This document shows, in pieces, positions 1 through 64,000 of a DNA stretch of 64,000 nt (position 1 is its first letter; each line of letters begins with the position of its first letter). The stretch is from an uncultured Bacilli bacterium. Its GTDB lineage: Bacteria; Bacillota_I; Bacilli_A; RF39; UBA660. The notes below the pieces were generated by a model that saw only the letters and a program-made list of their open reading frames with translations, was not told the DNA's origin and searched no databases. The position numbers were made by a program, and so were the translations under genes. Location of the stretch: positions 218,955 through 282,954 of the forward strand of contig OZ006994.1 in NCBI GenBank assembly GCA_963931305.1. The letters are read 5' to 3'.

Positions 1-83
1 TTATGTCAAATTAAAAAATTTTAATATTTTTTATACATTTACGAATGATTAGAATATTGGTATAATATGTTTGAGGTGAAAAT

Positions 84-440
84 ATGAACCAAGTAAAAAT
101 TGAACGTGTCAACAGTTTATTAGAAAAAGAAATTAGTACGATATTAATGATGGAAGTAAAAGATCCTGATATTCGTTTTGTTACCGTTACAAAAGTAAGT
201 ACGACCAATGATTTAAGTTATGCGAAAGTATATGTTACAGTAATGAGAGATGATAAAAAAGAAGAGACATTAAAAGCATTAAAAGATGCCAAAGGATTTA
301 TTCGTAAAGAATTAATGGATCGTGTTGAATTAAGACATATCCCAGAGTTACAATTTGTCTATGATGATTCTATTGCTTATGGACAAAAAATAGAATCTAT
401 TATCGATGAATTACATGAAGAAGAAAATAAAAATGAATAA
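84..440 (+). CDS. rbfA: ribosome-binding factor A
   Basis: 118 aa with typical RbfA length and sequence (KIERVNSLLEKEIS...VTVTKVxxTxDLSYAKVYV); GAGGTG RBS 6 nt upstream. Confidence 0.85.
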   Translation: MNQVKIERVNSLLEKEISTILMMEVKDPDIRFVTVTKVSTTNDLSYAKVYVTVMRDDKKEETLKALKDAKGFIRKELMDRVELRHIPELQFVYDDSIAYGQKIESIIDELHEEENKNE

Positions 441-457
441 AAATATAGATAGAAAGT

Positions 458-1048
458 GTGATTATAGTGTATTGTGAAAAATGTGGATATTTATTAGATG
501 ACAGTGCTAAATTTTGTCCAAATTGTGGTAATAGCGTTGCAAGACCACAAATAACAGCCATGACAGAAGAAATAACTGATACAGAGATACAATTAATAAT
601 AAGACCAGTTTTTAAACTTGGTTATCAATGTATGGTACCTTTATTTGTTCTATTATTTTTTCTTATCACGTCTATTCCAACGTTTATTTATATAAATAAT
701 TTTCAAATTATATGTATGATCGGTGGAATGTTTTATGGCTTTATGTTGTTTGCAACGGCAATTATGTTAATAATAAATAAGAAAAAGTATGATGGTACTT
801 GTTATGATTTTTATAAAACAAAAGTGATTTATCGATATGACTTTTTAAATTTTTCTGAAAAAGAAGTGAAATATAAACATATAAAAGAAGTCACAATGCG
901 TCAATCAGTAATACAAAAATATTTTAATATAGGAGATATTATTTTGTTTACAAATGCTGAAGCTGGATATCATAATGGAATTTATATACATGATGTAGAA
1001 AATGTTCAACAAGTATATAAAGATATAAAATCTATTATTGGAGTTTAG
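458..1048 (+). CDS. zinc-ribbon (CxxC...CxxC) membrane protein with C-terminal bacterial PH-like (bPH_2/DUF304-like) domain
   Basis: N-terminal CEKCG...CPNCG zinc ribbon, two hydrophobic helices, C-terminal DFYKTKVIYRYDFLNFSEKEV...GDIILFTNAEAG resembling bPH_2; GTG start, exact start uncertain (458 or 467). Confidence 0.5.
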   Translation: MIIVYCEKCGYLLDDSAKFCPNCGNSVARPQITAMTEEITDTEIQLIIRPVFKLGYQCMVPLFVLLFFLITSIPTFIYINNFQIICMIGGMFYGFMLFATAIMLIINKKKYDGTCYDFYKTKVIYRYDFLNFSEKEVKYKHIKEVTMRQSVIQKYFNIGDIILFTNAEAGYHNGIYIHDVENVQQVYKDIKSIIGV

Positions 1049-1057
1049 GAGAATCAT

Positions 1058-1654
1058 ATGTTTTGTAGAAATTGTGGCACAAAAATTGATCATGTTTTAA
1101 ACTTTTGTCCTCAATGTGGTACTCGTATCGATGCGAAACAAAGTGAAAATCATTTCACAACTGAAGAAGATGATATAAAATTTCGATTAAAACCAAAGTT
1201 TCATGCATTATATAAAATTGTTAATAATTTTCAAAGTTTGATTTCCTATATACTATTTCTTTGTTTACTAGCCGAAGTAATTCAATGGTGGGAATTTTTA
1301 GGTGGTATATGTATCTATTCTTTGATAAAATTAATCTTTTCTAAAAAACAATACGATCATTTAGAATATAATTTTTATAATACAAAAATGGAATATAGTG
1401 ATAATTTCTTGAACCGAGAAGAAAAAGTAATTGAATATAAATATGTAAGAGAAATAGAAATATCACAAACATTTTTAGAAAGATTATTTCGTATAGGAAC
1501 AATTATCATTTTTACGAATGCATCATCAAATTATCAAAATTATGAAAGAAATCATAGTAGTATGAAAGGTAGAAATGGTATATATATTCATTGCGTAGAT
1601 AATATTTATGAACAATATAAGAAAATAAAACAAATCATTGATGAGAACAGATAA
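1058..1654 (+). CDS. paralogue of the upstream zinc-ribbon/bPH-like membrane protein (tandem duplicate)
   Basis: Same architecture: CRNCG...CPQCG, TM helices, NFYNTKMEYSDNFLNREEKVIEYKYVREIEISQ...GTIIIFTNASS; GGAG RBS. Confidence 0.5.
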   Translation: MFCRNCGTKIDHVLNFCPQCGTRIDAKQSENHFTTEEDDIKFRLKPKFHALYKIVNNFQSLISYILFLCLLAEVIQWWEFLGGICIYSLIKLIFSKKQYDHLEYNFYNTKMEYSDNFLNREEKVIEYKYVREIEISQTFLERLFRIGTIIIFTNASSNYQNYERNHSSMKGRNGIYIHCVDNIYEQYKKIKQIIDENR

Positions 1655-1885
1655 GATAGATATTTTTAGTAATACAAATTGTATTACTTTTTTTTGCAAT
1701 AAGAGTGAAAGAAAAAGAAATTCTAATATCGTTAAAAGGAGAGTATACATAGAAGTGAAATAACTCGTGATAATATCTGGGTCATTTTTATATCATTTCA
1801 AAAGCTGGCTGGTAATAAGTTTCTTATGTTTGACATTTTTTCTTTTCCTTGATAAAATAGCGCTTACGTGAAAAGAGTGGGAATT

Positions 1886-3391
1886 ATGGAAGTTTTAGAT
1901 GTAGCACTTGCAGGATGTCGAGATAATATGATTACTGATAAGAAAATAGTAAGTGAAATGCAATATGATGATTTAAAATCGGAGCTTATGTATTATTTAA
2001 AATGTTATATGAATGTAATTGAAAAGCTTTCTAAACATGTTGAATATACGGAAGAAACACTTAAGTTATTACAGGAATTGTGTAGTGATGTAAAATCATT
2101 TCTTGCCAAAGTAGCACGTTTAGATGAAAAACAACAAAAAATGTTATCAGAATGTATTTCATATCATGAAATTTTAGAGATTCAAGAAAGATTAAAAGAG
2201 CCAGATAGTATTTTTAAAACAACTTTTAGCTTCTTTTTAATGGAACACTTTTTAGAATATTATAATATAGTACTAGATGTTCAAAAGCAACAAAAGAAAG
2301 TGAAGAAAAAATTGCTTTCATCATACAAAAAAATAAGTACTATCATAGAAATATTAGAGCAAAATGAATATTATCATTTTTCCAAAAAGAATCGTGAAGC
2401 AATATTGAGTGTGTTTAAATTTTTTGATGATAAAGATAAAGAATATTTAACACAACTTGCTCGTCGTTTTTTCGAATTGTCTGATCTGAAATATGAAGAA
2501 GGGCAAATAGAGAAAAAAATAGAACAAAAGAAACAAGATGAAGCCAAAAGATACGTTTTGGAGAAAAAGCCTATTCAAGCAGAAGTACTAAAGTCAGAAG
2601 AAAAAGTTTTAGATAATATATCAGAGGAATATGTAGAAGATGTGATCTATGAACAAGATAAGGAAACATATTGGTATCATTTGACACACTTAGAATCATT
2701 AGAACAAGTTTCTAAGGTATTACCACAACATGATTATTCTAATTATCGAGAAGTTATGAAATATTTATTGGAACGTTTAGATCAAGAAATTCAAGAGTAT
2801 ATAGAAATGTCCGAAGCAATGGAAGATGAAGTAATTGATCAACAAATTATATTTTTATCTAATTTATTTGAAATATTACGTCAAGATTTTAAGACATATT
2901 ATCAAAAAGAGGGAAAACAAGTACTAGTAGAAGATTTAGATTTAAAGAAAAATCATTTGTTCTTTGTTGAAAAAGCATCTGGTGTGCCATATTTTATGTC
3001 TGATATAAAGCGTAGTGATTTTACAAAAGAGCGTTTGGTAGCTGTAAAAAAATTATTGTTACAAGTAGAGAACAATACATATCCTCGAGATGAGGTACAT
3101 TTCCGTAAAATTGCCAATAATCATAAGATTAATCGATTTTTTCCTATTTATGAGTTAAAAGAGTATCAAACTAGAATTTTATTTACCTATCTTGGAAAAG
3201 GAAATATTGCAATTTTAATGGCTTTTTGTAAGAAGACAGATAATTCATTTTCTATTTTAAATAGCATTGCAAATCGAATGGCTGATTGTTCTACCCGTGT
3301 GGAAGAATTAAAGAGTCAAATTCAAAATGATATATTAGATGAATCATATTTAGAACAACAAGAGGAATTTGTGAAACAATTGACGAAATAA
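1886..3391 (+). CDS. large alpha-helical hypothetical protein with C-terminal RelE/HigB (Gp49/DUF891)-like toxin-fold motif
   Basis: Six-frame ORF 1868-3391; ATG at 1886 preceded by AAGAGTGGG; C-terminus NRFFPIYELKEYQTRILFTYLGKGNIAILMAFCKKTDN matches the HigB/Gp49 consensus (R-I-hY...dG..IVLLhGF.KKT). Confidence 0.45.
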   Translation: MEVLDVALAGCRDNMITDKKIVSEMQYDDLKSELMYYLKCYMNVIEKLSKHVEYTEETLKLLQELCSDVKSFLAKVARLDEKQQKMLSECISYHEILEIQERLKEPDSIFKTTFSFFLMEHFLEYYNIVLDVQKQQKKVKKKLLSSYKKISTIIEILEQNEYYHFSKKNREAILSVFKFFDDKDKEYLTQLARRFFELSDLKYEEGQIEKKIEQKKQDEAKRYVLEKKPIQAEVLKSEEKVLDNISEEYVEDVIYEQDKETYWYHLTHLESLEQVSKVLPQHDYSNYREVMKYLLERLDQEIQEYIEMSEAMEDEVIDQQIIFLSNLFEILRQDFKTYYQKEGKQVLVEDLDLKKNHLFFVEKASGVPYFMSDIKRSDFTKERLVAVKKLLLQVENNTYPRDEVHFRKIANNHKINRFFPIYELKEYQTRILFTYLGKGNIAILMAFCKKTDNSFSILNSIANRMADCSTRVEELKSQIQNDILDESYLEQQEEFVKQLTK

Positions 3392-3439
3392 GATGCATAT
3401 GTTATGATATGTACATATTAATTCTACAGGGAATGATTC

Positions 3440-3625
3440 TAAGTAGAAAAGATATTGGTAAAAAGAGAACTTATGGTTGGTGAAAATAAGTCAAGATATT
3501 TTTTTGAAATACAAATCAGGAGTAGAAAGCGTAATCTCGCGTTAAGAGAAGAGTGCATAAAGTATTTTATGAATTAAGGTGGTACCGCGGTTATTTCGCC
3601 CTTAAAACATGAAATACTTTTTTAT
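3440..3625 (+). promoter_or_regulatory. T-box riboswitch leader of tyrS
   Basis: Canonical T-box sequence AATTAAGGTGGTACCGCGG at 3572-3590 followed by a U-rich tract before the tyrS RBS; tyrS is a classic T-box-regulated gene in Firmicutes. Confidence 0.6.
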
Positions 3626-3640
3626 TTTAGGAGGGATAAT

Positions 3641-4876
3641 ATGACATTATATGAAGAATTAATGTGGCGTGGGTTGATTAAAGACGTTGCAGGAGAAGAT
3701 TTACAAAAAAAATTAGATGAGGAAAAGATTACTTTTTACTGGGGGACAGATCCAACTGCAGATAGTTTACATTTGGGACACTATTCTTCTTTAGTGACTG
3801 CAAAACGTTTAGCAAATGCGGGACATCATCCTATTTTATTAGTTGGTGGAGCAACAGGTTTAATTGGAGATCCAAGACCTACTGCGGAAAGAGAATTGAT
3901 TTCTAAAAAAACAGTAGAGAAGAACTTAGAAGGAATTCGTAATCAAGTTAGTAAAATTTTTGATGGGAAAGCAGAAGTAGTAAATAACTATGATTGGACA
4001 AAAGATATTAGTTTTTTAGATTTCTTAAGAGATGTTGGTAAATATCTTAATGTAAATTATATGTTGAATAAAGATATTATTCATCGTCGTTTAGATACGG
4101 GAATTACTTATGCAGAATTTTCTTATACATTAATTCAGGGAAATGATTTCTTACATTTGTTTCAAGAAAAGAATTGCATTATGCAAGTAGAAGGTTCTGA
4201 TCAATGGGGAAATATTACAACAGGAATTGATTTAATTAAGAAGAAATTAAATAAGACTGCTTATGGATTTACCATGCCTTTAATTTTAGATAAGTATGGA
4301 AATAAATTTGGTAAGAGTGAAGGAAATGCTCTATGGTTAGATAAAAATAAAACATCATCTTATGAATTATATCAATATTTAATTAATACAGATGATGAAA
4401 TGGTAATTCATTATTTAAAAGTCTTTACATTCTTATCAAAAGAAGAAATTGAAAAAATTGAAAAAGAGCAATTACAACACCCAGAAAGTCGTGTTGCACA
4501 AAAAGCATTAGCTCGTGAAATTATTACGGATTTACATGGAAAAGAAGAATTTGAAAAAGCTGAAGAAATGAGTCAATTATTATTTAGTGGTAATATTCAA
4601 AAGTTATCTGTAAATGATTTAAAAATTGGTTTAAAAGATGTACCTCATTTTAATATTACGGAAGAAATGAATTTAGTTGAATTTTTAGTAAATTATAAGA
4701 TTGCTAGTAGTAAAAGAGAAGCACGTGAATGGATTACAGCGGGTAGTATTACAGTTAATGGAAAAAGAGTGACTGATTTAGATTTTATTGTTTCTAAAGA
4801 GTCTGCTTTAGAACAAACGTTGACAATCATTCGTCGTGGTAAGAAAAAATATTATGTTGGTACATGGAATGAATGA
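3641..4876 (+). CDS. tyrS: tyrosyl-tRNA synthetase
   Basis: HIGH motif (HLGHY), KMSKS variant (KFGKS), C-terminal S4 domain; 411 aa; GGAGGG RBS. Confidence 0.95.
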   Translation: MTLYEELMWRGLIKDVAGEDLQKKLDEEKITFYWGTDPTADSLHLGHYSSLVTAKRLANAGHHPILLVGGATGLIGDPRPTAERELISKKTVEKNLEGIRNQVSKIFDGKAEVVNNYDWTKDISFLDFLRDVGKYLNVNYMLNKDIIHRRLDTGITYAEFSYTLIQGNDFLHLFQEKNCIMQVEGSDQWGNITTGIDLIKKKLNKTAYGFTMPLILDKYGNKFGKSEGNALWLDKNKTSSYELYQYLINTDDEMVIHYLKVFTFLSKEEIEKIEKEQLQHPESRVAQKALAREIITDLHGKEEFEKAEEMSQLLFSGNIQKLSVNDLKIGLKDVPHFNITEEMNLVEFLVNYKIASSKREAREWITAGSITVNGKRVTDLDFIVSKESALEQTLTIIRRGKKKYYVGTWNE

Positions 4877-5552
4877 GAAAATTACTTGGGTGGATAAAAT
4901 TGATACCACACTTCCAATTTTTCACGAAAGTGACGACAGCATTATTTATCAATTAAATTCTGAACGTTTAGTAAAAATATATAAAGAAAATGTTAGTCTA
5001 GATAAAAAAGCCCGTATTGCGAAAGTCGTACAATATTTCTTAAACTATCCATCTAAAAAAGATATGGTTCCAATAAAAGCATGGTTATCGAATGATGGAT
5101 TTATCGGATATGAGATGTTATGGGAACATCAGTATCAACCTTTATCAAGTCAATTACAAACACTTGATCAAGTAGCATTAGAAAATTTGTTATATCAAAT
5201 AGAGCAGGAATGTCATGAACATAACCAGGAATATATTTATACAGATATTGATGTTGATAATATTTTATATTGGAATGGTCATATCAAATGGATTGATTTT
5301 GATGATTGTTTGATTACGAATACATTAAGTGAATATGATAAGAAGAAGGGATTAGAACATCAACAGAGCGTATTTCGTTTATTTGCATTATCTCTTTTAT
5401 ATCATGTTTCATTAGAAGATATTTATTATGTAGAAAGAACTGATCAATTATCTTTAGAACAAAAAGAACAGATTCGTGAAATCCTTGCAGGTCATCATCA
5501 TTCTTTAGATACATTACTTGAACATTATCATTTTTTGAATAGACAAAAATAA
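4854..5552 (+). CDS. hypothetical protein, possibly protein-kinase-like (phosphotransferase) fold
   Basis: ORF overlaps the tyrS stop; IYTDIDVDNILYWNGHIKWIDFDD resembles a kinase catalytic loop and DFG-like region (HGDxxxxNIL...DFG); start uncertain (4854 or 4869). Confidence 0.3.
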   Translation: MLVHGMNEKITWVDKIDTTLPIFHESDDSIIYQLNSERLVKIYKENVSLDKKARIAKVVQYFLNYPSKKDMVPIKAWLSNDGFIGYEMLWEHQYQPLSSQLQTLDQVALENLLYQIEQECHEHNQEYIYTDIDVDNILYWNGHIKWIDFDDCLITNTLSEYDKKKGLEHQQSVFRLFALSLLYHVSLEDIYYVERTDQLSLEQKEQIREILAGHHHSLDTLLEHYHFLNRQK

Positions 5553-5578
5553 AGGAAGCAAATGCTTCCTCTTTTTTA
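5553..5578. terminator. bidirectional rho-independent terminator between the 4854 ORF and rpsD
   Basis: GGAAGCAAATGCTTCC hairpin flanked by A-run and T-run. Confidence 0.5.
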
Positions 5579-6178
5579 ACGGTTATAGAATTCAACAATT
5601 AATGCTTCTTTGATTTCTGGGTTTAATTCGCTTCTTTCTGGATATCTTACATAAGTTGCACTCATGTTCTTTTCATCATAAGTAATGAATTCAACACGTT
5701 TATTAACAGCTTCTAAGCTAGCTTTAATTGCTGGATGTTCTTTTGAATTTTCTTTTACAGCAATTACATCACCAGGTTTTACTTGGTAAGATGGAATATC
5801 TACTTTCTTACCATTTACTGTAATATGTCCATGGTTTACTAATTGTCTAGCTCCTCTTCTTGTTGTAGCAAATCCAATACGATAAACTAAGTTATCTAAA
5901 CGACTTTCTAAAAGTTTTAGTAAGTCTTCACCGTGAACTCCTTTTAATTTTCCAGCCATTTCAAATGTTTTTCTAAATTGTTTTTCTGTTAACCCATACA
6001 TATATCTAACTTTTTGTTTTTCTTGAAGTTGTTCTCCATAGTTAGATAATTTTTTCTTACGATCTTGTCCATGAGCTCCAGGTCCGTAAGGTTTCTTAGC
6101 TAATTCTTTTCCTGTTTCAGTAGTAGAGAAACCAACACGACGTGCTCTTCTGTACTCAGATCCTGTGTATCTTGCCAT
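5576..6178 (-). CDS. rpsD: 30S ribosomal protein S4
   Basis: 200 aa [16 protein letters not shown]...S4 domain; unmistakable; ~280-nt leader upstream (6179-6460), the expected position of the S4 autoregulatory leader. Confidence 0.95.
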
Positions 6179-6470
6179 ACTTTTCCTCCTTCTTACGTAG
6201 TTTCAAAGAGGAGATAACATTCAAGATTAGGGTGTTTATTTAAATCGTTTCGCTTGGCAGCAAAGTTACTACAACCCACTCGGTAATAAACACATTAACC
6301 TGCTTGTTATCAAGCTGCTCTTTTCGTTCATACGCATACATAATTATATGATAAAAGGCCTTGAAAGTCAACAGAAAATTATCGATACTTTACATATTTC
6401 ACAAAAATTAGACAAAATATTGCAAAAAAAGACACGAGTGTGATATAGTTATACTAACGAGGTGATACAA

Positions 6471-8189
6471 GTGAATAGTCTTACTTTAATGATTTTGACA
6501 ATATATGTAATAACTATTATACTTGTTGTTTTCGTACTGAATTTAATTCAAAATAAGAAAAACAAAAAGTTAAAACATCATTTAGAAGAGTTAGAAATAG
6601 AGAAAAATGAAATTGATTCTGCACCGATTGCTCCAGAACTATCGAAAGTAGAAACTTTTTTAAAAAATGAGAGTGTAGAAGCAATGTATGAGAAGTGGAA
6701 AAATCGTTTAGATGATATTAAAAATCATCAAATTCCTAAAATTACAGACATGTTATTAGAAGCTGATTATTCTCTTTCTAAAATGGATTATAAAAGTACT
6801 CTTTATAAGATTGCAAAATTAGAGATGGAATTATATAAAGTAAAAGCTAATTCAGAATTTCTATTGGGAGAAATCCGTTCTATTACGACGAGTGAAGAAA
6901 AGAACCGTGGTATTATTACAAAATTAAAGACTAAATACCGTGAGTTATATGAGAAGTTTGTCGCAACTCGTACAGAGTTTGGAGAAGCTGAAAATGCAGT
7001 TCAAAATCAATTCGCAACGATTGCTAAAATGTTTGAAAAGTTTGAACTTGTAATGGATAAGAATCAATATACGGAAGTAACACAAGTTATGAAAGTAATC
7101 GATAATTCTTTAAAACATATGGAAATTGTAGTGGAAGAAGTACCGAGTATTGAATTATTAGCGACGAGTATTTTACCTAAGAAAATGGCTGAATCGATGG
7201 AAATTTATAAAAATATGGTTAGTATGGGTTATCCTCTTGACTATTTAAATGTTGAATATAACATTGAAGAAGCCAATAAAAAAATTGCGGATATTAGAAA
7301 ACGTGTACAGAAATTAAATTTAGAAGATAGTTTATTTGAATTAAAAATATTATTAGAATATTTTGAACAATTATATCAAGACTTTGAAAAAGAAAAACAA
7401 GAGCGTAGTATTTTTGAAAATGCAAGTAATACATTTAAAAATAAACTCAATCGTATGAATCGTTTAGTAGAAGATATTTTTGCTAAGTTTGATAATATTA
7501 AAAGTACATATCATTTATCTAATGATGATGTGACTGTATTAAATGAAGTAAGAGAAAAATTAGGTGTTTTAAACCATGATTTTGAAGTATTTCAAGAACA
7601 TACAGGCAATCATACATTTGCTTATTCTAAATTAACACATGAAGTAGAATTATTAACCAATCGTTTAGTGGCTTTACAAGAACGTTTAGATGAAACACTA
7701 GAAGTCATTGGTGGTATGAAAGCAGATGAGGTAAGAGCACGTGAACAATTAGATGAAGTAAGAAGTATTTTAAAAGAATCTAAATTAAAAATTCGCGATT
7801 ATAATTTACCAGTGATTCCAAATACATATTTTGTAGAATTAAAAGAGGCAGGAGCTGCTATTAAAGAAATTGTAAAAGAATTAGATAAAAAACCAATTAT
7901 GATTACAACATTAAATACAAGAGTTGATACAGCCCGTGACTTAGTTTTAAAATTATACATGACGACAAAAGAATTAGTAAAAACAGCCATGTTTGCAGAA
8001 ATGGCAATTGTATATGGAAATCGTTATCGTAGTTCGGTAGAAGGTTTAGATAAGAAGTTAACTTATTCTGAAGTGTTATTTTATAAAGGAGAATATCATA
8101 AATCATTAGAACTTACAATTAATTGTTTAAATCGAATTGATCCTGGTATTTACGATAAGTTATTAAAATTGTATGGTAATGAGAAGTAG
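6471..8189 (+). CDS. ezrA: septation ring formation regulator EzrA-like protein
   Basis: ~570 aa, single N-terminal TM helix then long coiled-coil repeats, EzrA-typical size and architecture; start chosen at GTG 6471 after a GAGGTGA RBS (ORF track starts at 6462). Confidence 0.55.
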   Translation: MNSLTLMILTIYVITIILVVFVLNLIQNKKNKKLKHHLEELEIEKNEIDSAPIAPELSKVETFLKNESVEAMYEKWKNRLDDIKNHQIPKITDMLLEADYSLSKMDYKSTLYKIAKLEMELYKVKANSEFLLGEIRSITTSEEKNRGIITKLKTKYRELYEKFVATRTEFGEAENAVQNQFATIAKMFEKFELVMDKNQYTEVTQVMKVIDNSLKHMEIVVEEVPSIELLATSILPKKMAESMEIYKNMVSMGYPLDYLNVEYNIEEANKKIADIRKRVQKLNLEDSLFELKILLEYFEQLYQDFEKEKQERSIFENASNTFKNKLNRMNRLVEDIFAKFDNIKSTYHLSNDDVTVLNEVREKLGVLNHDFEVFQEHTGNHTFAYSKLTHEVELLTNRLVALQERLDETLEVIGGMKADEVRAREQLDEVRSILKESKLKIRDYNLPVIPNTYFVELKEAGAAIKEIVKELDKKPIMITTLNTRVDTARDLVLKLYMTTKELVKTAMFAEMAIVYGNRYRSSVEGLDKKLTYSEVLFYKGEYHKSLELTINCLNRIDPGIYDKLLKLYGNEK

Positions 8190-8228
8190 TGTTATCACTA
8201 CTTTTTTTAAAAGAAATGAGGGGAATAT

Positions 8229-8441
8229 ATGAATGAGATATATGATAAAATTGTCGATGAGGCAGAAGAACGTGATGTTTTAAACGATATTGAAACACCA
8301 GAGAATAAATTATTGTCAGAAACGTTGGAACAATTAGAAGAAAAAGATTATTTAGAATGTTTTATGGAAGAAACAGACTATGATAATTTTCAAAATAAAT
8401 GTGATGATTATTCCAACGAGAATATAAATAAAGAAAGATAG
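8229..8441 (+). CDS. small acidic hypothetical protein
   Basis: 70-aa ORF with GAGGGG RBS; highly acidic. Confidence 0.3.
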   Translation: MNEIYDKIVDEAEERDVLNDIETPENKLLSETLEQLEEKDYLECFMEETDYDNFQNKCDDYSNENINKER

Positions 8442-8494
8442 TGTACTTCTCATAATGAATAAAATTCGTTATACTATTAAGTAGGTGATATCAA

Positions 8495-9352
8495 ATGCGT
8501 ACAAAGAAACCATTATCTCGTGTTGCTCGTCGCAAAAAGCTTAGAAGAAAAAGATATATATTAATTGCTAGTTTTTGGGTTTCTGTTCTTGTGTTTTCTT
8601 TTTCTATCTTTTTTTTGTGGAATTGGTTCCAAGATAATCAAAAAATTGATAAATTGGCAAAAGAAACAGTGAAGACAGTAGAAAAAAAAGAAAAGAAAGA
8701 TAATCAGAAAACGGAGATTATAAATCCTCCAGAAGAAAATAAAAAAGATGATTATTGGGATTATATTAAAATGAATTTATTAGAAGTGAATTTTAATGAA
8801 TTGTTAAGTAAAAATCCAGATACAGTAGGATGGATTGAAGTAAAGGGAACGAATATCAATTATCCAATTGTACAGACAACAAATAACGAATACTATTTAA
8901 ATCATGCGTTTGATAAAACCAAGAATGATGCTGGTTGGGTATTTATGGATTATCGTAATGATGCGAAACAATTCGATCAAAATACCATTATCTATGCTCA
9001 TAGTCGCTATAATAAAACGATGTTTGGAAGTTTAAAAAATATTTTATCTAGTTCTTGGTATAACAATAAGAATCATCATATTATTCGTATGTCAACACCA
9101 ACTGAAAATACAATGTGGCAAGTATTTAGTGTATATACCATTGCTGCTGAAAGTTATTATATTACTCCTAATTTTTCTGATACAAATAGTTACCAAACAT
9201 TTTTGAATACCTTAAAAAGTAGAAGTGAAGTACAGTTTTCTGCAAATTTAAATACGAATGATAAAATATTGACATTGTCAACCTGTCAAGATAATTTTGG
9301 ACATCGTGTTGTAATGCATGCGAAACTGATAAAAAGGGAGACACGTACTTGA
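8495..9352 (+). CDS. srtB: class B sortase
   Basis: N-terminal TM anchor, catalytic His (IIYAHS), TLSTC active-site cysteine motif, conserved Arg (RVVMHAKL); SrtB-like length. Confidence 0.85.
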   Translation: MRTKKPLSRVARRKKLRRKRYILIASFWVSVLVFSFSIFFLWNWFQDNQKIDKLAKETVKTVEKKEKKDNQKTEIINPPEENKKDDYWDYIKMNLLEVNFNELLSKNPDTVGWIEVKGTNINYPIVQTTNNEYYLNHAFDKTKNDAGWVFMDYRNDAKQFDQNTIIYAHSRYNKTMFGSLKNILSSSWYNNKNHHIIRMSTPTENTMWQVFSVYTIAAESYYITPNFSDTNSYQTFLNTLKSRSEVQFSANLNTNDKILTLSTCQDNFGHRVVMHAKLIKRETRT

Positions 9353-9452
9353 CATTTGCAAACAAAATTCGATTGATTTTTTATATTTACTCTAGTATAC
9401 TTAAAATAGATAGGCGAGAATGTTTATCTTGGAAAGGTAAAGGAGGAAAATC

Positions 9453-10406
9453 ATGGGAAAGATGAAGTATATTGTATCATTTTGTGCTGTAGGATTATGT
9501 GCATTACTTCCAATGGTTCATGCAGATGCGAAAGAAGTAAAAGTAAGTGATGGAACAGCTTTACAAAATGCCATTGCAACTGCAGAAAATGGAGATATTA
9601 TTACATTAGAGAATGATATCACATTAGATGGTAAAGTAGAACTTACAAGTGGTATAGAAGTTACAATTGATGGTGCAACCCATACAATTACTGGTAATCG
9701 TGCGGCTACAGGTAGTGTAACAGATAACATTACTTTAATTACTGCATCATTAAATGGTTCTAAAATCAATTTAAAAAATGTTACTTTAAAAGATAGTCCA
9801 AAATATGGTGTACAAGCTTATAATGGTGGATATGTTAGTCTTCAAAATGTAACAATTGAAAATTGTAAATATGGAGCTGTATTAGTAAATGGTGGAACAG
9901 TAGAAGTTATTTCATTAAACTTAGGTTACAATGGTGAAAATTCAAATAATGGAATTGAACTTTCTAAATCACAAAATATTGTAAGTTCACCAAATCAACC
10001 AACAGTAGTAATGAATGGAACTTTAACTTCTACAGAAACTGAAAATGTAATTCGTTTCGCAGAAGATGAAAATGATGCTACAACAGAAGTTGTTATTGAA
10101 AATGCTGAAACTACTACAGATAAAGTATTTGTAAGTGATAGCAAACTTGTTGTAACAGATAATGCTGGAGAAGTAAAATACGAAAGTAATGAAGCTGCTG
10201 ACATTACTGTAGATGGTGATGAATATGTTGAACCATCAGAACCAACTACACCTACAACTCCAGAAGAAACACCATCAACAGGTGATACAACTGAAGAAGT
10301 AACAAACCCAGAAACTTCTGATTCTGTATTATTAATTGTTGCTGGATTAATTATTTCTGCAGCTGCAGGAACATTTGCTATGAAACAATTAAAAAATCAT
10401 GCTTAA
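9453..10406 (+). CDS. cell-wall-anchored surface protein with right-handed parallel beta-helix repeats; predicted sortase B substrate
   Basis: Signal peptide; NxT/NGG beta-helix repeats; Pro/Thr-rich stalk; C-terminal NPETS (also PSTGD) followed by hydrophobic segment and KQLKNHA positive tail (cell-wall sorting signal). Confidence 0.7.
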   Translation: MGKMKYIVSFCAVGLCALLPMVHADAKEVKVSDGTALQNAIATAENGDIITLENDITLDGKVELTSGIEVTIDGATHTITGNRAATGSVTDNITLITASLNGSKINLKNVTLKDSPKYGVQAYNGGYVSLQNVTIENCKYGAVLVNGGTVEVISLNLGYNGENSNNGIELSKSQNIVSSPNQPTVVMNGTLTSTETENVIRFAEDENDATTEVVIENAETTTDKVFVSDSKLVVTDNAGEVKYESNEAADITVDGDEYVEPSEPTTPTTPEETPSTGDTTEEVTNPETSDSVLLIVAGLIISAAAGTFAMKQLKNHA

Positions 10407-10409
10407 TTG

Positions 10410-10437
10410 AAAGACAAGGTTGAAACCTTGTCTTTTT
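10410..10437 (+). terminator. rho-independent terminator
   Basis: AAAGACAAGGTT-GAAACC-TTGTCTTT hairpin followed by a T-run; a TGCTATAAT -10 element follows. Confidence 0.5.
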
Positions 10438-10468
10438 GTTTGCTATAATATACGTCGGAGGAAGAACT

Positions 10469-11650
10469 ATGGAGAAATTAATATTAATTAAATATGGAGA
10501 ACTAACAACCAAAAAAGGAAATCGAAATTTGTTTATTAAGATTTTGACGAAAAATATAGAAGAAATGTTACAAAATTACGATGTTAATATTATAAAAAAT
10601 AGAGTACGTATGTTTATTGAAGTAAAAGATCAAAAATTTGATGAAGTTGTAAATCAATTACAGAAAGTATTTGGACTACATAGTATAGTCATTTGTGAAA
10701 AAGTAAATACTAAAGATATAGAAGAATTAAAAAAGATTGCTTTTAAAATGTTAGAACAAGAAACATTTGATACATTTAAAGTAGTAACAGATCGTGCTGA
10801 TAAAACTTATCCAATTAAGAGTATGGAAGTCAGTAGACAAGTTGGTGGTTATTTATTAAAGTATTTACAAAATAAAAAAGTAGATATTCACCATCCACAA
10901 CTTACACTACATATTGAAATTAGAACAGATGGTACTTATTTTTATACCAAAGAAGTAGAAGGAATTGGTGGATATCCAGTTGGTATTCAAGGAAAAGGAA
11001 TGCTTATGTTAAGTGGTGGAATTGATAGTCCAGTAGCTGGATATCTTGCTTTAAAACGTGGTGTTCAAATCGAATGTATTTATTTTGATTCACCACCTCA
11101 TACAAGTATAGAGGCAAAAAATAAAGTTCTAACATTAGCTTCTATTCTAAATGAATACTCAGGTCATATTAAAGTACATGTTATTCCATTTACAAAATTA
11201 CAGGAAGCAATCTTTAAAAATTGTGATCCTACTTATATGATAACCATTATGCGTCGTATGATGTATCGTATTACAGAAAGACTTGCTAAAAAAAGAAATT
11301 GTAAAATTATCATCAATGGGGAAAGTATTGGACAAGTAGCAAGTCAAACACTTACTAGTATGAGTGTGATAAACGAGGTAACAAATATGCCTGTGATTCG
11401 TCCTGTTGCATGTATGGATAAATTAGAAATCATACGTATGAGTGAGAAAATTGGTACGTATGAAACAAGTATCTTACCATTTGAAGATTGTTGTACGATT
11501 TTTGTACCAAAACATCCTGTCATTCATCCTGATTTAAAAAAAGCAAAAGAAATGGAAACTACGTTTGATTATGAGTCATTGATTCAAGAGTGCATTCAAA
11601 ATGTAGAAACAATTTCTAATTTTGAAGAAGAAACAAGTGATTTATTATAA
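10469..11650 (+). CDS. thiI: tRNA 4-thiouridine(8) synthase ThiI
   Basis: THUMP-like N-terminal domain, PP-loop SGGIDSPVA, C-terminal adenylation domain; start at ATG 10469 after GGAGGAAG RBS (ORF track start 10436 is an upstream extension). Confidence 0.9.
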   Translation: MEKLILIKYGELTTKKGNRNLFIKILTKNIEEMLQNYDVNIIKNRVRMFIEVKDQKFDEVVNQLQKVFGLHSIVICEKVNTKDIEELKKIAFKMLEQETFDTFKVVTDRADKTYPIKSMEVSRQVGGYLLKYLQNKKVDIHHPQLTLHIEIRTDGTYFYTKEVEGIGGYPVGIQGKGMLMLSGGIDSPVAGYLALKRGVQIECIYFDSPPHTSIEAKNKVLTLASILNEYSGHIKVHVIPFTKLQEAIFKNCDPTYMITIMRRMMYRITERLAKKRNCKIIINGESIGQVASQTLTSMSVINEVTNMPVIRPVACMDKLEIIRMSEKIGTYETSILPFEDCCTIFVPKHPVIHPDLKKAKEMETTFDYESLIQECIQNVETISNFEEETSDLL

Positions 11651-11729
11651 GCCAAAAATTACCATAACATTTTTTGTATGAAACCTTCAAATGTACACAT
11701 TCTATTAGTGTACAGGAGGTGAAACTGAT

Positions 11730-11942
11730 ATGAAAAACAGTACAACAAATAAATTAGTTGTTCCTGGAGCTAAACAAGCAATTGAACAAATGAAATACGA
11801 AATTGCTAACGAATTAGGTGTTAATTTAGGTCCAGATGCTACTTCACGTGCTAATGGTTCAGTTGGTGGAGAAATCACTAAGAGATTAGTACAAATGGGT
11901 GAACAACACCTAGGAAGTACATCTACTTACCAAGGAAAATAG
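11730..11942 (+). CDS. alpha/beta-type small acid-soluble spore protein
   Basis: 70 aa, [24 protein letters not shown]...GGEITKRLV signature; AGGAGGTG RBS; upstream GTATG-17nt-CATTCTA resembles a sigma-G forespore promoter. Confidence 0.9.
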
Positions 11943-11950
11943 TTTTTAAA

Positions 11951-11978
11951 AGCGCACCATAGGTGCGTTTTTTTAAGA
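11951..11978 (+). terminator. rho-independent terminator after the SASP gene
   Basis: AGCGCACC-ATA-GGTGCGTT hairpin followed by a T-run. Confidence 0.55.
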
Positions 11979-12086
11979 GGTGAGAAAGATGAAAGAAAAA
12001 ATAGAAAGAGAATATCGTATGGGAGTTCCTTACTTTAAAAAGGTAGAAGAACAAATAGAACAAAAAAAGAAGAGCTAGTCTCTTCT

Positions 12087-12383
12087 TTATTCTGTTAAAT
12101 CACTTGGATTTGGATCTGCACTACATTTAACAAATTTTAAATATGGTTCTCTTGTACATAGATAATAAGTACAAGTATTTTCTGGACAATCAGGAGCAGG
12201 TTCTAATTTATATCTACCTCCACCTAAGTCTTTTACCTTAGAAAGTAATGCTTCTTTTGGATGAGAAAACAATAGTTCTCTTCTTACAGCACCACCTGGA
12301 AACCATATTGCATAAACAAATAAAATAACGACAATTGTTACAAATACAATTGGAACTTTAGAAGATACTTTTCTTGGCATCAT
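12087..12383 (-). CDS. small membrane-anchored hypothetical protein with Cys-rich C-terminus
   Basis: 98-aa ORF, one TM helix, CPENTCTYYLCT motif; no recognisable family. Confidence 0.35.
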   Translation of the reverse strand: MMPRKVSSKVPIVFVTIVVILFVYAIWFPGGAVRRELLFSHPKEALLSKVKDLGGGRYKLEPAPDCPENTCTYYLCTREPYLKFVKCSADPNPSDLTE

Positions 12384-12427
12384 ATATGATCACTCCTATA
12401 TTATTACTATATCATAGAAATAAAAAA

Positions 12428-12994
12428 TTACAAAATCTTATCTACAATCCCATATTCAAGTGCTTCTTTTGCACTTAAAAAATGATCTCTTTCCGTATCT
12501 TGTTCTACTTTTTCTAACTTTTGACCCGTATTTTTAGATAAAATTTTATTTAGTTTATCTTTCAACTTTAAAATTCTTTCAGCAACAATTTTAATCTCGG
12601 TTGCCTGTCCTTCAGCTCCTCCTAATGGTTGGTGAATCATTACTTCACTATTTGGTAGACAACATCTTTTTTCTTTCGCTCCACTAGAAAGTAAGAAAGC
12701 TCCCATACTAGCAGCCATACCAATACAAATTGTCGACACATCACTTTTAATAAAGTTCATAGTATCATAGATGGCCATACCTGCTGTAATACTTCCCCCA
12801 GGAGAATTAATGTATAAACTAATATCATTGTGATTTAAACTATCTAGATAGAGTAATTCTCCAACTACGATATTAGCACTCGCATCTGTAATTTCTCCAC
12901 TTAAAATAATAATACGATCTTTTAATAATCTAGAATAAATATCATAAGCTCTTTCCCCATTACTACTTTTTTCTATCACTGTTGGTATTAACAA
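12428..12994 (-). CDS. clpP: ATP-dependent Clp protease proteolytic subunit
   Basis: Catalytic Ser in [11 protein letters not shown], catalytic His in MIHQPLGG, 188 aa. Confidence 0.95.
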
Positions 12995-13112
12995 AATATC
13001 ACCCTTTCATTTATATATAGTCCAAAATAAATGAACTTATACAAAGAAGAGTGTGACAAAATGAATGTTTTTTGATAAAATGATAATGTATAGAGAATAA
13101 GAGGGAAAGATT

Positions 13113-14789
13113 ATGAGAATGATAAAAGTAAACTATAGGAATATTGAAACCAAAGAATTTTTAGAAGATTCATCGCTTTTAGAGATTAGTGATAGTTTTA
13201 AGAAGTACTATAATTATCCAATTTTAGTTGCAAAAGTAGACAATGATATTACACCACTGGCTGAAAAAGTAACTAAAAAATGTGATATTGACTTTTATGA
13301 TCGTTCTTCTGATGTTGGTAATGAAATATATGGACGTAGTTTACAATTTGTACTTATTTTAGCAGTTAAAAGACTCTTTGGAAGAGATGCTGATATTGTA
13401 GTAGAACACTCGATTGATAAAGGTGTATATTGTGAATTACATGGAGCATCTTTAGACAAACCACTTGTGAAAAAACTTACGTCTGAAATGAAAAAAATTG
13501 TCGATGAGAATTTAATCTTTACGAAAGTAAGTGTTTCTCGTATTGATGCAATTAAATATTTTAAAGCAAAAAAGAAAATGGATAAAGTTCATGTTTTAAA
13601 ATATATTAGTAATACTTATATTAATTTGTATCGATTAGATGATTTATATGATTATTTCTATGGTGATCTAGTTTATAGCACAAAAGTGTTAGATGATTTT
13701 AAATTAACGTATATTAAAGGAAATGGATTTGTATTGAGTTATCCTGATATTTATAATCCAGAATGTACGCTAGATTATAGACATTATCCCAAATTATTTG
13801 ATTCTTTCTTAGATTATACGAATTGGGGTAGAATATTAGGAATCAATAATGCAGCAGATTTAAATGAACAAGTATCAACAGGGCGTTATGGAGATTTAAT
13901 TCGTGTGGCCGAAGCATATTATGATGGTCAGTTATCGAATATTGCTGAAGAAATCTATAACAAAAAAAATAATATTCGTTTAATCTTATTAGCTGGACCT
14001 TCTTCTAGTGGAAAAACAACTACGAGTAAAAAATTACAGATCTATTTACAAAGTAAAGGAATTAAAACACATCAAATATCCATTGATGATTATTACATTG
14101 ATCGTGATAAAACACCACGTGATCAAGAAGGAAATCCTGACTTTGAAAGTATTCGTGCCATTGATTTAGAATTATTTAACAAGCATTTAATGAAATTATT
14201 AGATGGTGATAAAGTATTATTACCAGAATTTAATTTTATTACAGGAAAAAGAGAATTTAAAAAGAAGTGGTTGCAACTGAAAGAAGATGATATGATCGTA
14301 ATAGAAGGATTACATGCTTTAAATGATAAATTAACAATGAGTATCGAAAGAAAACGTAAATATCGTATTTATATGAGTCCTTTGACACAATTAAATATTG
14401 ATAACCATAATCGTATTCATACAAGTGATACAAGAAAATTAAGAAGAATTATTCGCGATAATAAATATCGTGGTTATTCCGCATCTGATACACTTACAAT
14501 GTGGCCTAAAATTCGTGCAGGAGAAGAAAAAAATATCTTTCCATATCAAGAAGATGTTGATAAGATTATTAATTCTGCTCTATTATATGAATTAGGAGTA
14601 TTAAAAACATATGCAGAACCATTGTTGTTTAGTGTCAAAGAAAATGATCCTGTATACCCAGAAGCATTACGTTTAATTAATTTCTTAAGGAATTTCTTAC
14701 CAATTCCATCAGAAGAAGTACCAATAGATAGTGTACTTCGTGAATTTATTGGTAATAGTTGTTTTGGAGAAAATAAGTTTCTATCGTGA
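13113..14789 (+). CDS. uridine kinase/phosphoribulokinase-family nucleoside kinase with a long N-terminal (ThrRS/TGS-like) extension
   Basis: P-loop LLAGPSSSGKTTTSKKL then Udk-like region (ISIDDYY...VIEGLHAL); ~250-aa N-terminal domain of uncertain type. Confidence 0.55.
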   Translation: MRMIKVNYRNIETKEFLEDSSLLEISDSFKKYYNYPILVAKVDNDITPLAEKVTKKCDIDFYDRSSDVGNEIYGRSLQFVLILAVKRLFGRDADIVVEHSIDKGVYCELHGASLDKPLVKKLTSEMKKIVDENLIFTKVSVSRIDAIKYFKAKKKMDKVHVLKYISNTYINLYRLDDLYDYFYGDLVYSTKVLDDFKLTYIKGNGFVLSYPDIYNPECTLDYRHYPKLFDSFLDYTNWGRILGINNAADLNEQVSTGRYGDLIRVAEAYYDGQLSNIAEEIYNKKNNIRLILLAGPSSSGKTTTSKKLQIYLQSKGIKTHQISIDDYYIDRDKTPRDQEGNPDFESIRAIDLELFNKHLMKLLDGDKVLLPEFNFITGKREFKKKWLQLKEDDMIVIEGLHALNDKLTMSIERKRKYRIYMSPLTQLNIDNHNRIHTSDTRKLRRIIRDNKYRGYSASDTLTMWPKIRAGEEKNIFPYQEDVDKIINSALLYELGVLKTYAEPLLFSVKENDPVYPEALRLINFLRNFLPIPSEEVPIDSVLREFIGNSCFGENKFLS

Positions 14790-15118
14790 TTAAAGTAGCA
14801 ATCAATGGATTTGGCGAGATAGGAAAAGATATTTTTGAACAATTACAAGGTGCCGAGGGATATCAATTAAGAGCGATTAATTTTATCGGTGATAAAGAAA
14901 ATTTCTATCGCTTTTGTAAATTACATTATCCTGATATTTATGTATTTTATGAACCAGATATTTCTAACTTACCATGGGATACATTAGAAATAAACTGCGT
15001 TGTAGATACAACAAATCAACAAGAAAATATCAGAAAACATATCAAAGCAGGTTGTAGTCATGTAGTTATGGTAGAACCTACTCATAAAATAAAATGTTAT
15101 AGAAGGAGAAGAAAATAA
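14786..15118 (+). pseudogene. truncated, diverged duplicate of the GAPDH N-terminal NAD-binding domain
   Basis: MIKVAINGFGEIGK...NLPWDTLEIN...HIKAGCSHVVM parallels the start of the adjacent gap (MIKVAINGFGRIGR...NLPWRELEID...HIEAGAKKVII); first ~30 nt near-identical at DNA level; ends after 110 codons. Confidence 0.5.
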
Positions 15119-15119
15119 T

Positions 15120-16127
15120 ATGATTAAAGTAGCAATTAATGGATTTGGAAGAATAGGAAGATTAGTATTTCGCCTTATGGAAGATGATGCAAATTTCGAG
15201 GTAGTAGCAATCAATGATATAACAGAACCAGAACAACTCGCATATCTTTTAAAATATGATACATCTCATAAAAATTATCGTGTTGACGAAATTACATATG
15301 GAGAAGATTATATCCAAGTGGGGGATCATAAAATAAAAATTTGTAAAGAATTAGATCCTGCTAATTTACCATGGAGAGAATTAGAAATCGATGAAGTATT
15401 TGAATGTACTGGTAAATTTGTAAAATATGAAGATGCTCATAAGCATATTGAAGCCGGAGCTAAAAAAGTAATTATCTCTGCTCCAGGTAAAGGAGATATG
15501 AAGACAATTGTATACAATGTTAATAGTGATACATTAGATGGTAGTGAAGAAATTATCAGTGCAGCAAGTTGTACAACAAATTGTCTAGCACCTGTTGCCA
15601 AAGTATTAGATGAAACATTTGGAATTGAAAAAGGATTTATGACAACAGTTCATGCTTATACCAATGATCAAACCATTTTAGATGTAGCTCATAAAAAAGG
15701 AATCAAAGCACGTCGTGGTAGAGCAGGAGCTGCAAATATCATTCCTGCTAGTACAGGAGCTGCAGTCGCTGTTGGAAAAGTACTTCCAAATCTACTTGGT
15801 AAATTAGACGGAATGGCATTCCGTGTACCAGTAACAGATGGATCGGTAGTAGATCTTACTGTAGAATTAAAAAGAAATGTAACAGTAGAAGAAGTAAATA
15901 ATGCATTAAAAAGTGCAAGCAATGAAACATTAGGCTTCACAATGGATCCAATTGTATCTAGTGATATTATTGGTTCTCATTATGGAAGCTTGGTAGATGG
16001 ACTTTGTACTACTTTAATTGAAGTAGATGGAAAACAAATGGTAAAAGTAGTTGCTTGGTATGATAATGAAATGAGTTATTCTACACAAATGGTTAGAACA
16101 GCTAAATTATTAGGAACAATGCTATAA
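15120..16127 (+). CDS. gap: glyceraldehyde-3-phosphate dehydrogenase
   Basis: NGFGRIGR NAD motif, active-site ASCTTNCLAP, 335 aa. Confidence 0.95.
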   Translation: MIKVAINGFGRIGRLVFRLMEDDANFEVVAINDITEPEQLAYLLKYDTSHKNYRVDEITYGEDYIQVGDHKIKICKELDPANLPWRELEIDEVFECTGKFVKYEDAHKHIEAGAKKVIISAPGKGDMKTIVYNVNSDTLDGSEEIISAASCTTNCLAPVAKVLDETFGIEKGFMTTVHAYTNDQTILDVAHKKGIKARRGRAGAANIIPASTGAAVAVGKVLPNLLGKLDGMAFRVPVTDGSVVDLTVELKRNVTVEEVNNALKSASNETLGFTMDPIVSSDIIGSHYGSLVDGLCTTLIEVDGKQMVKVVAWYDNEMSYSTQMVRTAKLLGTML

Positions 16128-16282
16128 GCATTGTTTTTATTTGACAATTTTTTCTTTCTTTGATATATTAAACACAGTTTGAAGAGAAAGGAGTGAGAAC
16201 ATGATTCAAAGATTATATGAAAAACAATTCAGTGGTAATGAATGTGAGGCAATTTGTTCTCACTACTTTTCGTAGTCTAATT

Positions 16283-16320
16283 TTATTGAGAAGTCATTAC
16301 CATTGGTAATGACTTTTTTT
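16283..16320 (+). terminator. rho-independent terminator downstream of gap and of a 24-codon ORF
   Basis: AAGTCATTACC-ATT-GGTAATGACTT perfect hairpin followed by a 7-T run. Confidence 0.55.
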
Positions 16321-16344
16321 GATGAAAAGAAAGGGGGATTACCT

Positions 16345-18087
16345 GTGGAAACAAAGAAACAAACCTTAAAAGATTTTCGTATTATATATCACTATTTAAA
16401 AAATAAGAAAATACAATGTGTGATATATGTATTGTTCGTAATTTTAGAAACAGGACGTGATTTTATTGGACCATTTCTGTGGGGATTTGCACTAGAAAGT
16501 TTATTAAACCAAAATTTTCAATCATTTATTTTAGTTGTTGCTTGTTATCAAATGATGCATATTTTCTTTAGTACTGTAGTTTATAATATAAGGCAAAAAA
16601 CATATAAAACATTGGAAATTGAATTTATGAGAAATATTACACAAGATTTATATGAAAAGATTGATCAATTACCAGCTAAAGCATTTGAAGAAATTGGTGT
16701 TGGTGAATTTATTAACCGTCTTTATCATGACCCAGAACAAGTACTTAGTTTATTAGATAAATTAATTTATTTAATTGTACGTAGTTTTGTTGCTATATTT
16801 GCAGTTGGATTAGCTTTTTATATTTCTATTGTTTTAGGAATAGAAGTTATTATTTTTGCGACGATTATGGGATTATTATCTTATAGAGTATTTCCTAAAA
16901 TTAAAAAATTACAAAAAGAAATCAAAGAGGATTCAGATCAATATTTGAAAACAACTACAGAAAATATAACAGGTATTCGTGAAATTAAATCATTAGGAAT
17001 GAAACAAAATATTGAATATAAATTATTCCAATCAATCAATGCAATGTATACCAAAATGAAAAAGATTTCGAATCATGAAATCAATTACTATTCTAGCAAT
17101 AATGGATTATATTACTTTTTACAATTAGTTATTTTTATTACTTGTGGTTATTATGTTGTACAAGGGAAAATATCTTATGCTTTATTTATTACAATGGAAT
17201 CATATTTATGGAGGATAGATTATGTTGTAGAAAGCCTCAGTGATTTTGGAGTTAATTTTAATAAAGTTACAGTTTCAATTAACCGGATGGCGGATATTTT
17301 GTATAATCGATTATATCAAGATGAACATTTCGGAACTGTTGAATTAGAGAATGGAAAAGGGGAAATCGAATTTAAAAATGTCAAATTCCGTTATGACGAA
17401 AAAGAGGAAGATATCTTAAAAGGGATTAATATGACCTTATTGCCACATCGTAAAATTGCAATTGTAGGCAAAAGTGGAAATGGTAAAACAACGCTTTTTA
17501 ATTTATTACTTCGCTATTTTGATGCAACAACCGGAGAAATTAAAATAGATGGTATACCAATTGAAGATTTAACAGAAAAGTCATTACGTCATAATATTTC
17601 AGTGATTCGTCAAACGCCATTTTTATTTAATATGAGCTTTATAGATAATTTTAAATTAGTAAAACCTGATGCAACATTAGAAGCAGTAAGAAAGGTATGC
17701 AAAAAAGCCTATATTGATGATTATATTATGAGCTTACCACAACAATATGACACTGTAATAGGAGAGGGTGGTGTTAATTTAAGTGGAGGACAGAAACAAC
17801 GTATTGCGATTGCCAGGACTTTACTGTTAAATACAAAAATTATTTTATTTGATGAAGCGACAAGTGCTTTGGATAATGAATCACAAGAGTACATAAAAAA
17901 AACAATAGATGATCTTGTAAAGGATCATACGGTCATTATTGTTGCTCATCGTCTTTCTACTATTGTAGATGCAGATGAAATTCATATAATCGATAAAGGA
18001 AATGAAGTTGCTTGTGGTACTCACAAAGAACTTTTGAAGACAAGTGATGTATATCAAAAGTTATATCGAACAGAATCTTCAAACTAA
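16345..18087 (+). CDS. ABC exporter, fused permease and ATP-binding domains (MsbA/exporter type)
   Basis: Six TM helices then Walker A GKSGNGKTT, signature LSGGQKQRIAIAR, Walker B ILFDEATSALD; start at GTG 16345 after AAGGGGG RBS (ORF track start 16303 lies inside the terminator hairpin). Confidence 0.85.
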   Translation: METKKQTLKDFRIIYHYLKNKKIQCVIYVLFVILETGRDFIGPFLWGFALESLLNQNFQSFILVVACYQMMHIFFSTVVYNIRQKTYKTLEIEFMRNITQDLYEKIDQLPAKAFEEIGVGEFINRLYHDPEQVLSLLDKLIYLIVRSFVAIFAVGLAFYISIVLGIEVIIFATIMGLLSYRVFPKIKKLQKEIKEDSDQYLKTTTENITGIREIKSLGMKQNIEYKLFQSINAMYTKMKKISNHEINYYSSNNGLYYFLQLVIFITCGYYVVQGKISYALFITMESYLWRIDYVVESLSDFGVNFNKVTVSINRMADILYNRLYQDEHFGTVELENGKGEIEFKNVKFRYDEKEEDILKGINMTLLPHRKIAIVGKSGNGKTTLFNLLLRYFDATTGEIKIDGIPIEDLTEKSLRHNISVIRQTPFLFNMSFIDNFKLVKPDATLEAVRKVCKKAYIDDYIMSLPQQYDTVIGEGGVNLSGGQKQRIAIARTLLLNTKIILFDEATSALDNESQEYIKKTIDDLVKDHTVIIVAHRLSTIVDADEIHIIDKGNEVACGTHKELLKTSDVYQKLYRTESSN

Positions 18088-18112
18088 GGAAAGCTTTCTT
18101 TCCTTTTTTTTC
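18088..18112 (+). terminator. rho-independent terminator
   Basis: GGAAAGCTTTCTTTCC hairpin followed by a T-run. Confidence 0.45.
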
Positions 18113-18210
18113 TTACAATTTCGTCATATGAAGCAATTTTCTTTGTAAAAAGATAGAAACATGGTAAAATAGTAATGTATGAATATGGAAATATGTGAGG
18201 GTTGTAGAGA

Positions 18211-18546
18211 ATGAAAAGGAATCGAATATTAGTTATATTGATGATATTGATTGTTGTAATTGTTTTTTTATTAACATGTTTTATAACTACTATGTTAAAA
18301 AAAGAACATAAAAAGCAGACATTAAAACAAATTTATCAAGCAACTGAACAATATATTTTACCACATCGCTCTGATTATTTTGCTGGACAAGAAGAATTTA
18401 TATCTATTCATTTATTACAACAAGAAGGATATCTTGATTCTGACTTAATTAACCCTAATACAAGTAAACCATTTTCTAAAAGAGATTATGTAAAAATAAG
18501 TGTAAATGCTGATTATACGATGAATTTTGAACTTATAGGAGAGTGA
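18211..18546 (+). CDS. small membrane-anchored hypothetical protein
   Basis: 111 aa, N-terminal TM helix, TGA stop 4 nt before the pgk start (likely co-transcribed). Confidence 0.4.
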
Positions 18547-18550
18547 ATTC

Positions 18551-19729
18551 ATGAAAAAGACAATAAGAGATTATGATTTATCTGAAAAGAGAGTATTAAT
18601 TCGTTGTGATTTTAATGTACCAATGAAAGATGGTGTAATTACAGATGATTATCGCATTCAATCTAGTTTAAAAACAATTCAGTATGCGATTGGACATCAT
18701 GCCAAAGTGATATTACTTTCTCATTTAGGAAGAGTAAAAGAAGAAAGTGATAAAGAAAAAAATGATTTAAGACCTGTAGCACGACGTCTTAGTGAATTGT
18801 TAGGTAAAGATGTAACATTTGTACCTGTGACAAGAGGAAAACAGTTAGAACAAGCTGTTACTAATATGCAGGCAGGAGATGTTATTTTAATTCAAAATAC
18901 AAGATATGAAGATTTAGATGGTAAAAAAGAAAGTAAAAATGACCCTGAATTAGGACGTTATTGGGCTTCTTTAGGTGATATTTATATCAATGATGCATTT
19001 GGTACATGTCATCGTGAACATGCCTCTAATGTTGGAATTGCTACTCATTTACCAAGTGGAATTGGTTTCTTAGTAGAAAAAGAAATAGAAAATATCGAAC
19101 AAGTAGTTGCAAATCCAGAAAGACCATTTACTGTCATTTTAGGTGGTGCGAAAGTCAGTGATAAAATAAAAGTCATTGAAAACTTAGTGACGAAAGCAGA
19201 TCATATTTTAATAGGTGGAGGAATGGCTTATACATTTTTAAAAGCACAAGGTTTTGAAATTGGGAAGTCATTATTAGATCAAGAATCTATTTCATTTTGT
19301 AAGCTGATGTTATCTAAATATCCAGATAAAATCGTATTACCAAAAGATCATTATGTATCAGAATCAACAGATGGAAAAGGTACGTTAAAAACTATTACAG
19401 AAACTGATAACAATGATATGGGATTAGATATTGGTAATCAGACCATGACTCTTTTTACAGATATAATAAAACAAAGTCATACAGTGATTTGGAATGGACC
19501 AGTTGGTTTATTTGAAAATCTAGAATTTCAAAAAGGAACAATTGCTCTTTGTGAAGCAATGAAAGAAGTATCAGGAAAAACAATTGTCGGTGGTGGAGAT
19601 ACGGCAAGTGCAGTAAAAAAACTAGGCTATGAAGAAGTATTTACTCATATTTCAACTGGAGGAGGAGCTTCCCTAGAATTATTAGAAGGTAAAACTTTAC
19701 CAGGTATCGCATGTATTTCTGATAAATAG
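18551..19729 (+). CDS. pgk: phosphoglycerate kinase
   Basis: 392 aa, canonical PGK sequence (Rx[17 protein letters not shown]). Confidence 0.95.
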
Positions 19730-19736
19730 AAAGTAG

Positions 19737-20771
19737 GTGTCACAGAACTTGAAAACAGAAAAGAAAAAAGTCAGCAGTGTACTTAACATTATTTTGTTAG
19801 TTGCTGTGACAGGATTAGTATTATATTTCTCATTAAAAGATAATTACCAAATGATTTTACATGAAATATTTACTATGAATATTTGGTGGTTACTGATTGG
19901 TATTTTATTAGTCCTTGGTTGTTATTATTTAAGAAGTGTTTCACTTCATGTTATAATACGTAAATTTTCTAAGAAATATAGTTTTAAAAAAGCATTTAAA
20001 TTGACACTTACGACACAATTTTTAAATGGCGTAACACCATTTGCAACCGGTGGACAACCATTTCAAGTTTATATTTTAAAAAAAGATGGTATTCGTATTG
20101 GTGATGGTACTAATATTATTATGCAGAATTTTATTGTTTATCAAATTGCTTTAGTATTATTAGGAGTTCTTGCTATTAGTTATAACTTTTTCTTTCATAT
20201 TTTTAAAGCATCAGGACTACTACGTGATTTAACAACGATTGGATTTATTATTAATACGTTAGTAACAGTTGGATTATTTGTCATTGCTTTCGCTAAAACA
20301 TTTAATCGTTTCATCATTCGTAAAACTGTATCTTTCTTGTATCGTTTACATATGATTAAAAATAAAGAAACAGTTATGGATAAAATGAGCGATTCAATTG
20401 AAAATTTTCACGATGGAGCTAAATTATTAATGAAAGATAAAAAGAATTTTATTTATAATATTTTCTTAAATTTTTTATCATTAATTTGTCTTTATTTAGT
20501 ACCTCTTACCATTGCTTATGGTATGGGAGTGACAAATGCCTTTACTGGGGTAGAATCCGTTGTTGCAAGTGCTTATGTAATGTTAATTGGAGCCTTTGTA
20601 CCAATTCCTGGAGGTACAGGAGGATTAGAATATAGTTATATGGCATTTTACGGAAACTTTATTAAAGGTAGTGTTTTAAATGCAAGTATGATTATGTGGA
20701 GATTTCTAACATATTATCTTGGAATGATTATTGGTAGTATTACATTGAACTTAAAAGAAAGGAAGAAGTAA
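19737..20771 (+). CDS. flippase-like / lysylphosphatidylglycerol-synthase-TM-region (UPF0104) family membrane protein
   Basis: 344 aa, ~8 TM helices, architecture typical of UPF0104 proteins that pair with glycosyltransferases. Confidence 0.55.
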   Translation: MSQNLKTEKKKVSSVLNIILLVAVTGLVLYFSLKDNYQMILHEIFTMNIWWLLIGILLVLGCYYLRSVSLHVIIRKFSKKYSFKKAFKLTLTTQFLNGVTPFATGGQPFQVYILKKDGIRIGDGTNIIMQNFIVYQIALVLLGVLAISYNFFFHIFKASGLLRDLTTIGFIINTLVTVGLFVIAFAKTFNRFIIRKTVSFLYRLHMIKNKETVMDKMSDSIENFHDGAKLLMKDKKNFIYNIFLNFLSLICLYLVPLTIAYGMGVTNAFTGVESVVASAYVMLIGAFVPIPGGTGGLEYSYMAFYGNFIKGSVLNASMIMWRFLTYYLGMIIGSITLNLKERKK

Positions 20772-20772
20772 T

Positions 20773-22014
20773 ATGAGAATCGGAATTTTTACAGATACTT
20801 ATCCACCATATATTAATGGTGTATCAACAAGTATTGTCATGTTACAACATGCATTAGAAAAACTTGGACATGAAGTGTTTGTCGTAACTGTGAATCCTGA
20901 GAATATGAAATATCAATTTGATGATCATAATAAGGTAATTCGTATTCCTGGAGTACCAATTGGTATTTATGATTATCGTTTAACTGGAATATATCCATTA
21001 AGAGCCATTGAAACAATTAAAAAATGGAACTTAGATATTATTCACTCTCATACCGAATTTGGAATTGGTACGTTTGCACGTATTATGGCTAAACAATTAG
21101 ATATTCCTTTAGTTCATACTTATCATACGATGTATGAAGATTATGTTCACTATATTACAAAAGGATATTTCCAACGTTCTAGTAAAAAAATCGTAGAATA
21201 TCTTACGAAATTTTACTGTGATAAAACTGCAACAGAACTAATTGTTCCAACCAAAAAAACTTATGATTTATTTAAACAAAAATATAAGTATGATCGTAAT
21301 GTACATATTGTTCCAACAGGAATTGAAGTAGAACGTTTTTATAAAGAACAATTTAAAGAAAAAGAAATCAATGAATTAAGAAAAAAACTAGGAATTCGTT
21401 CTAATGAAGATGTTATTTTATTTGTTGGAAGATTAGGAGAAGAAAAGAATGTTAATACTTTAATTGAAGCTCATGTTAGTATTACAAGAACCAATCCTAA
21501 TACGAAATTATTAATCGTAGGAACAGGTCCAGATTTAGATCATTTTAAAGATTTAGCACGTAAATACGGTGTTACCAAAGATGTAATCTTTGCTGGTCGT
21601 GTACCTTGGGAAGAAGTCCCAAAATACTATCAAGTTGCAACCTTGTTTGCTACAGCTTCTAAAACAGAGACACAAGGACTTACTGTAATTGAAGCAATGG
21701 CTGCTAGTTTACCAGTTGTTGCATATGATGATGAAGCATTTCGTGATGTTGTGATAGATGGTTTGAATGGACATTTATTTCAGACAAAAAAAGGATATAA
21801 AGATGCAGTAAGAGATATTTTAGATCATCCTGAAACATATGAGAAAATGTGTAGACAAGCCCGTATTACAGCAGATCAACACTCATCTAAATATTTCGCA
21901 GAACAAGTATTAGATGTATACTGTACAGCTTTAAAAGGAAATCCAATTCCGAAAGATCGTACATTCTTAGGAAAAATGAAAGATGTCGCAAAGAAGGGAT
22001 TTTATGGGAAATAA
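20773..22014 (+). CDS. glycosyltransferase family 4, likely diacylglycerol glycosyltransferase (glycolipid synthase)
   Basis: GT4 N-terminus IGIFTDTYPPYINGVS and C-terminal EG/E-x7-E region (TETQGLTVIEAMA); translationally coupled to the upstream flippase-like gene. Confidence 0.8.
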   Translation: MRIGIFTDTYPPYINGVSTSIVMLQHALEKLGHEVFVVTVNPENMKYQFDDHNKVIRIPGVPIGIYDYRLTGIYPLRAIETIKKWNLDIIHSHTEFGIGTFARIMAKQLDIPLVHTYHTMYEDYVHYITKGYFQRSSKKIVEYLTKFYCDKTATELIVPTKKTYDLFKQKYKYDRNVHIVPTGIEVERFYKEQFKEKEINELRKKLGIRSNEDVILFVGRLGEEKNVNTLIEAHVSITRTNPNTKLLIVGTGPDLDHFKDLARKYGVTKDVIFAGRVPWEEVPKYYQVATLFATASKTETQGLTVIEAMAASLPVVAYDDEAFRDVVIDGLNGHLFQTKKGYKDAVRDILDHPETYEKMCRQARITADQHSSKYFAEQVLDVYCTALKGNPIPKDRTFLGKMKDVAKKGFYGK

Positions 22015-22726
22015 AAAAATATTTGCAAATCAAAAAATGTATATGACAAAAGCTGAAGTAGAAACATTTATCCAAGCATTTCATAATCAACCAATGGATC
22101 ATTTGATAATATGTCCAACAGCACTTTATCTTCCACTATTTCAACAAAGTCATTTACAACTTGGCATACAAAATATCTTTTATGAAGATACAGGTGCTTA
22201 TACAGGAGAAATATCTCCCGTACAAGCCAAAGATTATCAAGTATCTTATGCGATTATTGGACATTCAGAACGTCGTATGATTCTTCATGAAAGTAATGAA
22301 CTGTTTCAAAAAAAAGTGGATGCTTGTGTCAAACATGATATAAAACCTATCTTTTGTATTGGAGAAACAAAAGAACAATACGATATGCATAAAACCAACC
22401 AAATATTAAAAAGACAAATATTTGATGTTTTAAAAAATGTAAAAAAAGAAACATTAGAAGAACTGATCATTGCTTATGAACCTTTATGGGCAATTGGAAC
22501 AGGACTTGTTCCTAGTAATGAAGAAATCAAACGTATTACAGAGTATATTAAAAGTATCATTTATCAAACTTTCCATGTATCAGTACCAGTATTATATGGA
22601 GGAAGTGTGAATGAAAAAAATATAGAATCACTCAATCAAATTCCTAATATTGATGGATTCTTAGTAGGGGGAGCCTCTACAGATAGTAGTAAGATTTTAA
22701 AGATGTATGAAGTCGTTGTATCCTAG
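22004..22726 (+). CDS. tpiA: triosephosphate isomerase
   Basis: IGHSERR, AYEPLWAIGTG, GGSV motifs; start ATG 22004 after AAGAAGGGA RBS, overlapping the GT4 stop. Confidence 0.9.
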   Translation: MGNKKIFANQKMYMTKAEVETFIQAFHNQPMDHLIICPTALYLPLFQQSHLQLGIQNIFYEDTGAYTGEISPVQAKDYQVSYAIIGHSERRMILHESNELFQKKVDACVKHDIKPIFCIGETKEQYDMHKTNQILKRQIFDVLKNVKKETLEELIIAYEPLWAIGTGLVPSNEEIKRITEYIKSIIYQTFHVSVPVLYGGSVNEKNIESLNQIPNIDGFLVGGASTDSSKILKMYEVVVS

Positions 22727-22744
22727 CGACTTTTTTCTTGCATT

Positions 22745-22751
22745 TTCGACA
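22745..22751 (-). promoter_or_regulatory. Spo0A box (TGTCGAA) in the spo0A promoter region
   Basis: TTCGACA on + strand is TGTCGAA on the complement; a TGTGACAA variant sits 5 nt downstream; extended -10 TGTATAAT at 22805-22812. Confidence 0.4.
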
Positions 22752-22861
22752 TAATGTGACAAAACTAGAATATTCTCGCTCTAGCATATAAAATGTAGTC
22801 AGGTGTATAATAAAATCATGAGAAATAAGCAGTACGAAAAAGAGTAGAAAGAGGGATTAAA

Positions 22862-23635
22862 ATGAAAGAAATAAAAATATTAATGATTGATGACAATAAA
22901 AACTTAGTAGAAATGATTCGAGAATATTTTAAAGAACATGAGACAATTCATGTAGTAGATGTCGCCTATGATGGAAAAGAAGGATTTGATAAGATTAAAA
23001 ATAATCAAGATGCATATGATGTCATTTTACTTGATTTAATTATGCCAAATAAAGATGGTATGTATGTTTTAGAAGAGATGAAGAAACATGATATACATAA
23101 AAATGTGATTGTAGAAACTAGTTATAATGCGAGTGAAACCATTCGTCAAGTATCAGAATATGGAGTAAATTACTTTTTACTAAAACCATTTGATTTAAAA
23201 GATCTAGAAAAAAGAATTATGAATTTCTGTACTGATAAAACACTAGAAAGTAAAAACATTGATTTTTATCACAATAATTTACAAATATCTATTACTAAAA
23301 TATTACATGAATTAGGAATACCTTCTCATATTAAAGGATATCAATATATTCGTGAAGCAATTGGAATTATCTATGAACATCCAGAAGTAATCGGTGGTAT
23401 TACAAAAGAATTATATCCAGAACTAGCTAGTAAATTTGATACTACCGTATCACGTGTTGAAAGAGCGATTCGTCATGCGATAGAAGTAAGTTGGAATCGT
23501 GCTAACTGGTCACTGATGGAAGAAATATTTGGAAATAGTGTCGATATCGATAAAGCAAAACCAACCAATAGTGAATTTATTGTTACAGTTGCTGATAAAT
23601 TAAGATTAGAATCAAAAAAGATAGGGATTGCATAA
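22862..23635 (+). CDS. spo0A: stage 0 sporulation master regulator Spo0A
   Basis: Receiver domain (DDN...D-D...LDLIMP) plus the invariant Spo0A C-terminal DNA-binding domain ([14 protein letters not shown]...[31 protein letters not shown]). Confidence 0.95.
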
Positions 23636-23663
23636 ATCTCTATTTTTATTTTTTATACAAGTT

Positions 23664-23695
23664 TGTCGAAAAATGAGGTTGATGTATGGTATAAT
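23664..23695 (+). promoter_or_regulatory. predicted Spo0A-dependent promoter: 0A box plus extended -10
   Basis: Perfect TGTCGAA at 23664-23670 in the -35 region, TGgTATAAT extended -10 at 23687-23695, ~35 nt before the 23728 ORF. Confidence 0.4.
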
Positions 23696-23727
23696 GATTA
23701 AGATTATACAGTATTAGGATGTGAAGT

Positions 23728-25104
23728 ATGAAGAATAAAAAGGAAAATAAGAAGAAAATATTATATAATGTTGTTATTATTTTTAATATATTATTTATTG
23801 TTGGATTAATTTTTTATTATGGGTATCGCTTAGCTTATTATTATAAATTAGAACATCAACCTCCAAAAGAATTAAAATACTTATCAGAAAAAATTACATC
23901 AGGAAATCAATTAGTAAACGAAGGTGATGGTCTTTATTTAGATGAAGATACAAAAACATTCTACTTTAAAGGAGTAAATGTCAATAATTATCTTTATTAT
24001 TCTGGTAATATGTGGCGTATTATAAAAGTAAATAAAGATGGTAGTATGGTACTTATATTGAATCAACCTATTATTTCTATTACTTTTGGTACAACAAGTC
24101 AATATCAATCATCATTTGTTCATAGTTATTTAAATGAAATAGAGAATCAACCATATACAGGTTTATTTGAACAAGTATTAAATCATCCTGATTCTTATTT
24201 AAAGAAAACGACAATCTGTACAGATGTGATTTCAAATGTAGAAGATATTACTTGTAAAAAAATGATTAGTCAAGATTTAGTAGGTATTCTAAACTTAAGT
24301 GATTATGAATTATCTGGAGGAAAAAATGGTTATTTAAATAATGGAGTATCTTACTATACTGCGACAAGAGATAATTATGATCGTATATATTATGTGCATA
24401 GTAAAGGTGGTGTATCACTAGCAGATGATTATAATGAACATAATTATGCTGTTAGACCAACAATTACTTTAAAATCAAACATAAAATATCTATCAGGAGA
24501 TGGAAGTGAAAATAGTCCATATTTCATTGAAGAACAAGAACAAATCTCAACAATTCAAGTAGGTAGTTATGTGAATTATAGTGGATATACATGGAAAGTA
24601 ATCTCTAAAAATGATAATACTTATAAACTTGCTACCACTACATTATTAACAGATACGACAGGACAAATATATACTAGAAATTTCGCTACAAAAACAAATG
24701 AATATAATCCAAAAACATATGGTTCTATCGCTTATTATTTAAATCATACTTGGTATCGTACTTTAGATTCTAGTTTGATAGTTGATGGGGTATGGAATAT
24801 TGGAAATTATCAAATAAATGGAGTTACAGATTATAAAAATATTTATACAAATACAGTAACCGCCAAAGTAGGTTTATTAACACTTGGAGAAATGTATTCA
24901 TTAGAATTACCAAATACATGGTTACTAACTTCTTTAAATGAAGATGATGGAATGGTTTATACGGTTCAAGAAGGGAATAAATATTTTTCTGATGTGATAG
25001 AGAATGAACATGGAATTCGTCCAGCTATTTATATTACAAATCAAGTGAAAATTATATCTGGTTCAGGAGTACTTTCTGATCCATATGTCATAGGAGGTAT
25101 GTAG
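23728..25104 (+). CDS. membrane-anchored secreted protein carrying two copies of an uncharacterised LWRI...PY-I-G module
   Basis: N-terminal TM; domain 1 ends SGDGSENSPYFIEE, domain 2 ends GIRPAIYITNQVKIISGSGVLSDPYVIGGM; NNYLYYSGNMWRIIKV motif; paralogous to the C-terminal half of the 50241 protein. Confidence 0.5.
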   Translation: MKNKKENKKKILYNVVIIFNILFIVGLIFYYGYRLAYYYKLEHQPPKELKYLSEKITSGNQLVNEGDGLYLDEDTKTFYFKGVNVNNYLYYSGNMWRIIKVNKDGSMVLILNQPIISITFGTTSQYQSSFVHSYLNEIENQPYTGLFEQVLNHPDSYLKKTTICTDVISNVEDITCKKMISQDLVGILNLSDYELSGGKNGYLNNGVSYYTATRDNYDRIYYVHSKGGVSLADDYNEHNYAVRPTITLKSNIKYLSGDGSENSPYFIEEQEQISTIQVGSYVNYSGYTWKVISKNDNTYKLATTTLLTDTTGQIYTRNFATKTNEYNPKTYGSIAYYLNHTWYRTLDSSLIVDGVWNIGNYQINGVTDYKNIYTNTVTAKVGLLTLGEMYSLELPNTWLLTSLNEDDGMVYTVQEGNKYFSDVIENEHGIRPAIYITNQVKIISGSGVLSDPYVIGGM

Positions 25105-26118
25105 ATGAGAAAAAAGAAAAAGACAGCTATCTTTTTACTAGTCATAGATACTTGTATCATCATTTGTTTCTTTCTCGCATATGGACCATTTTCTTACTTA
25201 AGAGAACTTTATATTACAACTGCTATGACAACTATGTCTCATAAATATTTAGCTCGTACGATATATACAGAAGATATGATTAATGATGTATTAGATGGAA
25301 ACTATGTAAAAGAAACGGGAGAAAGTACAAATACAAATGATATAGTAATTGGTGATATTGATGATAGTGGTGAGTATGATTCTATTTATGATGAACAAAT
25401 TTTAACAAGAGATCCTGCTCATCCAGAATATAAATTAATTCCTTTAAAAGGAAGTGGCTATCAAGGATATATGGTTGCGATATATGATCCTAGTCGTGTA
25501 GAACTTGTTATGACAAATAAATTAGGTCGTATTGGTCAATTTTTAAGAGAATTAGTAGTAGATAATCAGGCAATATTAGGAATGAATGCCAGTGGATTTG
25601 TAGATCATAATGAAATGGGAAATGGTGGAGAACCAACTGGTATTGTAATACAAGATGGTAAAGTAATTTGGGATGCTACAAAAACTGGATACTCAGGTGG
25701 AATTGCTGGCTTTACAAAAGATAATAAATTAGTACTTACCAAAGGTACAGCAGAAGAAGCAATTAAAGCAGGAGTTGAAGATGCTGTAGAATTTGGACCA
25801 TTCCTAATTGTAAATGGAAAAGCAGCAGAAATAAAAGGAAATGGTGGCTGGGGAATTGCCCCAAGAACTGTACTTGCACAACGTAAAGATGGTATTGTAT
25901 TATTTTTAGTAATTGATGGTAGACAACCTGGATATAGTTTAGGAATTAGTATGAATGAACTTACTAAACTATTACAACGATACAAAGCACATAATGCAGT
26001 AAATTTAGATGGTGGTGCCTCTAGTAGTATTGCCATCGGTAATGAGACAATTACCAAACCATGTGGTTATAGTGCAACAGGAGAAAGAAGAATCCCTAAT
26101 GCTTGGGTATTAAAATAA
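25105..26118 (+). CDS. phosphodiester glycosidase (NAGPA/DUF2233) family protein, membrane-anchored
   Basis: N-terminal TM; GPFLIVNGK, RTVLAQRKDG, LFLVIDGRQ, NLDGGASSS motifs typical of the NAGPA family. Confidence 0.55.
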   Translation: MRKKKKTAIFLLVIDTCIIICFFLAYGPFSYLRELYITTAMTTMSHKYLARTIYTEDMINDVLDGNYVKETGESTNTNDIVIGDIDDSGEYDSIYDEQILTRDPAHPEYKLIPLKGSGYQGYMVAIYDPSRVELVMTNKLGRIGQFLRELVVDNQAILGMNASGFVDHNEMGNGGEPTGIVIQDGKVIWDATKTGYSGGIAGFTKDNKLVLTKGTAEEAIKAGVEDAVEFGPFLIVNGKAAEIKGNGGWGIAPRTVLAQRKDGIVLFLVIDGRQPGYSLGISMNELTKLLQRYKAHNAVNLDGGASSSIAIGNETITKPCGYSATGERRIPNAWVLK

Positions 26119-26362
26119 AATGTCAGGTATTCCCTGATATTTTTCTTTGCAATCAGGATAAAATATGATATATATAGGTAATAAAACTCTTTCTATTAGT
26201 AGGAAATTAAAGGATTTATGTCATTGGAACTTTGATTTAAGTTGTTTTCTTTGTGGAAACAACTTTTTTAGGTTGTATCTATTTTGGCTGAAAAAGATAG
26301 AAAAATATAAAAATATTTGGTACACTAATAATGTGCTGATAATAGATAGGAGTGTATCATTA

Positions 26363-26515
26363 TGAAAAAGAATAAGAAGCATAAAACATATTTACTCATT
26401 ACGTTAATTGTAGTATGTATTTTTCTGATGTTAGGATTCGGATATGCACTTCTATCACAAAATCTAGATATTAAAGGAACAGGAACGATGCAAGATCCGT
26501 ATGTGATTGAATAAA
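26363..26515 (+). CDS. 50-codon ORF encoding an N-terminal fragment-like member of the LWRI/PY-I-G family (possible gene remnant)
   Basis: ATGAAAAAG...TAA preceded by AGGAG RBS; encodes MKKNKKHKTYLLITLIVVCIFLMLGFGYALLSQNLDIKGTGTMQDPYVIE, matching the 50241 protein N-terminus (GYAILTQQLEINGTAQI) and the family C-terminal DPYVI motif. Confidence 0.35.
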
Positions 26516-26526
26516 AAAATAAAGGC

Positions 26527-27303
26527 TTATTCGTAAGTCTTTATTTTTTGTGTTATGTTATGTTGCTGTAAGTGGTTTAATATTCTTTTTAAATATTGAT
26601 TTCTTTGTTTTTTCCACTTAAAGTCATTGTGTAGAATCGATAGTTTATTATCTAATAGATTTGCTTGATTTAATAAAATATAAGCCTCTTGGTATGCTTT
26701 ACGATATGAATCGTGAGATTCAATATTAGTCTCATCGGTTCTTCTTGATAATGCTTCATTCATATGTTTTTGTGTTCTCATAACTAATAAGAAATATTCA
26801 TCTTCATTTTGATGAATTCTTTGATAAACCATTTTTGCTTTTTGCTCTTTTGTTAATGTGAGAAGTTTTTCATTTGAAAATACATCTGGATCTCTATCTT
26901 GTGCTACAACACCTTTTTTTATAAAATAACGAACAATAGAAGATTTTCCTGTTCCTTTTGCTCCTTCTACTACAATTCTAAAAGGTGGTATATTTTCTAA
27001 AATAGATTCACTTGATTGATAATATTCATGGTTTGTTACTTCAATGAGTCCTTTTTTATTGGTATTTCTTGTTTGTTTTGGAATAAAAGTACTTAGGTCA
27101 TTTGTTTCACTTGTAACAGTAACAAGGACTAAATGGTGTGGTAATTTATAGTAATCTACCATGATGTTTTTATCATCATCTAAAAAGAAATAACGATTAT
27201 AATCTTCATATTCTTCCATTTTTATATATTGAATGGTTTTTAAATAGCTGTCAATTCCTCCAGAACATCCTATTCTGGTTGCAACATATTTTTTTTGATA
27301 CAT
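26527..27303 (-). CDS. hypothetical protein with an N-terminal PP-loop-like SGGIDS motif and a central Walker A P-loop (predicted nucleotide kinase/NTPase)
   Basis: ATRIGCSGGIDSYL near the N-terminus; VVEGAKGTGKSS Walker A at ~residue 113; 258 aa. Confidence 0.45.
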   Translation of the reverse strand: MYQKKYVATRIGCSGGIDSYLKTIQYIKMEEYEDYNRYFFLDDDKNIMVDYYKLPHHLVLVTVTSETNDLSTFIPKQTRNTNKKGLIEVTNHEYYQSSESILENIPPFRIVVEGAKGTGKSSIVRYFIKKGVVAQDRDPDVFSNEKLLTLTKEQKAKMVYQRIHQNEDEYFLLVMRTQKHMNEALSRRTDETNIESHDSYRKAYQEAYILLNQANLLDNKLSILHNDFKWKKQRNQYLKRILNHLQQHNITQKIKTYE

Positions 27304-27389
27304 ATGTTATTCCCCCTTTTTGCACATAGTATTCTAATCAAAATGGCGTTTTTTGTCAAATTGAGGTATAATGAATTTGAGGTGATTGT

Positions 27390-27947
27390 GTGAAAAAAAT
27401 TGTATTTGCAACTACGAATCAGTTAAAGTTGGATATGGCCAGATATGTATTAGAGCTACTTGGTTTTGAAGTAATCGGACAGAAGATGAAGAATTTACCA
27501 GAAATTCAAGCAGAATCAATTGAAGAAGTAGCGATTTATTCATCTCAATATGCGCATCGTGAATTAAAGTGTGCGATTTTAAAGAATGATTCAGGATTAG
27601 TAATTCCTGCTTTAAATGATTTTCCCTCTCTTTATAGTAATTATGTAGAAAAAACGTTAGGAGAAGATGGTATTTTAAAATTGATGGAAGGAATAGAGGA
27701 TCGAAGAGCTTATTTTTTAGATGTATTAGCTTATACAGATGAAGAAGGTAATACAAAAACATTTGAATCAAAGTCATGGGGTACGATATCTAAAAATAAA
27801 GAAGGTAATATGGGAATAGGGTATGATTTTATTTTTATTCCTGATGGACAAGAACATACTCTAGCTTGTTTTACAGATGAAGAGAAATTACCACTCTTTA
27901 ATTGTGATGCATATTCTAAATTAGGAGAATGGTTAAAAGAGAAATAA
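27390..27947 (+). CDS. Ham1/RdgB-family non-canonical purine NTP pyrophosphatase-like protein (divergent)
   Basis: KIVFATTNQLK (TxNxxK), DSGL catalytic motif, GYDFIFIPDGQEHTLACFTDEEK (RdgB GYDPIF...T.AE...EEK); GTG start after GAGGTGA. Confidence 0.6.
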   Translation: MKKIVFATTNQLKLDMARYVLELLGFEVIGQKMKNLPEIQAESIEEVAIYSSQYAHRELKCAILKNDSGLVIPALNDFPSLYSNYVEKTLGEDGILKLMEGIEDRRAYFLDVLAYTDEEGNTKTFESKSWGTISKNKEGNMGIGYDFIFIPDGQEHTLACFTDEEKLPLFNCDAYSKLGEWLKEK

Positions 27948-27956
27948 CAATGTCTG

Positions 27957-28298
27957 TTATTTCTCTTTTTGAATCCATGTCATAATGATATTTATAATAT
28001 ATTCTTGTTCTTGTGGTGTTAATGGATGTCCTTTTTTGATATGATGCCATTTTTCTAAACATCCTCTACAACATGTTGCAGTAGCATGCTGTGCGATAAA
28101 TACAGGATGTCCTTTCATGGGTGTTTGTTTTCCATCATTTGGAATGACTGCCGGAGCTAGTCTTTTTTTAATAAAGTCTCTGGCATGACTTTCGATGGTA
28201 TCCATTCCTTTTTCTTGGATATATCTTTTTTCTTTCTCATGGAGATGCCATTTACTACGAAATTTTGATTTTTCTAATCGATACCAAATATCGTTCAT
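27957..28298 (-). CDS. DUF4186 family protein
   Basis: SKFRSKWHLHEKEKRYIQEKGMDTI...FIAQHATATCCRGCLEKWH matches my recollection of the conserved DUF4186 core. Confidence 0.6.
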   Translation of the reverse strand: MNDIWYRLEKSKFRSKWHLHEKEKRYIQEKGMDTIESHARDFIKKRLAPAVIPNDGKQTPMKGHPVFIAQHATATCCRGCLEKWHHIKKGHPLTPQEQEYIINIIMTWIQKEK

Positions 28299-28417
28299 AT
28301 TACCACCTTTTACATTATAACATTTTCTTGGTAATTTTTTCTATTTGTGGTATCATATAACGTACGTTTATTGATATCAAGGGGAATTTATATTATAATG
28401 AAAAGAGGTGAAATTAA

Positions 28418-29065
28418 ATGTCACAAAAACCACATGATTACTATAAAAGATGGTATGAAGCATATGCCAAAATGTTTGTGGAAAATATTTATAATAAATC
28501 ATGGAAAAATTGTTTTTCTATGCAAGAGCAACCAGATTTACAAAGTGAAACATTAAATATTGGAATTGAAGTAACTAGCTCTCTGGATTTCAATATGCAT
28601 CGTATTCAACATGAATTTAATAAGTATGTTGATAATGTGCGTTCAGAAGAAACATTAGAAAAAATAGTAAAGAAGACAAGTCCAGACGCAATTTTTCAAA
28701 CGAAACCATTAGCAGTTGGTTTGCATTGGAATCATGATATACAAGATATTAATGGCTTAATTAGTATTATAGAAGATAAAACATCAAAAAAACTTCCATA
28801 TTATAGACATTATGAAAAAAATATGTTATATATTTTTACACAAAATAGCTTCTTTGGTAAATCGGATATTAAAAGAGTATGGAAAGAATTAAAAAATAGA
28901 TTTCACAATAACTCTTTAAAATATGATTTTTATTTTATTGATTGTATAGAGAAAGTTTTTACATTAAATACAGAAGATGGAAATATAGTTGAATATAATG
29001 TTTCGCAAGACGAAATGAATAAATTGAATGAAGAAGCTAAGCAAATCGCAATGGAATATAATTAA
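28418..29065 (+). CDS. hypothetical protein
   Basis: 215-aa ORF with AAGAGGTG RBS; no recognisable motif. Confidence 0.4.
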
Positions 29066-29090
29066 TTTGAAAATGAAAAGAGGTGGTTTT

Positions 29091-30057
29091 ATGTGGCAGA
29101 TTGGTGATATAAAGATACAAAATCAAGTAGTACTTGCTCCTATGGCAGGAGTTTGTAATAGTGCTTATCGAAAAATTGTCAAAGAAATGGGTTGTGGTTT
29201 AATCTATGCGGAAATGGTCAGTGATAAGGCTATTACATATAAAAGTAAAAAGACCTTAGATATGTTATTTATGGAAGAAGTAGAAAGACCTATTACACAG
29301 CAAATTTTTGGAAGTGATAAAGAATCTTTTGTTACGGCTGCCAAGTATATTTATGAAACCATGAAACCAGATATTATTGATATTAATATGGGATGTCCTG
29401 TTCCTAAAGTTGCGGTAAAAGCGCAAGCTGGGAGTGCTTTGTTAAAATCCCCTGAAAAAGTAAAAGAGATTGTCAAAGCGGTTGTTGACAGTGTACCAGT
29501 TCCAGTGACAGTAAAAATACGTAGTGGATGGGATAGTGAACATATCAATGCGGTAGAGATTGCGAAAATATGTGAAGAAGCTGGTGCCAAAGCAATTGCG
29601 GTACATGGTAGAACAAGAAGTCAAGGATATTCTGGAACAGCTGATTGGAGTATTATTAAACAGGTAAAAGAAGCAGTTTCTATTCCAGTTATTGGAAATG
29701 GTGATATTAAAACTTGTTATGATGCTAAAAGAATGCTAGAAGAAACTGGCTGTGATGCAGTGATGATTGGCCGTGGTTGTCTTGGAAATCCTTGGTTGAT
29801 TAGAGATTGTGTCAATTATTTAGAACATGGGATCAAACCAATACCAGTTACATTAGAAGAACGTTTTTTGATGATTGAAAAACATATGAATTATTTACTG
29901 CAAATCAAACCGGAAAAAGTTGCAATCTTAGAACTTCGTACTCATGCAGCTTGGTATTTAAAGTATGTACCTCATAGTAATCAATTAAAACAGGCATTAT
30001 TTGGAGCAAAAACAAAAGAAGAAGTGTTAAAATTATTAAAAGAATTTAAAAAGGAGA

Positions 30058-30080
<23 letters not shown>
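29091..30080 (+). CDS. dusB: tRNA-dihydrouridine synthase
   Basis: [18 protein letters not shown]-binding TIM-barrel motifs (DINMGCP, HGRTR); start ATG 29091 after GAGGTGG. Confidence 0.85.
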
Positions 30081-32150
<2,070 letters not shown>

Positions 32151-32164
32151 AAAGAAGGAAAATT

Positions 32165-33343
32165 ATGAAAATATTATCAGTAAACTGTGGTAGTTCATCT
32201 TTAAAATTTCAAGCTTATGAAATGCCTGAAGAAAAAGTATTAATTCAAGGTACATTTGAACGTATTGGAATTGATGGTGGATTTTATACATTAAAATTAA
32301 ATGGGGAAAAGATAAAAAAAGAAGTAGATTTACCAAATCATGAAGTCGCTGTACAAATTTTAGTACAAGAATTATTAGATCGTCATATTGTAGAATCTCT
32401 AGATGAGATTAAAGGAATTGGACATCGTACTGTACATGGTGGAGATAAATTTAATTCAAGTGTTTTAATTAATGAAGAAGTAATGGAAAAATTACAAGAA
32501 TTAATTCCACTTGCACCTCTTCATAATCCAGCAGGAATTACAGGAATTCGTGCATTTGAGAAAATGATTCCAAATGCGAAAGCAGTTGCTGTATTTGATA
32601 CTGCTTTTCATCAAACAATGCCAAAAGAAAATTACTTATATTCTGTACCAATGGAATGGTATGAAAAGTATGGAGTACGTAAATATGGATTCCATGGAAC
32701 AAGTCATAAATTTGTATCACAACGTATGAATGAAATGTTAGGTAGAACAGATACAAAACTTATTACATGTCATATTGGTAGTGGAGGAAGTGTTAGTGCA
32801 GTATTAAATGGTAAATGTATTGATACTTCTATGGGATTTACACCAAATGCAGGAATTATGATGGGAACACGTTCTGGAGATATTGATTATTCAATGATTC
32901 CATATGTAATGGAAAAATCTGGTATGTCTTTACAAGAAGTAGATAATATCTTAAATAAACAAAGTGGTCTTTATGGTATTAGTAAAGGAAAAAGTGATGC
33001 AAGAGATATTGAAGATGGTATGGCAGCTGGAGATGAGTTGTGTAATCTTGCACAGAAAATGTATGTAAAACGTGTGGTTGAATATATCGCAAAATACTAT
33101 GTATTATTAGATGGATGTGATGCCATTGTATTTACTGCTGGACTTGGAGAAAACTCTAGTTTAACAAGAAAACAAATCATGGATTCTCTACATGCGCTTG
33201 GTGTAAAAGTAGATGAAAAAGAAAATGATATGCGTGGAGAAGAAAAGATGGTAAGTGCACCTGACTCTAGCATTCCATGTTATGTGATTCCAACTGATGA
33301 AGAAGTTATGATTGCTAGAGACACTTATGAATTGATTAAATAA
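32165..33343 (+). CDS. ackA: acetate kinase
   Basis: MKILSVNCGSSSLKFQ N-terminus, HLGSGGS-type motif (HIGSGGSVS), 392 aa. Confidence 0.95.
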   Translation: MKILSVNCGSSSLKFQAYEMPEEKVLIQGTFERIGIDGGFYTLKLNGEKIKKEVDLPNHEVAVQILVQELLDRHIVESLDEIKGIGHRTVHGGDKFNSSVLINEEVMEKLQELIPLAPLHNPAGITGIRAFEKMIPNAKAVAVFDTAFHQTMPKENYLYSVPMEWYEKYGVRKYGFHGTSHKFVSQRMNEMLGRTDTKLITCHIGSGGSVSAVLNGKCIDTSMGFTPNAGIMMGTRSGDIDYSMIPYVMEKSGMSLQEVDNILNKQSGLYGISKGKSDARDIEDGMAAGDELCNLAQKMYVKRVVEYIAKYYVLLDGCDAIVFTAGLGENSSLTRKQIMDSLHALGVKVDEKENDMRGEEKMVSAPDSSIPCYVIPTDEEVMIARDTYELIK

Positions 33344-33419
33344 AGGCTTGTAGATACAAGTCTTTTCTTGACACTAAAAATAATATCATTTAAAATGAGA
33401 GATAGAGAAGAGTGAAATT

Positions 33420-34388
33420 ATGTTTAAGAGGTCTATTTATCAAAAAATATATAAGAAAATTAAGAAGTATCATACAATTGTAATTGCTAGACATGTAGGA
33501 CCAGATCCAGATGCTTTAGGATCTTCTTTAGGTTTAAAACAAGCAATTTTAAATACATTTCCTAATAAGAATGTATATACAGTAGGATGTCCTGCTAGTA
33601 GATTTCGTTATTTAGGTACTTTGGATACTTTCTCTGAGGAAATGTATCAAGATAGTTTATTAATTGTATTAGATACTCCTGATGCGAAAAGAGTAGATGG
33701 TGTGAACCCTCATAAATTTCAAGATTCTATTAAAATTGATCATCATCCTTTTGTTGAGAAGTTTGGTAAGTTAGAATGGATTGATGAAGAATATAGTAGT
33801 GTATCAGAAATGATTATGGAATTAGTATTTTATTCTAAGCTACAAATGAGTTTAGAAGTGGCTTCAAAATTATATGTTGGATTGGTATCTGATACAGATC
33901 GTTTTATGTTTAAAACTTCAACTGCACGTACTTTTCAAAATGTTTCCAAGCTATTAAATGAAACAAATTTAGATATTACTAAAATATATCCTAATCTATA
34001 TACAAGACCACTAAAAGAAATACAATTCCAAGGTTATTTAGCACGACATATAACGGTTACAGAACATGGTTTTGGGTATGTAAAATTATCACAAGAAATA
34101 TTAGATGAAGAACATGTAGATGCTGCTACAGCTGGTAATTTAATTAATAATTTTAATTTTATTGATGAGATAGTTGCTTGGGGGTTTTTCTCATATGATA
34201 AAGCAACTGGACTGATTCGTGGTAGTCTTCGTTCTAGGGGACCTGTTATTAATGAAATAGCTCAGGAGTTTGGTGGTGGAGGACATGCGATGGCAAGTGG
34301 CTGTCGATTACATAGTTTTGAAGAAGTAGATGACATGGTAAGAAAATTAGATAAAGTATGTGAAGAATATCAAGAAGCTAGTAAATAG
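33420..34388 (+). CDS. nrnA: DHH-family oligoribonuclease/pAp phosphatase NrnA
   Basis: ARHVGPDPDALGS, DHH motif (KIDHHP), DHHA1 GGGH at the C-terminus. Confidence 0.8.
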   Translation: MFKRSIYQKIYKKIKKYHTIVIARHVGPDPDALGSSLGLKQAILNTFPNKNVYTVGCPASRFRYLGTLDTFSEEMYQDSLLIVLDTPDAKRVDGVNPHKFQDSIKIDHHPFVEKFGKLEWIDEEYSSVSEMIMELVFYSKLQMSLEVASKLYVGLVSDTDRFMFKTSTARTFQNVSKLLNETNLDITKIYPNLYTRPLKEIQFQGYLARHITVTEHGFGYVKLSQEILDEEHVDAATAGNLINNFNFIDEIVAWGFFSYDKATGLIRGSLRSRGPVINEIAQEFGGGGHAMASGCRLHSFEEVDDMVRKLDKVCEEYQEASK

Positions 34389-34470
34389 TTTCTTTTTTTA
34401 AATATTAGTAATAGTACTTGCAAATTCTTTCTAAATCCGTTATAATACCCTCTTAAGAAGAGGTGATATA

Positions 34471-34938
34471 ATGTCAGAAATGATTGAAATCAAAACACGT
34501 ATACGCTCAAATATCAAAAAAATGAATGAAAAAGAAATTAGTGATAGAATGGATATGCCAGTTATGCGTGAAAGTGCATTATCATATATGACTAAAATTA
34601 CACAACAACAATTACATGATTGTGGTTATTATTTTATAAAGTATTATGAAAAAGAACATGACAAAGGTAAGTCCGTATCTAAAATTCAATTAAAAGCATA
34701 TCATCCTGATACTATAACATATGGAGCCAATAAAAATAGTTATATCCCATATCCTGACGAATTTCTTTTAACAGAAATGGAAGCATATAAAGGTGAAAGA
34801 AACTATCATTTATATCAGAAAAAATTATTTAAGAGTGTAGCAACACAAATTTTGTATCAAGTATATTATGGTAATATTATTCCTGATGGATATACATATG
34901 ATAAATCAAAACAACGTATTAAGAAAATGGAAATTTAA
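34471..34938 (+). CDS. hypothetical protein
   Basis: 155-aa ORF, no recognisable motif. Confidence 0.35.
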   Translation: MSEMIEIKTRIRSNIKKMNEKEISDRMDMPVMRESALSYMTKITQQQLHDCGYYFIKYYEKEHDKGKSVSKIQLKAYHPDTITYGANKNSYIPYPDEFLLTEMEAYKGERNYHLYQKKLFKSVATQILYQVYYGNIIPDGYTYDKSKQRIKKMEI

Positions 34939-34939
34939 A

Positions 34940-34990
34940 AAACTAGGTTATGTTGATTATTTAGAATGTATCAACATGCCTAGTTTTTAT
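34940..34990. terminator. bidirectional terminator between convergent genes
   Basis: CTAGGTTATGTTGAT...ATCAACATGCCTAG imperfect inverted repeat flanked by A-run and T-run. Confidence 0.45.
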
Positions 34991-35846
34991 ATGCTGTTAT
35001 TTGAAAAGTATCTAAGTTTATAATTATCGTTTCATCTTCTGTAGAATATACTTTCGCATTTTTTTGAAATTGCTTTACTCTTTGTAAATAAGTAGATGTA
35101 TGGATAATATAGTCTTTTGTATTAGTAGTAATAGTTATAAATGGTGATAATTCTTTTAGTGTGTTATCTGTATTACAATTATCTAATCCATGATGTGCTG
35201 ATTTATAAATATCAACTTGTTTGATTTGTTTGGCTATCTCATAATTACAAAGTGTTAGATCTTTTTCCTCATTTTCGTAGTCAGTTAAATCACTAGCTAG
35301 ATATATTTTTTTATTTTGATATGTTAATAAAATCCCACAACTATTAAAATTCTCACTAATTTTATATTGATGATAATATGGGTGAGATATATTTTCAAAA
35401 ATATTTTTTAGCTTGTTATCAGTATTATATAATTGGAGTTTCATTTGCTTCCATTCTATTGTTTTTAGTGTACTTGTAATTTCTATGAGATTACTTTTTT
35501 CTTGTATTTTTTTACATAATTTCTGATAGTAATCCATTTCTGATTGGCGATAATTCTCATCTGAGATTTGTCCTGTTGCTGTTTTTCCATCTAAATTACT
35601 ATATGGTTTGATATATACAGTTTGGACATCAATTGTATCAATTAAAGCTTCTAAACTTCCATAATGATCACGATGAAAATGTGTAATAAGAATAAAGTTT
35701 AATGATGTAATACTCCTTTCTTTTAAATATTTTATGATTTCTTCTTTATCTTTTTCATAACCGGTATCTATGAGTGCATAGTTGTGATCTTGTTCTAATA
35801 AGATGATATCACTCCATACAGCTTTTAAAAAATGAATTCTTTTCAT
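34980..35846 (-). CDS. MBL-fold metallo-hydrolase
   Basis: HFHRDHYGSL (HxHxDH) motif and downstream His residues; 288 aa. Confidence 0.75.
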   Translation of the reverse strand: MKRIHFLKAVWSDIILLEQDHNYALIDTGYEKDKEEIIKYLKERSITSLNFILITHFHRDHYGSLEALIDTIDVQTVYIKPYSNLDGKTATGQISDENYRQSEMDYYQKLCKKIQEKSNLIEITSTLKTIEWKQMKLQLYNTDNKLKNIFENISHPYYHQYKISENFNSCGILLTYQNKKIYLASDLTDYENEEKDLTLCNYEIAKQIKQVDIYKSAHHGLDNCNTDNTLKELSPFITITTNTKDYIIHTSTYLQRVKQFQKNAKVYSTEDETIIINLDTFQITAYKN

Positions 35847-35991
35847 ATTTTTATTCTAACATGTTTTTTTCACTAACAATTATTTTTATTTTCATATTTA
35901 CTTTTTATTGACAATATGTGAATCGTGAATTGATGCTTTTTCTTTTATAAAAAACATGTTATAATGATATATGAATGATAGGAGAGATGCT

Positions 35992-37096
35992 ATGGAAATT
36001 TATGAGATTACAAATAACTATCAAGATTTTAAAAAAAGAATATTAGATTTATGGAGGTCACTTTGAAGTAAATCATACATCTGATAAAATAAAAGAATTA
36101 GAAGAAAAAACAACTGACCCCAATTTTTGGGATGATCGAAAAAAAAGTCAAGCTGTTTTTGATGAGTTAAATACATTAAAGAAAAGTGTAGAAATGGTAT
36201 CTCAATTAAAAAAAGAGATAGAAGATAATATAGAGATGATTCAATTGTTAAAAGATAATCCAGATTTAGAATTACAAGAAATGTTATCTATTTCTGTATT
36301 AGATGTAAAAGAACGTTTAGAATCATTAGAGATTACTTTATTGTTAGATGGAAAATACGATAACTTAGGAGCTATTTTAGAAATTCATTCTGGTGCCGGT
36401 GGTACAGAAGCTTGTGATTGGGCTAATATGCTTTATCGTATGTATACGAGATGGTGTGAACAACATGGTTTTAAAATAGAAGAAGTAGATTTAGAACATG
36501 GTGATGAAGCGGGAATTAAAAGTGTGACTGTTTTGATTACTGGTATGAATGTCTATGGATATTTAAAGAGTGAAAGAGGTGTTCATCGTTTGGTTCGTAT
36601 TTCTCCTTTTGATTCTAATAGTAGAAGACATACATCATTCGCATCTGTTGAAGTAACCCCTTTATTTCATGGCAATGATGTCGATATTGAAATCAAAGAT
36701 TCTGATTTAAAAATTGATGTATATCGTTCTAGTGGAGCAGGTGGACAACATGTTAATAAAACAGAGAGTGCAGTTAGAATTACACATATTCCAACAGGAA
36801 TCGTTGTTACTTGTCAAAATGAGAGAAGTCAAATTCAAAATAGAGAACGTGCTATGGAAGTATTAAAGAATAAATTATATCAATTAGAATTACAAAAAAG
36901 AGAAGAAAAACTACAAGAGATGAAAGGTGATATGAAAAAGATTGATTTTGGTAGTCAAATTAGAAGTTATGTCATGCATCCTTATAGTTTAGTAAAAGAT
37001 CATCGTACGAATGCTGAAAACACAAATGTACAAGATGTATTAGATGGAAATATTGATTTATTTATCAATACTTATTTAAAAAGGAGGAAAGGGTAA
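35992..37096 (+). CDS. prfB: peptide chain release factor 2, with programmed +1 ribosomal frameshift
   Basis: Frame-0 ORF ATG 35992 ends CTT TGA at 36061-36066 with a GGAGG SD-like 3 nt upstream; +1 frame from 36065 continues ...EVNHTSDKIKELEEKTTDPNFWDD... into the 36194 ORF carrying SPF and GGQ motifs. Confidence 0.85.
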
Positions 37097-37977
37097 TGTT
37101 CTTTCAAAAGAAAAAATTATTTGATGAAAATATTATAAAAAATATTTATAAAAAAGATCGTGTTGTAAGATATTTTCAGTTTTTTGTTGGAGCATTGTTA
37201 GTTGCACTTTCTTTTAATTTATTTATTTTACCAAATAAAATTGTGTATGGAATGAGTGGTGTCGGTGTTATTTTAAATGCCATATTTGGTTTAGATCCTT
37301 CCATGGTTATTTTAACTGGTTCTTTGATTTTATTAGTTATGAGTTATTTTATGCTAGGGAAAGAAAAAACTATGAATTCTATTTTAGGATCAATTGTGGT
37401 TCCTATTTTAATGAAAGTTACTGAGTTTGTCCCACAATATATTCAAATTGATACAACAGACCCATTGTTATTAACTTTGTTTGGAGCAACCATTACTGGT
37501 TTTGGAATGGGACTTGTTTTTAAAGCAGGATATACAACGGGTGGAACTGATATATTAAATCAGATTGTATCAAAGTATTTTCATATGTCACTTGGAAATG
37601 CGATGTATTGTACGGATGGATTAATTGTTGCAAGTTCTTTCTTCTTCTTTGGAGCATCCAAATTACTTTACTCTATTATGTCTTTATATATTATTAGTAT
37701 TATGACTGATAAAGTAATTCTTGGTATTTCTAGTTCTAAGGCGTTTTATATTATTACAGATCATGAAACAGCCGTTAAAAAGTTTATTATGGAACATTTA
37801 TCTCATGGAGTTACAGTTTTAGATGGTAGAGGAGGATTTACTGGAAATCATCAGAAAGTAATTATGTGTATTATTCCTACCAAAGAATATTTTATTGCGA
37901 AAGAAGGTATTCGTGAAATAGATAATAATGCTTTTTTCCTTGTTACCGATGCATATGAAGTAAATGGGGGAGAATAG
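37096..37977 (+). CDS. YitT-family (DUF161/DUF2179) membrane protein
   Basis: Multiple TM helices, C-terminal DUF2179-like VLDGRGGFTGNHQKVIMCIIPTKE. Confidence 0.7.
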   Translation: MFFQKKKLFDENIIKNIYKKDRVVRYFQFFVGALLVALSFNLFILPNKIVYGMSGVGVILNAIFGLDPSMVILTGSLILLVMSYFMLGKEKTMNSILGSIVVPILMKVTEFVPQYIQIDTTDPLLLTLFGATITGFGMGLVFKAGYTTGGTDILNQIVSKYFHMSLGNAMYCTDGLIVASSFFFFGASKLLYSIMSLYIISIMTDKVILGISSSKAFYIITDHETAVKKFIMEHLSHGVTVLDGRGGFTGNHQKVIMCIIPTKEYFIAKEGIREIDNNAFFLVTDAYEVNGGE

Positions 37978-38033
37978 AAAATATTGGAAGTGAAATTATA
38001 ATGAAAAGATAGTATAATGAAAGATAGGTGGTT

Positions 38034-38732
38034 ATGATGGATTTAATACGTATGAAGAATGTAAAAAAGAAGTATCGTAATGGTGTCACAGCAATTTATG
38101 ATTTAAATTTGAAGATAAAAAAAGGTGATTTTGTCTTTGTCATCGGTTCTACTGGATGTGGAAAATCGACATTAATTAAGATGCTTTATCGTGAAGAAAA
38201 ACCAACGAGTGGGCAAATTATTGTTGGTGGTTTAGATGTAGGAAAATTAAGAAATAGTAAAGTTTATAAATTACGTCGTAAGTTAGGGGTTGTATTTCAA
38301 GACTTTAAATTATTACCAAAGAAAACTGTATATGAAAATGTAGCATTCTCATTAGAAATATTTGGTTTACCAAAAGATGAGATATATTCTAAAGTAGTGA
38401 AAGTACTGGATCTTGTTGGATTAAAAAACAAAGCAAAGAATTATCCAAATCAATTATCAGGTGGAGAACAACAACGTGTCGCAATTGCAAGAGCAATTGT
38501 GAATGGTCCTAAACTTTTAATTTGTGATGAACCAACTGGTAACTTAGATGAAGTTACAAGTATGGAAATTATGAATGTCTTAGAAGCAATTAATAAAATG
38601 GGTACAACGATTATTATGGTAACGCATGATACAGAAATCGTAAATAAGATGAAAAAAAGAGTTATTTTATTAGACGCTGGTCGTGTTTTAAAAGACTACA
38701 AGGAGGGAACATATACACATGAAAACATTTAG
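38034..38732 (+). CDS. ftsE: cell division ATP-binding protein FtsE
   Basis: Walker A GSTGCGKST, signature LSGGEQQRVAIARA, Walker B LICDEPTGNLD; followed by ftsX. Confidence 0.85.
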   Translation: MMDLIRMKNVKKKYRNGVTAIYDLNLKIKKGDFVFVIGSTGCGKSTLIKMLYREEKPTSGQIIVGGLDVGKLRNSKVYKLRRKLGVVFQDFKLLPKKTVYENVAFSLEIFGLPKDEIYSKVVKVLDLVGLKNKAKNYPNQLSGGEQQRVAIARAIVNGPKLLICDEPTGNLDEVTSMEIMNVLEAINKMGTTIIMVTHDTEIVNKMKKRVILLDAGRVLKDYKEGTYTHENI

Positions 38733-39618
38733 AATATTAAGTAGAAATATTAGAGATTCATTTCAAAGTGTATTTCGTAATTTCTCTTTGTCACTTGCTA
38801 GTATTTCTTGTATTACCATTACACTATTAGTTGTATCAATTTCTATGATTTTATCTGTAAATGTTAATAACTTTGCTACGCTTGTAGAAAAAGATGTAAC
38901 AATTGTGACATTTTTAGATGCTGATATCACTGCTGAAAAAATTAAAGTAGTAGAACAGGAAATTAAAAGATTAGGTAATATTGAAAGTATTTCTTTTCAA
39001 TCTAAAGGTGAAATTACAGAAGATATGAAAAGTTCTTCTGATACATTTAAAGCGATTATGGATCAATGGAGTGATGAAGAAAATCCACTTCAGGATACAT
39101 ATTTAGTAAAAGTAGAAGACATTAACAAAATTGCTAGTACAGCAAAAAAAATTAAAGCAATTGATGGTGTTGATGTCATTAAATACGGAGAAGGAATGGT
39201 AGAACAGTTAGTTGCTGTATTTGACGTAGTTCGCAAAATTTGTCTAGGTATGGTAGTTGCTTTAATTATTGTAACGGCCTTCTTAATTTCTAATACCATT
39301 AAAATTACAATTTTCTCACGTAAACGTGAAATTGAAATTATGCGTCTTGTTGGAGCAAGTAATTTAAATATTAAAATACCATTTATATTTGAAGGATTAT
39401 TCCTTGGAGTGATTGGTTCAATTATTCCAATTATCGCAACAATATATGGTTATACAGTATTATTTGATAACTTTAATGGTCAGTTATTCTCACCATTTAT
39501 TAAATTAGTAGAGCCACAACCATTTATTTTCTTACTATCAGGTATTTTAGTTATCATTGGTATTTTAGTAGGTATGTTTGGTAGTTGGCGTGCAGTTAGA
39601 AAGTATTTAAAAATTTAG
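38719..39618 (+). CDS. ftsX: cell division permease-like protein FtsX
   Basis: 1 TM + extracellular domain + 3 C-terminal TM helices; overlaps the ftsE stop. Confidence 0.85.
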   Translation: MKTFRILSRNIRDSFQSVFRNFSLSLASISCITITLLVVSISMILSVNVNNFATLVEKDVTIVTFLDADITAEKIKVVEQEIKRLGNIESISFQSKGEITEDMKSSSDTFKAIMDQWSDEENPLQDTYLVKVEDINKIASTAKKIKAIDGVDVIKYGEGMVEQLVAVFDVVRKICLGMVVALIIVTAFLISNTIKITIFSRKREIEIMRLVGASNLNIKIPFIFEGLFLGVIGSIIPIIATIYGYTVLFDNFNGQLFSPFIKLVEPQPFIFLLSGILVIIGILVGMFGSWRAVRKYLKI

Positions 39619-39642
39619 AAGCTTCGGCTTCTTTTTTGTTCT
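39617..39642 (+). terminator. rho-independent terminator after ftsX
   Basis: GAAGC-TTCG-GCTTC hairpin followed by a T-run. Confidence 0.5.
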
Positions 39643-39682
39643 AAAAATATGTTTATAACATATTCTGAAATGGGGGTATGTT

Positions 39683-40471
39683 ATGGAACTTTCAGTAAAT
39701 GATTTAGTAACTCGTATTTCCTATCATCACGATATGGTGTTTCGCATTATTAGAATTACGGAGGATGGAAATTATATTTTAAAAGGGGTTAATATTCGTC
39801 TGATTGCCGATAGTCCAAAAGAAGATTTAGTATTATATGATAGGGAAGAAGATATTGAAGAAGAAAGAAAGTTTTTAGATCGTATCAAACCAGAATTTCA
39901 TTTAAATCGTAATGATTATTTTTATTTACCGGGTAAAATATTGCACATAGATGCAGATCAAGATTACTTACAAAGATGTTTAGACTATTATCATGATGCA
40001 TCTTTAAAAGTGGTAGGAGTACATATGGATGAGGAAGAAGTAGCAAGTAAAATTAGAGAATTGTTAGAAGAGACAAATCCTAGTATTGTAATTATTACAG
40101 GACATGATGCTTATTATAAAAGAAAAGGAAAAAAGAATGAGGTTAATTCTTATAAGAATAGTAAATATTTTGTAGAAGCAGTAAAAGAAGCAAGAAAGTA
40201 TGAGAAAAGTCATGATAAGTTAGTAATTATTGCCGGTGCTTGTCAATCTGATTATGAGGATTTAATTCAAGCTGGAGCTAATTTCGCATCTAGTCCTAAA
40301 AGAGTGAATATTCATGCTTTAGATCCAGCAATTATTGCAACTAGAATTAGTTTAACAGAATCTAGTGAAGATATTGATTTAAAAGGTATATTAGAAAAAA
40401 CAAAATATGGTTCTTCGGGGATAGGGGGAATTAAAACAAAAGGTACCATGTACTTAGGATATCCTAGATAG
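39683..40471 (+). CDS. yabG: sporulation-specific protease YabG
   Basis: N-terminus DLVTRISYHHDMVFRIIRI...IRLIADS matches B. subtilis YabG; conserved yabG-veg synteny. Confidence 0.8.
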   Translation: MELSVNDLVTRISYHHDMVFRIIRITEDGNYILKGVNIRLIADSPKEDLVLYDREEDIEEERKFLDRIKPEFHLNRNDYFYLPGKILHIDADQDYLQRCLDYYHDASLKVVGVHMDEEEVASKIRELLEETNPSIVIITGHDAYYKRKGKKNEVNSYKNSKYFVEAVKEARKYEKSHDKLVIIAGACQSDYEDLIQAGANFASSPKRVNIHALDPAIIATRISLTESSEDIDLKGILEKTKYGSSGIGGIKTKGTMYLGYPR

Positions 40472-40479
40472 GAGATAAC

Positions 40480-40698
40480 ATGATTGGAAAAGTAAAAGAG
40501 GAGTTAGAAAAACATATTGGAGAAGAAGTGTTTATTCAATATCATTTAGGAAGGAATAAGTATGAATCATATCAATGTGTGATTCGAGAATTATATAATA
40601 ATGTATTTTTAGTAGAGGTGAAGGAAAATGAAGGATTACCAGTCAAATCTTTTTCTTATACAGACATTATTACAAAAAATATTCGAATGCATTTTTAA
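40480..40698 (+). CDS. veg: Veg protein (DUF1021)
   Basis: 72 aa; IKEELEKHIGEEV...NVFLVEV...SFSYTDIITKNI resembles B. subtilis Veg. Confidence 0.8.
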   Translation: MIGKVKEELEKHIGEEVFIQYHLGRNKYESYQCVIRELYNNVFLVEVKENEGLPVKSFSYTDIITKNIRMHF

Positions 40699-40766
40699 AC
40701 TTGCAAAAAGAAAATCTTTAGTATATAATGTAAGTGTATCATAGTATACCGAAGGGAGAGATTTAC

Positions 40767-41099
40767 GTGGAAGTAACATCTGTTAGAGTAAAACTTGCTC
40801 ATAACAAAAATGGAAAGGTTAATCCAAAAGCATTTGTAACGATCGTGATTGATAATTGGTTAGCAATTCGCGATATGAGAATCATTCAAGGAAAAGAAAG
40901 ACTATTTGTAGCTATGCCTAATCGTAAAAAAGGTGGAGATGTAAAAGTAGCTACAGAAGAAGTTACTACAGCACCAGAAACTGTAGAGGAAGAAAGATTA
41001 GACATTGTATATCCAATCAATAAAGAAGGAAGAAAAATGATTGAAGATGCAGTGTTAGCTGAATATGAAAAAGTATTAGAAGAAGATCCTGAAGAATAG
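40767..41099 (+). CDS. spoVG: septation protein SpoVG
   Basis: (M)EVTSVRVKL...IRDMRIIQGKERLFVAMPNRK matches SpoVG (MEVTDVRLRR...IRVIDGNNGLFVAMPSKR); GTG start 40767 after AAGGGAGAG RBS; terminator hairpin GATCCT...AGGATC plus a T-run at the 3' end. Confidence 0.85.
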   Translation: MEVTSVRVKLAHNKNGKVNPKAFVTIVIDNWLAIRDMRIIQGKERLFVAMPNRKKGGDVKVATEEVTTAPETVEEERLDIVYPINKEGRKMIEDAVLAEYEKVLEEDPEE

Positions 41100-41158
41100 G
41101 ATCTTTTTTTTGGTATATTTATATGCGTTGTTCATATATTTTAACAGGAGGAAGAAAT

Positions 41159-41458
41159 ATGGACAAGGATCATTCAAATGTCATAGGAACTGTAGTAGGA
41201 AATCATAATGTCACAATTAGTGATAGAAAAACATTAATGATTACTGGAGTAAAAAAGATAGAAAGTTTTGATAATGAGGAATTTTTAATGGAAACAACCA
41301 TGGGATATATTATGTTAAAAGGAGAAGGATTAGAAATTGTTAAATTAGATACTTATCAAGGAAATGTCTCTATTAAAGGAAAAGTAAATAGTTTAAGTTA
41401 TATGGATACTGCCAAAAAGGAAAAAGAAGATAGTATGTTTAGTAAATTGTTTAAATAA
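41159..41458 (+). CDS. yabP: sporulation protein YabP
   Basis: ITGVKKIESFDNEEFLMETTMGYIMLKGEGLEI matches YabP (ITGVKRVESFDSEEFLLETDLGFLNIRGENL). Confidence 0.8.
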   Translation: MDKDHSNVIGTVVGNHNVTISDRKTLMITGVKKIESFDNEEFLMETTMGYIMLKGEGLEIVKLDTYQGNVSIKGKVNSLSYMDTAKKEKEDSMFSKLFK

Positions 41459-41760
41459 TGAATTTAAAAGTACAAATCATTACTTTAGTATTTTCTTTTT
41501 TATATGGCTCTTTTTTTTCCTTTTTATTAACAATTCAATATCGTTTTATATATGCAAAAGAGAAATGGTTTCAATACTGTTTTACTATTCTTTTTGTTCT
41601 TGTTATGACTTTTCTTTATTTTTTAATATTGCGAAAGATTAACTACGGAATTCTTCATCCATATGCATTTCTTAGTATGATTGTAGGTTATTCAATAGAA
41701 CATCTACTTCATTTACATTTATTGACTTCTAAGCATATTGTCAAGAAAAAAGAAACATGA
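41458..41760 (+). CDS. yabQ: spore cortex protein YabQ-like membrane protein
   Basis: 100 aa, 3 TM helices, position between yabP and divIC as in Bacillus. Confidence 0.55.
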   Translation: MNLKVQIITLVFSFLYGSFFSFLLTIQYRFIYAKEKWFQYCFTILFVLVMTFLYFLILRKINYGILHPYAFLSMIVGYSIEHLLHLHLLTSKHIVKKKET

Positions 41761-41787
41761 TACACTATAAAATGGTAGGTGGTAAAG

Positions 41788-42207
41788 ATGGCAAAGAAGA
41801 GAAAAGTCAGTAAAAGTGCGAAAAAAAGACTTTTATTATTTGGAACACTTTCTTTTGCTGTGATTATTTATTTCTTTATTACACTTACTACTTATACATT
41901 AAATATTATTGATTTAAATCATGAAAAGAAAGAATTAAAAAAACAATTACTTGTGTTAAAAGAAGATGAAGAAAATTTAAATATTGAATTAAAAAAATTA
42001 CAAGATCCTGATTATATTGCCCGTTTTGCAAGAGAGAATTATTTATATTCTAAAAATGGAGAATATATTATTAAAATACAAGATAATAAAAAAGAAACCA
42101 AAAAGACAAGTATTAATCATGAGGAAAGTATTCGTTATATTGTAATTGGGGTTGGATCCTTTTTAACAGTTCTAGGTATATATGTACTACGTCATATGAC
42201 AAAATAA
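41788..42207 (+). CDS. divIC: septum formation initiator (DivIC/FtsB family)
   Basis: Basic N-terminus, TM helix, coiled coil, DPDYIARFAREN-type FtsB/DivIC motif; ATG 41788 after AGGTGG RBS. Confidence 0.7.
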   Translation: MAKKRKVSKSAKKRLLLFGTLSFAVIIYFFITLTTYTLNIIDLNHEKKELKKQLLVLKEDEENLNIELKKLQDPDYIARFARENYLYSKNGEYIIKIQDNKKETKKTSINHEESIRYIVIGVGSFLTVLGIYVLRHMTK

Positions 42208-42265
42208 ATCCACATTGTGATGGATTTATTTTTGTGTTATATTAATATTAGAAAGTAGGGATAGG

Positions 42266-42988
42266 ATGACAAGTATTATTATTTTGGTACATAATGCTTA
42301 TGACTATGTAAAAAATACGATAGAGACATTACAGATGACAAAAAATAAAGACTACGAAGTGATTGTCTTAGATAATGCATCTGAGAAGAAAGTACAAAAG
42401 TTATTATTAAAATTATATCAAGAAAAGAAAATCGATAAGTTAATCTTTTCACAGGAGAATACTTTGTTTGCTAAAGGAAATAATATCGCCTTTCGTTTTT
42501 GTGATCCGAAGTCAGATCGTGTTTTATTATTAAACTCTGATATTGATATTCGTAATCCTGAATGGTTAGATGAAATGAATCGTATTTATGAAAAAGGGAT
42601 TACATCACTTGGAATTGTGGAAGGTAACCCATATACAAGAGTAGATGGTTTTTGTTTTATGATTGATAAAGAACTATACCAAAAGTATTTATTAGATGAA
42701 AACTTTGAATGGTGGTGGTCTATTACGAAATTACAGGCAGAAGTATTAAAAGATGGATATCCTGTAAAAGGTGTAAAAGATTATCAGAACTTGATTTTTC
42801 ATTATGGAGGTATGTCAGGAACTGACTTTAGAAATGCCAAAGGAATGCAGATTGATGGAGAAAAAGTCGTTTCATGGTTTGCAAACCATGAAATCAATAT
42901 AATAAATCATATTGATAATATGAATACAATTTATAAACCAAATAGTAAAGCAAATCGTATTTATCGTAAGTTAAAGAATAAGAAGTAA
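42266..42988 (+). CDS. glycosyltransferase family 2
   Basis: N-terminal IIILVHNAYDYV...VIVLDNAS (GT2 DxD-type fold). Confidence 0.65.
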   Translation: MTSIIILVHNAYDYVKNTIETLQMTKNKDYEVIVLDNASEKKVQKLLLKLYQEKKIDKLIFSQENTLFAKGNNIAFRFCDPKSDRVLLLNSDIDIRNPEWLDEMNRIYEKGITSLGIVEGNPYTRVDGFCFMIDKELYQKYLLDENFEWWWSITKLQAEVLKDGYPVKGVKDYQNLIFHYGGMSGTDFRNAKGMQIDGEKVVSWFANHEINIINHIDNMNTIYKPNSKANRIYRKLKNKK

Positions 42989-43024
42989 TAAATACTTCTT
43001 ATCTTTTTAGAAAGTAGGTTTCAT

Positions 43025-43885
43025 ATGAAAACAATTCAATTAGAAGATATTCAATCTTATTTTATAAAGCGAGAGAAAGACGTGAATAAAGGTGATTTTG
43101 GGAAAGTAGGTTTTATTGGCGGCTCTAAGAGTTATTCTGGGGCTTTAAAATTAGCGATGTTAAGTCATGCTTCTTTACGTAGTGGATGTGGTATTAGTCG
43201 TGTATTGATTCCTGAAGACTTAGCGCCTTTATTAGCTCCTCACATTTTAGAACAAACTATGTTTTTTTATCATAATTTAGAAGAATTAAAAGAAGGAATC
43301 CATGATTTAGATGTTTTAGCAATTGGTATGGGGTGGGGGGAATATACATCTCATTTATCCATATTAAGAGAAATATGTAATGTTTATTCTGGAGTTATGG
43401 TAATTGATGCCGATGGATTAAATACATTAGTAGGACATTTAGATATAATAAAAGATCATAGGGTAGTATTAACACCTCATTTAAAAGAATTTTCTCGTAT
43501 TTCACAGTTATCAATGGAAGAAATTAAACAAAATCCAATCGAAATAGTAAAAGAGTTTGCGAAAAAATATGGAGTAATTCTACTGCTAAAAGGCTCTACG
43601 ACAATTATTTCTGATGGAGTAGATGTATATCTTGTTAAAAGTGGATGTCCAGGTATGGCTACAGCAGGTAGTGGAGACGTGTTATCTGGGGTGTTAGCTG
43701 GTTTATTAGCATATCATCCATTTCACTTATTAACAGTCGCAGCAGGGGCCTATTTAGCAGGATTAGCAGGGGAGTTAGCAGAGAATGAGAAAACAGATAT
43801 TGCTATGATTGCCAGTGATACAATAGAACATATTCCTAATGCAATTACTTGGATTAGAAAGCAAGAAAAAAGTTCACAACAATGA
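43025..43885 (+). CDS. nnrD: ADP-dependent NAD(P)H-hydrate dehydratase (YjeF C-terminal domain)
   Basis: GDFGKVGFIGGS, carbohydrate-kinase-fold motifs (LTPH, GSGDVLSG). Confidence 0.75.
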   Translation: MKTIQLEDIQSYFIKREKDVNKGDFGKVGFIGGSKSYSGALKLAMLSHASLRSGCGISRVLIPEDLAPLLAPHILEQTMFFYHNLEELKEGIHDLDVLAIGMGWGEYTSHLSILREICNVYSGVMVIDADGLNTLVGHLDIIKDHRVVLTPHLKEFSRISQLSMEEIKQNPIEIVKEFAKKYGVILLLKGSTTIISDGVDVYLVKSGCPGMATAGSGDVLSGVLAGLLAYHPFHLLTVAAGAYLAGLAGELAENEKTDIAMIASDTIEHIPNAITWIRKQEKSSQQ

Positions 43886-43896
43886 TGTGAACTTTT

Positions 43897-46749
43897 TTAT
43901 TCAGTTGGTGATGGTTCACCACTACTTTGATTATTGACAACAGTTACTTTTCTTGTAATTGTTTTTGTGTAATCTTCATAAGTGATTGTATAACTAATGG
44001 TATATGTTCCAGCTGTAGATGTGAATGTATCTAAGGATGCAGGAATTCCTGCAGTACTTGTAATACTTGTTTCAACTTCTACACTTGTTGTTATATCTTT
44101 TCCATCTTCTTTTACTACAACACCTGGATCACGATAATTACTATTTAAATCAACTGTCATATTTGCACTACCAACGAGGCTTACTGTTATTTCTCCTTGG
44201 ACATTAGAAACATTCACTTTTGTTTCTACACCAGGTGCTTCTGCAGCCTTAAAGTTTGAATAACATGTTTTAACAACATATGTACCACTATCTGTAGATT
44301 TTGCAGTAAAAGTAATACTTGTATTATTTGTAAACTGAATTAATCTTAGATCTCCATCTTTTTGTTTTGCATAAATGTTATAACCAACACTTCCTAATAT
44401 ACTTTGATTTTGACCTAATCTAGATTGTAAATAACTGTTTTTATAACCACTATTTGTAAATACTTTACCAACCCAACCAGATAAACTATTGATATCTAAT
44501 TCAGAAGGTGTTTTAATTCCATTCCATGAAATAGAAACAGAATTTCCACTAATACTACTTTTTACATTAGAAACGTCACTTAATTGAGCAAATCTACTAG
44601 ATACTTCAGTAGGTTCAGTTCCTTTTTTAAATAGTTCTGTAATACGCATATTAGCAGGTGTATTTGCACTTGGTAATTTAACTGGATAAGTTTCTCTTTC
44701 TACTTCCACAGAAACAACACCATTTGGTTTTGTAAATTCGGATTTATCAGTAAAGAAATGTCCAGCCACTGCCTTAAATAAATTTCTATGACCACCAGTA
44801 TTGGTTGTACTTACATATTTATCATCTTGTTTATCATATCCATACCAAACAGAAATTGCATATTGCGTATTGATTCCGTCTACCCATAAATCATTTACTG
44901 CATTAGATGGGTAACCTTTTTTCTTAATCAAATCTTCTGTAAAGTTAGAAGTACCTGTTTTAGCACCATAGTGTACACCATTTAAATAAGAAGTACCAAT
45001 TCCATAATCAGCAGCATTATATAATACATTACTAATCATATATGCAGTTTCAGGACTCATAACTTTTTTCTTTTCTGCATCTACTTCTTCTGTTTTATCA
45101 TCTTCACGGTAGACAATTTTTGTATATGTATATGGTTTTGTGTAATATCCTTCATTTGCAAATGCAGCATAAGCACCGGCCATAGTTAATGGAGATTCTC
45201 CATCATAACCACCTAATGCATGTGATTCGTAAACTAAACCATTTTCTACTTGTGGATGTAATCCTAAACTTTCGGCAAAGTTTTTAATGTCAGAATTTTT
45301 ATTTTGTTGGAATGCTTTCAACGCTGGAATATTTCTAGATTCTGCTAAAGCAGTACGTAATGTCATCCAGCCTTGATAAGTTCTATTCCAGTTTTCAATA
45401 CCACCATCTTCGTCATCTGTACCTGAATATGAGTGAGGTTCATCGGCAAATGGAGTAGCCGTAGACCAATCTTGATATTCAAAACCTGGACCGTAATCGT
45501 AAATTGGTTTTGCGGTTGAACCAATTTGACGTTTTACTTTGGTAGCACGTCCTAATTGATTTGCACCACTAATATTTCTACCATTACTAATTGCTGTTAA
45601 AGCACCTGTTTTTACATCGACAACGGCAACAGCACCTTGTACAACATCGTTTTCCCATTTGAATGTTTTTCCATTCATAATATCTTCAACAGCTTCTTGC
45701 TTATCTTTATCCATTGTCGTATAAATTTGCATTGATACATTATAAGGATTATTACCAGTTCTTTCTGTAACATCTTCTACTACAGCATCGATAAAAGATT
45801 GATATTTAAAGCGATCTGTTTGTTCTCCATCTTCTGTAGAAATTGTTTTTACAATTTTATTAACACTTAAGTTGAGTGCAGCTTTATATTCTGCTTCATC
45901 AATATAATTATGACGTTTCATCAAATATAATACTGTTTGACGTCTTTTTTCCGTTAAATCAGGATTAATATTTGGATCATAAGTATTTGGTGCTTGGAAC
46001 ATACCAGCAATCATTGCCGCTTCTGCTAAGTTAATATCTTTTGCACTTTTACCAAAATAAGTTAAACATGCTTGTTCTACTCCCCATGCACCACTACCAA
46101 GATATGGAGCATTTACATAGAATTCCATAATTTCTTCTTTGGTATAATGTTTTTCAATCTGGAAAATAGACATATAAATATCTGTAAATTTACGTGTAAT
46201 ACTACGATTTGTTGAAGTAAAATGATTCTTTGCTATTTGCATAGTTAATGTAGAAGCACCACCAGCATTTTGACCAAGAATCGTTCCAAATCCAGCACGA
46301 AGAAAACGTGGTAAATCAAATCCATTATGTTGGAAGAAACGTGAATCTTCGGTTGCAATAATCGCATCTATTAATACTTCTGGAAGTTGATCATAAGAAA
46401 TTTTTTCACGATTCTCACTTCCGAGTTTCTTAATTACAGAACCATCACTACTATATAAAATAGAAGCTTCTTGATGGTATAACTTATCAGGACTAAATTC
46501 TGGTGCATCTTTAATAATAATAAACATAAAAATTCCAAATGCAACAAGACAGAAAATTCCAAAAATAAGTAATCCCATCAATACTTTTTTTCCAATTTTC
46601 TTTTTCTTACTTTTTCCTTTTGTGATTCCTTTTTTATTTTTTGACATACGTGCAGAACGTGTACTTGCTACTTTTGTTCCTTTCGTATAATCAGTTTTTT
46701 TAGCAGCTCCTGTACGGGCATGTCTTGCTTCAGTTCTTTTCTTTTCCAT
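43897..46749 (-). CDS. ponA: class A penicillin-binding protein (PBP1; glycosyltransferase GT51 + transpeptidase) with C-terminal extension
   Basis: GT51 EDSRFFQHNG, transpeptidase STAKP/SGN/KTGT; basic N-terminus + TM; start taken at the Met doublet after a GGAGGT SD (ORF track extends to 46992); ~250-aa Ser/Thr-rich C-terminal domain. Confidence 0.85.
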   Translation of the reverse strand: MEKKRTEARHARTGAAKKTDYTKGTKVASTRSARMSKNKKGITKGKSKKKKIGKKVLMGLLIFGIFCLVAFGIFMFIIIKDAPEFSPDKLYHQEASILYSSDGSVIKKLGSENREKISYDQLPEVLIDAIIATEDSRFFQHNGFDLPRFLRAGFGTILGQNAGGASTLTMQIAKNHFTSTNRSITRKFTDIYMSIFQIEKHYTKEEIMEFYVNAPYLGSGAWGVEQACLTYFGKSAKDINLAEAAMIAGMFQAPNTYDPNINPDLTEKRRQTVLYLMKRHNYIDEAEYKAALNLSVNKIVKTISTEDGEQTDRFKYQSFIDAVVEDVTERTGNNPYNVSMQIYTTMDKDKQEAVEDIMNGKTFKWENDVVQGAVAVVDVKTGALTAISNGRNISGANQLGRATKVKRQIGSTAKPIYDYGPGFEYQDWSTATPFADEPHSYSGTDDEDGGIENWNRTYQGWMTLRTALAESRNIPALKAFQQNKNSDIKNFAESLGLHPQVENGLVYESHALGGYDGESPLTMAGAYAAFANEGYYTKPYTYTKIVYREDDKTEEVDAEKKKVMSPETAYMISNVLYNAADYGIGTSYLNGVHYGAKTGTSNFTEDLIKKKGYPSNAVNDLWVDGINTQYAISVWYGYDKQDDKYVSTTNTGGHRNLFKAVAGHFFTDKSEFTKPNGVVSVEVERETYPVKLPSANTPANMRITELFKKGTEPTEVSSRFAQLSDVSNVKSSISGNSVSISWNGIKTPSELDINSLSGWVGKVFTNSGYKNSYLQSRLGQNQSILGSVGYNIYAKQKDGDLRLIQFTNNTSITFTAKSTDSGTYVVKTCYSNFKAAEAPGVETKVNVSNVQGEITVSLVGSANMTVDLNSNYRDPGVVVKEDGKDITTSVEVETSITSTAGIPASLDTFTSTAGTYTISYTITYEDYTKTITRKVTVVNNQSSGEPSPTE

Positions 46750-46945
46750 CATAACCTCCATATTCTTCTTACTTATATTATTAATTAAATTGATTAAGTT
46801 TGGACTAAATAAAATGCTATCTAATATTAAAATAATGATAAGGGCTTTTAAAAAGCCTATAGCTAGTATTCCTGCAATTAAAGCTAAAACACTAACAAAC
46901 ATAATTGCTATTTCATAGTGATGATCATTGATATATTGAAATATC

Positions 46946-47536
46946 TTATAAATCTTTTTCAGAAGCTTCACCTTCTTTCTCCATTTCGTCAATTATTTTT
47001 AAATAATCAAGACGTGGAGCATATTTTGTTTCAATTATTTTTCCTTCTTTTTGAAAAAAAGAAATAGGAATTGATTTGCGGTTGTTGTTTTCAATGAATG
47101 ATATCAATTTACTACCATCTAAAAAATATGTCAAATTATAGTGGGTAAAACGGACTATGATAAATCCAATTCCACCATGTTCTATAATCTTTTTTATATG
47201 CTTAATTTGATGGGTATGAATGTTTGCAAGCGGGAAATAACTTTTATTTCTTGTTTCTTTTGCTTCAAAATCAATGTATTTTCCTTTATATACACCATTA
47301 TAATCTGTTGTTGATGGTGTTTTATAATAAGCTTCTTTAATAACCGCATCCATACGAGACTTAAAATCTACTTTTACAACCGTAATTGGAGTAGGTTTTT
47401 TATAAATGACCGCAATATTATGAATTAAATAATATTCATTTGTTACATTGATGTCATGTTCTAAACTCATCCCTCGGTTACCATGTAATATATAAGATTG
47501 TTTTACTTTTGTTCCGTTTGGATAATTCACAAGCAT
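46946..47536 (-). CDS. recU: Holliday junction resolvase RecU
   Basis: 196 aa, RecU sequence features and conserved recU-ponA arrangement. Confidence 0.85.
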   Translation of the reverse strand: MLVNYPNGTKVKQSYILHGNRGMSLEHDINVTNEYYLIHNIAVIYKKPTPITVVKVDFKSRMDAVIKEAYYKTPSTTDYNGVYKGKYIDFEAKETRNKSYFPLANIHTHQIKHIKKIIEHGGIGFIIVRFTHYNLTYFLDGSKLISFIENNNRKSIPISFFQKEGKIIETKYAPRLDYLKIIDEMEKEGEASEKDL

Positions 47537-47655
47537 TCACCATCTCTATTATACTATAAAGTATTCAATTTTTCTACTAGATTTTCTTATCTTTCATACT
47601 TTGACAGATAAAAGAAATACGTGTTATAATGAATCTGTGAAATTTAGGTGATATC

Positions 47656-48243
47656 ATGAAAATTAACCATGTCAATTTAGAAATATCAGCAGTTAGACGC
47701 AGTCAATATCCAACTGATAATAAGCCAGAATTTTTATTAGTAGGGCGTTCTAATGTTGGAAAAAGTAGTTTTATCAATACATTAATTCATAGAAAAAACT
47801 ATGCACGTACTTCATCACAACCAGGAAAAACACAAACGATTAATTTTTATCTAGTAAACGATGAATTTTATTTAGTAGATGCTCCAGGTTATGGGTTCGC
47901 CAATGTTAGTAAACCAATGCGTAAGAAATTTGGATTGATGATGGAAGATTATTTAATTAATCGTCCCAATTTAAAAAATGTATTTATGTTAATTGATTTT
48001 CGTCATAAACCAACTAGTGATGATTTAATGATGTATCAATTTTTAAAATATTATGATATTCCAGTTACAATCGTAGCTACAAAAGTAGATAAAGTAGGAA
48101 TTACTAATCGTCAAAAACAACGTAATTTAATTTTAGATCAATTAGATCTTGTTGTTGGTGATGATTTTGTCATGTTTTCTAGTGTTACAAAACTAGGAAA
48201 AGAAGAAATTTATGATCGAATTGAAAGAACTACAGAAATATAA
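47656..48243 (+). CDS. engB: ribosome biogenesis GTP-binding protein YihA/EngB
   Basis: G1 GRSNVGKSS, G3 DAPGYG, G4 TKVDK; 195 aa. Confidence 0.9.
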   Translation: MKINHVNLEISAVRRSQYPTDNKPEFLLVGRSNVGKSSFINTLIHRKNYARTSSQPGKTQTINFYLVNDEFYLVDAPGYGFANVSKPMRKKFGLMMEDYLINRPNLKNVFMLIDFRHKPTSDDLMMYQFLKYYDIPVTIVATKVDKVGITNRQKQRNLILDQLDLVVGDDFVMFSSVTKLGKEEIYDRIERTTEI

Positions 48244-48280
48244 GGAACAAAAGCATATTCTTACAATAGACTAATACTAG

Positions 48281-48784
48281 GTGATTGATTTGAAACTAGT
48301 ATTGTTAGATAAAGAGAATATGCTTCTTTTTTTGAATTCTGTTCAACCCCATCAATTATCATTTGAACAAAAAGAAAAATTGGAATCTCAATTAAAATCA
48401 TTGTTATTAAAACTAAAACATATTTATCATCTTTCTTTTTGTGGTTATTATACAATTTATGTATATCAAGATTCTTTATATGGAAACATTTTAAAAATAC
48501 ATCATGAAGATTTAGATGATTTTGATTATTTACAAGATGAAATAGAATTATGTTTCCATATTGAAAAAAATAGTAAAATATTATATCGAATTGAAGATCC
48601 GTGTGATGTCAGAAAAAAGTGGCATAAAAAAACAAAACTATATTATTACGATCATCAATTCTATTTTTATATGATAGAAAATATGTCACAATTAGAATTA
48701 GGCCAATTTCTAGAATTCACAGAACCTTGTTTTCAAAATACAGAAGAGATATTGAATTATGGAAAAGTCTTGGATAGTTGGTAG
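48281..48784 (+). CDS. hypothetical protein
   Basis: 167-aa ORF, GTG start, no recognisable motif. Confidence 0.35.
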   Translation: MIDLKLVLLDKENMLLFLNSVQPHQLSFEQKEKLESQLKSLLLKLKHIYHLSFCGYYTIYVYQDSLYGNILKIHHEDLDDFDYLQDEIELCFHIEKNSKILYRIEDPCDVRKKWHKKTKLYYYDHQFYFYMIENMSQLELGQFLEFTEPCFQNTEEILNYGKVLDSW

Positions 48785-48831
48785 AATAAGAAAAGTATGT
48801 TATAATACCGAAAGAAAACGAGGGGATACTT

Positions 48832-50145
48832 ATGAGAAAACCAGTTGTCGCATTACTTGGAAGACCAAATGTCGGAAAAAGTACGTTATTTAATCGTATA
48901 GTAGGGAAAAAAATTTCTATTATTGAAGATACACCAGGTGTTACTAGAGATCGTATCTACGGAAATGTCAAATTTAAAGATTATACATTTCATTTGATCG
49001 ATACTGGAGGAATTGATTTAGCGGATGAACATTTTAATGACTCTATTAAAGTACAAGCAGAACTAGCACTTGACGAAGCAGATTTAATTTTATTTGTTGT
49101 CGATGGAAAAGAAGGTCTTACCGCCAATGATTATGCAGTAAGAGATATGTTATTAAAATCACAAAAACCTGTTATCGTTGTAATCAATAAAATGGATTCT
49201 AAATTGGCCAAAGAAAATATTTATGATTTTTATGAATTAGGCTTAGATACTTATATGCCAGTGAGTGGAGAACAAAACGAAGGAATTTATGATTTATTAG
49301 AAGAAATTACAAAAGATTTCCCTGAAATAGAAGAAGAATATGAAGATGGAATTGTTAAATTCTGTGTCATTGGAAGACCAAATGTTGGCAAAAGTAGTTT
49401 AGTAAATGCGATTGTAGGAGAAGAACGTGTCATTGTTTCAGATGTAGCGGGAACAACCAGAGATGCGATTGATACAAGATTTCGTTATCATGACCATGAT
49501 TATGTTGTGATTGATACTGCTGGTATGAGAAAACGTGGAAAAGTATATGAAGCAGTTGAAAAATATAGTTTACTACGTTCTTTAAAAGCAATTGATCGAA
49601 GTGATGTATGTTTAATTGTAATCAATGCCGAAGAAGGTATTATAGAACATGATAAACATATTGCAGGTTATGCTTTAGATGCTGGAAAAGCCGTTGTATT
49701 AGTAGTCAATAAATGGGATACCATTGATGATAAAGATTCTAAAATGAAAGAATTTAAAGAATTATTAAAATACGAATTTCAATTTATGACATATGCTCCA
49801 ATTGTATTTTTAAGTGCAAAAACAAAAAAAAGAATACATACATTAATGCCAGAAATTTTAAAAGTATATGAAAATAGTAGAAGAGAAATTAAAACAAGTG
49901 TGTTAAATGATGTCATTCGTGATGCATATGCACTGAATTTACCACCAAGCTATAAAGGTAAAAGATTAAAAATTTATTTTTCTAATCAAGCATCTACACA
50001 ACCACCAACATTTAATATACAAGTAAATAGCAAAGGATTAATCCACTTCTCTTATGAAAGATACTTGGAAAATAAATTACGTGAAGCATTTGATTTTGAA
50101 GGTACACCAATTATCTTACAATTTAAAAATAAAGGGGAACAATAA
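48832..50145 (+). CDS. der: ribosome-associated GTPase Der (EngA), tandem GTPase domains + KH-like domain
   Basis: Two G-domains (GRPNVGKST; GRPNVGKSS) each with DTGG/DTAG and NKxD. Confidence 0.95.
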   Translation: MRKPVVALLGRPNVGKSTLFNRIVGKKISIIEDTPGVTRDRIYGNVKFKDYTFHLIDTGGIDLADEHFNDSIKVQAELALDEADLILFVVDGKEGLTANDYAVRDMLLKSQKPVIVVINKMDSKLAKENIYDFYELGLDTYMPVSGEQNEGIYDLLEEITKDFPEIEEEYEDGIVKFCVIGRPNVGKSSLVNAIVGEERVIVSDVAGTTRDAIDTRFRYHDHDYVVIDTAGMRKRGKVYEAVEKYSLLRSLKAIDRSDVCLIVINAEEGIIEHDKHIAGYALDAGKAVVLVVNKWDTIDDKDSKMKEFKELLKYEFQFMTYAPIVFLSAKTKKRIHTLMPEILKVYENSRREIKTSVLNDVIRDAYALNLPPSYKGKRLKIYFSNQASTQPPTFNIQVNSKGLIHFSYERYLENKLREAFDFEGTPIILQFKNKGEQ

Positions 50146-50240
50146 TAAGAACACTTTAGTGTATACTAAGTGTTTTATTTTTTTTATATAGCTAAAATCA
50201 AGAATATGTGTTATAATGATTTTAGAATGGGAGTGGAATC

Positions 50241-51665
50241 ATGAGAAGGTATCACAAAATAAAAGTAGAAAAATTTTTAATAGGAACAATATGTGTATCT
50301 GCATTGTTAATGTTAGGTATTGGCTACGCGATATTAACACAACAATTAGAAATTAATGGAACTGCTCAAATTACATCTAATTGGAAAATACTATTTACAA
50401 GTGCGGAAGAAAAAGAAATGATGAATGCGACAACGACGAGAAAGGAAATTTCTAATCAAACAACATTGAATTTAAATGTTGTGTTACAACAACCAGGAGC
50501 TAGCGCAACGTATGATGTAGTCGTAGAAAATCAAGGAACTTTAGATGCAGTACTTTCTAATATTGAAGGAATTGAAGAGAGTAATCAGAAGGATCCTAAA
50601 TCTATTAAAGTAAGTATAGACAATATTGAAGTAGGAGATCCGTTATTAGTAAATGATAAAAAAACATTTCAAGTAAAAGTATATTGGGATGAAAATGTAG
50701 ATTTTAGTGAAACAAACATGAATAAAGAAATACAAATTACTCTGACATATGAACAAAGTGATAATGGGGTACCAGTAGGACCACTTCCAAGTGATGGAGT
50801 AGATATGGGTGGCCAAAACGTAAAATTAGTAACATCAGGAGACGGACTTTATGAAGATAGCACTAGAGTAGGAAGATATGTATATAAAGGAGCAAATCCC
50901 AATAACTATATACAGTTTAATAATGAATTGTGGAGAATTGTTGCTAAAGAAGCAGATGGAACCTATAAGATTGTAAGAAATGAGGTGCTTTCAGAAAAAA
51001 TTTCATTCGATAATAAAGGATATAGAGATGCAGATAGTAATGGAGCAGGTGGTACTTATTGTGCAAATAGTAGCTATGGATGTAATGCTTGGGCAGCCAA
51101 TTCAAATCTAGTAGGAAAGCCAGAAGAATTTACAAATACAATTCAAACAGGAACTGTGTTATTAGATTCTACTTTAAATCAATATTTGAATGGAGAATAT
51201 TTATCTAGCATTACAACAAATTCAGAATATATCGTAAAACATGATTGGGGAGTAGGTACAACATATACAGATGCAAGTAAAAGTGATGATGGTGATGTAG
51301 ATCCAAGTGAATTAGTTGCAGAAGAAAATGTATATCAATGGAATGGAAAAGTTGCACTATTATCATCAAGTGATGTTCAATTATCAGTAAGTAATGAAGA
51401 ATTGTGTGGAACATCTAATAAATATGAAAACAATTATAAGACATGTGCAGCTAATAATTATTTAGCAAATCTTGAAAAATGGTTGCTCTTGCTGTCTCCT
51501 GCTGTTGGCACTAACAATATTCGTTGGGTTCGCATAGATGGTAAAATCAATAATACTACTCTTACAAATGGTAGTACGGCCAAAATTCGACCTGCTCTCT
51601 ATCTTAGTTCTAATATTAAGTTGAGTGGAAATGGAACCCAATCAAGTCCATATATTCTCGGATAG
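50241..51665 (+). CDS. secreted protein: N-terminal TasA/camelysin-like domain fused to the C-terminal LWRI...PY-I-G module
   Basis: N-terminus LGIGYAILTQQLEINGTAQITSNWKI...ATYDVVVENQGTLDAVL (TasA-like core); C-terminus NNYIQFNNELWRIV...KIRPALYLSSNIKLSGNGTQSSPYILG shared with the 23728 protein. Confidence 0.5.
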   Translation: MRRYHKIKVEKFLIGTICVSALLMLGIGYAILTQQLEINGTAQITSNWKILFTSAEEKEMMNATTTRKEISNQTTLNLNVVLQQPGASATYDVVVENQGTLDAVLSNIEGIEESNQKDPKSIKVSIDNIEVGDPLLVNDKKTFQVKVYWDENVDFSETNMNKEIQITLTYEQSDNGVPVGPLPSDGVDMGGQNVKLVTSGDGLYEDSTRVGRYVYKGANPNNYIQFNNELWRIVAKEADGTYKIVRNEVLSEKISFDNKGYRDADSNGAGGTYCANSSYGCNAWAANSNLVGKPEEFTNTIQTGTVLLDSTLNQYLNGEYLSSITTNSEYIVKHDWGVGTTYTDASKSDDGDVDPSELVAEENVYQWNGKVALLSSSDVQLSVSNEELCGTSNKYENNYKTCAANNYLANLEKWLLLLSPAVGTNNIRWVRIDGKINNTTLTNGSTAKIRPALYLSSNIKLSGNGTQSSPYILG

Positions 51666-51745
51666 AAAGTTACATCGTAGCTTTCTTTTTTTATGAACCT
51701 AATACTGAAAAAAACATATATTATCATAGAAAGAGGGGATATGGT

Positions 51746-51988
51746 TTGAAATTTACAGATAGTTTTTTTGATAAGGTGGAAAAGAAAACCAATGTAAAAA
51801 AAGATACCATTTTAGATTTTGCTAAAAAATTACAACAAAATGATTTAAAAAATGAAGGAACATTACGTGAAGTGATTCAAGAATTAGGAAAAATGACGGG
51901 AAAAGAAGTATCGAAAGAGAAAGAAGATAAAATTGTGAATGCTGTTGTCAATGATCATGTGCCAAAAGATATGAATCAATTTTTTTAG
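51746..51988 (+). CDS. stage VI sporulation protein F (SpoVIF)-like small protein
   Basis: 80 aa; FFDKVEKKTNVKKDTILDFAKKL...LREVIQELGKMTGKEVSKEKEDKIVNAV resembles my recollection of B. subtilis SpoVIF. Confidence 0.4.
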   Translation: MKFTDSFFDKVEKKTNVKKDTILDFAKKLQQNDLKNEGTLREVIQELGKMTGKEVSKEKEDKIVNAVVNDHVPKDMNQFF

Positions 51989-52072
51989 TTGTTAATTTAT
52001 GTCAATTATAATAAAATGGCTTGCTCAACTTTTTTGAGAATGATACAATGAATATTGTAGGAGAGTGAGGAT

Positions 52073-52717
52073 ATGGATGAAGTTGTTATACTACAAGATC
52101 AATACAACAAATTAAGAGAACATATTTTAACAACTGCAATCGGGTTATTAAAGTCATTCTCTACATTGGAATTAGAAGAAATTACCAAAAAGATAGAGAG
52201 ATGTTCTCCTGTACCCTTACAAGAGGAAGAAAAAGAGTTTATCACTAATACGTTAATTACTCATTTTAATGATTGGTGTGTAGCTCGTAAAGAAGCTGAA
52301 GCAGAAAGCGAAATTGAAAAGTTAGATCGTGATAAAAAAGTACCGAAAGGTTTAACAGAAATAGGAAAACAAAAAGTAGTCTTAAATATTCAAAAGAATT
52401 TAAATCAGTTACAAGCATGTATTTATGAATTTTATGTTCCATCTAATACATCTGCTTATAATGATTTTACTTCTCGTAGTACAGAAGATATCGTCAATTA
52501 TTTTATAGAACATGACCGTATGGATTTTTTTGAAATCAATCAATTAAAAAAAGATATTTCAATGTTGTTAGATCAGTATTTAACGAATTTTGATGATTCT
52601 TATCACCAAATTTATAGTCAGTACTTTTTTAAATTAGATATGGGAATTCAGAAATATTTAAATCGTGAAAAGAAAAGTCCCAAAACTGAAAAAAAGAAAG
52701 TGAAAGTCAGTCGATAA
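52073..52717 (+). CDS. hypothetical protein
   Basis: 214-aa ORF with GGAGAGTGAGG RBS; helical, basic C-terminus. Confidence 0.35.
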   Translation: MDEVVILQDQYNKLREHILTTAIGLLKSFSTLELEEITKKIERCSPVPLQEEEKEFITNTLITHFNDWCVARKEAEAESEIEKLDRDKKVPKGLTEIGKQKVVLNIQKNLNQLQACIYEFYVPSNTSAYNDFTSRSTEDIVNYFIEHDRMDFFEINQLKKDISMLLDQYLTNFDDSYHQIYSQYFFKLDMGIQKYLNREKKSPKTEKKKVKVSR

Positions 52718-52778
52718 AATACTGGCTTTTTCTTTGCAAACAAAAATATTTATGATATGATTATAATGGTGATAGTAG

Positions 52779-61896: not shown

Positions 61897-64000
61897 ATGT
61901 TAAAAAGAGTTAAGAAAATACAAAAAAATAAACAAGTATTGATACTTGCTCTTTTTGCGTGCATTCTTCCTATTACAACGATTGCTTTTACCTATGGAGC
62001 ACTTAAAACATCAAATCCAGTAAATACAATTTCTAAAGGGATTGTTGGAGATACTGTTTATGTAAGCGATGCTACCAGTGATTATTATTACTATACAGGA
62101 CAAAATTATACACATTCTACCAATTCTCAATTACCATCATTAGATAATAAAAATTATTATAATGACTCTAATTTGGTAAAAGTTAAGATTATTTATGATG
62201 GAACTAGTTATGATGGAAACCATACAGGATATGTATCACTTACTGAACGACAAAGTAAATTTGTATATGAGAAATATTATCCTGTGGAAAATAATGAAAT
62301 TGAAATTGAATTAATTGATAATCCTTTTGCAGATCATCCTAACACTTATGCATTTAATGGTTGGGTAACTGATTATAAAGGAGCAGAAGTTTCTTTTGAT
62401 GAGGATTATTATGTAAGATATGTTCATGTTCCAGTTACTTTTTCTGGGGGAATACCAAATGAAATTGAAATTCATATGTATGCTTCATGGACAAGAGCAA
62501 CTGTTGCATATGTAAATGGCAGTGTATCAGTGAATCAAGCCCAAGCACAATTAAATAGTGCTGGAATGCATGAGATATCTACTGTAAATTATATTTATGA
62601 ATATCCTGATGTAAATGGTTATTATAAAGGAAGTACCATTACAACAACAGCTACAAAGTCATTATTTGGTGGTACAGATGTAGAATATGGTACTTGTACG
62701 GATTGTTATGATGAAGATGGAAACTATCATAGTAATTATCAATGTCCTGCTCCATCTTTTGGTTTTTTAGAAACCGGAACCAAAACAAATACTTGTAATG
62801 TTTATTTTTTACAAGATGAGAATGATACTTTTGAAGTTGGTACGACTTATTATGAAAAAAACTGGAATGGGTTTGTTGACGCGAATTTAGAAGCTACGAT
62901 TATTGGAACAGAAGAAAGTGATTTGTTTGATGAAAATACAAATATGTCAGGGTATTATCGTCAAGTGTCTGTTTCTTATGGTAGTAGTTTAAATGGTTAT
63001 TATAGTAATACAGGTGCGAAAGAAACAGGAACTTGTAATGTTAGAAATGGTTGTACAGCATATGAACTCATTCAATTTTATAAAGATGATGGTACAGAAG
63101 AGTTACTAAATCCAGATGAAACTTATTACTATTTGACAACAAGAGATACGAATCTATTAGTCATGAATGGAAATATGTCTAGCTCTTGGGATGAAGATAG
63201 TACCAAGCCATTTACATTAACTGGTATTTATCAAGGAAGAGATTATAATCCAACTTGGACAGTTAGTGGAGAAAGTGTTATTTGTTATTCTGATATTCGT
63301 ATTGAAAATATTAGAATTGCTACAACAACAAGGCAAGGAGAATCAGACCCAAGTTCTAGTAATAATGCAAGTGCTACGTTATATGGAAATTATCACAATG
63401 TAAAAATTGGAAGAAATATTAAACAAAGTGGAAATTATGTTAATTTTACTTCCTTATTAGGTGGTTTAAATAATACAAGTATTTGGGGAGGTGGAAGTTT
63501 TGGCTCTGCTTCTAATCCAGAACGTTACCGTTTTGTGGTAGAATCTGGTAGTTATAACTCATCTTCTGCAACGATGGGTTCTAGAACAGGTACAACGGGA
63601 ACACAACTTTATACTGAAATGGATGTTATTTATGGAAATGATTATGATAGAGTAACAGAAAATAATAATCTATTACGTATTTATTTTTGTACTGCTGGTG
63701 CCTGGGGTGGAAGAATCTATTCTAGTAATGATGCGATGATTCCAGCAATTAATACCATTGTAAAAAGTGGTAATTTCGGAACCAATGATATTGATCATAC
63801 TTCTGGTATTTATGTTGGTGGTCGTGACGGAGGAACACACTATGCTGTTAGAACCTTAAAAGTAGAGGGTGGTTCTATCCGTAATTTAATTGGAGGACCA
63901 TTAACTGCTTCATCAAAAAGTGAACAAAACGATATATTTATTTATATGACTGGTGGAGAAGTGGATATGATTGTAGGAGGAGCGGGTACTTCTGAAACAT
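61897..64000 (+). CDS. large secreted glycine-rich (beta-helix-like) protein, 5' partial (runs off window end)
   Basis: GGAGG RBS, signal/TM N-terminus, >700 codons open to the window end, Gly/Asn/Thr-rich repeats (GGRDGGTHY, GGEVDMIVGGAGTSE). Confidence 0.5.
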   Translation, partial: MLKRVKKIQKNKQVLILALFACILPITTIAFTYGALKTSNPVNTISKGIVGDTVYVSDATSDYYYYTGQNYTHSTNSQLPSLDNKNYYNDSNLVKVKIIYDGTSYDGNHTGYVSLTERQSKFVYEKYYPVENNEIEIELIDNPFADHPNTYAFNGWVTDYKGAEVSFDEDYYVRYVHVPVTFSGGIPNEIEIHMYASWTRATVAYVNGSVSVNQAQAQLNSAGMHEISTVNYIYEYPDVNGYYKGSTITTTATKSLFGGTDVEYGTCTDCYDEDGNYHSNYQCPAPSFGFLETGTKTNTCNVYFLQDENDTFEVGTTYYEKNWNGFVDANLEATIIGTEESDLFDENTNMSGYYRQVSVSYGSSLNGYYSNTGAKETGTCNVRNGCTAYELIQFYKDDGTEELLNPDETYYYLTTRDTNLLVMNGNMSSSWDEDSTKPFTLTGIYQGRDYNPTWTVSGESVICYSDIRIENIRIATTTRQGESDPSSSNNASATLYGNYHNVKIGRNIKQSGNYVNFTSLLGGLNNTSIWGGGSFGSASNPERYRFVVESGSYNSSSATMGSRTGTTGTQLYTEMDVIYGNDYDRVTENNNLLRIYFCTAGAWGGRIYSSNDAMIPAINTIVKSGNFGTNDIDHTSGIYVGGRDGGTHYAVRTLKVEGGSIRNLIGGPLTASSKSEQNDIFIYMTGGEVDMIVGGAGTSET

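What the first reader, a model, noticed from the sequence alone, without database searches (positions are those of the whole stretch)
23728..25104. Uncharacterised paralogous module (NNY-x-[FY]..LWRI[IV] ... IRPA[IL]Y[IL] ... SG[SN]G ... [SD]PY[VFI][IL]G) recurring three times in the window
The 23728 protein carries the module twice, its halves ending SGDGSENSPYFIEE and IRPAIYITNQVKIISGSGVLSDPYVIGGM. The C-terminal half of the 50241 protein carries it once (NNYIQFNNELWRIV ... KIRPALYLSSNIKLSGNGTQSSPYILG), fused there to a TasA-like N-domain. A 50-codon ORF at 26363-26515 looks like a decayed member, with a TasA-like N-terminus (GYALLSQNLDIKGTG) and the same DPYVIE ending. Dispersed copies, a fusion to a fibre domain and a decayed copy together suggest a family evolving by duplication, plausibly tip, adhesin or cap subunits of the TasA-like fibres.
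Basis: seen in the sequence. Interest (0 to 1): 0.65.

Follow-up and report, generated by a model that had tools for sequence, protein, structure and literature searches.

The report
Known lectin-like DUF6273 domain, three copies
The repeated protein module is real, but it is the already catalogued DUF6273 C-type-lectin-like binding domain, used here in a membrane protein always paired with a sugar-phosphate glycosidase and in a separate surface protein, so it is mostly ordinary with a few new details.

Summary
Three collinear copies of one module exist: two in the 23728 protein (A) and one in the 50241 protein (B), with profile-profile probabilities of 99.3-99.8%. The module is not uncharacterised as a family. 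It is Pfam DUF6273 (PF19789), a C-type-lectin-like fold with a solved relative (IgA peptidase N-terminal domain, 9QA6) and many phage receptor-binding relatives.

A is a membrane-anchored tandem DUF6273 protein. Its gene is immediately followed by a membrane-anchored NAGPA-type phosphodiester glycosidase gene in all 8 distinct contexts examined, down to 29% identity. This argues against a fibre role for A and suggests a lectin-plus-enzyme pair acting on a surface glycopolymer (inferred).

B joins a leader and Ig-like N-module to one DUF6273 head. The N-module belongs to a large family with no Pfam model and carries many different C-terminal domains. No test showed TasA homology, and linkage to SipW is not conserved.

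The 50-codon ORF does derive from the B-type leader plus the module's C-terminal cap. It is a conserved small gene (76% identical homologue in another context, pN/pS about 0.34), not a dead remnant.

No diversity-generating retroelement (DGR) is present. Verdict: new members of a known kind, of modest interest.

The parts
23666..23695 (+). Promoter-like site upstream of gene A (TCGAAA-18-TATAAT with TG)
   Evidence: Consensus scan. This is a pattern match only.
23728..25104 (+). Gene A, 458 aa: N-terminal transmembrane anchor (residues about 12-40) followed by two tandem DUF6273 / C-type-lectin-like modules
   Evidence: AF2 model has pLDDT 92.2 and pTM 0.85, with a helix at residues 2-42 and two alpha/beta domains. 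Top Foldseek PDB hit is 9qa6, E 2.7e-6. Phage DUF6273 proteins match at E 1.7e-10.
23905..24531 (+). Module copy 1 of A (residues about 60-268), ending VRPTITL...SGDGSENSPYFIE
   Evidence: hhalign vs copy 2: 99.8%. hhalign vs the B module: 99.7%.
24532..25101 (+). Module copy 2 of A (residues 269-458), ending IRPAIYI...SGSGVLSDPYVIGGM
   Evidence: Pfam PF19789 sub-threshold at 20.6 bits, residues 397-436. PHROG 9958 at E 9.4e-8 over residues 269-440. hhalign results.
25105..26118 (+). Partner gene: membrane-anchored NAGPA-type phosphodiester glycosidase. Its start codon abuts the stop codon of A
   Evidence: PF09992 at 140.6 bits. It lies directly downstream of every A-family gene examined. 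The DGG[AG]SS motif is kept.
26147..26174 (+). Promoter-like TTGCAA-16-TATATA at the start of the conserved mini-ORF cassette
   Evidence: Read from the sequence. Conserved in L010 and L089. It falls below the scan tool's threshold.
26239..26265 (+). Hairpin with T-run. It may be the terminator of the A-NAGPA operon, part of the leader of the mini-ORF, or both
   Evidence: Terminator scan. Nearly invariant in the window, L010, L011 and L089. No Rfam match.
26348..26352 (+). AGGAG ribosome-binding site 9 nt upstream of the mini-ORF start
   Evidence: Read from the sequence.
26362..26514 (+). Mini-ORF C, 50 aa: B-type leader (…LGFGYA) + LLSQNLDIKGTG + module C-terminal cap GTGTMQDPYVIE
   Evidence: hhalign vs the B-family N-terminal profile: 97.9%, E 4.9e-13. 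Exact sequence found on 26 contigs. A 76%-identical 50-aa homologue lies in another context, with pN/pS about 0.34.
50241..50792 (+). B N-terminal part: leader with near-invariant GYA, a conserved segment (residues 28-48), then an Ig-like beta-sandwich (residues about 50-175)
   Evidence: AF2 pLDDT is about 80-88 for residues 50-175 and below 50 for residues 28-47. phmmer finds 2567 representative hits, always N-terminal. Weak choice-of-anchor-D / DUF11 hits.
50793..51662 (+). B C-terminal DUF6273 module (residues 185-474)
   Evidence: PF19789 at 33.4 bits, above the 23.5 gathering score, residues 309-456. hhalign vs both A modules.

Best explanation
The recurring module is the Pfam domain DUF6273, a C-type-lectin-like (CTLD) ligand-binding fold. 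It is used in this genome by two unrelated gene families.

(1) A is a single-pass membrane protein, N-terminus inside, that displays two tandem DUF6273 modules outside the cell. It is co-transcribed and probably translationally coupled with a membrane-anchored NAGPA-type phosphodiester glycosidase. I infer that A is the glycan-recognition partner that holds or positions a sugar-1-phosphate-containing surface glycopolymer for that enzyme.

(2) B is a surface protein with three parts: a leader bearing a conserved GYA motif, an Ig-like stalk domain, and one DUF6273 head. I infer that it is a binding or adhesin-type protein. The same N-terminal leader-plus-stalk occurs alone or joined to many other binding domains.

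(3) The 50-codon ORF is a conserved small gene derived from a B-type gene by loss of everything between the leader and the C-terminal cap.

Shown: domain identity, fold, tandem duplication, topology signals, operon conservation, modularity of the N-domain, and conservation of the mini-ORF.

Inferred: glycan binding, cooperation of A with NAGPA, and the adhesin role of B.
For: Domain identity:
- Pfam PF19789 hits B above threshold and 31 of 54 A-family members.
- hhalign probabilities are 99.3-99.8%.

Fold:
- The A model has pLDDT 92.
- Its top PDB match is the IgAse N-terminal domain, 9qa6, at E 2.7e-6. That domain is described as a CTLD core in PMC12237041.
- Phage DUF6273 proteins match at E 1.7e-10 and weaker.
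- DUF6273 is reported as C-lectin-like and as a DGR-targeted receptor-binding domain in PMC10743442 and PMC11792537.

A with NAGPA:
- The NAGPA gene abuts, overlaps or lies within 4 nt of the end of the A-family gene in the window and in L001 (70% identity), L008 (58%), L003 (42%), L018 (35%), L004 (34%) and L017 (29%). The other flanking genes differ.
- Both proteins have lysine-rich N-termini followed by a hydrophobic helix.
- The NAGPA partners keep the DGG[AG]S sugar-phosphate motif (PMC13474241).
- No B-type locus has NAGPA next to it.

B modularity:
- 2567 representative proteins carry the N-module, always at the N-terminus.
- Of the best 150, 32 are stand-alone (160-185 aa) and about 35 carry the DUF6273-like module. 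Others carry DUF285, fn3, PKD or Big_13.

Mini-ORF.
Against: - No ligand or activity was tested.
- The IgAse DUF6273 domain is dispensable for that enzyme's activity and has no assigned function, so 'lectin' is a fold-based inference.
- Canonical CTLDs match the A model only at weak E-values of 0.4-2.
- A itself scores below the Pfam gathering threshold (20.6 vs 23.5 bits).
- The B model is poor in its DUF6273 part (pLDDT below 50).
- Whether the B leader is cleaved or acts as an anchor is unknown.
- Operon conservation shows linkage, not physical or functional interaction.
Confidence: 0.72

Rival explanations
1. One reading: the module-bearing proteins are tip, adhesin or cap subunits of TasA-like, SipW-processed fibres. 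In this view the B N-domain is a TasA-like fibre domain.
For: - Two SipW-like peptidase genes lie in the window, at 52779 (TIGR02228 weak) and 57846. The first is about 1.1 kb downstream of B.
- The B-type N-module exists in stand-alone forms of about 170 aa and in forms with varied C-terminal binding domains. This pattern resembles major and tip subunits.
- The most conserved N-module segment (GYA + LSQxLxINGTA, residues 28-48) is predicted with pLDDT below 50 in the monomer. A donor strand like that of TasA would behave this way (PMC9674648).
- A few family members give sporadic sub-threshold hits to TasA (E 0.008), BsaA (E 0.044) and AbpX (E 0.9).
Against: - A is a TM-anchored tandem-module protein tied to NAGPA, not to any fibre gene.
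- The B N-module has no significant Pfam or NCBIfam TasA/camelysin/SipW-signal hit.
- No TasA appears among the top 50 Foldseek PDB matches.
- hhalign vs the window proteins 53269, 58396 and 59007(-) gives about 2% probability. Those proteins themselves hit no TasA family.
- B-family loci L014-L016 have no Peptidase_S26 gene within 8 kb.
- No homologue of either window SipW-like gene was found in 36 loci totalling 473 kb. This was a low-sensitivity search.
Confidence: 0.15
2. The module-bearing genes are targets of a diversity-generating retroelement or are prophage-derived receptor-binding proteins, as DUF6273 proteins are in gut phages.
For: - DUF6273 is a common DGR target domain in Faecalibacterium phages (PMC10743442, PMC11792537).
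- The best structural neighbours in BFVD are phage DUF6273 proteins.
- PHROG 9958 hits A.
Against: - The window holds no reverse-transcriptase-like ORF and no template-repeat-like DNA copy of any part of A or B.
- The 91 variable positions among 15 near-identical A sequences are spread along the protein rather than clustered in a C-terminal variable region.
- The flanking genes are housekeeping genes (tpiA, pgk, spo0A, der), not phage genes.
Confidence: 0.03
3. A is a regulatory or structural anchor for the glycosidase, or an inhibitor or chaperone of it, and does not bind the substrate. The lectin-like fold then serves protein-protein contact, as C-type-lectin-like domains often do.
For: - The strict A-NAGPA pairing and start/stop coupling fit a stoichiometric complex.
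- Juxtamembrane motifs are conserved in both proteins: FYGYRLxYYY in A and YGPxSYxRxL in NAGPA.
- The IgAse DUF6273 domain contacts a neighbouring protein domain and has no known glycan ligand.
Against: There is no direct evidence either way. Two tandem, well-conserved globular modules are more than a simple anchor needs. Phage DUF6273 domains act in receptor recognition.
Confidence: 0.1

Closest known systems
Pfam DUF6273 (PF19789), as solved in the N-terminal domain of Thomasclavelia ramosa IgA peptidase (PDB 9QA6; PMC12237041, PMC12402451)
   Same: - HMM match (B above threshold; 31 of 54 A-family members).
- Same order of sequence landmarks: hydrophobic-W-R/K-[IV], x-YLN, LLS, RPA-hydrophobic.
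- Top Foldseek PDB hit for the A model (E 2.7e-6, probability 1.0).
- Extracellular location in a gut Firmicute.
   Different: - Here the domain is not attached to a peptidase.
- A carries it in tandem behind a TM anchor. B carries it behind an Ig-like domain.
- The modules end in a conserved C-terminal cap, G.G[ST]..PY.[IVL], that lies outside the Pfam model.
- The IgAse zinc site was not examined.
Phage DUF6273 receptor-binding / DGR target proteins (tentaclins and Faecalibacterium prophage targets; PMC10743442, PMC11792537)
   Same: Same domain family and C-type-lectin-like fold. Best matches in the viral structure library (E 1.7e-10 to 1e-3).
   Different: The genes here are chromosomal in housekeeping contexts. 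There is no reverse transcriptase, no template repeat and no hypervariable region.
NAGPA 'uncovering enzyme' / bacterial phosphodiester glycosidase family (PF09992, DUF2233; PMC13474241)
   Same: The partner gene of A matches PF09992 at 140.6 bits and keeps the sugar-phosphate loop (DGGAS here; DGGGS in more distant partners).
   Different: The bacterial substrate is unknown. The obligatory pairing with a tandem-DUF6273 membrane protein came up in none of the few papers I searched or read. The fourth motif residue is Ala in this lineage.
TasA/TapA-SipW donor-strand fibres of Bacillus subtilis and archaeal bundling pili (PMC9674648, PMC9245690)
   Same: - SipW-like peptidase genes lie nearby in the window.
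- The N-module family has stand-alone and extended forms.
- A conserved segment directly after the leader is not placed in the monomer model.
   Different: There is no detectable sequence or fold match to TasA. SipW linkage is not conserved. Fibre formation is untested.

Membership tests
Pfam DUF6273 (PF19789) | Match to the family HMM at or above the gathering score (23.5 bits) | tested here: met
   B scores 33.4 bits over residues 309-456. A alone scores 20.6 bits, below threshold. However, 31 of 54 diverse A-family members hit at E<=0.01, best 6.5e-10, and both A modules align to the B module at 99.3-99.7% hhalign probability.
Pfam DUF6273 (PF19789) | Fold shared with solved or predicted DUF6273 domains | tested here: met
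   The A model (pLDDT 92.2) matches 9qa6, whose IgAse N-terminal domain is annotated DUF6273, at E 2.7e-6. It matches phage 'DUF6273 domain-containing' proteins at E 1.7e-10 to 1e-3. The B module could not be checked because its model has pLDDT below 50.
[quoted passage not shown] | Canonical CTLD core superposing on classical CTLDs | tested here: inconclusive
[quoted passage not shown] | Ca2+/carbohydrate-binding long loop (EPN/QPD-type) and the conserved disulfides | not tested
   Only one nearly invariant Cys pair was noted (C164/C176 in A module 1). No motif or site analysis was done. The IgAse DUF6273 domain lacks the long loop and the disulfides.
TasA / camelysin-type SipW-dependent fibre proteins | Sequence match to TasA-family models (PF12389, NF046066, TIGR04087-90) or to the SipW-cognate signal (TIGR04088) | tested here: not met
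   B and its N-domain give no such hit. Among 32 N-module proteins there were only sporadic sub-threshold hits: TasA in 1 member at E 0.008 and BsaA in 2 members at E 0.044. Profile searches of PDB sequences found no TasA; AbpX scored E 0.9.
TasA / camelysin-type SipW-dependent fibre proteins | TasA-like jellyroll fold | tested here: not met
   Foldseek of the B model against the PDB gave no hit at E<=0.001 and no TasA in the top 50, only generic Ig-like sandwiches. Caveat: only residues 50-175 of the model are confident.
TasA / camelysin-type SipW-dependent fibre proteins | Conserved operon with a SipW-type signal peptidase | tested here: not met
   In the window a SipW-like gene lies 1.1 kb downstream, separated from B by two unrelated genes. 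B-family loci L014-L016 have no S26 peptidase within 8 kb. No homologue of the window SipW-like genes was found in 36 loci totalling 473 kb, in a low-sensitivity search.
TasA / camelysin-type SipW-dependent fibre proteins | Polymerisation by an N-terminal donor strand | not testable with these tools
   This needs multimer prediction or an experiment. The only indirect hint is that the conserved segment at residues 28-47 has low pLDDT.
DGR (diversity-generating retroelement) target protein | Nearby reverse transcriptase and a template repeat matching a variable region, with adenine-directed hypervariation | tested here: not met
   The window has no RT-like ORF and no TR-like repeat. Variation among 15 close A sequences is evenly spread. 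The rest of the genome was not searched.
NAGPA / phosphodiester glycosidase (PF09992), for the partner gene at 25105-26118 | HMM match and the DGGGS sugar-phosphate loop | tested here: met
   PF09992 at 140.6 bits against a cutoff of 25. The loop is DGGAS in this lineage and DGGGS in the partners of more distant A homologues. The motif is described in PMC13474241.

The most novel reading that the evidence does not exclude
The leader-plus-Ig-like N-module family (2567 representative clusters, no Pfam model) may form an undescribed donor-strand-type surface filament in small-genome gut Bacilli.

In this reading:
- Stand-alone proteins of about 170 aa are the shaft.
- B-type proteins are lectin-tipped adhesin subunits.
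- The conserved 50-aa mini-protein is a strand-only primer or terminator, analogous to the N-terminal fragment of TapA. After cleavage at GYA it would be a 21-residue peptide made of just the conserved post-leader strand and the C-terminal cap.

Separately, the invariant A-NAGPA operon would define a new lectin-guided system for trimming a sugar-phosphate surface polymer.
Probability: 0.15. Interest if true: 0.75.

Novelty: new member of a known kind. Interest (0 to 1): 0.36.

Why it matters
- The work assigns two hypothetical-protein families of uncultured gut Bacilli to the DUF6273 C-type-lectin-like family. That family has little functional annotation outside phage receptor binding.
- The strict pairing of a tandem DUF6273 membrane protein with a NAGPA-type phosphodiester glycosidase gives a concrete, testable hypothesis for two families whose bacterial roles are both unknown: recognition and trimming of a sugar-1-phosphate surface polymer.
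- The large, unannotated N-terminal display module and the conserved 50-aa mini-gene are leads for cell-surface biology in organisms that cannot yet be grown.
- The core finding, a repeated domain, is ordinary.

Tried and rejected
- The structure prediction of B failed for its DUF6273 part (pLDDT 47). All fold evidence for the module therefore comes from A.
- The genome-contig scan with A found only two close MAGs.
- Profile searches of PDB sequences with A1, A2 and A3 gave nothing significant.
- TasA-likeness of the B N-domain was tested five ways and not supported.
- The DGR hypothesis was rejected.
- I checked whether the 319-aa gene downstream of NAGPA in L001 is a full-length version of the mini-ORF. 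It is not. It is a pilin-like leader frame-shifted onto a different DUF6273-like body.
- I tested whether the conserved leader of the mini-ORF is a known riboswitch. There is no Rfam match.
- The SipW search in flanking DNA used single-sequence phmmer. It barely detects the two window paralogues in each other (E 0.07-0.12), so its negative result is weak.

Full report
**Observation**

The three ORFs exist as described: A at 23728-25104 (458 aa), B at 50241-51665 (474 aa), and a 50-codon ORF C at 26362-26514.

- A regex scan of all six frames finds the quoted motifs only in these ORFs.
- Within the window, tblastn detects the module only in A (twice) and B (once). The first half of A against B gives E 2.7e-11 over 283 columns.
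- I built family alignments from database homologues: 54 diverse A-family sequences (A1) and 28 B-family sequences (A2).
- Profile-profile comparison gives end-to-end collinear alignments:
  - A N-half vs A C-half: 99.8%, E 4.7e-28
  - A N-half vs B C-half: 99.7%, E 3.2e-26
  - A C-half vs B C-half: 99.3%, E 7.7e-21

The paralogy is real and far beyond chance.

**What the module is**

It is not an unrecognised family.

- B passes the gathering threshold of Pfam DUF6273 (PF19789): 33.4 vs 23.5 bits.
- A is just below threshold at 20.6 bits. However, 31 of 54 A-family members hit the model, best E 6.5e-10.
- AlphaFold2 on A1 gave a confident model (pLDDT 92.2, pTM 0.85). It has a long N-terminal helix (residues 2-42) and two alpha/beta domains.
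- Its only significant PDB neighbour is 9QA6, the Thomasclavelia ramosa IgA peptidase (E 2.7e-6, probability 1.0). The N-terminal domain of that enzyme is annotated DUF6273 and described as a C-type-lectin-like core (PMC12402451, PMC12237041).
- In the viral structure library the best hits are phage DUF6273 proteins, E 1.7e-10 and weaker.
- The literature describes DUF6273 as a C-lectin-like receptor-binding domain and a frequent DGR target in gut phages (PMC10743442, PMC11792537).
- Classical CTLDs appear among the hits only weakly, at E 0.4-2.
- The tail motif G.G[ST]..PY.[IVL] lies outside the Pfam model. In every module-bearing protein examined it sits 1-6 residues from the C-terminus, so it is a C-terminal cap of this subtype.

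**Gene A**

A has a lysine-rich N-terminus followed by a hydrophobic helix. This fits a single-pass anchor with the two modules outside the cell. A nearly invariant Cys pair in module 1 fits that location.

The decisive result is its genomic context.

- An A-family gene is directly followed by a PF09992 (NAGPA, phosphodiester glycosidase) gene in the window and in relatives at 70, 58, 42, 35, 34 and 29% identity.
- The two genes abut, overlap by 1-11 nt, or are separated by 4 nt. The other neighbours differ between contexts.
- The partners also carry an N-terminal anchor and keep the sugar-phosphate loop. It is DGGAS in this lineage and DGGGS in distant ones (PMC13474241).
- None of about 60 B-type or other module loci has NAGPA next to it.

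I therefore read A and NAGPA as a conserved two-gene unit: a membrane-anchored tandem lectin-like protein and a membrane-anchored glycosidase. They most likely act together on a sugar-1-phosphate-containing surface polymer. The linkage is shown. The mechanism is inferred.

**Gene B**

B consists of three parts:
- a leader ending in a near-invariant GYA;
- a strongly conserved segment, residues 28-48, that the monomer model does not place (pLDDT below 50);
- an Ig-like beta-sandwich at residues 50-175 (pLDDT about 80-88), followed by the DUF6273 module.

A full HMMER scan with residues 1-190 found 2567 representative clusters, and the match is always at the N-terminus. Of the best 150:
- 32 are stand-alone proteins of 160-185 aa;
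- about 35 carry the DUF6273-like module;
- others carry DUF285/LRR, fn3, PKD or Big_13 domains.

No Pfam family covers this N-module. NCBIfam gives only weak choice-of-anchor-D and DUF11-repeat hits.

I tested the 'TasA-like' label five ways and could not confirm it:
- no Pfam or NCBIfam TasA, camelysin or SipW-signal match;
- no TasA among the Foldseek PDB hits;
- nothing significant in profile searches of PDB sequences;
- about 2% hhalign probability against the window's three candidate fibre proteins;
- only sporadic sub-threshold TasA/BsaA hits in a few family members.

B-family genes sit in varied contexts with no S26 peptidase nearby. The fibre-tip idea is therefore unsupported for B and contradicted for A. 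The modular architecture still fits a surface display or adhesin role.

**The 50-codon ORF**

Its first 40 residues match the B-family leader profile at 97.9%, E 4.9e-13. Its last 11 residues are the module's C-terminal cap, a motif never seen in 200 shuffled windows. It is not simply decayed, however.

- The exact sequence is on 26 contigs.
- A strain variant keeps the frame across an in-frame indel and a replaced upstream region.
- A 76%-identical homologue of exactly 50 aa occurs on 15 or more contigs in a different context: after M16 peptidase genes and before a pilin-like gene. Nucleotide identity is 82% and a crude pN/pS is about 0.34.
- The ORF is absent from the same position in the 58%-identity relative L008.
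- A cassette of about 450 nt is conserved around it: a promoter-like site at 26147-26174, a near-invariant hairpin at 26239-26265, and an AGGAG site 9 nt before the ATG. It has no Rfam match.

**Other checks**

- No DGR. The window has no RT-like ORF and no template-like repeat, and variation among close A sequences is not clustered.
- The nearest genome records are labelled uncultured Mycoplasmatota or Acholeplasmataceae MAGs, yet spo0A lies next to A.

**Verdict**

It is wrong on 'uncharacterised', 'TasA-like' and fibre tips or caps. The module is a known domain family, so novelty is low. The conserved A-NAGPA operon, the unannotated N-terminal display module and the conserved mini-gene are modest new leads.

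Noticed in passing
window 26119-26526; L010 4724-5177; L089 4676-5153: The mini-ORF travels with a conserved upstream cassette of about 250-320 nt: a promoter-like site, a variable G-rich hairpin segment that is missing in the window copy, and a near-invariant hairpin with a T-run. The cassette is found behind NAGPA in the window and behind M16 peptidase genes in L089. No Rfam family matches. It could be a cis-regulatory leader or a relocatable unit.
   Followed up: partly
L001 8515-9635; L089 5227-5604 and 8330-9217: Type IV pilin-like genes (GFTLIE/GFTMVE leaders, PF07963) turn up next to these loci. In L001 a pilin-like leader is frame-shifted onto a 319-aa DUF6273-like body (ending GVRPVITV) directly downstream of NAGPA. 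In L089 the mini-ORF homologue is followed 74 nt later by a 125-aa pilin-like gene.
   Followed up: partly
L018 1484-2920: In a 35%-identity relative, a 474-aa protein sits between spo0A and the A-NAGPA pair. It has the B-type N-module (28% identity over 182 aa, E 6e-14) but an unrelated C-terminal part. N-module genes or remnants thus lie near A-NAGPA in two lineages.
   Followed up: partly
window 55199-57874: An AAA/P-loop protein (507 aa) and a DUF2357 protein (PF09823, 47 bits) form a McrBC-like restriction pair (my reading of the domain pair, from memory, not tested). They sit between the two SipW-like/candidate-fibre gene clusters.
   Followed up: no
window 52779-53288 and 57846-58445, with 53269-54195, 58396-58998 and 59007-59597(-): Two divergent SipW/archaeal-type signal peptidase I-like genes detect each other only at E about 0.1. 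Each lies next to small secreted-looking proteins. Those proteins hit no TasA, camelysin or any other Pfam or NCBIfam family.
   Followed up: partly
window 22862-23635: A full-length Spo0A gene (Response_reg + Spo0A_C, 135 bits) lies directly upstream of A. The closest public records for this genome are labelled Mycoplasmatota/Acholeplasmataceae. Related contigs also carry SspI, SpoVIF and YqfQ-like genes (L014, L018, L004).
   Followed up: no
window 25105-26118 (residues 302-306): The NAGPA sugar-phosphate loop, reported as strictly invariant DGGGS, reads DGGAS in this lineage and its relatives down to 35% identity. It reads DGGGS in partners of more distant A homologues.
   Followed up: partly
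outside the window (proteins P0171 and P0214): Two further B-family paralogues (486 and 489 aa, about 51-52% identical to B) list the same longest contig length (1,256,474 bp) as the window's own proteins. The genome therefore probably holds at least three B-type genes.
   Followed up: partly
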